Assembly (NCBI GenBank): GCA_028826165.1
Contig: JAPDFW010000055.1
Coordinates: 62,001-126,000 of the forward strand
Source of the DNA: Anaeramoeba ignava BMAN
Taxonomy: Eukaryota > Protista > Anaeramoebae
Reading direction: 5' to 3'
DNA length: 64,000 nucleotides
Shown: positions 1 through 64,000 of the stretch, in pieces
Layout of the letters: each line of letters starts with the position of its first letter
How positions within the stretch are numbered: position 1 is the stretch's first letter
Notes under the pieces: generated by a model
What the model saw: the letters and a program-made list of their open reading frames with translations, nothing else
The model's database searches: none
Told to the model about the DNA's origin: nothing
Position numbers and translations under genes: made by a program

Positions 1-1140
1 TTTAAATTAATAAATAATTATAATTAAAAATTAAATTAAATTTTAATAATAAAATTAAATAGAATTAAATTAAATTTAATAAGTAATTTTGTTTTAAATT
101 TAATTTTGAAATTAATTTTAAATTAAATAATAAATTAAAATAGATTTAAATTAATAAATAATTATTATTAAAAATTAAATAAAATTTTAATAATAAAATT
201 AAATAGAATTAAATTAAGTTTAATAAATAATTTTTGTTTTAAATTTAATTTTGAAATTAATTTTAAATTGGATAATAAATTAAAATAGATTTAAATTTAA
301 TAAATAATTATAATTAAAAATTAAATTAAATTTTAATTATAAAATTAAATATAATTAAATTAAGTTTAATAAGTAATTTTGTTTTAAATTTAATTTTGAA
401 ATTAATTTTAAATTGGATAATAAATTAAAATAGATTTAAATTATAAATAATTATAATTAAAAATTAAATAAAATTTTAATAATAAAATTAATTAGAATTA
501 AATTAAGTTTAATAAATATTTTTGTTTTAAATTTAATTTTGAAATTAATTTTAAATTAAATAATAAATTAAAATAGATTTAAATTAATAAATAATTATAA
601 TTAAAAATTAAATAAAATTTTAATTATAAAATTAAATAAAATTAAATTAAGTTTAATAAATAATTTTGTTTTTAAATTTAATTTTGAAATTAATTTTAAA
701 TTAAAATAGATTTAAATTATAAATAATTATAATTAAAAAAAATTAAATATAAAATTAAAAATAATTTAAATTAAGTTTAATAAGTAATTTTGTTTTAAAA
801 TTTTGAAATAATTTTTAAATTAAATAATAAATTAAAATAGATTTAAATTAATAAATAATTATAATTAAAAATTAAATAAAATTTTAATAATAAAATTAAT
901 TAAAATTAAATTAAGTTTAATAAATAACTTTATTTTAAATTTTATTTTAAAATTAATTTTAAATTAGATAATAAATTAAAATAGATTTAAATTAATAATT
1001 AATTATATTAAAAAATTAAATAAAATTTTAATAATAAAATTAAATAGAATTAAATTAAGTTTAATAAATAATTTTGTTTTAAATTTAATTTTAAAATTAA
1101 TTTTAAATTGGATAATAAATTAAAATAGATTTAAAATTAA
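1..1140. repeat. AT-rich tandem minisatellite, ~144-bp unit, ~8 copies (truncated at window start)
   Basis: Anchor AAAATAGATTTAAA recurs with its TAG at 141, 286, 431, 574, 707, 838, 982 and 1126 (spacing 145,145,143,133,131,144,144). C is almost absent on the + strand. Confidence 0.9.
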
Positions 1141-1352
1141 AAAAAAAGGAGAAAAAAAAATGAGGAAAAATGATCAAAATAAAAAAGAAAAAAGGAGAAA
1201 AAAAAAATTTAAATAAAAGCCCCCAATAATAAAAAAAAATAATTAAAAAAAAAAAAAGTTTTTCATTTTTTTCCTTTTCATTTTTAATTTTTTTTTTTGA
1301 TTTACTTTTCTCGTTTTTAATTTTGTGTTTTATTTTTGTGTTTTTGTTTTAA

Positions 1353-2671
1353 ATGAGTTGTTGTTTTGATATTGATAGTGTCACAACTCAACTTTTGACC
1401 ACTGACGTTTACACAAGCTTGATAACACCAAGTTTATCAAGAATTGAAATAGGAACAATTAGCATGGTAGAAAAAGAACTAGAAATGAACTTAACAAAGA
1501 AAATGGAAACAAATTACATAACAATTAATCAAGAAGAAACATTTAAACAATGTATTGAAACGTCAAGAAAAAAACTAGATGAAAAAGTTGGTCAAAAGAT
1601 GAGTCAAGATGAGGAATTATTTACTAATCCAATAAAAGGAAATATTTCTCAATCTCGAAGATTAAATGGAAGAACTAGAATCGATTTGCCTCAAAATCCT
1701 AATCAACAACCTACTTTTAACTACTCTGACCATTTCCATTCTTCAAATGAAGTTGAAACTTTTGATTCCGTTGAAAATTCTCATCCAAAAAATAAGCGAA
1801 GAAACAAAAAGAAAAGAAAATCAGATCAACTTGATGAAAATCAAAGTCAAAGTCAAAATCAAAGTCAAAATGAAAATGAAAAAGAAAAAGAAAAAGAAAA
1901 AGAAAAAGAAAAAGAAATCCAAATTCAAATTGAAGATCAAAGTCAAAATCAAAGTCAAATTGAGGATGCTGATGTCAAACGTTTAAGACATCGTGCTGTT
2001 ACTGTCAATAAATCTCAACAAAATTCTCGTAATCCTCTTCTTGATCAAACAGTTTTTCTTTTCTACATTATTATTAGGTATTTGACATTGATTTTTATTT
2101 AATTTGGCTTTGATATTTATTGTAATTTTTATTTAAACTAAAAATAGCTTTCTATTGAGTTTCAATCCAAACTTTCAAGAGAAGGCAATAACATCACTTT
2201 TTGGCAATTCAAGGTAAATTTAAAAACAATTTTAAATTAAAAAAATTTTGTTTTTATTTGCTTTATGAAAATTAATTAAAAAAAATTAATTAAAAAAATA
2301 ATTAAAAATTAATTAAAAATTAGATTCGAAAAATTACTTGAAGCAAACAATCACCATAAAAGTAAAATTGTAAGTAAAAAGAGAGCTAAAAAGCTTGGTG
2401 TATGTGATTTTTGCAAGAAAGAATTTAAGAAAGAGGATGAAGTTATTGAACTTAATTGCGGACACAATTTACATTCAGAATGTCTTTTAAACAATACAAT
2501 TGTAAATTAAATTTTTATTTTTATTTATTTAATTTTTATTTTTATTTTTATTTTTATTTTTATTAGCAAACACATTGTCCTAAATGTAATTGTCTTTTAT
2601 TTCCTAAAGGAATAGATACAAATTTTAATAGCTTTGATGAAGATGATAAAGATTTATCTTTTGATAATTAA
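1353..2671 (+). CDS. RING-H2 finger protein (putative E3 ubiquitin ligase), 4 exons
   Basis: GT-AG introns at ~2052-2147, 2214-2323 and 2502-2566 give CDFC-x13-CGHNLHSEC-x9-CPKC (C3H2C3 RING-H2). TAA at 2669-2671. Confidence 0.85.
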
Positions 2672-2841
2672 AAAAAAAACAATCTTCTTTCTTTTTTGAA
2701 AATTTTCTTTTCTTTTTTTCTTTTCTTTTCTTTTTACTTTTTACTTTTTTACTTTTACTTTTACTTTTACTTTTACTTGAAAAATTAAAAACTAAAAACA
2801 AAAAACAATTTTTTAATTTATTTTGCAATTTATTTTGCAAT

Positions 2842-3327
2842 TTATTTCTTTTCAACAATAACTCTTTCAAATTTAATTTTTCTTGTTGTTTTTGAAAAAT
2901 AATTAACATTTGAAGAATTTTCATCTATTTCAAAAATTAATTGAGATGTTAAACTTTCTTCATAAGTTCCTTGATAAAATCTTCCATTAATTTCCAAAAG
3001 AGGTTTTTCATAATTTGGACCAAAATTCTATATTAAAAAATTTAAATAAAATATTAAATAAAATTTTTCATTTCATAATTTTTTATTTAATTTCAAACCC
3101 AAAAATTATAAGGAAGACCAGCTTCAATTTCTTTTTGAGTTTGTTTATCAGGCATTTCCATTACAAAATATAAATCTGTATCTTCTTCTTTATTTAAATT
3201 TGTAGTTTAAATTTTCATTTATATTTTCATTTAAATTTGTATTTAAATTTTCATTTATATTTGTATTTAAATTTGTATTTAAACTTGTATTTAAATTTGT
3301 ATTTAGATATTCTTCTTCAATTTCCAT
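2842..3327 (-). CDS. GTF3C6: TFIIIC subunit 6 (tau55/Sfc7-like), 2 exons, with an apparent 1-nt frameshift near 3205
   Basis: Exon 2 reads NFGPNYEKPLLEINGRFYQGTYEESLTSQLIFE...YFSKTTRKIKFERV, matching the TFIIIC_sub6 pattern (P+L.I....F.G.YE..LG..+.FE; K..K+...R). Intron ~3030-3098. Not in the ORF track. Confidence 0.65.
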
Positions 3328-3489
3328 TTAAAAAAAAAGAAAAAAAATGATTTAAATTTTTTTTTTTAATTGAAAAAATTTTTATTTGTATCTAAAAAGA
3401 AAAATTCAAAGAAAAAAAAAAGAAGAAATAAATTGGAAAATTGAATCAAATTGAATTCTTTTTTTATGAAGAAGATTTCCAATACAAAT

Positions 3490-3916
3490 TTAAGCATTTA
3501 AGGATTCAATCGAGATAATTCCATTACCTCTTACAACCTAAAATTAAAAATAAAATTAAAATTAAAATTAAAATTAAAATTAAAATTAAAATTAAAATTA
3601 AAATTAAAATTAAAATTAAAATTAAAATTAAAATTAAAATTAATAAAGAAGGAATTCATACAACAGTTCCAAGAGAAACTTTAGAGCCATCTAAAAGATC
3701 TTCAAATGATTCTGTAAGTGTTAAATTCATAAATTGATCATATCCTCTAATAATTCCAGTAATAAAACGATCTCCATTTAATTTAACTAAAAAAAATATT
3801 TTAATACTTAATTTTTTAAAAATAATAATAATAATAAAATTAAAAATAATAAAAATACCTGAAACTCTTTTATCCATAAAATTTCTTAAATCTGCTGAAT
3901 TTACTGTTTTACTCAT
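3490..3916 (-). CDS. SNRPG: Small nuclear ribonucleoprotein SmG, 3 exons
   Basis: Spliced product [41 protein letters not shown]...LGTVVVRGNGIISIESLNA contains the Sm1/Sm2 motifs of SmG. Introns 3787-3858 and 3538-3661. Confidence 0.9.
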
Positions 3917-3979
3917 TTTATATTTTAAAAAATAGAAAAATGAAAAATGAAAAATGAAAAAAAAAATAATTTTGGTTTT

Positions 3980-6900
3980 TTATTCTATTTCTTCTTTTAA
4001 AATTAAAATCCTATTTCTATTTTTCTTTTTCTTTTTCTTTTTCTTTTTCTTTTTCATTTTCAATTTCATTTTCATTTTCATTTTCTTTTTCTTTTAATAA
4101 TTGTAATAATTTTCCGATTTCCATTTTTCTATGTGAATCAGGAATTAAAAACATTTCTTCTATATGAAGTTTACTTATTGATTCAATTAATTTTTTTTTA
4201 TCAGGAAGAGTAACTATTTAAAATAAATATTAAATATTAAATATTAAAATAAATATTAAATTAAATATTAAAATTAAATATTAAAATAAATATTAAATTA
4301 AATATTAAATTAAATATTAAAATAAATATTAAAATAAATATTAAATTAAATATTTAATATTTATTAAAATATTAAAATAAATATTAAATTAAATATTTAA
4401 ATTAAATATTATAAATAAATATTAAAATAAATATTAAAATAAATATTAAAATAAATATTAAATTAAATATTAAATTAAATATTAAAATAAATATTAAAAT
4501 AAATAATAAATATTAAATTAAATATTAAATTAAATATTAAAATAAATATTAAAATAAATATTAAATTAAATATTAAAATAAATATTAAATTAAATATTAA
4601 AATAACTATTAAATTAAATATTAAAATAACTATTAAAATAAATATTAAATTAAATATTAAATATTAAAATAAATATTAAAATAAATATTAAATATTAAAA
4701 TAAATATTAAAATAAATATTAAAATAAATATTAAAATAAATATTAAATTAAATATTAAAATAAAATTACTTTGAATTGTTTCTGGATTTGGTAATTTTTT
4801 GATAAAATTGGAAATGATTTTTGGAATTCCAGAAGAGATCTTTCTTTTTCTATTTTCTCTAATTTTCTTTTCTTGAGTTGGTTGAAAAGAATCGAGATTA
4901 TTCAATAAAAAATTATCAGAATCCAATAAAGATTCAAAAGAGTCTTCAGTTTCTTTTTCAAAAGAAAAAAGTAATAAATTTCTTCCTTTTTCAGAATTAT
5001 CAAGTGATTGTTTATAAAGATTAATTGATTCTTGACTAACTGGATATAAATTTCGATAATGAAATTTATTCACTAAAAAATTAAAACTTTCTAAAGAAAG
5101 ATCTGGTGCTTCTTTGAATAATCTTTTCTTAAGTTTTTGAACAGTTTTTTCTGTTCCAAATCTTTCTTCAAATTCTAAAAATCTTCTCCAAATTAATAAA
5201 CTTTTTCCTTTTGGAAGTGTTTGTATTGATCTTTCAAATAAAACTCTTAAATCTTTTAAATTTAAAATTCATTTCAAAATTAAAATTAAAATTAAAATTA
5301 AAATTAAAATTAAAATTAAAATTAAAATTAAAATTAAAATTAAAATTAAAATTCATTTTAAAATTAAAATTATAATTAAAATTTAAAATTAAAATTAAAA
5401 TCGGATAAAAAATATTACTTCTTGGTTCGTTTAAATTTTCAAGAAAATCAATATATTGTAAAAGATATAAAGGTTCATTTTGAAATTTTGATAAACCTAA
5501 TTCAAAAATATTTTTAGCAACTCTTGGTTCATTATTAATATTTTTCTCCAATAAAGCGTATTCAGTAAAAACTTGGTAAGAACAATAAGGAAGATCAGAA
5601 AATCTAACAAAAGCAAGTCGAGCAGGATTTTTACCAAAAGATTCACGAAGGAACTTCAAATAACGAATAATAACAGCAGGAGATTCAAAAATTTTTAATA
5701 AATTTTCAAATTTTAATTGAGCTTCTTCAAGTTGATTTCTTGATTGTAAAAAATCAATATAAGAAAGTTGAATTAATAAACAATCAGGATAAATTTTAAA
5801 AGCTCGAGAATAGAATTTTTCAACAGCTTCAAAATTCCGTTTATTTAAAGAAAATGCAATTGAATCAAGCCATAAATTGGGATAATAAAGCATTGAATTT
5901 AAAGCAAAATTGTAAAAATAATTCAATTGTTTTAAATGATATTCTTCTTCTAATTTTAATGGATTTCTTCTTAAATATTGAAAAAATTTGATCCATAATT
6001 GCAGTTTTGTTTTTTCTTCTGGTGTTCCTTTTGGTGGTTTTGGAAATGCTTCTTCAACGTTTAATTTTTCAAGTTTTTTTGAAATTTGTTTGTATACTTT
6101 TCGTGCAGTAATATATTTTTCTCTAAATTGTGGTTCACAACTTGACTATTTTATTAAAATCAAAATTAAAATAATTAAAATTATAAATTAAAATAAAAAA
6201 ATTAAAAAAATTAAAATTAAAATTAAAATTAAAATTATAAATTAAAATTAAAATTAAAATTAAAATTAAAATTAAAATTAAAATTAAAATTAAAATTAAA
6301 ATTAAAATTAAAATTAAAATTAAAATTAAAATTAAAATTAAAATTATAATTAAAATTAAAATTAAATAAATTATAATTAAAATTAAAATTAAAATTAAAA
6401 TTAAAATTAAAATTAAAATTAAAATTAAAATTAAAATTAAAATTAAAATTAAAATTAAAATTAAAATTAAAATTAAAATTAAAATTAAAATTAAAATTAA
6501 ATTACATTCATTTGGTTCTCAAAACTTAAATATTTTTCCCAAATAGATTCTGAATGAGTATGAGGTAAAGAAATAGATTCCTGATAAAGACCTCTCAAAA
6601 TTTCAATTCTTGAACGGTTTTCTTGTTCCAATTTACGTAATATAACTAGCTCAAGAAAATTAATCAACTCTTGCCAAATAAAGGAAGAATTGATACCATA
6701 TTTACAATTATGAAGACAAATCTGATAAACTTGAAACAATTTTTTTTCTTCAAGAGTTAAAAGTGGAAAAAATTTCAAACTCAAAATTCCATTTTCGACA
6801 TCATAAGTTTCAAAACTGGGCGGATGTTTGTGTTCGTTAGGATTAAAATGAACTTCTATTTCAGGCTTTTCATAAATAAACTTGTTCATAAAATTCACTT

Positions 6901-7231
6901 GTGATCGTCGAATTAATCCGAACTTAAGTTTGATAAAGATGATATAATATCTCCATATTTCAGGGTGATTTAAATAACTAAAGCTTTCCAAAAGAAGAGC
7001 TTCACATTCTTCATATTTGTTCTCGCTGATATAGTGCTCAATTTGTTGTATCCAATATCCAAGTGATGTTGGAAAATTTAATTTGAATTTTGCATAATAT
7101 TTTTCTGCAAAATCAATTGGTAATTTTTTGATTTCGCTCATTATTTGTTGCCAAATTTGCTCCTCATTTGTTGTATATTCAATTTGTTGAAGTAATTCAT
7201 CAAGTTTAAAAATTATTAAATAATTATCCAT
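3980..7231 (-). CDS. CSTF3: Cleavage stimulation factor 77 kDa subunit (CstF-77/Rna14), HAT repeats, 4 exons
   Basis: HAT repeats plus PKPPKGTPEEKTKLQLWIKFFQYLRRNPL, VAKNIFELGLSKF and NLRVLFERS...IWRRFLEFE, as in CstF-77. Introns ~6146-6505, ~5253-5418 and ~4215-4769. Confidence 0.85.
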
Positions 7232-7446
7232 TTAATGAAAAAATGAAAAAATGAAAAATGAAAAAATTAAAAAAATATTTTTTCTCCTTTTTTTTTTTAA
7301 TTTTTTTTTCTCCTTTTTAATTTAAAATAAATAAAAATCCAACTTTATTTTTTTTCATTTTTTTTTCATTTTTTTTCATTTTTTCATTTTTTTCTTTATA
7401 AATCAAAAACATAAACAAAATTTATAAAAAAACCCTAAAAAAAAAA
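7232..7446. promoter_or_regulatory. Compact bidirectional promoter (CSTF3/PSMB1) with oppositely oriented TTCATTTT initiator-like clusters
   Basis: AATGAAAA x4 at 7234-7266 (minus-strand gene) and TTCATTTT x4 at 7351-7390 (plus-strand gene). Confidence 0.65.
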
Positions 7447-10429
7447 ATGCAATTAATTCAACAATCAAAACAAGAATCACTTCCAAAATCAAAAGAGTTA
7501 ATTTTTATTTTATTTTAATTTTATTTAATTTAAATTTTTAAATTATTTTTTTTTTGATATTTTTGTTATTTAAAATTCAGAATCAATCAACCTCAATTTT
7601 TCCCTTATACAAATAATCAAGGTTCTTGTTTGGGAATTTGTGGTGAGAAATTTGCAGTTCTTGCTACTGATACTCGAATGTCTATGGGTTATTCAATTGT
7701 AACAAGAAATGCAACTAAATATCTCAAATTGTAAAAAATTAAAATTAAAATTAAAATTAAAATTAAAATTAAAATTAAAATTAAAATTAAAATTAAATAT
7801 AAAATTAAAATTAAAATTAAAATTAAAATTAAATATAAAATTAAAAATAAAATTAAATATAAAATTAAATATAAAATTATTTATAAAATTATTTATAAAA
7901 TTATTTGAAAAATTATTTATAAAATTAAAATTAAAATTAAAATTAAAATTAAAATTATTTATAAAATTATTTATAAAATTAAATATAAAATTAAAATTAA
8001 ATATAAAATAAAAATTAAAATTAAAATTAAAATTAAAATTAAAATTAAAATTAAAATTAAAATTAAAATTAAAATTAAATATAAAATTAAAATTAAAATT
8101 AAATTTAAAATTAAAATTAAAATTAAAATTAAAATTAAAATTAAATTTAAAATTAAAATTAAAATTAAAAAATTTGATTTAGAACTGATAAATGTGTATT
8201 GGTTTCATCAGGAATGCAAGCTGATATTGAAACACTTCATAAAATTTTAAAAGCAAGATTAACAATTTATCAAAATCAACATCAAAAACCGATGTCAACA
8301 CCAGCAATTTCTCATTTACTTTCAAGAACATTATATTATCGTAGATTTTTCCCTTTATATACATTTAATGTTCTTGGTGGAATTGATGAAGATGGAAAAG
8401 GTTGCGTTTTTAGTTATGATGCAATCGGAACTTTAGAAAGAGTTCGTTATTCTGCAAGTGGTTCCGGTTCAGCTCTTATTGAACCAAGTATTTATTAAAT
8501 TAAATATAAAATTATTTATTAAATTAAATATAAAATTAAATATAAAATTATTTATAAAATTATTTATAAAATTATTTATAAAATTATTTATTAAATTATA
8601 TATAAAATTAAAATTAAAATTAAATATAAAATTAAATATAAAATTAAATATAAAATTATTTATAAAATTAAATATAAAATTAAATATAAAATTATTTATA
8701 AAATTATTTATAAAATTAATTATAAAATTATTTATAAAATTATTTATAAAATTATTTATAAAATTATTTATAAAATTATTTATAAAATTATTTATAAAAT
8801 TAAATATAAAATTATTTATAAAATTATTTATAAAATTAAATTTATAAAATTATTTATAAAATTATTTATAAAATTATTTATAAAATTATTTATAAAATTA
8901 AATTTATAAAATTATTTATAAAATTATTTATAAAATTATTTATAAAATTATTTATAAAATTATTTATAAAATTATTTATAAAATTATTTATAAAATTATT
9001 TATAAAATTATTTATAAAATTATTTATAAAATTATTTATAAAATTAGTTTATAAAATTATTTATAAAATTATTTATAAAATTATTTATAAAATTATTTAT
9101 AAAATTAAATATAAAATTAAATATAAAATTATTTATAAAATTATTTATAAAATTAAATATAAAATTATTTATAAAATTATTTATAAAATTATTTATAAAA
9201 TTAAATATAAAATTATTTATAAAATTATTTATAAAATTATTTATAAAATTAAATATAAAATTATATAAAATATAAAATTATTTATAAAATTATTTATAAA
9301 ATTATTTTTATAAAATTAAATATAAAATTAAATATAAAATTAAATATAAAATTATTTATAAAATTATTTATAAATTTAATTATAAAATTATATATAAAAT
9401 TAATTATAAAAATTATTTATAAAATTATTTATAAAATTATTTATAAAAGTATTTATAAAATTAATTATAAAATTAAATATTAAATTAAATATAAAATTAA
9501 ATATAAAATTAAATATAAAATTATTTATAAAATTAAATATAAAATTATTTATAAAATTATATATAAAATTATTTATAAAATTATTTATTAAATTAATTAT
9601 AAAATTAAATATAAATTTATTTATAAAATTATTTATAAAATTAAATATAAAATTATTTATAAAATTATTTATAAAATTATTTATAAAATTATTTATAAAA
9701 TTATTTATAAAATTATTTATAAAAATTAAATATAAAATTATTTATAAAATTATTTATAAAATTAAATATAAAATTAAATATAAAATTATTTATAAAATTA
9801 AATATAAAATTATTAATAAAATTAATTATAAAATTATTTATAAAATTAAATATAAAATTATTTATAAAATTATTTATAAAATTAAATATAAAATTATTTA
9901 TAAAATTATTTATAAAATTAATTATAAAATTATTTATAAAATTATTTATAAAATTATTTATAAAATTATTTATAAAATTATTTATAAAATTATTTATAAA
10001 ATTATTTATAAAATTATTTATAAAATTATTTATAAAATTATTTATAAAATTATTTATTAAATTATTTATAAAATTATTTATAAAATTATTTATAAAATTA
10101 TTTATAAAATTATATATAAAATTAAATATAAAATTAAATATAAAATTATTTATAAAATTAATTATAAAATTATTTATAAAATTAAATATAAAATTATTTA
10201 TAAAATTATTTATAAAATTATAGTTTTGGATAATCAAGTTGGATTTAAAAATCGAGGAGATATTACTGATAAAACTGGTTTTCTTGAAGAAGATGAAGTA
10301 GTTGAATTAGCAAAAGATACTTTAACATCAACTTGTGAAAGAGATATTTTTACAGGAGATTTTGTCCATATTTTTGTGGTAAATGAAAATGGAGTTCGAG
10401 AAGAAAAATTCGAATTAAGATTTGATTAA
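7447..10429 (+). CDS. PSMB1: 20S proteasome subunit beta-6 (beta type-1), 4 exons
   Basis: FFPYTNNQGSCLGICGEKFAVLATDTRMS, LSRTLYYRRFFPLY, LDNQVGFKN, ERDIFTGD and the C-terminal ELRFD. Introns ~7497-7580, 7731-8182 and 8489-10223. Confidence 0.95.
8495..10220 (+). repeat. 1.7-kb intronic tandem repeat (ATAAAATTATTT / ATAAAATTAAAT)n, 12-bp unit
   Basis: Fills PSMB1 intron 3 and is almost entirely A/T. Confidence 0.95.
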
Positions 10430-10664
10430 ACTCTTTTCTCAAAACAAAAAAAATATTTGACTGATTTTGGTCTCTTTCACTTTCTTTTTTTCATTTTTTC
10501 ATTCTTTCTTTTTTTTTTCATTTTTTTTTCATTTTCCAAAAAAAAAAACGGAATAAAAATTCTTTCTTTTTAAAAAATAAAAATGATCCACTTTTTTTTT
10601 GCTTTTTGCTTTTTTTTTGTTTTTGCTTTTTTTTTATTTTTAAATTTTTGATTTGATTTTTTGA

Positions 10665-13600
10665 TTAAATTTTTTGATTTGATTTAGTAAATTTCTTTCG
10701 AGCTCTGTGAAGAATTGAAAACCAATTCTGATAAGTTTCATCAGAATCAAAAGTCAACCAACATTCAATTTCTTCTTCACCTTTTCTAAAAATAGATAAT
10801 CTTTTTTTCTTGTGAAATTTGGAAGATTTTTCTTGATTAATTTTAGTAGAATTATCAATAATAATAACATGTAAAGGAACAGAATTTTCAACATTTGATT
10901 CAAAAACTGCGATGATATTTTTCTTAAAAACTAAATAACGTTTTGCTCTTTTAATTTTTTTCTGGTTTTTAATGGCAAATGAACTTAGCCAACCTTCCAA
11001 TTCAGGTTTTTGTTCCCAAAGAGCTGCCCATTTTGAGATGAGGTTTTGATTGCAAAAAAGTGTTGGTTTTTTTCGTATTTTCTTTTGTGGTTCAGATAGC
11101 AAATTGGATAAATGACTTGGTGATGATTTGATTTGTTGAATTTCTTTTAATTTCTCATTCAATTTACTCAAAATGGAATTTGATTCTTGAAAATCAAAAA
11201 CTATTTGCTCCAAATTTTGATAAACTGTTTCCATTTGAAATATTTTTTTTTTGTTAAAAGATGTTTGTGGTTTTTTTTCATTTGGAATTAAAAGATCCAA
11301 AAATATTGCAAATTTTTCCTTTTGATCTTCATTTTTAGAAATTTGATTGTTTTGATTAGATTTTCGATAAATAGAAGAAATATAAACTATAAAACGATTA
11401 TTATCGATGGAAATATATTGTGTTTCTTGATCTTCAACAAACTAACATTATTACATAAAAATATTATTATATAAATATTATTATATAAATAAATATAAAT
11501 AAATTAAATATTAAAAATATAAATAAAAAATACAGAAACAGATTCAAAAAATTGATTTAATTTTTCGTGTTGTTTTTCTATATTCTTATTCATAAAATTC
11601 ATATATTCTCTATTGACTCCAAATAGCTTTCCACTTGCCAAATTTGCGAGAGATGAAGAAATAAGAAGAAGACCTCTTGATATTTGTTCATTTAAATTAT
11701 CTAAATCAAATTATAAAAATTAAATATAAATTTTTTTGAATTTTTGAAAATTTTGAAAATTTGATTTTTATACAATCAACAATATTATAAAGTTTAGGTG
11801 AAACAATTGCAGGACAAAAAAATCGGTGAAGAATGTAACTTCCAATTCCTAATAATGCATCTTCAGGAAATCTTTTCAACATTTCTGTTTTAATATGATT
11901 TGCAATTTCTCGGAAATAAAATGGGATATTTGGAACAGATTCAAATATCGAGTTTGTAATTTTAAAAAAATATTCACTGAGATTCTTTTGTCCTGATTCG
12001 CAATCATCTGTTAAATAAGAATCAACTTCAAAACTTGTTTTAACTTGGCTCATTTCCATAACCACAGGTTTTAATGTTGATATTAAATAATTAATTCCAA
12101 CCGAAAATGAAAAATCTGAAATGAGTTTTGAACAAAAAGTTGCTGAACGGAAAAAATATTGAATTGATTGAGTTTGTTTGATTTCACGTGATATTGCCAA
12201 CTTGAGTAAATGAATCGATAATCCAAATGAATCAAACAAATTCAATAAACTTGGTGATAAAGAATCAATTTCATCCCCACAATAATTTACATCAATCAAA
12301 AATAATATATATTGCAAATCTAATGGATTTAAATATTCTTTTAAATATTCATTTGCTTGTTCCATTTCATCCATTATTGATTGTTTTGGTGTTTCTTTAT
12401 GTTGTGCAAATTCTTGTGTTAATTTATTTTGGTAATTTTCCTTTAATAATCTTTTGCTTATACAATGTATAGTTTTTCCCAATGCTTCTCTTCTTGAAGA
12501 ATTGATAATTTCAGTCAATTTCTATATTTTTTCGAAAATGATATAATTTTAAATTTTATAAATAAATTTTTAATTTGATAAAATACTTCATTAGAATTTG
12601 GAATATTAATTCCATTGAAACTTTCGATAAATAAATCAATCAAATCCTTAAAATTAGGCGAAAAATCAACAACATAATTTAAATGATAATATATCAAATC
12701 TGGAATTGAATCCAATTCATAATCTTCAAAAATTAATTTTAAATAAGGAAAAAAATATGTTTTTTGTTTAAATATAAAATTTGGTTTTGTTTCTGAATTG
12801 TTAAAAAAATACTTTGAAAACTCAAGTCATTATCTTCAAAAAACGTGGACAATTTTTGTGTTAAATTCTGTTTAAAAGTGACTACAAAAACAAACAAATC
12901 GCATAAAGAATTAGCAATAACAATATCCTTTTTTGATAATATAATTGAATTTTCTTCAAATAATTTTTTAATCATCAAATAAATTTCAGAAGGATCAGCA
13001 GATAATTCATCCAAATTTCTTAATCCAAAAATAAACCTCTTCCCCGAAGTTACTGGAAATGATATGTTGATTTCCTGAAGAATGAGAATTAAATATTCAA
13101 TAAATTTTTCTATTATTCCTAATGTTTCAGTTGAAATTTTTTCAATATTTTCATCGTAAATTTTGGCATTTAAAATTTCCAACAAAGAAGGTGAAGCTTT
13201 TGGAATTGAAGTAATATCTCTTAAAAATTTCTTCAAATCAAATCGAACAGGTTGCAGAGAACGAATAATCTCTTCCTCAAAAACAAGAAATTTATTCGCA
13301 AAATCTTCATTTGATGATTTAAATAAAAACGGTTTACTTGATTTTTCTCCTTTTAATTCTTTATATTCTTCAAGTTCTTTTAATCCTTTAATTTGTGATT
13401 TGAGAACTTCAATTGCTTGTTTTTTATGGGAAATTTCTTGCTTTAAATATTCATTTTCTTTTTTATTCTGGAAATATTCATCCCAATTCTTTTCATTAAT
13501 TTCTTGTTTTCTTTTGTTGATTTGAGACATATTTTCATTTTCCACTGTTTGATTTGTATCATTTGGATCTGATTCAATTATTATTATTATTGTAATTTAA

Positions 13601-15383
13601 AATTTAATTAGATTTAAAATTCTAAAATAAAATTACCTTTCTTAATATCTTTAATTAATTTTGAATCAAAATATTCTTCGTTTGGATCAAGAGAAAATGT
13701 AACTCTTTTGGGTGATTGAGCAATATTTTGTGATAATGATTTCTTTCTTAAAAGTTCTTGAGAATTTAAATAGGATTTTTTTCCTAATGCTTGATTTTGT
13801 TCATTTCCTTTCATTTCCATTTGTGTTTCTTCAGAATCAATTGAATTCTGTAAAATTGGATGAGCTTGAATTTCATCTTCATCTTCATCTTCATCTTTAT
13901 CTTTGTTTGTTATAATAAATAAATTTGAATCTGGCTTTGATTTATGTTGTGAAATTTCTTGGATTTTTTTTTCCAATTCTTTCTTTTGATTTTCAATAAA
14001 TTTTTTGGCTTTTGAAATTGATTCTAAAATTTCATTAACAGATTTTTCAATATTTTTTTCATCTTCCAAAGAAATTTTTTTATTTTCTAAATTATTATCT
14101 AAGTTTCTTTGAATTATATTATCAATTTCTAAGTTTTGTGAGATATTTTCTAAATCATCAAAATAACCTTTATTAAATAAAAATTCAAGATCTGAAAAAT
14201 AATTATTTGGTATTTTAACTTGATTTATGATTAAATTTTCATTTCCAATTAAATTTTCATTTTGATTTTGATTTTCATTTTCATTTTGATTTTGATTTTG
14301 ATTTTGATTTTGATTTTCAATTTGATTTTGATTTTCAATTTGATTATTTTCATTTTGATATTCATTTTGATTTTCAATTTGATTTTCATTTTGAATTTGA
14401 TTTTGAATTTGATTTTCAATTTGATATTCATTTTGATTTTCAATTTGATTTCCTTTTTCATTTTGATTTTCAATTTGATTTTCTTTTTCATTTTGATTTT
14501 CATTTTGATTTTCATTTTGAATTTGATTTTCATTTTGATTTTCAATTTGATTTTCTTTTTCAATTTGATTTTCAATTTGATTTTCAATTTGATTTTCAAT
14601 TTGATTTTCAATTTGATTTTCTTTTTCATTTTGATTTTCATTTTGATTTTCATTTTCTGTTAAATTTTCTGTTAAATTTTCTGTTAAATTTTCTTGTAAA
14701 TTTTCTTGTAAATTTTCTTGTAAATTTTGATCTTCATCTCCAGATTCAGATTCAGATTCAGAATCAAAAAAATTACTTTTATGCCAAATAAATAAACTTG
14801 CAATAAATTTTATAATATCATTTTCATTTCCCTAAAAAAAAAATTTAATTTAAAAAAAAAAATGTTATTAAAAAAAAAATTTTCGCATTTTTTTAAATTA
14901 AAAAAAAAATAATACATTAATAAATGTTTGAGGATCACAAGTATAACTAAGATAAGAAGACTCTTTAATTTTGCTAAATATAAATTTAATAGAACTTTGA
15001 TAATCGTTTTGTTGAGAAATTGCTGATAAATCTATATCTGGAATTAATAAAGAAATTACACTCGAAAAAATCTCTAGTTTCTAAAATTAAAAAAAATTTA
15101 TTTTTTTTTTAAATTAAAAATGATCATAAAAAAAAATTATGAATAAAATTATTGATTTGGAATTAAGGAATAAAACCTGAATATCTGCTGATAAATCATT
15201 AATATGCTGTTTGTTTGTTGTTTTGGAAAGATATTTATTGATCCAATTTTTCAAAATTTGAAGTGAAATTTCTACTTGGTTTTCTTTTGTATCTTTTAAA
15301 TTCAATTTTTTCACTTCTTCAATTGAAATATTTTTAACTAATTTAAGTAATGATAAAAGATTTTTTGGGAAATTATGAGACAT
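10665..15383 (-). CDS. Multidomain protein: calponin-homology domain, N/Q/E-rich linker, coiled coil, RasGAP domain, C-terminal PH domain (8 exons)
   Basis: CH-like LKNWINKYL...INDLSADIQ...GNENDIIKFIASLF. RasGAP FFRSATFCSKL, YLISTLKPVV and HRFFCPAIVSP. PH-like LEGWLS...KRYLVFKKN...DSDETYQNWFSIL. All joins use in-frame GT-AG introns (~15081-15176, 14832-14915, 13569-13636, 12724-12812, 12522-12585, 11701-11773, 11442-11533). Confidence 0.8.
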
Positions 15384-15506
15384 TTAAATTGGTTTTTTTA
15401 TTTTTTATTTTCCAATAAAAATTAAAAATTAAAAAAATGAAAAAAAAAAATGAAAAAAAAATTTTGATTTGTTTTCGTTTTTGATTTATGTTTTTTATTA
15501 ATAATT

Positions 15507-16799
15507 TTAAATAATTTTCTTTTTAGGAATTCCATGAACTCGAAAACGATAAAGACAAGTGTATTCTTTTCCATAATTTGATAATATTTCTAACTTAATA
15601 ATTTTAATTGAATCAATTAAATTTTTCTGATCGATTGAAAAAATTTGGATTGCAGAAGAATTTGAGTGGATCTTATATACAAATCTCCCCAAATAAATAG
15701 GTGAAGAAAATAGGTTTTGAGAACTTTGGAAACCCCAAACTTGGAATTCTTGTGGTGCACTTGTATAATCAGGTGTCACTTTTGATGACAAATGCTCCAA
15801 AGTGACATGAGTTGGTTGAATTTCCTTCGATAAATGAACCAACAAAACTCCATAAGAGCCGCCAAAAGACCAGCATCTTTTGTTGTGGGTATTGGATTGA
15901 ATTGCGTATTCGGGAAGTGATATTTGGTTTTGTGCGAGAAAATAACCGAAAAAGAAATTGATCCATTTATTGTTATGTTCTGGAATATATGAAGGTGATG
16001 ATCCAATTATCCAGCCTCCATGGCCTTCTGCTGCATAATCAATCTTATCAATCATCTCCCAATTTATAATATCAAGAATTTTATTAATATACATTTTGAT
16101 CTCTTTTTCTGAAAAGCCATATTTTTCTCTTAAAATAATCGATAGTTCTTCAAATATTTCTTCAAATTCTTCTTCATTTTCTTGGTTTTTTTCAAATAAT
16201 TCTTGAATAACTCTTCTGGATAATTTGCTCATTTTATTTTCAGTTTGCTCTTTTTCGTGTGCTAAATTGAGTAGAATTTCTATAATAAATGTTTTATGGC
16301 TCATTTTTAGTTTGTTCCATTTTTTCGTTATTAAATTTTCCCAACTTAAAATTTTTTCTAAAAATTGATTTGGTTCAAGTTTTTTGATTTTAGCTGAAAT
16401 TTGATGAATTGTTTCATTCAAATTATGTAATTCTTCCTTTAATTGTTCAAATATTTCTGGATTGTAAATTTTGATTATTTAATTTTTTAATATAAATTGA
16501 TTTGGAATTTGATTTTTGAATATTTTTTTTTTACTTTCATTTTCATTTATTTCTTGTGAAATTGTTGGAGTTAAAAAGAAAAATAAAATCCAAATTATCC
16601 ATAAAAATATTTTCATTTTTCTTATTATTTCTATAAAAAGTCTAATTGGAAATGTAATTAATGCATAAAATATACTTATAAATGAAGAAATAAAAGTAAA
16701 AATCAAAACTGTAAAGAAAAAGCTAATCCCTTTTTTAATTAGAAAAAAAATCAATTTCGGAAAGAAAAAAATCAATTTAAAAAAGAAAGAGATGATCAT
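15507..16799 (-). CDS. SUN-domain (Sad1/UNC-84) nuclear envelope protein, 2 exons
   Basis: N-terminal hydrophobic segments, a coiled coil and a C-terminal SUN domain (DYAAEGHGG, CWSFGGS, VTLEH, SAPQEFQVWG, ILSNYGKEYTCLYRFRVHG). Intron 16457-16534. Confidence 0.92.
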
Positions 16800-16846
16800 T
16801 TTGGAAAATGAAAAAATGAAAATATTAAAAAATTTTTAAAAAATTT

Positions 16847-18406
16847 TTAAAAAATTAAGCAATTCGATTTTTTTGGTTTTTGGAAAGTGATTTTCCATTT
16901 TTTTAAATATTCTTCGACTTTTGGATCAACTAATCCTTTTATAGATTCATTGTTTATAATGTTTTTACGAATTTGTGTTGAAGAGATATCTGTTGCATCT
17001 TCAATTCCAATGAAGTAAGTTTTTCTTTTTCTTTTAAGTTGATCTAATTCATTTTCAAGTTTTTCAATTTGATTTTCATTTTTAATTTCATTTTCAATTT
17101 GATTTTGATTTTGATTTTGATTTTGATTTTGATTTTGATTTTCATTTTGATTTTGATTTTCATTTTCATTTTCATTTTGATTTTCATTTTCATTTTGATT
17201 TTGATTTTGAATTTGATTTTGATTTTGATTTTGATTTTGATTTTGATTTTGATTTTGATTTTGATTTTGATTTTGATTTTCAATTTGATTTTGATTTTCA
17301 ATTTCATTTTGATTTTGATTTTGATTTTGATTTTGATTTTGATTTTCATTTTGATTTTGAATTTGATTTTGATTTTGATTTTCATTTTGATTTTTGAATT
17401 TCATTTTGAATTTGATTTTTATTTTGATTTTGATTTTCAATTTGATTTTGATTTTGATTTTGATTTTGATTTTGATTTTCAATTTGATTTTGATTTTGAT
17501 TTTGAATTTGATTTTCAATTTGATTTTGATTTTGATTTTGATTTTCATTTTCATTTTGATTTTCATTTTGATTTTGATTTTCAATTTGATTTTGATTTTC
17601 AATTTGATTTTGATTTTGATTTTGATTTTCATTTTGATTTTGATTTTGATTTTGATTTTGATTTTGATTTTGATTTTGATTTTGATTTTCATTTTCATTT
17701 TGATTTTGATTTTGATTTTGATTTTGATTTTGATTTTGATTTTGATTTTGATTTGGATTTTCTTGTAAATTTTGAATTTGTTCTTCCAATTCCTTAATCC
17801 GAAGTAAATCCTTTTGACAATCAATTTTCATTTGATCAGCAATTTGCGAATGAGGTTCAGAAATAACAGAACCCTTTCTTTCTAAACAAACAACATGAAT
17901 ATTAGGCATTTTTCCATAAGAACGAAACAAATCATTTCCAATAACATATATAAGAATAAGATCTTTAGGGTTATAAAGAAGAGTTTTAGAAATAACACTA
18001 ACTAAATTATCAAAACTTGAAGAGGACTAACAAAATGATCTGAAGTAGCTTCAAATTTATCAATCATAATCCAATTTTCATCTTCAATTGTTAATTCACA
18101 AGTATTGATTCGATGAAAACTTGACATATATTGATCTCCTAATTTTCTGTATACATATAAACAATGTGATGGCGAAATATATCCTGCGATAACATCAAAT
18201 CCTAATGTTTCTTCCACATATTTTTTTGCTTTTTTAAGATTTTCTTTATGACTTATATGAATTGGATTCAAACTTCCTGTTGATAATAATATTGTTGGAT
18301 ATTTTGTTTCTTTTTTCAGTATTTTATTTGTTGGTGTTATGTTGTTTTTAAATGCTTTTCGTGATTCTTCAACATCTTTTTTAACTTTTTTTTCAAATTC
18401 ATCCAT
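16847..18406 (-). CDS. NMNAT: Nicotinamide/nicotinate mononucleotide adenylyltransferase (NMNAT) with a poly-NQ insert and C-terminal CaaX; two apparent 1-nt frameshifts
   Basis: GSLNPIHISH (HxxH), GYISPS, HRINTCEL...WIMIDKFEA, YVIGNDLF, VVCLER and DISSTQIR...GLVDPKVEEYL. Frame changes at ~18013 and ~17392. Confidence 0.85.
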
Positions 18407-18601
18407 TGTTTTTATAAAATTAAAAAAATGGAATAAAAAATGAAAAATGAAAAATTAAAAATGGAATAAAAATAAAAATTTGGAATAAAAATAAAAATTA
18501 AAATTTGGAATAAAAATTAAAATAAAAATAAAATTTAAAATAAAAATTAAAATTTGGAATAAAATATTTTTTCATTTTTTTTATTTTAAATTTTTAAAAA
18601 A

Positions 18602-19255
18602 ATGGAAAAAAATGATAATGAAAATTCAAATGAAATTGATTTGAATTTGGAAGAGAAAAATCAAAAACAAGAATCTATCAAAGTTAATCAAATGGTTTCA
18701 AGTGTTTTTTCAGATTCAGAAATTATTAAAGATATTGAATATGAAAATAAATTAAAAGAATGGATAAATGATAATGATTTTTTTTCTAAAATGAAAAAAG
18801 CATTTTCAGCAAAAAGAGATGGATTTTCATCTGAAAATTGGCATTCAATTTGTGATAATAAAGGAAAAACATTAATTATTATCAAAACAAAAGATAATTT
18901 TATTTTTGGAGGTTTTACTCAAGTTGGATTTAAGAGAAATTCTTATTATATTTCTGATCCAAATCCTTTTATTTTTTCATTAAGAAATGATAAGAATGAT
19001 AGAAAACCAGAAAAATTCCAAATTAAAAAAGGAAAAGAACCAAATGCAATTTATTATCATTTTGGTTCTGGTCCAATTTTTGGAGGAGGTCATGATTTTT
19101 ATTTAAATTCTAATTTAGAAACTGGTGATTCACAATTTGGACATACTTATTATTTACCTAATGGAATTGATTATGATACAAATGAAGCTAAAAGTTATTT
19201 AGCTGGTTCTTATAATAAATGGATTGTTGATGAAATTGAAACTTATTTGATTTAA
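18602..19255 (+). CDS. TLDc-domain-only protein (BTB-less paralogue), intronless
   Basis: AFSAKRDGFS...WHSICDNKGKTLIIIKT...IFGGFT...FIFSL...GPIFGGGHD...YLAGS...VDEIETY is a TLDc core. Confidence 0.9.
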   Translation: MEKNDNENSNEIDLNLEEKNQKQESIKVNQMVSSVFSDSEIIKDIEYENKLKEWINDNDFFSKMKKAFSAKRDGFSSENWHSICDNKGKTLIIIKTKDNFIFGGFTQVGFKRNSYYISDPNPFIFSLRNDKNDRKPEKFQIKKGKEPNAIYYHFGSGPIFGGGHDFYLNSNLETGDSQFGHTYYLPNGIDYDTNEAKSYLAGSYNKWIVDEIETYLI

Positions 19256-20300
19256 AAAATATCAAAATTAAATTTTATTTTCTTTTAATTTCCATCAAAT
19301 AAAATTCTTTAAATCAATGATTAAGAAATAAATCAAATTTGAAATGATTAATTTTTAATTTTAAATTATGATTAAAAATTTAATTAAATCAAAAAAATAA
19401 TAATGAACAAAAATAGAAATTAAAAATAGAAATTAATAATAATTAAATAGAAATTATTTATTAATAGATAAATTTAAACAAATATTAAATGTAATTATTT
19501 ATTAAATTCAATTTTATTTTTGATATTTTGTTAATAAAATTATTTTAAAAAATTTTCAATATATTTTATTATAACTAAAATTGAATTAATAAATAATTAA
19601 AAATATTACTTTAATAAATAAAAATATTATATCAAATTAAAATAAATTAAATCTAAATTAAATTATTATTAAAAATGATTAAAATTGGATTTTTATTTTT
19701 ATTAAAATATTTCAATTATTTTTCAATTTTATTAAATTATTGAGAATAATTTTATATTATTTTAAACAAAGAAAAATTAATAAAATATATAAAATAAAAA
19801 TTAATTTTAAATTTAATTATTTAATATTCTTAATTCCATTTTTGAAATAAATTAATAAAAATATTTTATTTATTTTATTAAATTATTGAGAATAATTTTA
19901 TATTATTTTTAAACAAAGAAAAGTTAATAAAATATATAAAATATAATTAATTTTAAATTTAATTATTTAATATTCTTAATTCCATTTTTGAAATAAATTA
20001 ATAAAAATATTTTATTTATTTTATTAAATTATTGAGAATAATTTTATATTATTTTAAACAAAGAAAAATTAATAAATATATAAAATATAATTAATTTTAA
20101 ATTTAATTATTTAATATTCTTAATTTCATTTTTGAAATAAATTAATTAAAATATTTTATTTATTTTATTAAATTATTGAGAATAATTTTATATTATTTTA
20201 AATAAAGAAAAATTGATAAAATATATAAAATATAATTAATTTTAAATTTAATTATTTAATATTCTTTATTCCATATTTGAAATAAATTAATAAAAAGATT
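19256..20300 (+). repeat. Duplicated ~1-kb spacer (copy 1) containing 4 units of a ~146-bp minisatellite
   Basis: 19256-19730 is nearly identical to 24132-24600. The anchor TGAGAAT occurs at 19741, 19887, 20033 and 20177. Confidence 0.9.
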
Positions 20301-20500
20301 TTATAATTGAAAGAAAAGAAAAACAATATAAATTTCCCAGAATTAATTTCAATTATTTGAATATTATATTTAGAAATCAATTTTAAAGATGAAATTCAAA
20401 TTACTATTAACAAATTATAAATGAATTTCAAATATTTGAATATTGATTTATTCAAATCAAATTAAAGAAGAAATTCAAATTTATTAATTAACAAAATGAA
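20297..20500 (+). pseudogene. Degenerate relic of the 3' end of an RCC1-BTB gene
   Basis: GATTTTATAATTGAAAGAAAAGAAAAACAATATAAATTTCC and TTTCAAATATTTGAATATT..ATTCAAATCAAATTAAAGAAGAAATTC match 22333-22375 and 22483-22540, with deletions and stops. Confidence 0.75.
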
Positions 20501-20841
20501 ATTTCAAATTAAAATTGAAAATTTAAAATTAAATTAAAATTAAAATTCAAATTGAATTGATTTATTAATTAAAACAAAATTAAAATTAAAATTAAAATTA
20601 AAATTAAAATCAAAATCAAAAATTAAAATTAAAATTAAAATTAAAATTAAAATTAAAATTAAAATTAAAATTAAAATCAAAATTAAAATTAAAATTAAAA
20701 TTAAAATTAAAATTAAAATTAAAATTAAAATTAAAATTAAAATTAAAATTAAAATTAAAATTCAAAATTAAAATTAAAATCAAAATTAAAATCAAAATCA
20801 AAAATTCATTTTTTCATTTTTTCATTTTTTTCTTTTTCAAA

Positions 20842-22644
20842 ATGAATGATTGTTTATTTTTTGGAAGAAATAAAGAACCAAAACTTTTCAAAAATAAACC
20901 AGAAAAAATAACAAAACCAATTCAATTTAAATTTGAAAATGAAAATGAAAATGAAAATGAAAATGAAAATGAAAATGAAAATGAAAAACAAATTAAACAA
21001 ATTTCATCAAGTGAATTTTCAACAATTTTCCTTTTTAAAAATGGAAAAGCAATAGAATATTTAAAAGATTCAAATCAAAATCCTCAAAAAATCCAAATTG
21101 AAAATATTCGAAAAGTATCTGTTGGTTATGATAATGAAGCTATTTTAACAATAGAAGGAAATGTATTTGCCAAAGGAAAAGATATTAAACCAAAAAATCC
21201 AAATGAATTTATCAATATTTCATCATTAATTGAAGATACAAATGATAGAATAATTAAAGATATTGTTTCCGGAAGAAATTCAATTTACTTATTAACTTCA
21301 AATCAAAATGCTTATGGAATTGGTTCAAATAAATATTCCCAATTTGGTTTTGATTCTGAAACACTTCCAAAAACAGAAAAACCAATTTTAATAATGAAAA
21401 ATATTTCTAAAATATTTTCAGGAAACAATTCATTTCATATTTTTCTTTTAAATTCAAATCAAGAATTATTTGGATGCGGAGGTAATTTTTATGGTCAACT
21501 TGGATTAGGAGAATCAAGAATAAAAGAAACAGAAATCCATAAATTAACTCAAATCCAAAATATTCCAAAAGGTAAAATAATTGATATTCAATGTGGATAT
21601 TTTCATTCAATAATGTTAATTGAAAATGAAAATGAAAATGAAAATCGAGATGAAAATCCAAAAAGAAAACTTTATTCATGTGGAAATTGGATATATAATG
21701 GACTTGGCAAAAATAAAAATACTTATGAATTTACTGAAATCAAATCATCTTTATTTGAAAATGATGATAATATTCTTGATTTTTCTATTGGACTTGAACA
21801 TAGTTTGATTTTAACTTCAAAAGGGAAACTATTTTCATTTGGAGATAATGTTTTTGGTCAATTAGGAACTGGAGATACAAATGTACAATTAATTCCAATT
21901 CAAATTGAACTTCCTAAATTAAGATTTAATGAAGATATTTCTAATTATCATGTTCTTTGTGGGAGATATAATTCATTTCTTTATTATTCTCCTTCTTTTT
22001 CTAATCTTGAAGAAGATTTGATAAAATTATTTAGAAGAAAAGAATTTTGTAATATTTCATTTAAAACAGAAAATGGAGAAATAATTGAAGCTCATAAATT
22101 AATATTGAAATATAGATTAAATCAAAATCAAAATGAAATTGAAAAACTTCAAGAAATTATTTCAAATAAATCAATTAAAGAATCAAATCAAATATTTGAA
22201 ATGATTTATTCAAACAGAATAATAAATCCAATATTATATTCTGAAATTAAAGAAATTATAAATTTAAATGAAAAAATTGAAGAAACAATGAAAAGAATTT
22301 ATTTAAATGAAAATGAAAATGAAAATGAAAAAGATTTTATAATTGAAAGAAAAGAAAAACAATATAAATTTCCAAAATTAATATTAATAATGAGAAGTGA
22401 ATTATATCGAGGAATGTTTTTATCTGTAACAAATGATACTTCTAATAAAGTTACAGATTATAGTGAATTAAGTAATAAATCATTTCAAATATTTGAATAT
22501 TGGATTTATTCAAATCAAATTAAAGAAGAAATTCAAATTACACAAGAAATTATTAATGAAATTCAAATTGGAATTGATTATTTTCAATTAAATCAAACAA
22601 ATCCAAATTTATTTGATTTATTAATTAAAAAATTTAAAAATTAA
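20842..22644 (+). CDS. RCC1-repeat protein with C-terminal divergent BTB domains, intronless
   Basis: RCC1 blades (GCGGNFYGQLGLG, IQCGYFHS, IGLEHSLILTSKGKLFSFGDNVFGQLGTGD), then BTB-like FCNISF..AHKLIL and DFIIE..FPKLILIMRSELYRGMF..FEYWIYS. Confidence 0.88.
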   Translation: MNDCLFFGRNKEPKLFKNKPEKITKPIQFKFENENENENENENENENEKQIKQISSSEFSTIFLFKNGKAIEYLKDSNQNPQKIQIENIRKVSVGYDNEAILTIEGNVFAKGKDIKPKNPNEFINISSLIEDTNDRIIKDIVSGRNSIYLLTSNQNAYGIGSNKYSQFGFDSETLPKTEKPILIMKNISKIFSGNNSFHIFLLNSNQELFGCGGNFYGQLGLGESRIKETEIHKLTQIQNIPKGKIIDIQCGYFHSIMLIENENENENRDENPKRKLYSCGNWIYNGLGKNKNTYEFTEIKSSLFENDDNILDFSIGLEHSLILTSKGKLFSFGDNVFGQLGTGDTNVQLIPIQIELPKLRFNEDISNYHVLCGRYNSFLYYSPSFSNLEEDLIKLFRRKEFCNISFKTENGEIIEAHKLILKYRLNQNQNEIEKLQEIISNKSIKESNQIFEMIYSNRIINPILYSEIKEIINLNEKIEETMKRIYLNENENENEKDFIIERKEKQYKFPKLILIMRSELYRGMFLSVTNDTSNKVTDYSELSNKSFQIFEYWIYSNQIKEEIQITQEIINEIQIGIDYFQLNQTNPNLFDLLIKKFKN

Positions 22645-22697
22645 AATTAAATTTAAATTTTTTTTTTCATTTTTTTCATTTCAATTTTTTAATTAAA

Positions 22698-24131
22698 ATG
22701 GAAAATTATTCAAATTTAGAAAAACTTTCAAATGATTTAAAAAATTTATTTCAAAACCAAAATCAAAATGAAAAAGAAGAAGAAAGTTATTTTGATTTTG
22801 AAATAATTTGTGAACAAAATAAAACTTCATTTAAAACTCATAAATCAATTCTTTCTTCAAGAAGTGAATATTTTAAATATCTTTTTAATTCTAAAATGAA
22901 AGAATATCAAGAAAATAAATTAATTCTAAAAGATGTTTCAAGTTCAATTATATCTTCAATTTTAAATTATTTTTATTCAGGAAAAATTGAAATTAATTTA
23001 GAAAATGCAATTCAAATTTTGTTTTTTTCATCAAAATATTTAATTGATGAATTAATTGAAATTACTTCAAATTTTATCAAAAACAATTTACGATTTGAGA
23101 CAGTTGTTGATATTCTTAAATTATCTGAAGCAATGAACTTCAATCAATTACTAGATTCTTCTTATCAATTTATTTTAGAAAATTTCAATGAATTTATTAA
23201 AACTCCATTTTTTCTTGAACTTGAAGAAAATCATTTAAATTTAATATTATTAAATCAGGAAACTGAATCAAATGAATTTGAACTTTTCCAATCAATAATA
23301 AAATGGGGAAAACATAAATCAAATATTAATCAAGAAAAAGAATTAGAAAAAGAAGAAAAAGAAAAATTACAAAATCAAATTTCAAATGTTATTAATACAA
23401 TCAGATTTATTGATTTTTCAAACGAAGAACTTCAAGATATTTTGAAAGAAGATTTAATTCCAAATCAAATTTCAAAAAAATTAATTCAATTCCAAAAACT
23501 TCAGAATCAAAAAGAATTTATTGAATTTATTCAAAAAGAAAATCAAAATCAATATTCATTCATTTTCAAATCAAAATTTAAATTTGATTCAACAATTATT
23601 AAAGATATTGAATATGCTAATAAATTACAAGAATGGATAAATAATGATGAATTTTTTTCTAAAATGAAAAAAGGATTTTCAGCAAAAAGAGATGGATTTG
23701 ATTGTAAGAAATGGCATGATATTTGCGATAATAAAGGAAAAACATTAATTATTATCAAAACAAAAGATAACTTTATTTTTGGAGGATTTACTCAAGTTGG
23801 ATGGATTAAACCAAATTCAGGCCAATGGATTTTAGATCCAAATGCATTTATTTTTTCATTAAGAAATGATAAGAATGATAGAAAACCAGAAAAATTCTCA
23901 ATCAAACAAAGTCGGGAAAAATATGCAATTTGGTATAATTTAAATGCAGGTCCTTTATTTGGAGGTGGTGATATTTATTTAAATTCTAATTTAGAAACTG
24001 GTTATGCAAACTTTGGCAATACTTATCATTTGCCCAATGGAATCAAATATGGAACAAATATAGCTGAAAGTTATTTAGCTGGCTCCAAAAATAAATGGAT
24101 TGTTGATGAAATTGAAACTTATTTCATTTAA
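22698..24131 (+). CDS. BTB-BACK-TLDc protein, copy A, intronless
   Basis: BTB (DFEIIC..FKTHKSILSSRSEYFKYLF..ILNYFYSGKI), BACK (FLELEE..EFELFQSIIKWG..IRF) and a C-terminal TLDc domain. Confidence 0.92.
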   Translation: MENYSNLEKLSNDLKNLFQNQNQNEKEEESYFDFEIICEQNKTSFKTHKSILSSRSEYFKYLFNSKMKEYQENKLILKDVSSSIISSILNYFYSGKIEINLENAIQILFFSSKYLIDELIEITSNFIKNNLRFETVVDILKLSEAMNFNQLLDSSYQFILENFNEFIKTPFFLELEENHLNLILLNQETESNEFELFQSIIKWGKHKSNINQEKELEKEEKEKLQNQISNVINTIRFIDFSNEELQDILKEDLIPNQISKKLIQFQKLQNQKEFIEFIQKENQNQYSFIFKSKFKFDSTIIKDIEYANKLQEWINNDEFFSKMKKGFSAKRDGFDCKKWHDICDNKGKTLIIIKTKDNFIFGGFTQVGWIKPNSGQWILDPNAFIFSLRNDKNDRKPEKFSIKQSREKYAIWYNLNAGPLFGGGDIYLNSNLETGYANFGNTYHLPNGIKYGTNIAESYLAGSKNKWIVDEIETYFI

Positions 24132-24890
24132 AAAATATCAAAATTAAATTTTATTTTCTTTTAATTTCCATCAAATAAAATTCTTTAAATCAATGATTAA
24201 GAAATAAATCAAATTTGAAATGATTAATTTTTAATTTTAAATTATGATTAAAAATTTAATTAAATTAAAAAAATAATAATGAACAAAAATAGAAATTAAA
24301 AATAGAAATTAATAATAATTAAATAGAAATTATTTATTAATAGATAAATTTAAACAAATATTAAATGTAATTATTTATTAAATTCAATTTTATTTTTTGA
24401 TATTTTGTTAATAAAATTATTTTAAAAATTTTCAATATATTTTATTATAATTAAAATTGAATTAATAAATAATTAAAAATATTACTTTAATAAATAAAAA
24501 TATTATATCAAATTAAAATAAATTAAATCTAAATTAATTTATTATTAAAAATTATTAAAATTGAATTTTTATTTTTATTAAAATATTTCAATTATTTTTC
24601 AATTTTATTAAATTATTTAGAATAATTTTATATTATTTTAAACAAAAGAAAAGTTAATAAAATATATAAAATATAATTAATTTTAAATTTAATTATTTAA
24701 TATTCTTAATTCCATTTTTGAAATAAATTAATAAAAATATTTTATTTATTTTATTAAATTATTGAGAATAATTTTATATTATTTTAAATAAAGAAAAATT
24801 GATAAAATATATAAAATATAATTAATTTTAAATTTAATTATTTAATATTCTTAATTCCATTTTTGAAATAAATTAATTAAAATATTTTAT
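24132..24890 (+). repeat. Duplicated spacer (copy 2) with 2 units of the ~146-bp minisatellite
   Basis: Near-identical to 19256-20020. Unit anchors at ~24617 and 24763. Confidence 0.9.
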
Positions 24891-24892
24891 TA

Positions 24893-25185
24893 ATGAAAGA
24901 AAAGAAAAACAATATAAATTTCCCAGAATTAATATTAAAAATCATAATTAAATTATAATTAGAAATATTTTTTTATTATTAATTACTATTAATTACTATT
25001 AATATTTTATAAATAATTTCAAATATTTGAATATTGGATTTATTCAAATCAAATTAAAGATGAAATTCAAATTACACAAGAAATAATTGATGAAATTCAA
25101 ATTGGAATTGATTATTTTCAATTAAATCAAACAAATCCAAATTTATTTGATTTATTAATTAAAAAATTTAATAATCAAAATTAAA
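24893..25185 (+). pseudogene. Truncated relic of an RCC1-BTB gene 3' end
   Basis: 25017-25170 is almost identical to 22483-22640 (FQIFEYWIYSNQIK..QIGIDYFQLNQTNPNLFDLLIKKF). The upstream part is eroded and has no start. Confidence 0.8.
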
Positions 25186-25231
25186 TTTAAATTTTTTTTT
25201 TCATTTTTTTCATTTCAATTTTTTAATTAAA

Positions 25232-26737
25232 ATGGAAAATTATTCAAATTTAGAAAAACTTTCAAATGATTTAAAAAATTTATTTCAAAATCAAAATCAA
25301 AATGAAAAAGAAGAAGAAAGTTATTTTGATTTTGAAATAATTTGTGAACAAAATAAAACTTCATTTAAAACTCATAAATCAATTCTTTCTTCAAGAAGTG
25401 AATATTTTAAATCTCTTTTTAAATCAAAAATGAAAGAATATCAAGAAAATAAATTAATTCTAAAAGATGTTTCAAGTTCAATTTTATTCTCAATTTTGAA
25501 TTATTTTTATTCAGGAAAAATTGAAATTAATTTAGAAAATGCAATTCAAATTTTGTTTTTTTCATCAAAATATTTAATTGATGAATTAATTGAAATTACT
25601 TCAAATTTTATCAAAAACAATTTACGATTTGAGACAGTTGTTGATATTCTTAAATTATCTGAAGCAATGAACTTCAATCAATTAATAGATTCTTCTTATC
25701 AATTTATTTTTGATAATTTTAATGAATTTATTAAAACTTCATTTTTTCTTGAACTTGAAGAAAATCATTTAAATTTAATATTATTAAATGAAATAATTGA
25801 ACCAAATGAATTTGAGCTTTTCCAATCAATAATAAAATGGGGAAAACATAAATCAAATATTAATCAAGAAAAAGAATTAGAAAAAGAAGAAAAAGAAAAA
25901 TTACAAAATCAAATTTCAAATATTATTAATAAAATCAGATTTATTGATTTTACAAAAAAAGAACTTCAAGATATTTTGAAAGAAGATTTAATTCCAAATC
26001 AAATTTCAAAAAAATTAATTCAATTCCAAAAACTTCAAAATCAAAACGATAAAGAAAATGAAAAAAAAAATGAAAAAAAATTAAAAAGATTTATTCAAAA
26101 AGAAAATCGAAATCAAAATTCATTAATTTTCCAACCAAGATTTAAATTAGATTCAAAAATAATTAAAGAAATTGGACATTTTAATAAATTAAAAGAATGG
26201 ATAAATAATGACGAATTTTTTTCCAAAATGAAAAAAGGATTTTCAGCAAAAAGAGATGGATTTGATTGTAAGAAATGGCATGATATTTGCGATAATAAAG
26301 GAAAAACATTGGTTATTATTAAAACAAAAGATAACTTTATTTTTGGGGGATTTACTCAAATTGGATTTACAAATAATAAGTTAACATGGAGAAATCAAGA
26401 TAGAGAAGATTATCGTGGGTGGATTAGAGATCCAAATGCATTTATTTTTTCATTAAGAAATAATAAGAATAATAGAAAATCAGAGAAATTTAAAATCAGG
26501 CAAATTGAAGAAGAATATGCAATTTTTTATGATTATTCAAGTTACGGTCCAAATTTTGGTCATGGAAATAATGCAGATTTTTATTTAAATTCAAAATTAC
26601 AATCTGGTAATTCAAATTTTGGTTATACTTATCATTTGCCTAATAGAATTAAACCATATTCAAATGAATCTCAAACATATTTAGCTGGTTCTTTTAGATC
26701 ATGGAAAGTTGATGAACTTGAGACTTTTTTCATTTGA
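25232..26737 (+). CDS. BTB-BACK-TLDc protein, copy B, intronless
   Basis: BTB-BACK is nearly identical to copy A. The TLDc domain has longer and different variable loops. Confidence 0.92.
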   Translation: MENYSNLEKLSNDLKNLFQNQNQNEKEEESYFDFEIICEQNKTSFKTHKSILSSRSEYFKSLFKSKMKEYQENKLILKDVSSSILFSILNYFYSGKIEINLENAIQILFFSSKYLIDELIEITSNFIKNNLRFETVVDILKLSEAMNFNQLIDSSYQFIFDNFNEFIKTSFFLELEENHLNLILLNEIIEPNEFELFQSIIKWGKHKSNINQEKELEKEEKEKLQNQISNIINKIRFIDFTKKELQDILKEDLIPNQISKKLIQFQKLQNQNDKENEKKNEKKLKRFIQKENRNQNSLIFQPRFKLDSKIIKEIGHFNKLKEWINNDEFFSKMKKGFSAKRDGFDCKKWHDICDNKGKTLVIIKTKDNFIFGGFTQIGFTNNKLTWRNQDREDYRGWIRDPNAFIFSLRNNKNNRKSEKFKIRQIEEEYAIFYDYSSYGPNFGHGNNADFYLNSKLQSGNSNFGYTYHLPNRIKPYSNESQTYLAGSFRSWKVDELETFFI

Positions 26738-26775
26738 AATATTTTTTTTTTCATTTTTTTTCATTTTTATCTCAA

Positions 26776-29700
26776 ATGAATTCTTTACAAAATTTATCTG
26801 AAAATTTAATTAAAGAAAGAAAATTACCAAATCAAAATCAACTCATTTCAATTTTAAAAGAATTAGAAAATCAAATTTCTCAAAAAAAACAAGAAATTCT
26901 TCCCTTTTTAAAAGTTATTCGGAACAGTTGTACAAATCCTGATTATCAAAATTTAATCAGAACAAATTTTGGAATTAAACTTTTAGTGACGTCACTACTT
27001 GATTTTATTAAAGGTTTTTCAATTCAAAAAATTTCAATTCAAATAAATTTCAATTCAAATAAATTCAATTTAAATTTTTCTTTTTTTTAGATGAAACAAC
27101 AATTTTGATTTCTCTTCAATTTTTAGCAAACTTTATTGTTCAAAATCCAAAAAATCAAGAATTAATTTGGAATCTTTGTTTTCCAAATTTTTTTATGTAA
27201 AAATAAATTATTTTTTTTTTCTTAAATTTCTTTGTTAAATTTATTACTTTTTTTTCAAAAGAAAAATTTTAGAATTGAAAAAGGAAAAAACTTCAGAAGT
27301 AATTTCTATGATTTTGTATAATTGCATTTTGAGTTCTCAAGAAAGAAAGTAAGAAAACAAAAAGAGAAAACAAAAACTTCAATTTATTTTTTTCATTTGT
27401 TTTGTTTTTAGAAATTTATTAGTTACTGAAAAAGGAATTTCTATTTTGAATCTTTTAATTATACTCTCCATTTCATGTTCATCTTCTTTACTTCATTGGA
27501 TGTAAAAACAATTATTTTCCTAATTCTTAAAATTGTTTTAACATTTTTTATCCGATTTTTTTTTTTTGAAAAGTGCTTTAATTTTAAAAGAAATTTGTCA
27601 AAATCATCAATATTTTCATTTAGTTTTGAAAAATTTACAAGCAGAAAATAAAACAAATTTTTTAAGATTAATTTCAATTATAAATGAAGAAGATAATGGA
27701 TTTATTAAATTTTCAGAAGATTCAATCATTTTTTTAACAAAAAAATTTGAAAAATCAATGAGGAAATTAGGAATGGAAATCAATGAATCAAATCAAGAAA
27801 ATATTCAAGAAAATAAACAAGAAATTAAACAAGAAAATATTCAAGAAATTAAACAAGAAATTAAACAAGAAATTAATCAAGAAAATATCCAAGAAATTAA
27901 ACAAGAAATTAAACAAGAAATTAAACAAGAAAAAATTGATGAATTTTCTTTAGAAAAAAGTGGAACAAATTTTATATTTTCTCAAGTCAAAATTATTTCT
28001 TCACATTTTGTTTTAAATTCTGATCCAAAATTTATTTTGAAGATGACAAATCAAACAAGAATCATTGAATCTATTATTCATTTATTAAGAATGCTTTATA
28101 TGCCAATGGAAACAAGAAAACAAAGAAAAGATCAACTTTCTGAAGATGATTCCCTTTTTGGATTAGAAAGTGCAGCAATGTTGATTTTGGCTAATATAAC
28201 TTTTCATAATAAAATTGCTCAAGATAAAATCAGAATTTTAGGTGGACTCAGTGCAATTCTCAATAGATGTATGGTAGATGAACTCAATCCATGTAAATTC
28301 AATTTTAAATCAATTTTATATCAATTTTAAATCAATTTTATATTAATTTTAAATCAATTTTATATCAATTTTATATTAATTTTATATCAATTTTATATCA
28401 ATTTTATATTAATTTTAAATCAATTTTAAATCAATTTTAAATCAATTTTAAATCAATTTTATATTAATTTTAAATCAATTTTAAATCAATTTTATATCAA
28501 TTTTAAATCAATTTTATATTAATTTTAAATCAATTTTAAATCAATTTTATATCAATTTTAAATCAATTTTAAATCAATTTTAAATCAATTTTATATCAAT
28601 TTTATATTAATTTTAAATCAATTTTATATCAATTTTAAATCAATTTTATATCAATTTTATATCAATTTTATATCAATTTTATATCAATTTTAAATCAATT
28701 TTAAATCAATTTTATATCAATTTTATATCAATTTTAAATCAATTTTTATATCAATTTTATATCAATTTTAAATCAATTTTATATCAATTTTAAATCAATT
28801 TTAAAATCAATTTTATATCAATTTTAAATCAATTTTATATCAATTTTATATCAATTTTTATATCAATTTTAAATCAATTTTATATCAATTTTAAATTAAT
28901 TTTAAATCAATTTTATATCAATTTTAAATCAATTTTAAATCAATTTTATATCAATTTTTAAATCAAATTTATATCAATTTTATATCAATTTTATATCAAT
29001 TTTAAATCAATTTTATATCAATTTTAAATCAATTTTTAAATCAATTTTAAATCAATTTTATATCAATTTTAAATCAATTTTTATATCAATTTTAAATTAA
29101 TTTTTAAATCAATTTTTATATCAATTTTAAATCAATTTTTATAGAAATTTTAAATTAATTTTATATTAATTTTATATCAATTTTATATCAATTTTAAATC
29201 AATTTTATATCAATTTTAAATCAATTTTATATCAATTTTAAATCAAATTTATGGAAATTTTAAAAAATTCAAAAATCAATTTTTAAATCAATTTTTATGT
29301 CAATTTTTAAATTCAATTTTATATATCAATTTTAAATCAATTTTATATCAATTTTATAAATTTTATATTAATTTTATATCAATTTTAAATCAAAATCAAA
29401 AATCAATTTTAAATCAATTTTAAATCAATTTTAAATCAATTTTAAATTAATTTTAAAAATCAATTTTAAATCAATTTTATATCAATTTTATATCAATTTT
29501 ATATTAATTTTAAATTAATTTTATATCAATTTTATATTAATTTTAAATCAATTTTATATCAATTTTATATCAATTTTAAATCAATTTTAAATCAATTTTA
29601 AATTAATTTTAAATCAATTTTATATCAATTTTAAATCAATTTTAAATCAATTTTATATTAATTTTATATCAATTTTATATCAATTTTATATCAATTTTAT

Positions 29701-30303
29701 ATTAATTTTATATCAATTTTTATATCAATTTTATATCAATTTTAAATCAATTTTATATTAATTTTATATCAATTTTTATATCAATTTTAAATCAATTTTT
29801 AAATCAATTTTATATCAATTTTAAATCAATTTTATATCAATTTTTAAATTAATTTTATATCAATTTTATATCAATTTTAAATCAATTTTATATCAATTTT
29901 AAATTAATTTTATATCAATTTTATATTAATTTTTAAATCAATTTTTATATCAATTTTATATTAATTTTATATCAATTTTAAATCAATTTTATATCAATTT
30001 TAAATCAATTTTAAATCAATTTTATATCAATTTTAAATCAATTTTAAATCAATTTTAAATTAATTTTATATCAATTTTATATTAATTTTAAATCAATTTT
30101 AAATCAATTTTAAATCAATTTTATTTTTAGTTATAAGAGAATGGTCTTTATTAACTATTAGGAATTGTTGCGAAAATAATGAAGAAAATCAAAAATTTAT
30201 TTCTGAATTAAATTTTCAATCAGTTTGTAATTTAGATGAATTAAACAAAATGGGACTTAAAGTTGAAATAATTGATGGAAAATTTAAAATTCAAAAAAAT
30301 TAA
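26776..30303 (+). CDS. ATXN10: Ataxin-10 homologue (ARM repeats), 6 exons
   Basis: LQFLANFIVQNPKNQELIW and LILANITFHNKIAQDKIRILGGLSAILNRCMVDELNP|FIREWSLLTIRNCCENNEENQKFI (Atx10 domain). Introns ~27014-27090, 27197-27261, 27349-27411, 27502-27573 and 28293-30130. Confidence 0.88.
28295..30122 (+). repeat. 1.8-kb intronic tandem repeat (ATCAATTTTAW)n, 11-bp unit
   Basis: Fills the last ATXN10 intron from GT to AG. Confidence 0.95.
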
Positions 30304-30352
30304 TTTTTTAAATCAATTTATTTTTCATTTTTTTCCTTTCATTTTTTAAAAT

Positions 30353-32292
30353 ATGAATTCAACAAAAAACAAAAGACAAAAACAGAAAAAAAAAAGAATT
30401 TTGCAAAAGAAAAAAAATAAAATCAAAAATAAAATTAAAAATCAAAATCAAAATCAAATTAAAAATCAAAATCAAAATCAAAATCAAAATCAAAATAAAA
30501 ATAAAAATCAAAATCAAAATAAAATAATTTTAAGTAAAGAAAAAATCAAAAAATATTTGAAACCAAAAAGTAAATGTTTCAAAATTGAATTTAATCCTCA
30601 AGATTTTTATGATTTTAATCAAGATTCATATTCTAATGAATTACAAAAATCTAATTTATTTAATTCAAATATTTCAAGTAAAAAAATTTTTGTTTGAATT
30701 TTCAAAACAAAAACAAAACAAAAACAAAAAATAATTTATGGAATTTTTTTGATGATTTAAATTGTTTAAATTTTAATTCAAAGATGCACAAAAACATTTT
30801 TTAGAAGAAGTACAGATTTCAATTCCAATTTCAAATTCAATTTCAAATTCAATTTCAATTTCAATTTCAAATTCAATTTCAAAATCAATTTCAAATTCAA
30901 ATTCAATTTCAAATTCAATTTTAAAATTCAATTTCAATTTCAATTTCAATTTCAATTTCAATTTCAATTTCAATTTTAAATTTCAATTTCAATTTCAATT
31001 TCAAATTCAATTTCAATTTCAATTTCAATTTCAATTTCAATTTCAAATTCAATTTCAATTTCAATTTCAATTTCAATTTCAAATTCAATTTCAATTCCAA
31101 TTTCAAATTCAAATTCAAATTCAAATTCAAATTCAAATTCAATTTTAAATTTTAAATTTCAATTTCAAAATTAATTTCAATTTTAAATCAATTTTAATTT
31201 CAATTTCAATTTCAATTTCAAATTCAAATTCAATTTCAATTTCAATTTCAATTTCAAATTCAATTTTAAATTCAAATTCAATTTCAATTTCAATTTCAAT
31301 TTTAAATTCAAATTCAATTTCAATTTTAATTTCAATTTCAATTTCAATTTCAATTTTAAATTCAAATTCAAATTCAATTTTAAATTCAATTTCAATTTCA
31401 ATTTCAATTTCAATTTTAAATTTCAATTTCAATTCCAATTCAATTTCAATTTCAAATTAAATTTTAAATTTCAATTTCAATTTCAATTTCAAATTAAATT
31501 TTAAATTTCAATTTCAATTTCAATTTCAAAATTAATATCAGGTTAAAAAACAAAGAAGAAGTATTCTAATTCAAATTCTTAATTTACTGGAAAATGATGA
31601 TACAATTTATCCATTAATTCCAGTTCCAGAAAGTTTTGATCATGAAGTTTATTTTGGACAAATTCCACAATCAAAAAATAATTTTTACGCAGAAATCACA
31701 CTTAAAATTAGTATTTTATCAACATTGATAAAAGGAAAACATTCAAGGTATAATTTTTATCAAAATCATTTCCAAATTTAATTCAAATTAATTCCAAAAT
31801 TTTTTTTTGATTTTTGAATTTTAGTAATTTTTCTGTTTTTGCAGAAAGAGCTGAATTATTCTTTCAAATTGAACAATATCATGATTGTATTTGTGATTGT
31901 CTTCGTTCTTTAAAACTTTATCCTTCTATTAAAGTTTGTTGAACAAAAATTTAAAATTGAAAATTAATTTACAAAAAAAAATGGAACTTTTTTTGGAACT
32001 TTTTTTTTTAAAATAAATAATTTAGGTTTTTCAATTATGTGGACAATCTTGGATTAATTTAGGTGAATATTTAATTGGTTTACCTTATTTTCTTACAGCT
32101 TTAACTTTAGATCCTTTTGATAAAATTCTTTCACAAAAAGCTAAAGAAAATTTAAAAATTTTAGAAAATAAATCAATTCAAAAATTAAAACAAAATCCAA
32201 AAAATGAAAAATTAAAAGATCAATTACAAAGAATAAAATTATCAAGAGAAAATTTTGAAAAATTTTTTAAATCAAATGAAAATGAAAATTAA
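30353..32292 (+). CDS. TPR-containing protein with a Lys/Asn-rich N-terminus, 5 exons
   Basis: Spliced C-terminus VFAERAELFFQIEQYHDCICDCLRSLKLYPSIK|VFQLCGQSWINLGEYLIGLPYFLTALTLDPFD gives two TPRs. Introns ~30678-30783, 30810-31541, 31749-31824 and 31934-32025. Confidence 0.7.
30817..31535 (+). repeat. Intronic (AATTTC)n microsatellite
   Basis: Hexamer array between the GTACAG donor and the ATCAG acceptor. Confidence 0.85.
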
Positions 32293-32432
32293 AATGAAAA
32301 TTAAAATGAAAATTAAATTTTTTTTTATTGAATTTGATTAAAAAAAAAAAAGAAGAAATTGGAAAAAAAAATTTTTTTCTTTTTAAGGAAAATTTGAAAA
32401 AAGAAAAAGGAATTTTGAATTTTGAATTTTGA

Positions 32433-35400
32433 TTAAAATTTTAATTGAAATGGAGAAATTTGAGGAATTGAAGATTTAAAAGTTAAAAATTCTTGAATAA
32501 AATCATCTCTTTCTTTGGAATTAAGAAATTTAAAAATCAAAGAAGCAGAATCAGTTTGAAATTTGCATTTAAGTTCATCTTCAGGATGTTTTTTCAATAA
32601 AGAATTAAAACGAATTGGAAAATTTGTTTTTTTAGTTTCTGAGAAAAACATTAAATCAAAAGATGGAATTTCTAAATTTGATTCGATCCACATTTTAGCA
32701 AGTGTTAATTTTCCAATATTTTCAATAAAAATAACAGGATAAGATTTTGTATTTTTTGGAATATTTTCTTTTTCTCCTGGAATTTCAATTTCATCTTGAT
32801 TTTGATTTTGAAAAATTTGTTCTAGTTTTTTTTGTTCTTCTGATCCAAGATAAACTGAAATTCCAAGTTCTTTAAGTTTTGCATCTCTTTTTGTATGAAA
32901 ATGATTGAAAAAGTTTGTTAATCCTTGTTTATTTTGGCATACAAAAAGCATCCATTTGTTTTCTTCTAAAAATAGTTTTATTTGTGATGATTTTTCTGAA
33001 TTTTTCAAAACCTTTTTTAATTTTAATTTTAAATTTTAATTTTAATTTTAAATTTAATTTTAATTTTAAATTTTTAATTTTAATTTTAATTTTAATTTTG
33101 ATTTTGATTTTAATTTTAATTTTAATTTTAATTTTAAATATAATTTAAATTTTAATTCTAAATTTAATTTTAATTTTAATTTTAATTTTAATTTTGATTT
33201 TGATTTTGATTTTAAATCTACTTTTGAAAAGTTATTATAAGCGATAAAAATGTTTTCATTTGGATAAACAATTTGTATTCCTTCATCTTGAATATATACT
33301 GTTGATCCAAAAATTGGTTTTTCAGTAACTGAATCCAATAAAAGAAAATAAAAATAATTTTCTATATTTTCAGAAATTTTTTGAGTTAATGAATAACTTT
33401 GAATCTGATTAAATGTTTGAACAAAACTATTTGATTGAAATAAATCGTTAAATTGAAGAACATAAAAGCTTTTTCCCATTTCTAATTTAATAATTTTTGG
33501 ATTTTTTGGTTTGATTGAAAACTATAAGAAGAAAAAATATTTTAATTTTGATTTTAATTTTAATTTTAATTTTAATTTTAATTTTAATTTTAAATATAAT
33601 TTTAATTTTAATTATAATTATAATTTTAATTTTAAAAACTATTTAATTTTAATTTTTAAATAAAATTTTAATTTTGATTATAAACATAATTTTAATTTTA
33701 ATTCCCATTTTAATTTTAATTTAATAATTTTGGATTTTTTTTAATTTTAATTTGAAAATTTTAAAGAAGAAAAATTTTATTTTAATTTTAATTTTGATTT
33801 TAATTTTAATTTTTAATTTTAATTTTAATTTTAATTTTTAATTTTAATTTTAATTTTAATTTTAATTTTAATTTTAATTTTAATTTTAATTTTAATTTTA
33901 ATTTTAATTTTAATTTTAATTTTAATTTTAATTTTAATTTTAATTTTAATTTTAATTTTAATTTTAATTTTAATTTTAATTTTAATTTTGATTTTAAATA
34001 TAATTTTAAATATAATTTTAATTTTAATTTTAATTTTAATTTTAATTTTAATTTTAATTTTAATTTTAATTTTAATTTTAATTTTAATTTTAATTTGATA
34101 CATGATTCTCGGGTTTAAATTTATGGAATCTAACTTTCTGAGAACTAAAAATTGTAAAACCAAATTTAGAAAAAACAATAATAATATTATTATCAATAAT
34201 TCTTGAACCAGATTCATCCATTTGTTTAGTTTTAAACAATAAATTTTTGTTTTTAAAATCTTTTGGATTTAAAATTGGATTTTCAGAAGCAATATTAAAT
34301 AACTTGTTTTTTAATGTTGATTGATTATTTTCTTTTTGATTCATTAAAAATTGAATATCATTTGATTCAACTTTTTCAAGTAATGTTAAATTTGTTTTAG
34401 ATCTATTAAAACCATTAATACAACGAAATAAAAATTGAGCAATAAGAATATCTTCACAATTCATTAAAACAACTGATTGTTGAAATATAAAAGAAATAAC
34501 AGTTGGGTTTTGATTATTCAAAGAGCACTTTTTATCAAATATTTTTTGAAATTTTAAATTTTAATTTTAATTTTAATTTTAATTTTAATTTTAATTTTAA
34601 TTTTAATTTTAATTTTAATTTTAATTTTAATTTTAATTTTAATTTTAAATATAATTTTAATTTTAATTTTAATTTTAATTTTAATTTTAATTTTAATTTT
34701 AATTTTAATTTAATTTTAATTTTAATTTTAATTTTAATTTTAATTTTAATTTTAATTTTAATTTTTAATTTTAATTTTGAATTTTAATTTTAATTTTAAT
34801 TTTTTAATTTTAATTTTGAATTTTTAATTTTTAAGAAAATTTGGATTTCAATTAAAAGAAATTTTTAATTTTCATTTTTAATTAAAATTGAAATTTTTTT
34901 TCTATCCAAAACAAATTCAGAATTTCATTTAAATTTTTTTATTTTAAATTTTTTTAATTTTTAAAAGAAAATAAAACCAATATTTAATTTTAATTTTAAT
35001 TTTGTTTTTAATTTCCAATTTTTAATTTTAAAAAAAAAATGAAAAATTTTAATTTTAATTTTAATTTTAATTTTAAAATTAATTTCAATTTTAATTTTAA
35101 AAAATCATTTTCAATTTTAATTTTATTTTTAATAAAATTTTTGTTTTTAATTTTAAAAAAACCAATTTTAATTTTAATTTTAATTTTAAATTTAATTTTG
35201 ATTTTAATTTTAATTTTTGAAAAATGAAAAATTTTAATTTTAATTTTAATTTTAATTTTATAAATGAATTTTAATTTTAATTTTAATTTTAATTTTAATT
35301 TTATAAATTTTAATTTTAATTTTAATTTTAATTTTAATTTTAATTTTATAAATGAATTTTAATTTTAATTTTATAAATGAATTTCAATTGAAAAAATACC

Positions 35401-36054
35401 AGTTAAAATAAATCTAGATTCTGTCAAAAATCCTTTCGATATTCTTCGAAAATCACTATCATATCTTTCAAGTAATTTCAATGAATTATAAAGAATATCT
35501 CTTTCTGTTTCATTCGGTAACTCAAGTTCATAACGTTCTTGATTCAATTTATCATATAAAATGAGATCATTATTTGATTCAATAGTAAACTGAAAAATTT
35601 TTCATTTTGTTTTGTCAGTTTTTTTTTAAAAAATTAGTTTGTTTGCGTTTTAAAATTATTCCAAAATTATTCATAATTCATTGTTTTATAAAGTAATTAT
35701 AAACAAAATTATTGTGGAATTGAATATAAAAATATAAAAAAATACTTGAAGTTTATCAATTTTTAAATTAATTTGAATTTTTTCTTTTTCTAAAATCTCA
35801 ATTTGAACATTATTTCCCATAATTTTAACAACACTTGATTTTTTTTCATTTGCTACTAAAAGTTTTGCCTAAATCATTTCAATTAAAATTGAATTAAATA
35901 ATTTTTTAATAAGAAAAAAAAAATTTTAAAAAAAAAAAAGAAAAAAATTTTAATTTAATTTTTTATTATTTTTTACATTATTTAAAAAAGAACCAGTTGC
36001 GAAATTATTTTGAATTTGTGTTGAAATTTGTTTTTTTTGTTGAGTTTCTGTCAT
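32433..36054 (-). CDS. Hypothetical protein with several tandem divergent PH-like modules, ~6 exons
   Basis: In-frame GT-AG joins. A beta-rich block ending in a helix recurs (LELPNETERDILYNSL; LQFNDLFQSNSFVQTF; FVCQNKQGLTNFFNHF; FKFLNSKERDDFIQEF). The fold call is inference. Confidence 0.55.
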
Positions 36055-36181
36055 TTTTTTTTTGAATTATTAAAAAATTTGTTTTTAAAAAAATGGAAAA
36101 AAATGAAAAATGAAAAATAAAAAACATTTTTTTTTTTGCTTTTTTTATTTTTTATTTATTAAAATTATTCTTATTTAAAAA

Positions 36182-36937
36182 ATGGGATGGGAAGTTCGTT
36201 TTTTCTGGAATAAAAACCCAAATATCTCTATTGAAATAACAAAAGATATTTTATTTAAAAATTTAAATTCATTCGTTAAAAATTTAAAATCAAAACCTGA
36301 AAAAAGAACTGATTTATATTTAAATTTTGATCTAAATAATATTGGAATGAAATTCAGAACAAAAAGAAATTTGGAGATGAAAAAAAGAACCAAAATTATC
36401 ACACAAGATGGAATAAATTGTGAATCTTGGCAAAAAATATATTTAAACAACAAAAAAATTGATCAAAATAATATCAATTTACAAAAACTTTTTCAAATTC
36501 TTGAAAATTGTATCGATAAAGAAGATTATAATCAAGCAAAATCATTTATGGAATCAAAAGAAAAAGTTGAGATTGTGTCGGTACAAAAGAACCGTTGGCA
36601 AACTTCTGTATCCAAAAAAGAAATACAGAATATGACAAGCACACAACTTCGAAATTTTGAAAAAATTGGAAATATTGTTTCTATGGAATTTACAGAAGTA
36701 AATTTGGAATATGACGAGAAAAAAGCTGAATATTATTCTGTATGTATTGAAGGAGGAAATCCATCGACTCTTTGTACGATTGGAGACGCTTTATGGAGTT
36801 ATTTAGAAAAAAATTTAGAAAAGGATCAAAAAATTTTCCAAATGGGTTATCCTGAATTTATTGCTTTTTATTTAAAAAACATCCAATTTGATGAAAAAGC
36901 AAATCAAGAAAATAATTCAGAAAATTTACAGAAATAA
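36182..36937 (+). CDS. CYTH-like (triphosphate tunnel) domain protein, intronless
   Basis: WEVRFFW, EKRTDLYL, IGMKFR..LEMKKR, ESWQK, VSVQKNRWQ, EFTEV and SVCIEG follow the motif order of bacterial CYTH-like proteins. Confidence 0.65.
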   Translation: MGWEVRFFWNKNPNISIEITKDILFKNLNSFVKNLKSKPEKRTDLYLNFDLNNIGMKFRTKRNLEMKKRTKIITQDGINCESWQKIYLNNKKIDQNNINLQKLFQILENCIDKEDYNQAKSFMESKEKVEIVSVQKNRWQTSVSKKEIQNMTSTQLRNFEKIGNIVSMEFTEVNLEYDEKKAEYYSVCIEGGNPSTLCTIGDALWSYLEKNLEKDQKIFQMGYPEFIAFYLKNIQFDEKANQENNSENLQK

Positions 36938-37045
36938 AAATTTTAGTTTAAAAGGATATTTTGAATTGTTTATTCAAGAAGAAAACACTTGAAAAATTTT
37001 ATAAAAAAAAAATGAAAGAAAATGTTTTTATTAATAATCATAATT

Positions 37046-37759
37046 TTAGTTCTTTTTTGTTTCTTTTTCTCTTGATTTTCTATGATGTTTATGCTTATGT
37101 TTATGATTGTGTTTATGTTCATTTTTATGATTATTTTTTTTAGTTAATTTTTTGTTTTTATTTTTATGCTTTTTTGGTTTTTCTTTTTCTAGATCATCTT
37201 TGGGAAGTTTTTGCTTTCTTTTCTTGCTTTTGGATTTTTTGTCTTTTTTGTTTTTGTGTTCTTTTTTATGTTTTTTTAAGTGAATTTTTTTATTTTGAGG
37301 ATCATTTTTTTTGACATTTGGAATTTTTGGATTTTTGGATTGAATTTTTTGAACTTCCTGGTTTAAAGGAAGAGGAATTGGGGGAGGATTTTTGGTTTGA
37401 GGGACTATATTTCTTAAAGAGTATCCGAGACCTTGAGTGTTTTCTATATCTAGATTTTGAGATTGAGATGAACCTCTTTTTGTAAGTTGATCAATTAGTT
37501 GTTTATCTTTTATAGGATTTAAAGGTTGTAACTGTTTTGTTTGAGACTTTATTCCTAGAGCTGCAAGCATTGCGGCTTGTTCTTGTTCTTTGATTTGTTG
37601 TTTTTGTATTTTTGGATCTTGAGGTTTTTTTGAGGGTTGTGTGTACCAAGCTGGATTTGTTTTTTCACTGTGTCCTAAATAGTATGACATTTCAACTTTA
37701 TCCGAAATGTTATTCCAAGAAAATAAACCTTGTCCTCCTCTTACTCTACGGTTTGTCAT
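37046..37759 (-). CDS. C1orf35: MMTAG2/C1orf35-like protein (MMtag domain) with a Lys/His-rich tail
   Basis: VRGGQGLFSWNNI...YYLGHS...WY...IKEQEQAAMLAALG matches the MMtag pattern RGG..F.W.....NYLG.S...WY...E..ALLAALG. Confidence 0.75.
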   Translation of the reverse strand: MTNRRVRGGQGLFSWNNISDKVEMSYYLGHSEKTNPAWYTQPSKKPQDPKIQKQQIKEQEQAAMLAALGIKSQTKQLQPLNPIKDKQLIDQLTKRGSSQSQNLDIENTQGLGYSLRNIVPQTKNPPPIPLPLNQEVQKIQSKNPKIPNVKKNDPQNKKIHLKKHKKEHKNKKDKKSKSKKRKQKLPKDDLEKEKPKKHKNKNKKLTKKNNHKNEHKHNHKHKHKHHRKSREKETKKN

Positions 37760-37857
37760 TAAAAAATGAAAAATGAAAAATGAAAAATTTATTTTAATTT
37801 TTTTAATTTTTTAATTTTTTTAATTTTTTAAATTGATTTTTTAATTTTTTAATTTTT

Positions 37858-40800
37858 TTAATTTTGATTTTCTTGGTTTGGAATTTCTTCAATTTCGATA
37901 TCATCAATATCATCAATATCATCAATATCATCAATATCATCAATATCTTCGATTTCTTGTTTATTTTCTTGTTTATTTTCTTCTTGTTTATTTTCTTCTT
38001 GTTTTTCTTCTTGATTTTCTTCTGATTCTGAAATTACTTTTCTCTTTTTTGTTCTTGGTTTTTTCTTAGTCTTCTTTTTATTCTTTTTATTCGTTTTATT
38101 CTTCTTATTAATTTTTTTCTTTTTCATCTTTTTATTCTTCGTTGATTTTTTTGTTTTAGATTTTTGTTTTAAATTTTCATTTTGATTTTCATTTAAATTT
38201 TCATTTTGATTTTCATTTTGATTTTCATTTTGATTTTCATTTTGATTTTCATTTAAATTTTCCTTTAAATTTTCCTTTAAATTTTCGTCTTCATCTAAAT
38301 TATCTTCATCAAACATTTTGGAAAACTCATTATCACTTTCATCATCAACATTCTCCAAATAAAGACCTTCATCCTTTCCAGATTTATTTTCATTATTTGG
38401 ATTATTCATAAGAGATTGAAATTTCTCTTGATTTTCAATTAAAATCTGTTGGTAGAACTTTTGTTTTTCAATTTCCTTTCTTTCCAAGTCTTGTTTAATC
38501 TTAAGCTGCTCCATTTTTTCATTCTCAGAACGAATACGCCGAGAAATAATCTCTTCTTGACGGAGTCTAAACCTCTCCTGAACATCGAGAAATTTCTTAT
38601 GAGCATTAGTGATGAAAGCTCGAGCTTGGTCCTCTTGGGAAAGAAGAAAATCATGAGCGTCTTGCGTATCAAGATGGACGCGCATATAAGTGAATATTCT
38701 GAAGGATTGCTGGAATAATTTCTCGGCGAGACGAGCATCGTCGGGACTGAGGTTTCGATCTTCAAGAGGGTTTTTATCTGGAAGAATGGAGAGAGCATGA
38801 GATCTGGACACTGAGGCAAGACCCCACCATCCCACACGACTGCGCGGGTCGAGACGCAGAAGGTGCTGGAATGTGCTTGATGCTTCTGTGTATGTTTTTG
38901 CGCGCAGTTGGGCGCGACCGAGACAGCCGAGAAGTTCTGCGTTTGGGGCGGAGTCTCGGATGCAAGCTGAGTAAAGTTTAATTGCCTGTGTGTATTTCTG
39001 ATCCAAAAGTAGGAAATGTGCGTGAGTTAAACGCGCGTCTGGGAAGTTATGTGATGCCTCGTGAATTTCCGTGATGATCTTGCGCGCCTCATCGTCTCGT
39101 TGTTTATCTGCAAGACAGAGGGCAATTCCATGTGCTGCATACACATTCGAGGGCTGCAATACAAGCGCCTCTTTGTAAAGCTTCATCGCCTTATTTATCT
39201 GACGATCGAAGTTTGCAAGAGTGATGTCTCTAAGTGGGTCCGATCTTGCTTGGATTCGTAAAAGATTTCCCAACGCCACAAGCACATATCCCGAGCGCTG
39301 TTTGTTTCTCGGATCCTTTCTTGCTCGCTCTAACAGACCCATCGCACTCTTCAGATCCCCCTGCGTTCCTTTCTTCATGTGGAGATATGCTAATTGTATC
39401 AGCGCACTTGTGTTTTCTTTATCTCCTGATAAAATCTTCTGATAATGTCTACTTGCTTCCAAAATATCCCCCACTTTTTCACAAATGACCCCCAATCTTA
39501 AATGGCAATCTACATATGAAGGGTGCTTCTCCAGGATCTCCTTGTAGATCTTCTCCGCCTCTCTTGTTCTTGATTCCTCCTCCAATCCTCTTCCTTGGTT
39601 GTACCGGATCGTCGTCTCGTTTTCTTCGTTGCTTAATTTCTCAGCTTCTGAATACGCTGATTTGCTCCCTTCATAATCTCCCCCTTGATTTGTCGTAATG
39701 TCCCTATGTTGTTCCATATTTCAACCCCGATTTTTATCCCCCATTTTTCGTATAATCCTTTAAGTTTGCTATATGTTTTTAGTGATTTTTCTCTTTCTGT
39801 TTTTTCGTAAAGTATTGCTAGTTGATGTAGTGCTTCTATGTCGTAGTGATTTTCTTGTACTACTTTTTCTAGGCATTCTTGTGCTTTTTCGTTTTTTTTT
39901 TGTTTGATGTAGAGCATTCCGAGGATCTTTTATTAATATTAATTTTTTATCCGATTTTAATTTTTTATCCGATTTTAATTTTAATATTAATTTTAAATTT
40001 AATTTTATAAATGAATTTTAATTATAATTTTAAATTTAATTTTTAATTTTAATTTTTTAAATTTTAATTTTAATTTTAAATTTAATTTTAATTTTTAATT
40101 TTAATTTTGATTTTAATATTAATATTAATTTTAATTTTAATTTTAATTTTAATTTTAATTATAATTTTAATTATAATTATAATTTTAATTTTAATTTTAA
40201 TTTTAATTTTTAATTTGAATTTTAATTTTAATTTTAATTTTAATTTTAATTTTAATTTTAATTTTAATTTTAATTTTAATTTTAATTTTAATTTTAATTT
40301 TTAATTTTTAATTTTAATTTTAATTTTGATTTTAATTTTAATTTTAATTTTAATTTTAATTTTAATTTTAATTTTAATTTTTATTTTGAATTTAATTTTA
40401 ATTTTTTATAAATGAATTTTAATTTTAATTTTAATTTTAATTTTGATTTTGAATTTTAATTTTAATTTTAATTTTAATTTTAATTTTAATTTTAATTTTA
40501 ATTTTAATTTTAATTTTAATTTTTAATATTAAATTTTAATTTTATAAATGAATTTTAATTTTTAATACCTTCAATGTCTCATAATTATGTGGCAAATGGA
40601 ATCGCACTTTCTCAAATTCTTGTACAGCACCACTATAATCTCTCTCATGTAACAAAGTTTGTGCTAACCCAAAGCGTGCAGGAAAATGTCTAACCCAAAT
40701 TTTCAAAGTTTCTTGATAATATTGTTTTGCTAAAGAAAATTGTCGCTAAAAAAATAATCAATTTTTAATTTTTTATCCGATTTTTAATTTTAATTTTAAT

Positions 40801-43531
40801 TTTAATTTTAATTTTAATTTTAATTTTAATTTTAATTTTAATATTAATTTTAATTTTAATTTTAATTTTAATTTTAATTTTAAATTTTAATTTTAATTTT
40901 AATTTTAATTTTAATTTTAATTTTAATTTTAATTTTAATTTTAATTTTAATTTTAATTTTAATTTTAATTTTTAATTTTAATTTTAATTTTAATTTTAAT
41001 TTTAATTTTTAATTTTAATTTTAATTTTAATTTTAATTTTAATTTTAATTTTAATTTTAATTTTTAATTTTAATTTTAATTTTAATTTTAATTTTAATTT
41101 TAATTTTAATTATAATTTTAATTTTACTTCAGAATGAAAAGAACGAGCAACTAAATAACAACTTTCAGCTTTGATTTTATTATTTTTTGTATAATGATAT
41201 GCTTTTTGTGCAAGCATTTGAGATTTTCTTTGTTCTCCTCGATAAAAATAATAATCACTTAAATTAATCAAAACCATTGGGTTATTCGGATTAATTTTAT
41301 ATGCTTTTGCAAAATATTCCATCGCAACTTTTTCTTGCGGTTCTCGAGGTGTTTCTTCAGAAATATCAACATATCCTCTTTGTGCCAAAACACCCAAACC
41401 ACATAAAGCTGCATCATTTTTTGGATCCTTTTTGATTAATTTTAATTAAATATTTATATTTATATTTATATTTATATTTATATTTATATTTATATTTATA
41501 TTTATATTTATATTTATATTTATATTTATATTTATATTTATATTTATATTTATATTTATATTTATATTTATATTGATATATTTATATTTATATTTATATT
41601 TATATTTATATTTATATTTATATTTATATTTATATTTATATTTATATTTATATTTATATTTATATTTATATTTATATTTATATTTATATTTATATTTATT
41701 TTTATTTTTATATTTATATTTATATTTATATTTATATTTATATTTATATTTATATTTAAATATTTATATTTATATTTATATTTATATTTATAATTATAAT
41801 TATATTTATATTTATATTATTTACAAGTTCTATAACTCGTTGAAATGCAACAAGTGACATTCGAAATTTTTCAAGTTTGAAATAACAATATGCTAATCCT
41901 AATCTCACTTCTGGTGGACATTTTGGATTTCTTCGAATTGCTTGTCGGAAAAATGAGAAAGATTCTGAATAATTTTCCATAAGAAATTGTGTCAATCCCT
42001 TTAATTTTAATTTTTAATTTTAATTTTAATTTTAATTTTAATTTTAATTTTTAATTTTATAAATTAATTTTAATTTTATTGTTCTACTTTTCCAAGAATT
42101 GCAACAATTAAATTTTGATTTCTTTTTCTTGCTGAATTAAAATAATTATCAGCTTCAACAATTTTATTTTGTCTAATTTGAAAAAATCCTAAAATAAAAA
42201 AAATATAAATTAAATTAAATTAAATTAAATTAAATTAAATTAAATTAAATTAAATTAAATTAAATTAAATTAAATTAAATTAAATTAAATTAAATTAAAT
42301 TAAATTAAATTAAATTAAATTAAATTAAATTAAATTAAATTAAATTAAATCAAATTAAATTAAATTAAATTAAATTAAATGTACCTTTAGCAATTAAAGT
42401 TTCAGGTTCTTGACTCATAATTTTATCAGCTCTTCCAAAATAATCAATAGCTCTTCTATTCCAGTCTTCATAAACATGATAATTTTGGCGATTTGATGGT
42501 AATTGAACATAAAAACATGCGAGTGCATTTAATATTCTATGTTTATCTTTATCATCAGCTCCTCGACCTTCAAATAATCTATCATGAATTGCAGTAATAA
42601 GAATCCTCTCAAAATCTTGATATTGTTTTTGTCTATAATATTCAAGCTATTTTTCATTTCAAATTAATTCATTTTTAATTTAATTCAATTCAATTCAATT
42701 CAATTCAAATTAAATTTCAATTCAATTTAATTTAATTCATTTCAATTCTTAATTCAATTCAATTCAATTCAATTCAATTCAATTCAATCCAATTCTTAAA
42801 TCAATTCAATTCAATTCAATTCATTTAAATTCAATTCAATTCATTTTAATTTAATTCTTAATTCAATTCAATTCATTTTAATTTAATTCTTAATTCAATT
42901 CAATTTAATTTATTTTAATTCAATTCAATTCAATATTCATTTCAATTCAATTCAATTAAATTCAATTCAATTCATTTCAATTCAATTCAATATTCAATTC
43001 AATTCTTTTAAATTAAATTCTTAATTTAATTCAATTCAATTCATTTCAATTCAATTCAATTCATTTCAATTCAATTCAATTCAATTAAACTCAATTCAAT
43101 TCAATTCAATTCATTTCAATTCAATTCATTTAAATTCAATTCATTTAAATTCAACATTTTAATTTATTTTAATTCAATTCATTCCATTTTAATTCTTAAT
43201 TCAATTCAATTCAATTAAATTCATTTCAATTCTTAATTCAATTCATTTCAATTCAATTAAATTCAATTCAATTCAATTCAATTCAATTCATTTTAAATTT
43301 TAATTTAATTCGTTTTTTTAATTTGATTCTTAATTTCATTTAAATTTGTTTCAAATTAATATTAAAAAGAAATACAGCAAGTTTTAACCAAAGAAATAAA
43401 CGCGCTGCTTCATTTTTTAAAAGATCAAGAAGATCATCAATTTCTGGTAAATCATCAAGTGAAATTTCAACAAGTTCTGATGGATTTTCTTTTAACGGAA
43501 TTGAAATAACTCGATTATTAAGATCATCCAT
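37858..43531 (-). CDS. CTR9: PAF1 complex subunit CTR9 (TPR protein), 7 exons, with an apparent 1-nt frameshift at ~39682
   Basis: ISIPL..ELVEISLDDLPE..LLKNEAARLFLWLKLA|LEYY, NPKCPPEVRLGL, KAESCYLVARSFH, IWNNIG, TTIRYN..ILEKHPSYVDCHLRLG and NVYAAHGIA. Introns ~42647-43376, 42189-42384, 41999-42088, 41429-41824, 40746-41127 and 39927-40568. Confidence 0.93.
42655..43330 (+). repeat. Intronic (AATTC)n pentamer array in CTR9 intron 1; the next intron (42205-42380) is pure (TAAAT)n
   Basis: Read directly from the sequence. Confidence 0.9.
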
Positions 43532-43741
43532 TAATAAAATAAATTTTTTTTAAAAGAAAAAAAATGAAAAAAAAAAATGAAAAAAAAATAAAAATAAAAA
43601 ATAATCTTTTCAAAAAATTATTAATATTTTCAAAAAATTATTATTTTTTTTTTTGCTTATTCATCAATTCTTTTCTTATTTGTTTTTCCAGATTTCCTTT
43701 CATTTTTTCCTTTTACTTTTCTTTTAATTTTCTTTTTTAAA

Positions 43742-44583
43742 ATGATTCCAACACCAAAAATACCCCCTTCTATAATGAAAGCAAAACCCAATTTGTTAAT
43801 TTATTTAATTCGACATGGAAGCACACCGTATTTACAAAAAATTTTTCCAATAAAAAAACACAAATAAATAAACATTACTAAACGCGGCCTTTTGTACCGC
43901 ACTATAGACTAAATGAGGCAGGAGCTTTCCGGGGGATGTCTCAAGTTTCATTAAGTGAACAAGGAGAAAAAGAGGCAAAATCACTTTCCACTTTTATGAA
44001 AAAATTTCCGTTAGATTTTTTATTCACTTCACCTCTTCCTCGAGCAAAAGAAACAGCAAGTATTATACTAGAAAACCAATCTATAGATAAATTCGAGATT
44101 GATGAGCGTCTCAAAAGTGTGAATTATGGAGAATGGGAAGGGCAAAAACAATCTGATCTTCAAATCAAATTTCCTGAACAAATGATCCAATATCGAAAAA
44201 GTATTGAAACGTTAACTTTTCCTGGTGGAGAAAGTCTTGTTGATGTACAGACTCGTTTGTTGGATTTTCTTGATGAAATTTCTCAAAAATTTGATCAAAA
44301 ATCAATTGGAATTGTTACTCATCAAGTAAAATTTTGATTAAATTTTATTTAAATATAAATTAAATATTTTGTTCCACTTTTTTTTTTAATTTAATTTTTT
44401 TGATTCCTTTTAATTTAAATTAATTAGATTTGCACTCGAGTTCTTCTTTCATCAATTCTTGCAAATGATTTATCTATGTACTGGAAATTAGGACAAAATC
44501 CTTGTTGTGTTAACATAATAAAATGTTTCAAAGATCAATATGTAGTTGATTTAATGAATTACACTCCATATAAAATGAACTAA
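43742..44583 (+). CDS. Histidine phosphatase (PGM/CobC/PspA-like), 3 exons
   Basis: YLIRHGST.LNEAGAFRG..SLSEQG, TSPLPRAKETA, VNYGEWEG, FPGGESL, IVTHQ, and YWKLGQNPCCVNII..LMNYT. Introns ~43828-43908 and 44326-44428. Confidence 0.88.
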
Positions 44584-44629
44584 AAAAAAAAAACGGAAAA
44601 TAAAAAATTTTTTTCCTTTTTCGTAAAAA

Positions 44630-44675
44630 TTTTTTTTCATTTTTTTCATTTTTTTCATTTTTTTTCATTTTTGAT
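44630..44675 (+). promoter_or_regulatory. Initiator-like TTTCATTTT x4 cluster upstream of the methyltransferase ATG
   Basis: The same motif precedes nearly every start codon in the window, in the sense orientation. Confidence 0.6.
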
Positions 44676-44690
44676 GATAAATAAAATTGA

Positions 44691-45467
44691 ATGGAACCAA
44701 TAAGAACTCAATATGAAAAATATGGAGTTGAAAATTTTTATTTAAATCAAGGAAAAAACTATCGAAATCCACACGAAGAAGGAATAATTGAAGGAATCAA
44801 AGAAGGAAATAGAATTTGGAACTTTGATTTGAGGAGAATATTAGATCTTGCATGTGGAAGTGGAGAAGCAACTTTGGTTTTCCAAGATATCGGTTGCAAA
44901 TCAATAACGGCAACTGATCCATTTACTGGAAAAGCATTTAAAGAAAGAGTCGGATTTGATTGTCTTTCATTTAGTTTTGAAGACATTATTGAAGGTGTTT
45001 TTGATAAGGAAAGATTTACTTTGATTGTTTGTAGTTTTGCTATGCATTTACTTGATAAATCAAAACTTATGATTCTCACTTCAAAACTCGCTTTTATTTC
45101 AGATTTTCTTTTGATTCTTACTCCTCATAAAAGACCCATTATTAAGTCTCAATGGAAATCTTGGTTTTTAATTGGTGAATTTGTTAATAAAAAAAGAGTT
45201 CGTGTTCGTTATTATAGTTCCCTTTTTCTTACTCAAAATTTCGACCAATTTCTTGCTCAAAATCATTCAAATATTATTCAAAATTCTAATTCCTTAAAAA
45301 CAACAAATGAAAAAATTCTTCAATCCAAAAAAATATCAAAAAAATTAAAAGAACCAAAAATAACTAAAAAAGAAAAAAAACAACAAAAAAAAATGATAAA
45401 ATTAAAAGAAAAATTAAATCAAAAATCAAAAGAAAAATTAAAAGAAAAACCAAGAAAAAAAAAATAA
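44691..45467 (+). CDS. Class I SAM-dependent methyltransferase of unknown substrate with a Lys-rich tail, intronless
   Basis: Motif I ILDLACGSGEAT, followed by ATDPFT, LIVCSFAMHL and LILTPHKRP. Confidence 0.8.
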   Translation: MEPIRTQYEKYGVENFYLNQGKNYRNPHEEGIIEGIKEGNRIWNFDLRRILDLACGSGEATLVFQDIGCKSITATDPFTGKAFKERVGFDCLSFSFEDIIEGVFDKERFTLIVCSFAMHLLDKSKLMILTSKLAFISDFLLILTPHKRPIIKSQWKSWFLIGEFVNKKRVRVRYYSSLFLTQNFDQFLAQNHSNIIQNSNSLKTTNEKILQSKKISKKLKEPKITKKEKKQQKKMIKLKEKLNQKSKEKLKEKPRKKK

Positions 45468-45611
45468 GAAAATTAAAAGAAAAGAAAAGAAAAGAAAATA
45501 AATTTAATCTCTTGTAAAAAAATTATTAGAAAAAATTAAGAATTATTTTTTTTTTTGGCTAATTCAAATTTCGAAAAAAAGCAAAAAAAATAAAATGAAA
45601 AATGGAACTTT

Positions 45612-48600
45612 TTATTTGAGTTGAGAAAGATAATCTGAAAAATTATGAGAATCATCAGCAGAATTTTCTCTTTGAGCATGAAAAACATCACCTTTAACCA
45701 TTTTTGCAATTAAACTATCAAAAGCACCAACTTGACTCATATCAACTTTTAATTCCTCTTTTGGTTGTTTCTTTTTGATAACAATTCTTTGACGATTTGC
45801 AAGTTTTTTTTGTCTTTCTTCATCTTCTTTTCTTTTTTTATTCTGAGCAATTGCTTCTTTAAAATGTTGTAAAAATGTAGTGATTCTTTGGAAAAAATCT
45901 TCACATTTTAAATTATGATCTGATTCTGCAACCAAAACTAATAAATCTTGATATTTTGCTTTTGATGATTCAAATGAAGCTTCTGTGAATTTAAGTTCAT
46001 TTTCTGATGATTCAATAAATTTTGAAAAAACTGGGAAAAATTGATCTTCATCATTAAATGGTTCTTGCATTTTTGGAAGTAATTCTTCAATTCTTTTCAT
46101 TTCAACTTGAAGTGAACGTAAATCTGCTTGAACTTGTTCTGAAGAGACTATATAATTTCAAAATGAATTTTAATTTTAAAATGAATTTTAATTTTAAAAT
46201 GAATTTTGAATTGAATTTTATAAATGAATTTTAATTTGAATTTTATAAATGAATTTTAAATTGAATTTTAATTTTAATTTTAATTTTAAATTTTAATTTT
46301 AATTTTAATTTTAATTTTAATTTTAATTTTAATTTTAATTTTAAAATGAATTTTAATTTTGAATTGGATTTTAATTTTGAATTGAATTTTAATTTTAAAT
46401 TGAATTTTAATTTTGAATTGGATTTTAATTTTGAATTGGATTTTAATTTTGAATTGAATTTTAAATTGAATTTTAATTTTAAATTGAATTTTAATTTTAA
46501 TTTTAATTTTAATTTTAATTTTAATTTAGATTTTAATTTTAATTTTAAAATGAATTTTAATTTTAATTTTAAATTGAATTGAATTTTGAATTGGATTTTA
46601 ATTTTAATTTTAATTTTAATTTTAATTTTAAATTGAATTTTAATTTTGAATTGGATTTTAATTTTGATTTTAATTTTAAATTTCAAAATGAATTATAATT
46701 TTGAATTGAATTTTAATTTTAATTTTAAATTTTAAATTGAATTGAATTTTATAATTGAATTTTAAATTGAATTTTAAATTGAAATTTACCTCGACTTGCT
46801 CCTTCACAAGATCCTAAATCACGAAGTAAATTCAAAACATCAGGATCCTTTTCTGAAAAATATTCAACAATCCAATTCAATAAAGTAATTTTAGGATTTT
46901 GAGTACTTTTAGTATCTTTAAGCTTCAATAAATCACCAAGATAAAAACCATTAGCATTTCCTCTATAAGAACCAGAGTTCATAAAATTACCCAAATTCAA
47001 AACAAAAGTTAAAAAAACACGGAATCTTTTGCATTCATTAAAATCTTCAACTGCTCTTTTCATGGTTTCAATTTGTGGTTTGAGTTCTTCTATTCTTGAT
47101 GCAAATGATAACTTGAAAACTAATGATGATATTCTTTCGGAAAGAAATGGAATATCCATAATTTCTTTATAAAATTTTGTTCCTTCATCAAGAGTATTAA
47201 CATCTCCTTTAAATTCTTTTATAGCTTCAATTTCTTGCTCAGTTGGTAATAGACTTAATAAGTTTTGTAATTGAGTTGTTGTGAATTTACTTTCATCTAC
47301 ACTTAAAATTGAATTTTTGATTTCAACTGGTTCCATTTTTATTGATTTTAATATAATTGGTAAATTGCTTGCTTTTTTTCCAGATACAAATGATATTGTT
47401 TTTTTGGCTAGTCGTCTTTTACTATCTTTTTCATCCTTTTCTTGATTATCTTTTGGTTCGTTTGGATTGGGTACACCTTTTTAGATTTTAATATTAATAA
47501 TTTTAATTTTAATTTTAATTTTAATTTTAATTTTAATTTTAATTTTAATTTAAATTTTAATTTTAATTTTATTATTAATTTCAATTTTAATTTTAATTTT
47601 AATTTTAATTTTAAATTTTAATTTTAATTTTAATTTTAATTTTAATTTTAAATTTTAATTTTAATTTTAATTTTAATTTTAATTTTAATTTTAATTTTAA
47701 TTTCAATTTTAATTTTAATTTAAATTTTAATTTAAATTTATTTACCTTTCTTTTTAAAATGTGATGTAAAATCATTTGTATCAAAATCAACTTCATGAGC
47801 TAAATTTTCCCACCAAGAATTTTTAATAGTATTAGCATTAATTTTTTGCCAAGAAAATCCGAGCATAGAAGCTTTAGGTTTTTTTTTAAATTTTCTACCC
47901 ATAGAAGATTGGGGATTAGGAGCACCTTTAGGAGGTGGTGGACCTCCCATTGGTGGTGGTGGACCTCCCATTGGTGGTGGTGGACCTCCCATTGGTGGTG
48001 GTGGACCTCCCATTGGTGGTGGTGGACCTCCCATTGGTGGTGGTGGTCCTCCTGTTGGTGGTGGTGGACCTCCTGTTGGTGGTGGTGGTCCGCCTGTTGG
48101 TGGTGGTGGACCTCCTGTTGGTGGTGGTGGTCCTCCTGTTGGTGGTGGTGGTCCTCCTGTTGGTGGTTCGATTTTTTCTGTTTCATTTTGGGGACTTTCT
48201 ACTTGATTTAATAAAGGTCCCCCCAAATTCGTTGGTTTTGGTATAAAAATAATTTTTTCTCCTGTCACTTTCTCAATATTTTCTTCTGTTGGTTCTACTC
48301 CTTTTAATTTGCATATCTCTGATTGTAATGAAATTATTTTTTCAGTGAAAATATTTTGTTGAGATTGTATTTTTTCCATCATTAATTGCTGCATTTTTTC
48401 GGATTTCATTTTTAGTGCCATTAATTCTTTTTGATCTACTATTGGTTTTTTTTTTTCTTCTTCTTTCAATTTGTTTAATTCGGTTTCAGTTTCTTCTTTT
48501 TGTTTTTTTAATTGTTGAATTTCTTCATTTTTCTGATGATTTTGATCTGAAATTTTTTTTTCATATTTTGTTTTTTGATCTTCAAGAATTTTTTGATAGA

Positions 48601-51600
48601 TTTCTTTTTGTTCTTTTTCAATTTTTGGTTTAATCATTTCTTCATGAGATTTTTCAATTTTTGGTTTTTCATTTTCAAGATGTTCATTTAAAGCGTTCTC
48701 GAAATTATCTCCAAAATAAATGACTTTGTGTAAACTTGTGTCTAATATTTAATATAATTTTTAAATAATTTTATATTTAATTTTATAATTAATTTTATAA
48801 ATATTTTTTGAATTAATTTTTTGAATTAATTTTATAATTAATTTTATATTTAATTTTATAATTAATTTTATATTTAATTTTATAATTAATTTTATAATTA
48901 ATTTTGAAAATAAATTTACCTTTAATGTCATATTTTGGTATATCTTGTAAATATTTAAGCATATCAGAAAGAAATTCCCAAAATTCAAATTGATCAAATT
49001 CTTTTAAATGAATAAATGAAAGAATACTTCTTAAAATTTCTTCAGGAAGTTTGTCTTCACCATGACTTTTCATTTCTTTAATGAAAAATTCTAAGATTGA
49101 AAATGGTGTTGAAACATCAGCTAATAATGTACCATATTTATTTTGTATATAAGATTCATTGTGGCTTTTTTGCATTTGAAAAATTTCAATTTGTTTTTTC
49201 ACTTTATCATCAACAATATCTATAAAGCTCTTTAATTTTATATATTTATATTTATATTTATATTTAGATTTAGATTTAGATTTAGATTTAGATTTATATT
49301 TATATTTTTATATTTATATTTATATTTATAATTTATATTTATATTTATATTTATATTTATATTTATATTTATATTTATATTTATATTTATATTTATATTT
49401 ATATTTATATTTATATTTATATTTATATTTATATTTATATTTATATTTATATTTATATTTATATTTATATTTATATTTATATTTATATTTATATTTATAT
49501 TTATATTTATATTTATATTTATATTTATATTTATATTTATATTTATATTTATATTTATATTTATATTTATATTTATATTTATTTATATTTTATATTTATA
49601 TTTATATTTATATTTATATTTATATTTATATTTATATTTTATATTTATATTTATATTTATATTTATATTTATATTTATATTTATATTTATATTTATATTT
49701 ATATTTATATTTATATTTTATTTTTTATTTAGATTTAGATTTATATTTATATTTATATTTATATTTATATTTTATTTTATATTTATATATTTTTAGATTT
49801 ATATTTTTATATTTATATATTTATATTTATATTTATATTTATATTTATATTTATATTTATATTTATTCATATATTTTATTTTATATTTATATTTATATTT
49901 ATTTATATTTATATTTATATTTATATTTATATTTATTTTATTTTTATATTTATATTTATATTTATATTTATATTTATATTTTTATTTATATTTATATTTA
50001 TATTTATATTTATATTTATATTTATATTTATATTTATATTTATATTTATATTTATATTTGTATTTATATTTATATTTATATTTATATTTATATTTATATT
50101 TATATTTATATTTATATTTATAGATTTATATTTATATTTATATTTATATTTTATATTTAGATTTAGATTTATATTTATATTTTATATTTATATTTAGATT
50201 TATATTTATATTTATATTTTATATTTATATTTATAATTATATTTATATTTATATTTAGATTTATATTTATATTTATATTTATTTTTATATTTAGATTTAT
50301 ATTTATATTTTATATTTTTATATTTATATTTATATTTATATATATATATTTAGATTTATATTTTATTTATTTATATTTATATTTATATTTATATTTATAT
50401 TTATATTTATATTTATATTTATATTTATATTTATATTTAGATTTATATTTATATTTATATTTATATTTATAATTATATTTATATTTATATTTATTTTTAT
50501 TTTTATATTTATATTTATATTTATATTTATATTTATTTTTATTTTTATAAGTTTTACTTGATCAAGAATTGTTTCAATCATTCCAATCTTTTGGAAAAGA
50601 ATTTGAAAATGATAACTTTTTTCTGGAATATCTGAAAAAATAGAATTTATAAAAATGAAGTACATTGTAATAGAACCAAAAATATCAGATAAAGGAGTTC
50701 CTTTTTTCTTTTCATTCAATACAAATTCTTTCATTTCTCGAAGTTCATTAACAAGAAATATAAAAATATCAGAATTTGGATCTTTTTTTCTTGCAAAGTT
50801 ATTCAAAGTTGTGAATATTTTTTGAAGAAAATTGGGATATTGTTCTATAAATGCTTGGTCATGTTTCGCTAAAAAAATCACTCCTGTTAAAATTTTCATC
50901 ATAAATTCTTTGAGTTTAATAATTAACATTGGATTTTTATCATCTCTTATTGATTGTCCTAAAATTGGAACAGTAATTTCAAATGAATCTTTATAATCTA
51001 AAAAAGCAGCTCGCCCTTCCTAAAGTTATTATTTAAATTATTATTAAAATTATTATTAAAATTTATTATTAAAATTTATTATTAAAGTTATTATTTAAAG
51101 TTTATTATTAAAATGATTATTAAAATTATTATTAAAATTATTATTAGAATTATTATTAAAATTATTATTAAAATTATTATTAAAATTATTATTAAAATTA
51201 TTATTAAAATTTATTATTATAATTATTATTAAAATTATTATTATAATTATTATTAAAATTATTATTAAAATTATTATTAAAATTATTAAAATTATTATTA
51301 AAATTATTATTATAATTATTATTATAATTATTATTATATAATTATATTATTATAATTATTATTTATAATTATTATTATAATTATTATAATTATTATAATT
51401 ATTATTATAATTATTATAATTATTATTATAATTATTATAATTATTATTATAATTATTATTAAAATTATTATTAAAATTATTATTAAAATTTATTATTAAA
51501 TTTATTATTATAATTATTATTAAAATTTATTATTAAATTTATTATTAAAATTATTATTAAAATTATTATTAAAATTATTATTAAAAATTATTATTAAATT

Positions 51601-52643
51601 TATAATTATAATTATTATTAAATTTATTATTATAATTATTATTAAAATTATTATTAAAATTATTATAATTTATTATTATAATTATTATTAAAATTATTAT
51701 TATAATTATTATTAAAATTATTATTATAATTATTATTATAATTATTATTATAATTATTATTAAAATTATTATTATAATTATAATTAAATGAACATTACAG
51801 CATTATTTATTAAATGATCTAAACATTTGTAATAATTAATTAAATTTGGGTATGATAATGTTGGAAGACTCATTTCATTTTTAAGAGATGAAAGCAAGGC
51901 TTCATGACCATTTCCCCTAATAAATTCTTTAATCCAAGAAATTTGTGAATGCGCCAAATGGAATTCCAATTTAGCAATGATTGCAGGTTTTACACTTGAT
52001 TTTAATAATTGAAAAATAAAGGAACTGACTTGTTTCATCTATTTTAATTTTAAATTTTAATTTTAAATTTAATTTTAATTTTAATTTTAATTTTAATTTT
52101 AATTTTAATTTTAATTTTAATTCTAATTTTAATTTTAATTTTGATTTTAATTTTAATTTTAATTTCAATTTTAATTTTAATTTTAATTTACTTCTTCGTC
52201 TTTTTCTTGTGTATCGATTTTAGAAACGAATTGTTGAATAAGTGCTTGTTTTGATTCATCAGCCATCTCCTCTAATTTTTCAAGTGAAATATTTGATTCT
52301 TTTGACTTAATTATGAAAAAACAAAAATAAAAAGAATTTTTAATTTTTAATTTTTAATTTAGATTAAATGTGAATTGTGATTTGGAATTTGTATTATTTT
52401 AATTTAGGGTTTTAATTTAAAATGGTAATTTTAATTTTTATTTTGATTTTTATTATTAAAAATGGGGTTAAATTTATTTTTTAAAAACAAAAAAGAGAAA
52501 AAAAAATAAAAGAAAATTTTAATTACCACTTGAATTAAAAGTTGTTGGACTTCTTCTTTTGATTTCTTTGAAATGTCAAAATCTACACTTTTTTGATTTT
52601 TCTTTGATTTTTTTGAGTTTTTTTGTTTCTTTTTATTCCACAT
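45612..52643 (-). CDS. Diaphanous-related formin (GBD/FH3, FH1, FH2, DAD), 8 exons
   Basis: GBD-like [16 protein letters not shown]1 (T/M)GGPPPP repeats at ~47930-48167. FH2 [46 protein letters not shown]-like [16 protein letters not shown]. Confidence 0.92.
49235..50550 (+). repeat. 1.3-kb intronic (TATATT)n microsatellite in the formin gene
   Basis: Read directly. The same unit occurs in a CTR9 intron at 41450-41820. Confidence 0.93.
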
Positions 52644-52955
52644 TAAACAATCATAAAAATGAAAAAAAAAATGAAAAGAAAAAAATGAAAAATTAAAAAT
52701 CAAAATTTAACTCATTTTTTTGAAACTTATTTTTATTTTTTAATAATAAGAAAAAAAATAATAAAAGAGAAGAAAGAAAAATTAGATCTTTAATTATTTT
52801 AATTTCAATTTCATTTTAATATTAATTTCAATTTTAATATTAATTTCAATTTCAATTTTGATTTCAATTTTAATTTAAATTTTAATTTTAATTTTAATTT
52901 TAATATTAATTTTAATTTTAATTTCAATTTTAATTTCAATTTTGAGTTTGGAATT

Positions 52956-54288
52956 TTAATTTTGGTTCATCTTTTTTTTTAATTGGATTTCATCAAATTC
53001 TGTTAAAAAATCTTTCAAAACTAAAATCCAAAAAAAAAGTAAGAAAAATTAGTATTAAATTAAATTAAAAATTAAATTAAAAAATTAAATTAAAAATTAA
53101 ATACTTTTTTCTTCAATATTTTTTTCTAAATTTTCCAATTTTTGATCTACATCTTGATCTAAACCATAATAACTTGAATCAACTCTTTCACGTAAATCAG
53201 AAGATGTTTTAGTTTCTACAAATTTTTTTTCAGTTTCCATATGTTCTTTAACCCCTAAAAGACGTTGTGCAGCTCCAAAATATCGATAATATTCTTGATT
53301 TCCAATTTCTCGTCCAAGTTCATCAGTTGGTTTTGGATTTAATTTTTCATAATCAGGTCCTCCTAATTCTTTTATACGTTCTTCCCATTCAATTTTTTTT
53401 TGAATCCATTTGTTTATTTCATCATTAAGTTCTCTTAATTTATGATCACTAAGAGTATCTAATTTTAATTATAATTTTAATTTTAATTTTCAATTTTAAT
53501 TTTAATTTTAATTATAATTATAATTTTAATTCTAATTTTAATTATAATTTTAATTTTAATTTTAATTTTAATTATAATTTTAATTTTAATTTTTTTAATT
53601 TTAATTTAATTTTAATTTTAATTTTAATAATTTTAATTTTTTTAATTTTAATTTTAATTTTTAATTTTAATTTAATAATTTTTAATTTTAATTTTAATTT
53701 TTAATTTTAATTTTAATTTTTAATTTTAATTTTAATTATAATTTTAATTTTAATTTAATTTAATTTTAATTTTAAAATTTTAATTTTAATTTTAATTTTA
53801 ATTTTAATTTTAATTTTAATTTTAATTTTAATTTTAATTAATTTTAATTTTAATTTTAATTTTTAATTTAATTTTTAATTTTAATTCTAATAATTTTAAT
53901 TTTATTTTTTTAATTTTAATTTTTTTAATTTTAATTTTAATTTTAATTTTAATTTTAATTTTAATTTTAATTTTAATTTTAATTTTAATTTTAATTTTAA
54001 TTTTAATTTTAATTTTAATTCTAATTTTAATTTTAAATTTTAATTTTAATTTTAATTTTAATTTTAATTTTTAATTGTAAATTTAAATAGAAATCAACCA
54101 TTTTGAATTTCTGAAACTTTTCTTCCTATTGATTGAAGTATTTTTTTTCTCCAATATTGAGCTCTTTTTAAATTATGACAATATGATGCTTTCCAAGGCA
54201 TTTTTAATTTTGGTCTTTCATTCTCTTTTTTTTTCATTTCAATATATCTATTTAACATAGAATGTGCTTTTTCTTCATTTCTCGCCAT
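52956..54288 (-). CDS. ISY1: Pre-mRNA splicing factor ISY1, 3 exons
   Basis: MARNEEKAHSMLNRY..ASYC..AQYWRKKI..IGRKVSEIQN|DTLSDHKLRELNDEINK..WEERIKELGGPDY..YRYFGAAQRL. Introns ~53459-54098 and 53021-53104. Confidence 0.92.
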
Positions 54289-54471
54289 TTTTTAATTTTA
54301 TATTTTTTAATTTATATTTTTTAAACAAAGAAAAAAAATGAAAAAATGAAAAATGTTTTTTTTTGGATTAATTTTTTTTTTCATTTTTTTTTTCTCATCA
54401 AATTCAATTATTTTTGTATTTTTTTTTTGTGTTTTTGTTTGTTTGGAAATTTAAAAAAATTTTTTTTCAAA

Positions 54472-57400
54472 ATGGATATTCATTTAACGAATAAAATTGG
54501 AGTTGATGATCTTGTATTACTCCATAAAATAACGGAAACACAAATAAATGATAATTTACAAAAACGTTTTTTAAATGATATTATTTATGTAAAAACAAAA
54601 ATCCAAAAAAAAAAAACAATTTAAATAAACAATAAAGATTTATATTTGAAATTGAAATTGAAATTTAATTGGAAAAACATTTGAAATCAAAATTGAAATT
54701 TAATTGGAAAAACATTTATAATTTGAAATTAAAATTGAAATTTAATTGGAAAAACATTTAAAATTATAATTGAAATTTAATTGGAAAATCATTTATAATT
54801 GGAATTGAAATTGAAATTGAAATTTAAATTGTAAAAACATTTAAAATTGAAATTAAATTTAATTGGAAAAACATTTTAAATTGAAATTAAATTAAATTGG
54901 AAAATCATTTATAATTGAAATTAAAATTGAAATTGAAATTTAATTGGAAAAACATTTAAAATTGAAATATAATTGGAAAAACATTTTAAATTATAATTGT
55001 AATTTAATTGGAAAAACATTTGAAATTTAATGGAAAAACATTTAAAATTGAAATTTAATTGAAAAAACATTTGAAATTTGAAATTGAAATATAATTGGAA
55101 AAACATTTATAATCAAAATTAAAATTAAAATTTGAAATTAAATTGGAAAAACATTAGACATATATTGGTTTTGTTCTTGTTTCTATCAATCCTTATAAAG
55201 AATTACATTGTTATTCAAATGACATAATTCAAAGATATGAAGGAAAATTTCCACATGAACAACCTCCACATATTTATGCTTTAGCTAATCAAGTTTACAC
55301 AAATTTAATTAAAAATAAACAAAGTCAAACTGTAATTATAACGTAAGTTAAAAAAATGTTTCAAAATCAAAAAAAAATTTTTCAATTAATTAATTTTTTT
55401 GCTTTTTTTTTTAAAAAAGTGGAGAAAGTGGATCTGGTAAAACAGAAAGTGCTAAACTTATTATGCAATATCTTTCAGTTGTTTCTGGTGGTGGAAAAGA
55501 GATTGAGCATATTAAACGAGTTATTTTGGAAAGCAACCAAATTATTGAATCTTTTGGAAATGCAACAACAATTCAAAATAATAATTCAAGTCGTTTTGTA
55601 ATTAAAAATCAAAATTTAAAATCAAAATTTAAAATTAAATTAAAAATCAAATTTAAAATCAAAATTTAAAATCAAAATTAAAAATTAAATTAAAAATTAA
55701 ATTAAAAATCAAATTTAAAATCAAAATTTAAAATCAAAATTTAAAATCAAAATTTAAAATCGGAAATTATTTTAGGGTAAATATTTTACAATTCATTTTA
55801 ATGAAAAAGGTTACCCTATTGGTGGAAAAATTGAAACTTATCTTCTTGAAAAATCAAGAGTTGTTTTTCAACAAAAAGGAGAAAGAAATTTTCATATTTT
55901 TTATCAATTAGTTTCTGGTTGTTCACAAGAAGAAAAGGGTTTGTTTTGATAATTTTTCTCATTTTATACATAAATAATTTAATTTAAAAATAATTTAATT
56001 CATAAATAATTTAATTTAAAAATAATTTAATTTATAAATAATTTAATTCAAAAATAATTTAATTTATAAATAATTTAATTTAAAAATAATTTAATTTATA
56101 AATAATTTAATTCAAAAATAATTTAATTTATAAATAATTTAATTTAAAAATAATTTAATTCAAAAATAATTTAATTTATAAATAATTTAATTTATAAATA
56201 ATTTAATCCATAAATAATTTAATTTATAAATAATTTAATTTATAAATTAAAAATAATTTAATTTAAAAAAAAATAATTTAATTTAATTTATAAATAATTT
56301 AATTTATAAATAATTTAATTTATAAATAATTTAATTCAAAAATAATTTAATTTATAAATAATTTAATTCAAAAATAATTTAATTCAAAAATAATTTAATT
56401 TATAAATAATTTAATTCATAAATAATTCAAAAATAAATATAGATTTCTTTGGTTTGGGATCTCCTGAAGATTTCCATTATCTTAATCAAAGTTCAAAAAT
56501 CAAAATTGAAGGAATAAATGAATCTGAACAATTTCAAAAAACTAAAAAAGCAATGACAGAAATAGGATTTTCAGAAGATGATCAAGATAACATTTTCCGA
56601 TGTTTAGCTGGAATTTTATTTCTTGGAAACATTGAATTTTGTGAAGATGAAAATCATCATTCTCAAATTGCAAATCAAAATACTGTTTCATGGGCTGCAA
56701 GTTTATTAGGTGTTGATGAACTCTCACTTTCTTTTTCATTAACTTGCAGAACAATAATGTCTGGTTCAAAAAGAGGAACAACATTTAATGTTCCACAAAC
56801 AGTTGGACAAGTAAATTAAAAGAAAAGGAAATAATTTAATTTAATTTAATTTAATTTAATTAATTTTATTCTTTATATTTCTTCATTTGAAAAGGCAATT
56901 TTTGCTAGAGATGCACTTGCAAAAGCAATTTATTCTCGTTTATTTAATTTAATTATTAATTCTATTAATGAATCACTTGGAAACAAAGATTCAAAACTTG
57001 TTATTGGAGTTCTTGATATTTTTGGATTTGAAATTTTTGAAAATAATGGATTTGAACAATTTTGTATTAATTTTGTAAATGAAAAATTACATCAACTTTT
57101 TATTAAACTTACACTTAAAGAAGAACAAGAAGAATATAAAAAAGAAGGGATTGAATGGAAATTAGTTGATTTTTGGGATAATCAGAATGTTTGTGAACTT
57201 ATTGAAGGAAAAACACCACCTGGAATGTTAAATATTTTGAATGATAGTAAAATTTCAAATCAAATTCCAAATCAAATTTTAAATCAAATTTCAAATCAAA
57301 TTTTAAATCAAATTTTAAATCAAATTTCAAATTAAATTTTAAATCAAATTCCAAATCAAATTTAAATCAAATTTTAAATTAAATTTCAAATCAAATTTCA

Positions 57401-60400
57401 AATCAAATTTTAAATCAAATTTTAAATCAAATTTTAAATCAAATTTCAAATCAAATTTCAAATCAAATTTTAAATCAAATTCCAAATCAAATTTAAATCA
57501 AATTTTAAATTAAATTTCAAATCAAATTTCAAATCAAATCAAATTTTAAATCAAATTTTAAATCAAATTTTAAATCAAATTTCAAATCAAATTTTAAATC
57601 AAATTTTAAATCAAATTTTAAATTAAATTTTAAATTAAATTTTAAATTAAATTTTAAATTAAATTTTAAATTAAATTCCAAATCAAATTTTAAATCAAAA
57701 TTCCAAATCAAATTTTAAATCAAATTTTAAATCAAATTTTAAATCAAAATTCCAAATCAAATTTCCAAATCAAAATTCCAAATCAAATTTTAAATCAAAT
57801 TTTAAATCAAATTTTAAATTAAATTTCAAATCAAATTTTAAATCAAATTTTAAATCAAATTTTAAATCAAATTTCAAATCAAATTTTAAATCAAATTTTA
57901 AATCAAATTTTAAATTAAATTTAAATCAAAATTCCAAATCAAAATTTAAATCAAAATTCCAAATCAAATTTTAAATCAAATTTCAAATCAAATTTTAAAT
58001 TAAATTTCAAATCAAAATTCAAATCAAATTTCAAATCAAATTCAAATCAAATTTTAAATTAAATTTTAAATCAAATTTCAAATCAAATTTCAAATCAAAT
58101 TTCAAATCAAATTTTAAATCAAATTTCAAATCAAATTAATTCAAAAAATCCAAAAAGTTTGTCTTCTTCCTCAAACAGATAATCAAGACTTAATTTTTCT
58201 TGGAAAACTTGATGAACAATTTTCAAATAATAAACGATATAAACATCCACCTAAATTTGTTGATAAATTTCAAATGTATCATTATGCAGGAGAAGTAGAT
58301 TATGATATAAATGGATTTTGTGAAAAAAATACAGATCTTTTATTTAATGATTTAATAGCACTTTGTCAAGGAAGTTTTTTCCCTTTATTATCACAATTAT
58401 TTCCTGATAAAATTACAGAAGATGATAAAAAAAGACCAACATCAGTTGGAACTAAAATAATGCAAAATGTTAATTCTTTATTGAATAAATTAAATGAATG
58501 TATTCCTCATTATATTCGTTGTATTCGTCCTAATCATAATAAAAAACCTGGTTATTTTGATACTTCATTGGTTCAACATCAAATAAGATATTTAGGACTT
58601 CTTGAAAATGGTAGTTTATTTTTCAAAATAAATTTAAATTAAAATTAAAATTAAAATTAAAATTAAAATTAAAATTAAAATCAAAATTAAAATTAAAATT
58701 AAAATTTATTTATAAATTTCAAATTAAAATTAAAATTAAAAATAAAATTAAAATTAATATTAAAATTGAAATTAAAATTGAAATTAAAATCAAAATTTAA
58801 AATTAAAATTAAAATTAAAATTAAAATTAAAATTAAAATTAAAATTAAAATTGAAAATTGTTTTTAGTTCTTGTAAGAAGAGCAGGATTCGCCTTCCGTT
58901 TAGATTTTTCAGTTTTTGTAGAAAGATACGGAGTTATCAGTGGAGAAACATTTCCACAACAAAACGGAAGTAAAGAAGAAGAATGTCGTTCAATTTTAAA
59001 AGCATCATATATTTCAACAAAAGAATATCGACTTGGAAAAACAAAAGTGTTTCTAAAAACACCAGAATCACTGTTTCAAATTGAAGAACAAAAAGATCGT
59101 AGATTCCATTCAGCAGCAAAAATGATTCAGAGAGAATATCGACGCTGGAAATTAAATCATTATTATTCCAAAATTGAAAAAAATGCAGCAAATCTTTTAT
59201 TACATAAAAAACAACGAAGAAGAATATCTTTGAATAGAAAATATTGGGGAGATTATCTTTATTCATCATCAAATCCAAGACTAAAAATTGTCATGGGAAA
59301 TTATTCATCAGAAAATATTCTTTATTCAAATTTAGTTTATCGAGTTGGATTCACTCGATTTCGCAAACAACCCAAACGTGAAGACAGAAATATTGTCATC
59401 ACAAAAGAAGCTTTTTATATTATAAATTCTGTTGTCATTAAAACAAAAATCAAAAAAATACTTACTTGGCAAATCTCAAGAAGAATTCCGTTGAAAGAAA
59501 TCAATCAAGTTATTTTATCTTCTTTTCCTGATTGTTTTGTTGTGATTAAAATTTCTGATTATGATTTGCTTATTGAAGACCAAAAAAAAACAGAGTTGGT
59601 TTCTGTTTTATTATATGCAAAACAAATTCAAAACCAGGATCTTCAATTATCATTTTTAAACGAAATGGATTTTCTTGAAAAAAAAGGAAAAATTCGAAAA
59701 ATTTTTTTCAAACAAGATCCAAAATCAAATTATTTTATGCCAAAAATTAAAAAAGGTCGTTCTGGTTCTTTAGTTGTGAGAGTTGCACAAGGTTTAGGAT
59801 CAGATATTGAATCCAAATTCTTAATTGAAAAAAAGTCGAATCAAAATCAAAATCAAAATCAAAATCAAAATCGAAATCAAAATCAAAATCAAAATCAAAA
59901 TCAACCAAAATCAAAAAAGCAAGAAATTATTCAAAAAGCTTTTGAAAATACAAAATCAATAAATTTTTCACAAATATCATTGCAAAGAAATATTTTGCAA
60001 AGAAAGCATTCAATGCAAGTAAAAAGAAGAACAGTTAGACCAAGCAAACCTGCTCCTTCTTTGAAAAATCGAGATACTGTTTTACAAAATCCAGTAGTTA
60101 TACAAAAATTATTTCAAAAAAAAGTTAAAAGAGAAATTTTATCAGAAAAAGCAAATATAAATGAAAATCAAAATCAAAATGAAAATCAAAATCAAATTCA
60201 ATTTGGATATCGAAATGAAAATGAAAATGAAAATGAAAATGAAAATGAAAATGAAAATCAAAATGAAAATGAAAATGAAAATGAATTTGAAAATCAAATT
60301 CAATTTGGATATCGAAATCAAATTGAAAATGAAAATGAAAATGAAAATCAAATTCAATTTGGATATCGAAATGAAAATATAAATAAAATTCAATTTGGAT

Positions 60401-62283
60401 ATCAAAATGAAAATCAAAATGAAAATCAAAATCAAAATCAAAATCAAAATCAAAATCAAAATCAAAATCAAAATGAAAATCAAAATGAAAATCAAAATGA
60501 AAATCAAAATCAAAATCAAAATGAAAATCAAAATCAAAATCAAAATCAAAATCAAAATCAAAATCAAAATCAAAATCAAAATCAAAATCAAAATCAAAAT
60601 CAAAATCAAAATCAAATTCCAAAAAAATCTATTCAATTTGATATTTCCACAAATGATATTGAAAATTTTATGGAAAGAAAACCAAAACTCTCTAATCCTC
60701 TTTCAAGATCACAATCAGTATTAATTAAAAAAGATTTATCACCAAAATTACCAAAAAAAACAAAAAATAGTAAAAAACAAAGAGAAAAAATAAATTTCAA
60801 ATTTAAAAAGAAGAAAAAACAAAACAATTCAAAATAATCTTTATAATTCAATTTATTTTAAATATTAAAGTTTATAAAAGGCCATCAAAACCAGCTCCAG
60901 TTTTAAAACCAAATATTGATAAAAGACCCAAAGTTATTACTTTATATGATTATACCGCAGATGAAAAAGGATATCTTAGTTTTAATAAAGGTGAATTTAT
61001 TTTTGTTGAACAAAAAAATTCTGATGGTTGGTGGTTTGGTGAATTAAATGGTGTTCATGGTTTCTTTCCTTCAAATTTTATTCGAGAAATCAAAGGTTCC
61101 AGGAAAAAAGTATTTACTATTTAAATCATTATTTAATATTTAAATCAATTTAATCAATTTAATCAATTTAATCAATTTAATCAATTTAATCAATTTAATC
61201 AATTTAATCAATTTAAATCAATTTAAATCAATTTAATCAATTTAATAAATTTAAATCAATATTTAAATCAATTTAATATTTAATATTTAATCAATTTAAT
61301 ATTTAATCAATTTAATCTTTAAATCAATTTAAATCAAATTAATCAATTTAAATCAAATTAATCAATTTAATATTTAAATCAATATTTAAACCAATTTAAT
61401 CAATTTAATATTTAATCAATTTAATATTTAATATTTAATCAATTTAATATTTAATATTTAATATTTAATCAATATTTAATATTTTAATCAATTTAATATT
61501 TAATATTTAATCAATTTAAATTTAATATTTAATCAATTTAATCAATTTAATATTTAAATTAATTTAATCAATTTAATCAATTTAATATTTAAATCAATTT
61601 AATCAATTTAATCAATTTAATCAATTTTAATCAATTTAATCAATTTAATATTTAAATTAATCAATTAAATCAATTTAATCAATTTAATATTTAATCAATT
61701 TAATCAATTTAATATTTAATATTTAAATCAATTTAATTTAAATCAATTTTAATATTTAATATTTAAAATTAAATCAATTTAATCAATTTAATATTTAATA
61801 TTTAATCAATTTAATCAATTTAATATTTAATATTTAAATCAATTTAATCAATTTAAATCAATTTAATCAATTTAATATTTAAATTAATCAATTAAATCAA
61901 TTTAATCAATTTAATATTTAATATTTAATCAATTTAATCAATTTAATCAATTTAATCAATTTAAATCAATTTAATCAATTTAATCAATTTAATCAATTTA
62001 ATATTTAATATTTTAAATCAATTTAATATTTAATATTTAATATTTTAATCAATTTAATCAATTTAATCAATTAAATCAATTTAATATTTAATCAATTTAA
62101 TCAATTTAATCAATTTAATATTTAATCAATTTAATCAATTTAAATCAATTTAATCAATTTAATCAATTTAAATCAATATTTAAATCAATATTTAAATCAA
62201 TTTAATATTTAATATTTAATCAATTTAATATTTTATTTATTTATTAGATTGTTAGTAACCAAAAAAGTGGAATGCTTTTATGA
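54472..62283 (+). CDS. Long-tailed class I myosin (motor, IQ, TH1, N/Q/E-rich TH2, SH3), ~10 exons
   Basis: [75 protein letters not shown] ([12 protein letters not shown]), TH1, and SH3 ([29 protein letters not shown]) at ~60930-61090. Confidence 0.93.
54645..55155 (+). repeat. Intronic ~35-bp minisatellite with core AATTGGAAAAACATTT (myosin intron 1)
   Basis: The core recurs more than 10 times at about 30-45 bp spacing. Confidence 0.85.
57250..58140 (+). repeat. Intronic (AAATCAAATTTY)n 12-bp repeat (myosin)
   Basis: Read directly from the sequence. Confidence 0.9.
61120..62235 (+). repeat. Intronic (AATCAATTT)n / (AATATTT)n repeat (last myosin intron)
   Basis: Lies between the GT at 61110 and the AG at ~62247. 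Confidence 0.9.
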
Positions 62284-62391
62284 TTTTATTTGTTTTTTTT
62301 TTTGGATTTTTTTTTTGAAAATCATTTTTTTGAAAATCATTTTTTTGAAAATCATTTTTTTCTTTTTATATTTTTTTATATAAACAAAAAA

Positions 62392-64000
62392 ATGCAAAAC
62401 AATATTTTTCCTTTTTCTTTTTTACTTCCAAAAATTGAAGAAAGAAAAACTAATTCAATTCAAGATCTTCTTGTTGTATTTGAAGAAAATTATAAAAGGA
62501 ATTTTTTTACACTTTCAAAAAAAAAAGGAATTTTTAAAGAAAATTTTGTTTTTATTTTTAAAACAAATGAAGAAGAACAAAATTTAATTGAAAATTTTAT
62601 TCAAGGAAAAGAAAAGGAAAAATTATTTGAATTTAAATCTCAAAAATTTTTCAAAATGAAAAAGAAAATTAAAAGAAAATTTAAATTTGAAAAATTAAAC
62701 TTTGAAAATAAAATGAAAATGAAAATGAAAATGAAAATCAAAATCAAAATCAAAATCAAAATCAAAATGAAAAATGAAAATAAAAATTGAAAATGAAAAT
62801 GAAAATCAAAATCAAAATCAAAATCAAAATCAAAATCAAAATCAAAATCAAATTCAAAATCAAAATTTAAATGAAAATCAAAATGAAAATCAAAATGAAA
62901 ATCAAAATCAATTTCAAAATCAAAATGAAAATCAAAATGAAAATGAAAATGAAAATCAAAATGAAAATCAAAATCAAAATGAAAATCAAAATCAAAATCA
63001 AAATCAAAATCAAAATCAAAATCAAAATCAAAATCAAAATCAAAATCAAAATCAAAATCAAAATCAAAATGAAAATCAAAATCAAAATCAAAATCAAAAT
63101 CAAAATCAAAATCAAAATCAAAATCAAAATCAAAATCAAAATCAAAATCAAAATCAAAATCAAAATCAAAATCAAAATCAAAATCAAAATCAAAATATAA
63201 ATCAAAATCAAAATCAAAATCAAAATCAAAATCAAAATGAAAATCAAAATCAAAATCAAAATGAAAATGAAAATCAAAATCAAAATCAAAATCAAAATCA
63301 AAATCAAAATCAAAATCAAAATCAAAATCAAAATCAAAATCAAAATCAAAATGAAAATGAAAATGAAAATGAAAATCAAAATCAAAATGAAAATCAAAAT
63401 CAAAATCAAAATCAAAATCAAAATCAAAATCAAAATCAAAATCAAAATGAAAATCAAAATCAAAATCAAAATCAAAATCAAAATGAAATTGAAAATGAAA
63501 ATGAAAATGAAATTCAAATTCAAAATGAAAATCAAAATCAAAATCAAAATGAAAATCAAAATGAAAATCAAAATCAATTTCAAAATCAAAATGAAAATAA
63601 AGATGAAAATGAAAATGAAAATGAAAATGAAAATGAAAATCAAAATGAAATTGAAAATCAAAAATTTTCAAAATCAAAAATCAAAATCAAAATCAAAATT
63701 TCGGAGAAATGAAAATCAAAATCAAATTTCAAAATCAAAATTAAAATGAAAATTCAAAACCAAATCAAAATCAAAAAAATCAAATTCAAAATGAAAATGA
63801 AAATGAAATTTTCAAAAAAAAATCAAAATCAAAATCAAATTGAAAATGAAAAAAAATTCAAAATGAATCAATCAAAATTTCATCATTTTATTTTAAATGA
63901 AAATTTCAAAATAAAAATATCTTGAAAGATTATAAAAAAATTCAATCAAAAATTTAAATTCTTAACTTTTCATGAAATTTCCCAAATTGATGAAATTTTC
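62392..64000 (+). CDS. Hypothetical protein with a ~1-kb poly-(NQ/NE) tract; frameshifted, 3' end unresolved
   Basis: ATG at 62392 follows TCATTTT motifs. About 105 codons of unique sequence precede (AATCAA/AATGAA)n with frame slips. Confidence 0.4.

Follow-up and report, generated by a model that had tools for sequence, protein, structure and literature searches.

A family of BTB-BACK-TLDc proteins with hypervariable TLDc loops in Anaeramoeba ignava, a candidate repertoire of Cullin-3 substrate adaptors

Do closely related TLDc genes that lie side by side in the genome of the anaerobic amoeba Anaeramoeba ignava belong to a repertoire of variable binding proteins, and by what process did their differences arise? 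The question is raised by a window of 64,000 nt (the whole stretch of DNA that was analyzed) from this host, in which three neighboring forward-strand genes, A, B, and C, share one family. A first-pass annotation had described a near-invariant framework interrupted by four variable loops. All of its motifs and loop strings are present where it had placed them, with loop 1 beginning at 18929, 23802, and 26366, and the framework motifs and loops 2 to 4 were recovered in A, B, and C. Gene B (22698..24131, 477 aa) carries a BTB domain (22773-23087), a BACK domain (23106-23327), a linker, and a TLDc domain (23586-24116) according to Pfam. Its loop 1 (23802..23834, codons 369-379) is hypervariable in sequence and length as judged by entropy, and loops 2 to 4 (23931-23975, 23994-24026, and 24039-24071) lie in a C-terminal TLDc "island" (23907..24131, codons 404-477). 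Gene C (25232..26737, 501 aa) likewise has BTB (25307-25621), BACK (25640-25861), and TLDc (26156-26641) domains in Pfam, and its loop 1 is the long form of 21 aa, from 26366. Copy A had also been taken for a BTB adaptor, but it proved to be a TLDc-only ORF of 217 aa (18602..19255; TLDc 18713-19165, Pfam TLD E value 5.3e-22) in which Pfam finds neither BTB nor BACK; by motif coordinates, its loops 1 to 4 start at 18929, 19052, 19118, and 19163, and NCBI holds an identical 217-aa protein. All three genes are uninterrupted ORFs that agree with the NCBI gene models. Their TLDc domains (PF07534) score 79, 74, and 55 bits in A, B, and C (E values of 5e-22, 2e-20, and 1e-14), above the gathering cut-off of 24.5, and in B and C the E values are 7e-21 and 4e-21 for BTB and 1e-11 and 4e-11 for BACK. 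Between A and B sits a forward-strand gene of a distinct BTB adaptor architecture (20842..22644, 600 aa; Pfam RCC1-like domain 1.6e-62, BTB 1.3e-07), ending 53 nt upstream of gene B.

Genes A, B, and C are members of a several-hundred-strong BTB-BACK-TLDc family that includes BTB-less, TLDc-only derivatives such as A. As the first-pass annotation had expected, the family is large: among 556 candidates, the A. ignava genome contains at least 150 TLDc matches, all over the Pfam cut-off, as well as 85 or more intronless BTB-BACK-TLDc genes that are close copies over most of the protein. No internal stop was found in 83 of the 89 scored full-protein candidates, and the other 6 contain in-frame stops. 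At least 65 TLDc-only proteins are annotated in this species. Eight of 10 sampled full-length relatives (down to 24% identity) were from A. ignava, the lowest of these at 29%, and the other two were contigs at 30% and 24%; going by these sequences, the family was seen almost only in A. ignava among the relatives sampled and listed. A transcriptome-derived EukProt counterpart was found for 1 of about 190 listed family proteins. The A. ignava genome paper does not describe the family where we searched it: TLD, BTB, and ubiquitin occur zero times in the main text, and in the supplements searched, a single, unrelated BTB family row was found, and TLD, PANTHER names, and locus tags gave nothing relevant.

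The BTB-BACK half is nearly constant. Column entropy is near zero throughout this half in 57 full-length paralogues, which bears out the earlier proposal of a constant module joined to a variable TLDc domain. In a phmmer search it matched KLHL22 (5e-15) and KLHL11 (1e-13), and Foldseek with the AlphaFold2 model of gene B (mean pLDDT of 77, with the TLDc part above 90) returned the Cul3 adaptors KLHL11 and KBTBD2. The BTB alpha3-beta4 loop of Cul3 adaptors is said to carry a phi-x-E motif, reportedly as defined by Canning et al. 2013. In gene B, M67-K68-E69 supplies this motif by alignment, opposite L-K-E of KLHL22 and F-S-E of KLHL11, and each of the three residues is at least 90% conserved in 93 paralogues. 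In sequence and in predicted fold, the BTB-BACK half resembles the region with which KLHL/KBTBD-type substrate adaptors bind Cullin-3. The likeness to these BTB-BACK-Kelch proteins (KLHL11, KLHL22, and KBTBD2; PDB 4ap2, 8khp, and 8h37) covers the BTB-BACK sequence and predicted fold, the phi-x-E position, kept here as M-K-E, and the placement of a C-terminal beta-rich domain in the substrate-receptor position. The difference is that the known adaptors carry a Kelch propeller, whereas here TLDc stands in its place and Cul3 binding is putative. The genome has several cullin loci, with 18 search matches above the cut-off at some nine places; several of these matches are exon fragments belonging to a single gene. 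We infer that the BTB-BACK half binds Cul3, that substrates are bound through TLDc, and that the diversity is put to use.

The other half has the TLDc fold. The top Foldseek matches of the gene B TLDc domain were 4acj, 7obp, 8ar6, 6r82, and 7fde, with target-normalized TM scores of 0.69 to 0.82. A single-sequence PDB search with this domain gave nothing real, and a 26-sequence TLDc profile was required to align the family to PDB TLDc proteins. In that alignment, loop 1 falls on the mEAK-7 loop with Pro316 and Gln317, which contact V-ATPase subunit A, and the invariant RDGF motif falls on mEAK-7 Gly276 and His277, which contact subunit B; beyond profile position ~100, the sequence alignment of the C-terminal TLDc half to canonical TLDc proteins is lost. 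V-ATPase binding is a proposed class property of TLDc proteins. The family shares with OXR1, NCOA7, mEAK-7, and TBC1D24 the fold (TM about 0.7 to 0.8) and a conserved N-terminal TLDc half, including the G-x motif that touches subunit B in mEAK-7. Those proteins, however, are encoded by low-copy genes and bind V-ATPase through TLDc, whereas this family has hundreds of copies, hypervariable loops, and a C-terminal TLDc half that cannot be aligned to theirs by sequence.

Across the 57 full-length paralogues, per-site entropy peaks in the same TLDc blocks that differ among A, B, and C, so that a pattern first noticed in three genes extends to the wider family. Loop 1 occurs as 180 distinct sequences among 186 family proteins and ranges from 9 to 43 residues in length, and 131 of 133 loop 2 sequences are distinct. 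The blocks had been called aromatic rich, and the description holds: at the 16 most variable sites, Tyr makes up 14.1% of residues versus 3.9% elsewhere and Trp 3.7% versus 2.0%, with Ser (15.7% versus 6.6%) and Arg (5.6% versus 2.4%) also enriched and Lys and Ile depleted. The composition of the variable sites is paratope-like, and AT mutation pressure alone predicts otherwise.

The genes have a mosaic structure. Synonymous diversity increases about threefold between BTB-BACK and the TLDc C terminus; standardized for amino acid content, it is 2.1 times the BTB-BACK value in the first TLDc half and 3.1 times in the second, and synonymous divergence family-wide is about 0.12 to 0.34. Tandem or close pairs are 1 to 4% diverged up to codon ~390 to 405 and 21 to 25% thereafter, and their synonymous differences jump at the same point, from a range of 0-0.04 to one of 0.15-0.32. 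Genes B and C have 93% nucleotide identity from 98 nt 5' of the ATG to loop 1 and 75% beyond it, with the B-C HSP stopping at 23802, where loop 1 of gene B starts; their BTB-BACK regions (215 codons) show 12 non-synonymous and 5 synonymous differences. The best genome-wide match to the C-terminal island of gene B is gene A at 79% nucleotide identity, and the last 240 nt of gene C also find a best match of 79%. An AT-rich 3' flank element extends from the stop codon of gene A on the forward strand (19256..20304, with a 145/146-nt tandem array at 19726-20304), and a near-identical element follows gene B (24132..24891, forward strand, with a 145-nt tandem array at 24602-24891); the two are 97.8% identical over 763 nt. 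At least 24 other TLDc genes are directly followed by copies of the element that are 83 to 87% identical. We rejected the idea that the coding sequences of A and B evolve seven times faster than their flank: the flank is a repeated element, which other members carry at 83 to 87% identity, and the A-B TLDc coding identity of 85% is ordinary for the family, so recent local homogenization of the flank fits better. A hypermutation or diversity-generating retroelement (DGR)-like generator and cassette conversion from silent donors were likewise set aside, there being neither a donor nor a biased mutational spectrum. A donor or template search of the whole assembly with the variable ends of B and C matched nothing above 79 to 84% identity, and the A-B, A-C, and B-C differences include all substitution types and are not adenine specific.

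Whether the loops have been diversified by selection was addressed in codon analyses of 57 copies. Nei-Gojobori dN/dS values of 0.6 to 0.8 were set aside because this method overcounts synonymous sites in an 80% A+T genome; maximum likelihood with F3x4 gives 0.25. The codon-likelihood code written for the analysis reproduced the IQ-TREE likelihood exactly. Overall omega under M0 is 0.25 to 0.27, and an FEL-type test with site-specific dS assigned purifying selection to 96 of the 181 TLDc codons (p<0.1) and detected zero positively selected loop sites. On their own synonymous rate, the loop blocks have an omega of 0.26. For the whole TLDc domain, M8 was preferred over M8a (2*dlnL of 18.9), with an omega of 1.36 for 12% of sites. 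We did not take this signal at face value, since the two TLDc halves differ in history and synonymous rate, and the halves were therefore run separately. The first half alone favors M8 over M8a (2*dlnL of 32.5), with an omega of about 2.0 at ~6 sites (307, 321, 341, 374, 377, and 379). Three of these sites lie in loop 1, where recombination could be the source of this signal. The last 74 codons (loops 2 to 4), on their own tree, have no class with omega>1 (M8 versus M8a dlnL of about 0; M2a versus M1a dlnL of 0.4). In young pairs, omega is 0.19 for BTB-BACK, raised to 0.36 to 0.54 outside it, and 0.83 for loops 2 to 4, which is not different from 1; the last 79 codons of such pairs carry ~54 non-synonymous versus 5 synonymous codon changes. 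The BTB-BACK half is under purifying selection and the TLDc scaffold is constrained, and diversifying selection on the loops is not demonstrated, the tests being mixed and mostly negative. The first-pass annotation had named a dN/dS of no more than 1 as grounds for giving up its idea of diversifying selection, and that part of its claim therefore mostly fails. The M7 versus M8-type comparison that it had proposed gives a signal for the TLDc domain as a whole that is absent from the last 74 codons, and what survives is the group of sites in the first half.

We think it somewhat probable that duplication and recombination have shaped this family into a germline-encoded repertoire of probable Cul3 adaptors whose copies present different binding surfaces. 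This reading starts from direct observations of domain content, fold, family size, location of the variation, purifying selection on the scaffold, and mosaic structure. The TLDc half has a conserved beta-rich scaffold, interrupted by four to five blocks that vary in sequence and length in nearly every copy and are enriched in Tyr, Ser, Trp, and Arg, and every copy would offer one shared ubiquitination machine another substrate-binding surface. Diversity would come from gene duplication, loop indels, and substitutions that gather in the loops at an about neutral rate; recombination or gene conversion would then sort it by repeatedly homogenizing the copies in their 5' portion and in the 3' flank that bears the satellite, with the last ~75 TLDc codons persisting as an island of old divergence. 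In its favor we count the cullin genes in the genome and the alignment of loop 1 with mEAK-7 contacts; counted against it are the null results for omega>1 in the FEL-type, loop-block, and second-half tests, the six stop-bearing copies, and the lone EukProt counterpart. The satellite module that travels with the genes also fits selfish amplification and is likewise counted against it. A neutral by-product, which we regard as rather unlikely, would account for much of the same pattern: a gene-plus-satellite module recently amplified by recombination-based or selfish copying, its scaffold conserved because misfolded protein is harmful or the copies are young, its loops drifting unconstrained and without function, and its island left behind where drifting loops lie so close together that homology is interrupted and gene conversion blocked. 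A loop omega of no more than 1, synonymous sites in the island as diverged as expected on escaping homogenization, the repetition of the 3' element beside other TLDc genes, the raised omega of young duplicates everywhere outside BTB-BACK, the presence of some pseudogenes, and the scant transcript support in EukProt all agree with this. However, it sits poorly with 83 of 89 scored copies being intact at their level of synonymous divergence, with strong purifying selection on more than half of the TLDc codons (96/181), with loops that are unique in nearly every copy, and with variable sites whose excess of Tyr, Ser, Trp, and Arg and shortage of Lys and Ile are the reverse of what AT-driven drift would give.

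An immune-like repertoire under positive selection, its loops driven to change in an arms race against proteins of foreign, prey, viral, or symbiont origin that would then be ubiquitinated, appears improbable. The M8 results for the whole TLDc domain and its first half, the excess of non-synonymous changes at the end of young pairs, and the paratope-like composition speak for it, as do the Desulfobacteraceae symbionts of the host (PMC11550330) and the expansion of TLD domains, up to 400 copies, in Glomeromycotina, the arbuscular mycorrhizal fungi (PMC10079182). However, the whole-domain signal is lost when the C-terminal half is given its own tree, none of the loop sites is positive once dS is site specific, loops 2 to 4 of young pairs do not depart from neutrality, and an apparent omega above 1 in the first half can be produced by recombination breakpoints at loop 1. 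A more specific version, which we hold to be quite improbable, makes the last ~75 TLDc codons an exchangeable recognition cassette in a germline shuffling system. With its cassette bracketed upstream by the homogenized BTB-BACK and first TLDc half and downstream by the 145-nt-satellite element, such a system would build and preserve a combinatorial ubiquitin-ligase repertoire with which the amoeba would tell apart or police symbiotic bacteria, prey, or viruses, and the TLD expansion of arbuscular mycorrhizal fungi would be a convergent case. It is highly improbable that all of these proteins would simply bind V-ATPase like OXR1, NCOA7, and mEAK-7 and tune or ubiquitinate it on the amoeba's many endomembrane compartments. 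The match to the fold of V-ATPase-bound TLDc proteins, the alignment of RDGF with the subunit B contacts of mEAK-7, and the expanded membrane-trafficking families of Anaeramoeba (PMC11550330) fit such a role, but one conserved target leaves unexplained why hundreds of copies differ precisely in loop 1, which aligns to an mEAK-7 contact, and the C-terminal TLDc half is the part that cannot be aligned to canonical TLDc proteins.

The repertoire of probable Cul3 adaptors has its nearest parallels in the MATH-BTB and F-box expansions of nematodes and plants, where, at least in the account of Thomas (2006, Genome Res 16:1017) as cited in PMC1866355, positive selection is a reported hallmark and a role in pathogen defense was proposed on indirect evidence. 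As in those adaptor repertoires, we found a large, lineage-specific expansion with variation concentrated in the presumed substrate-binding domain. The families described there are likewise unstable cullin-ligase adaptor families with a constant cullin-binding module and a variable substrate-binding domain. Their variable domain is MATH or FBA, whereas here it is TLDc and the host is a metamonad amoeba; the positive selection reported for them in that account is not robustly detected here, and the variation in A. ignava forms a recombination-bounded C-terminal island. The Glomeromycotina expansion involves the same TLD domain, in hundreds of copies and in a lineage living in intimate symbiosis, and the ESM Atlas contains BTB+TLD(+BACK) protein clusters in Mucoromycota, Arthropoda, and Cnidaria, so the BTB-TLDc architecture also occurs there. 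The fungal expansion is given only as a domain count and read as oxidative-stress protection, and loop hypervariability, mosaic structure, and an adaptor reading are all absent from its description (PMC10079182).

The family is a clean natural case of recombination holding part of a gene family uniform next to an island that remains diverse, and it shows that such a structure can lead standard site models to signal positive selection falsely. Should the copies prove to be expressed and to have different binding targets, TLDc would take its place beside MATH, F-box-associated, LRR, and Ig-like domains as a scaffold for variable binders, and a free-living, symbiont-bearing protist would be spending a noticeable share of its genes on a ubiquitin-based recognition repertoire.

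Genes A, B, and C are forward-strand neighbors in the window (C56:62001-126000), which belongs to a 42.8-Mb, very A+T-rich assembly, and NCBI already holds proteins identical to the three open reading frames. Every motif and loop string quoted in the first-pass annotation was located where it had been placed, as seen in a check of the window and an alignment of the three proteins. One point needs correcting: Pfam places BTB, BACK, and TLDc domains in gene B (22698-24131, +; 477 amino acids) and gene C (25232-26737, +; 501 amino acids), but gene A (18602-19255, +; 217 amino acids) is a BTB-less gene with TLDc only. An unrelated RCC1-BTB gene (20842-22644; 600 amino acids) lies between A and B and brings a second BTB adaptor architecture into the cluster; its RCC1 propeller comes first and its BTB last, and it ends 53 nt 5' of the gene B start codon. 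The ATGs of A, the RCC1-BTB gene, B, and C are each preceded, at no more than about 40 nt, by a TTTTTTCATTTTTTTCATTT-like motif (18570-18600, 20805-20830, 22660-22697, and 25195-25231), as is that of a tandem paralogue elsewhere (L072); in A. ignava it probably serves generally as a core-promoter or leader motif. On the reverse strand, a first exon resembling a cytidylyltransferase (18002-18406, -) precedes long low-complexity repeats of Asn/Gln/Glu and Lys/Ile (16847-17930, -) in which several frames are open. Also on that strand, a gene for a 618-amino-acid TPR protein matching bacterial-type TPR families (37858-39717, -) sits where G+C reaches 37%, the one GC-rich stretch in the window (5-25% elsewhere), and is a candidate for lateral gene transfer.

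Genome searches with the TLDc model and with protein B showed that the family is very large. The six-frame TLDc search returned 556 candidates, and all 150 that were scored exceeded the cut-off. With protein B as the query, 89 of 1177 candidates were scored, and about 85 of these were close copies (68-83% identity) spanning most or all of the protein; the majority of close copies ran without interruption over their full length, with in-frame stops in just 6 of the 89. The A. ignava annotation includes at least 65 proteins with TLDc only. Larger arrangements also occur: an 870-amino-acid open frame on another contig (G000:C104:866780-868927) encodes four tandem TLDc domains, and library relatives of 1281-6157 amino acids have up to eight TLDc-like stretches each. 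The BTB Pfam model gave 3711 first-look candidates genome-wide, a figure that is not a gene count, with 150 of 150 scored above 75 bits, and BTB proteins may make up one of the biggest families that A. ignava encodes. Among the matches listed, all close protein relatives bear the name Anaeramoeba ignava, and none of the family relatives listed is an A. flamelloides protein. In a sample of ten full-length relatives from a 50%-clustered library (51% to 24% identity), eight were from A. ignava, the least similar of them at 29%, and the remaining two stood at 30% and 24%. One transcript counterpart in EukProt appeared among the approximately 190 family relatives listed. TLD, BTB, and ubiquitin are absent from the main text of the A. 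ignava genome paper, and a search of supplements to that paper turned up nothing relevant.

To locate the variation within the family, we aligned the codons of 57 full-length paralogues without introns, B and C among them, out of several hundred copies. Per-site entropy was approximately zero across BTB-BACK and peaked in discrete TLDc blocks, matching the four loops that had been picked out from the three genes of the window. Loop 1 falls into a short class (9-12 amino acids) and a long class (18-25 amino acids), with 180 distinct sequences in 186 proteins, and loop 2 was distinct in 131 of 133 proteins. At the 16 most variable sites, Tyr reaches 14.1% versus 3.9% elsewhere; Ser, Trp, and Arg are also enriched, and Lys and Ile are depleted. 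This composition resembles a binding site more closely than the outcome of AT-driven drift.

The genes also have a mosaic history. Synonymous diversity at codons for invariant amino acids was 0.057 in BTB-BACK and 0.162 in TLDc, increasing toward the 3' end; standardized by amino acid and relative to BTB-BACK, it was 1.55 in the linker, 2.13 in the first TLDc half (107 codons including loop 1), and 3.08 in the second half (the last 74 codons, with loops 2-4). Distance matrices from the four regions were poorly correlated (r 0.14-0.44). Several close or tandem pairs diverge by 1-4% up to codon ~390-405 and by 21-25% beyond it, with a matching step in their synonymous differences; B and C show this pattern too. 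Nowhere in the assembly does the variable end of B or C have a relative above 79-84% identity, and these ends are therefore old unique sequences rather than recent imports from an existing donor; a templated or hypermutation mechanism, which lacks a donor above that level, fails the tests. The 763 nt 3' of the A and B stop codons are 97.8% identical, compared with 85% for the TLDc coding sequence, where 12 codons differ synonymously only and 41 non-synonymously. An AT-rich flank element with a 145/146-nt tandem array (19256-20304 and 24132-24891) begins at these stop codons. Judging from inspected coordinates, at least 24 other TLDc genes have a same-strand copy of it directly downstream, at 83-87% identity, and the element may belong to the unit copied during family growth. 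The simplest account is that similar sequence on either side of the C-terminal TLDc would be homogenized locally, with conversion halted by the diverged C-terminal island. This pattern is compatible with selection against the loss of diversity, and also with a barrier that is purely mechanical and arises from drifting loops lying close together.

Nei-Gojobori counting gave dN/dS values of 0.6-0.8, an estimate that is misleading for this genome; maximum likelihood (F3x4) gave omega values of 0.25 for TLDc and 0.27 for BTB-BACK. Site models were fitted with our own codon-likelihood code, which reproduced the IQ-TREE likelihood and held branch lengths fixed up to one scale factor. For the whole TLDc, M2a was better than M1a and M8 better than M8a (2*dlnL 18.9; omega 1.36 for 12% of sites), and the first 107 codons alone gave omega 2.0 for 5.5% of sites (307, 321, 341, 374, 377, and 379, the last three within loop 1). 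Loop 1, however, coincides exactly with some recombination breakpoints, which can generate the first-half signal. Against these signals, a site-by-site test with variable synonymous rate found zero positively selected sites in any loop and purifying selection at 96 of 181 TLDc codons, the loop blocks had the omega of the framework (0.26) once scaled to the synonymous rate of the blocks themselves, and the last 74 codons on their own tree lacked an omega>1 class (M8 versus M8a, dlnL ~0; M2a versus M1a, dlnL 0.4). Positive selection was not demonstrated, and the arms race proposed in the first-pass annotation is an improbable explanation. Eight young pairs, analyzed with a shared synonymous distance, gave omega values of 0.19 (BTB-BACK), 0.47 (linker), 0.36 (first-half framework), 0.38 (loop 1), 0.54 (second-half framework), and 0.83 (loops 2-4), the last of these indistinguishable from 1. 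Overall, the results place loop evolution close to the neutral rate. Neutral or selfish amplification, in which loop diversity would have no functional use, is a credible alternative that we nevertheless consider rather unlikely.

We lean modestly toward reading the family as a germline-encoded repertoire in which probable Cul3 substrate adaptors use TLDc as their variable receptor, built up through birth-and-death duplication, recombination, and indels in the loops. AlphaFold2 modeled B with a mean pLDDT of 77, rising above 90 in the TLDc part, and in Foldseek the front half of B matches the Cul3 adaptors KLHL11, KLHL22, and KBTBD2. B residues M67-K68-E69 align with L-K-E of KLHL22 and F-S-E of KLHL11, the motif is kept across the family, and the A. 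ignava genome has cullin genes. The TLDc part matches solved domains of Oxr2, NCOA7, Skywalker, mEAK-7, and Oxr1p (target-normalized TM 0.69-0.82 for isolated domains). A profile built from the TLDc domains of diverse family members aligned with canonical TLDc proteins over the first ~100 positions only, where the invariant RDGF motif meets mEAK-7 Gly276 and His277, and loop 1 meets the mEAK-7 loop bearing Pro316 and Gln317, all V-ATPase contacts. A conventional V-ATPase role, as in other TLDc proteins, is nonetheless very improbable for this family.

An adaptor repertoire of this kind would share its concept with the MATH-BTB and F-box expansions of nematodes and plants, as outlined where PMC1866355 cites Thomas 2006. 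The same domain is expanded in Glomeromycotina, where TLD reaches up to 400 copies and is read as protection from oxidative stress (PMC10079182). Since the ESM Atlas contains BTB+TLD(+BACK) clusters from Mucoromycota, Arthropoda, and Cnidaria, the BTB-TLD architecture is not unique to A. ignava. What is new is the anatomy, in which a constant probable adaptor carries a putative TLDc binding face that is hypervariable and paratope-like, together with the TLDc island bounded by recombination and the occurrence of such a family in a metamonad amoeba.
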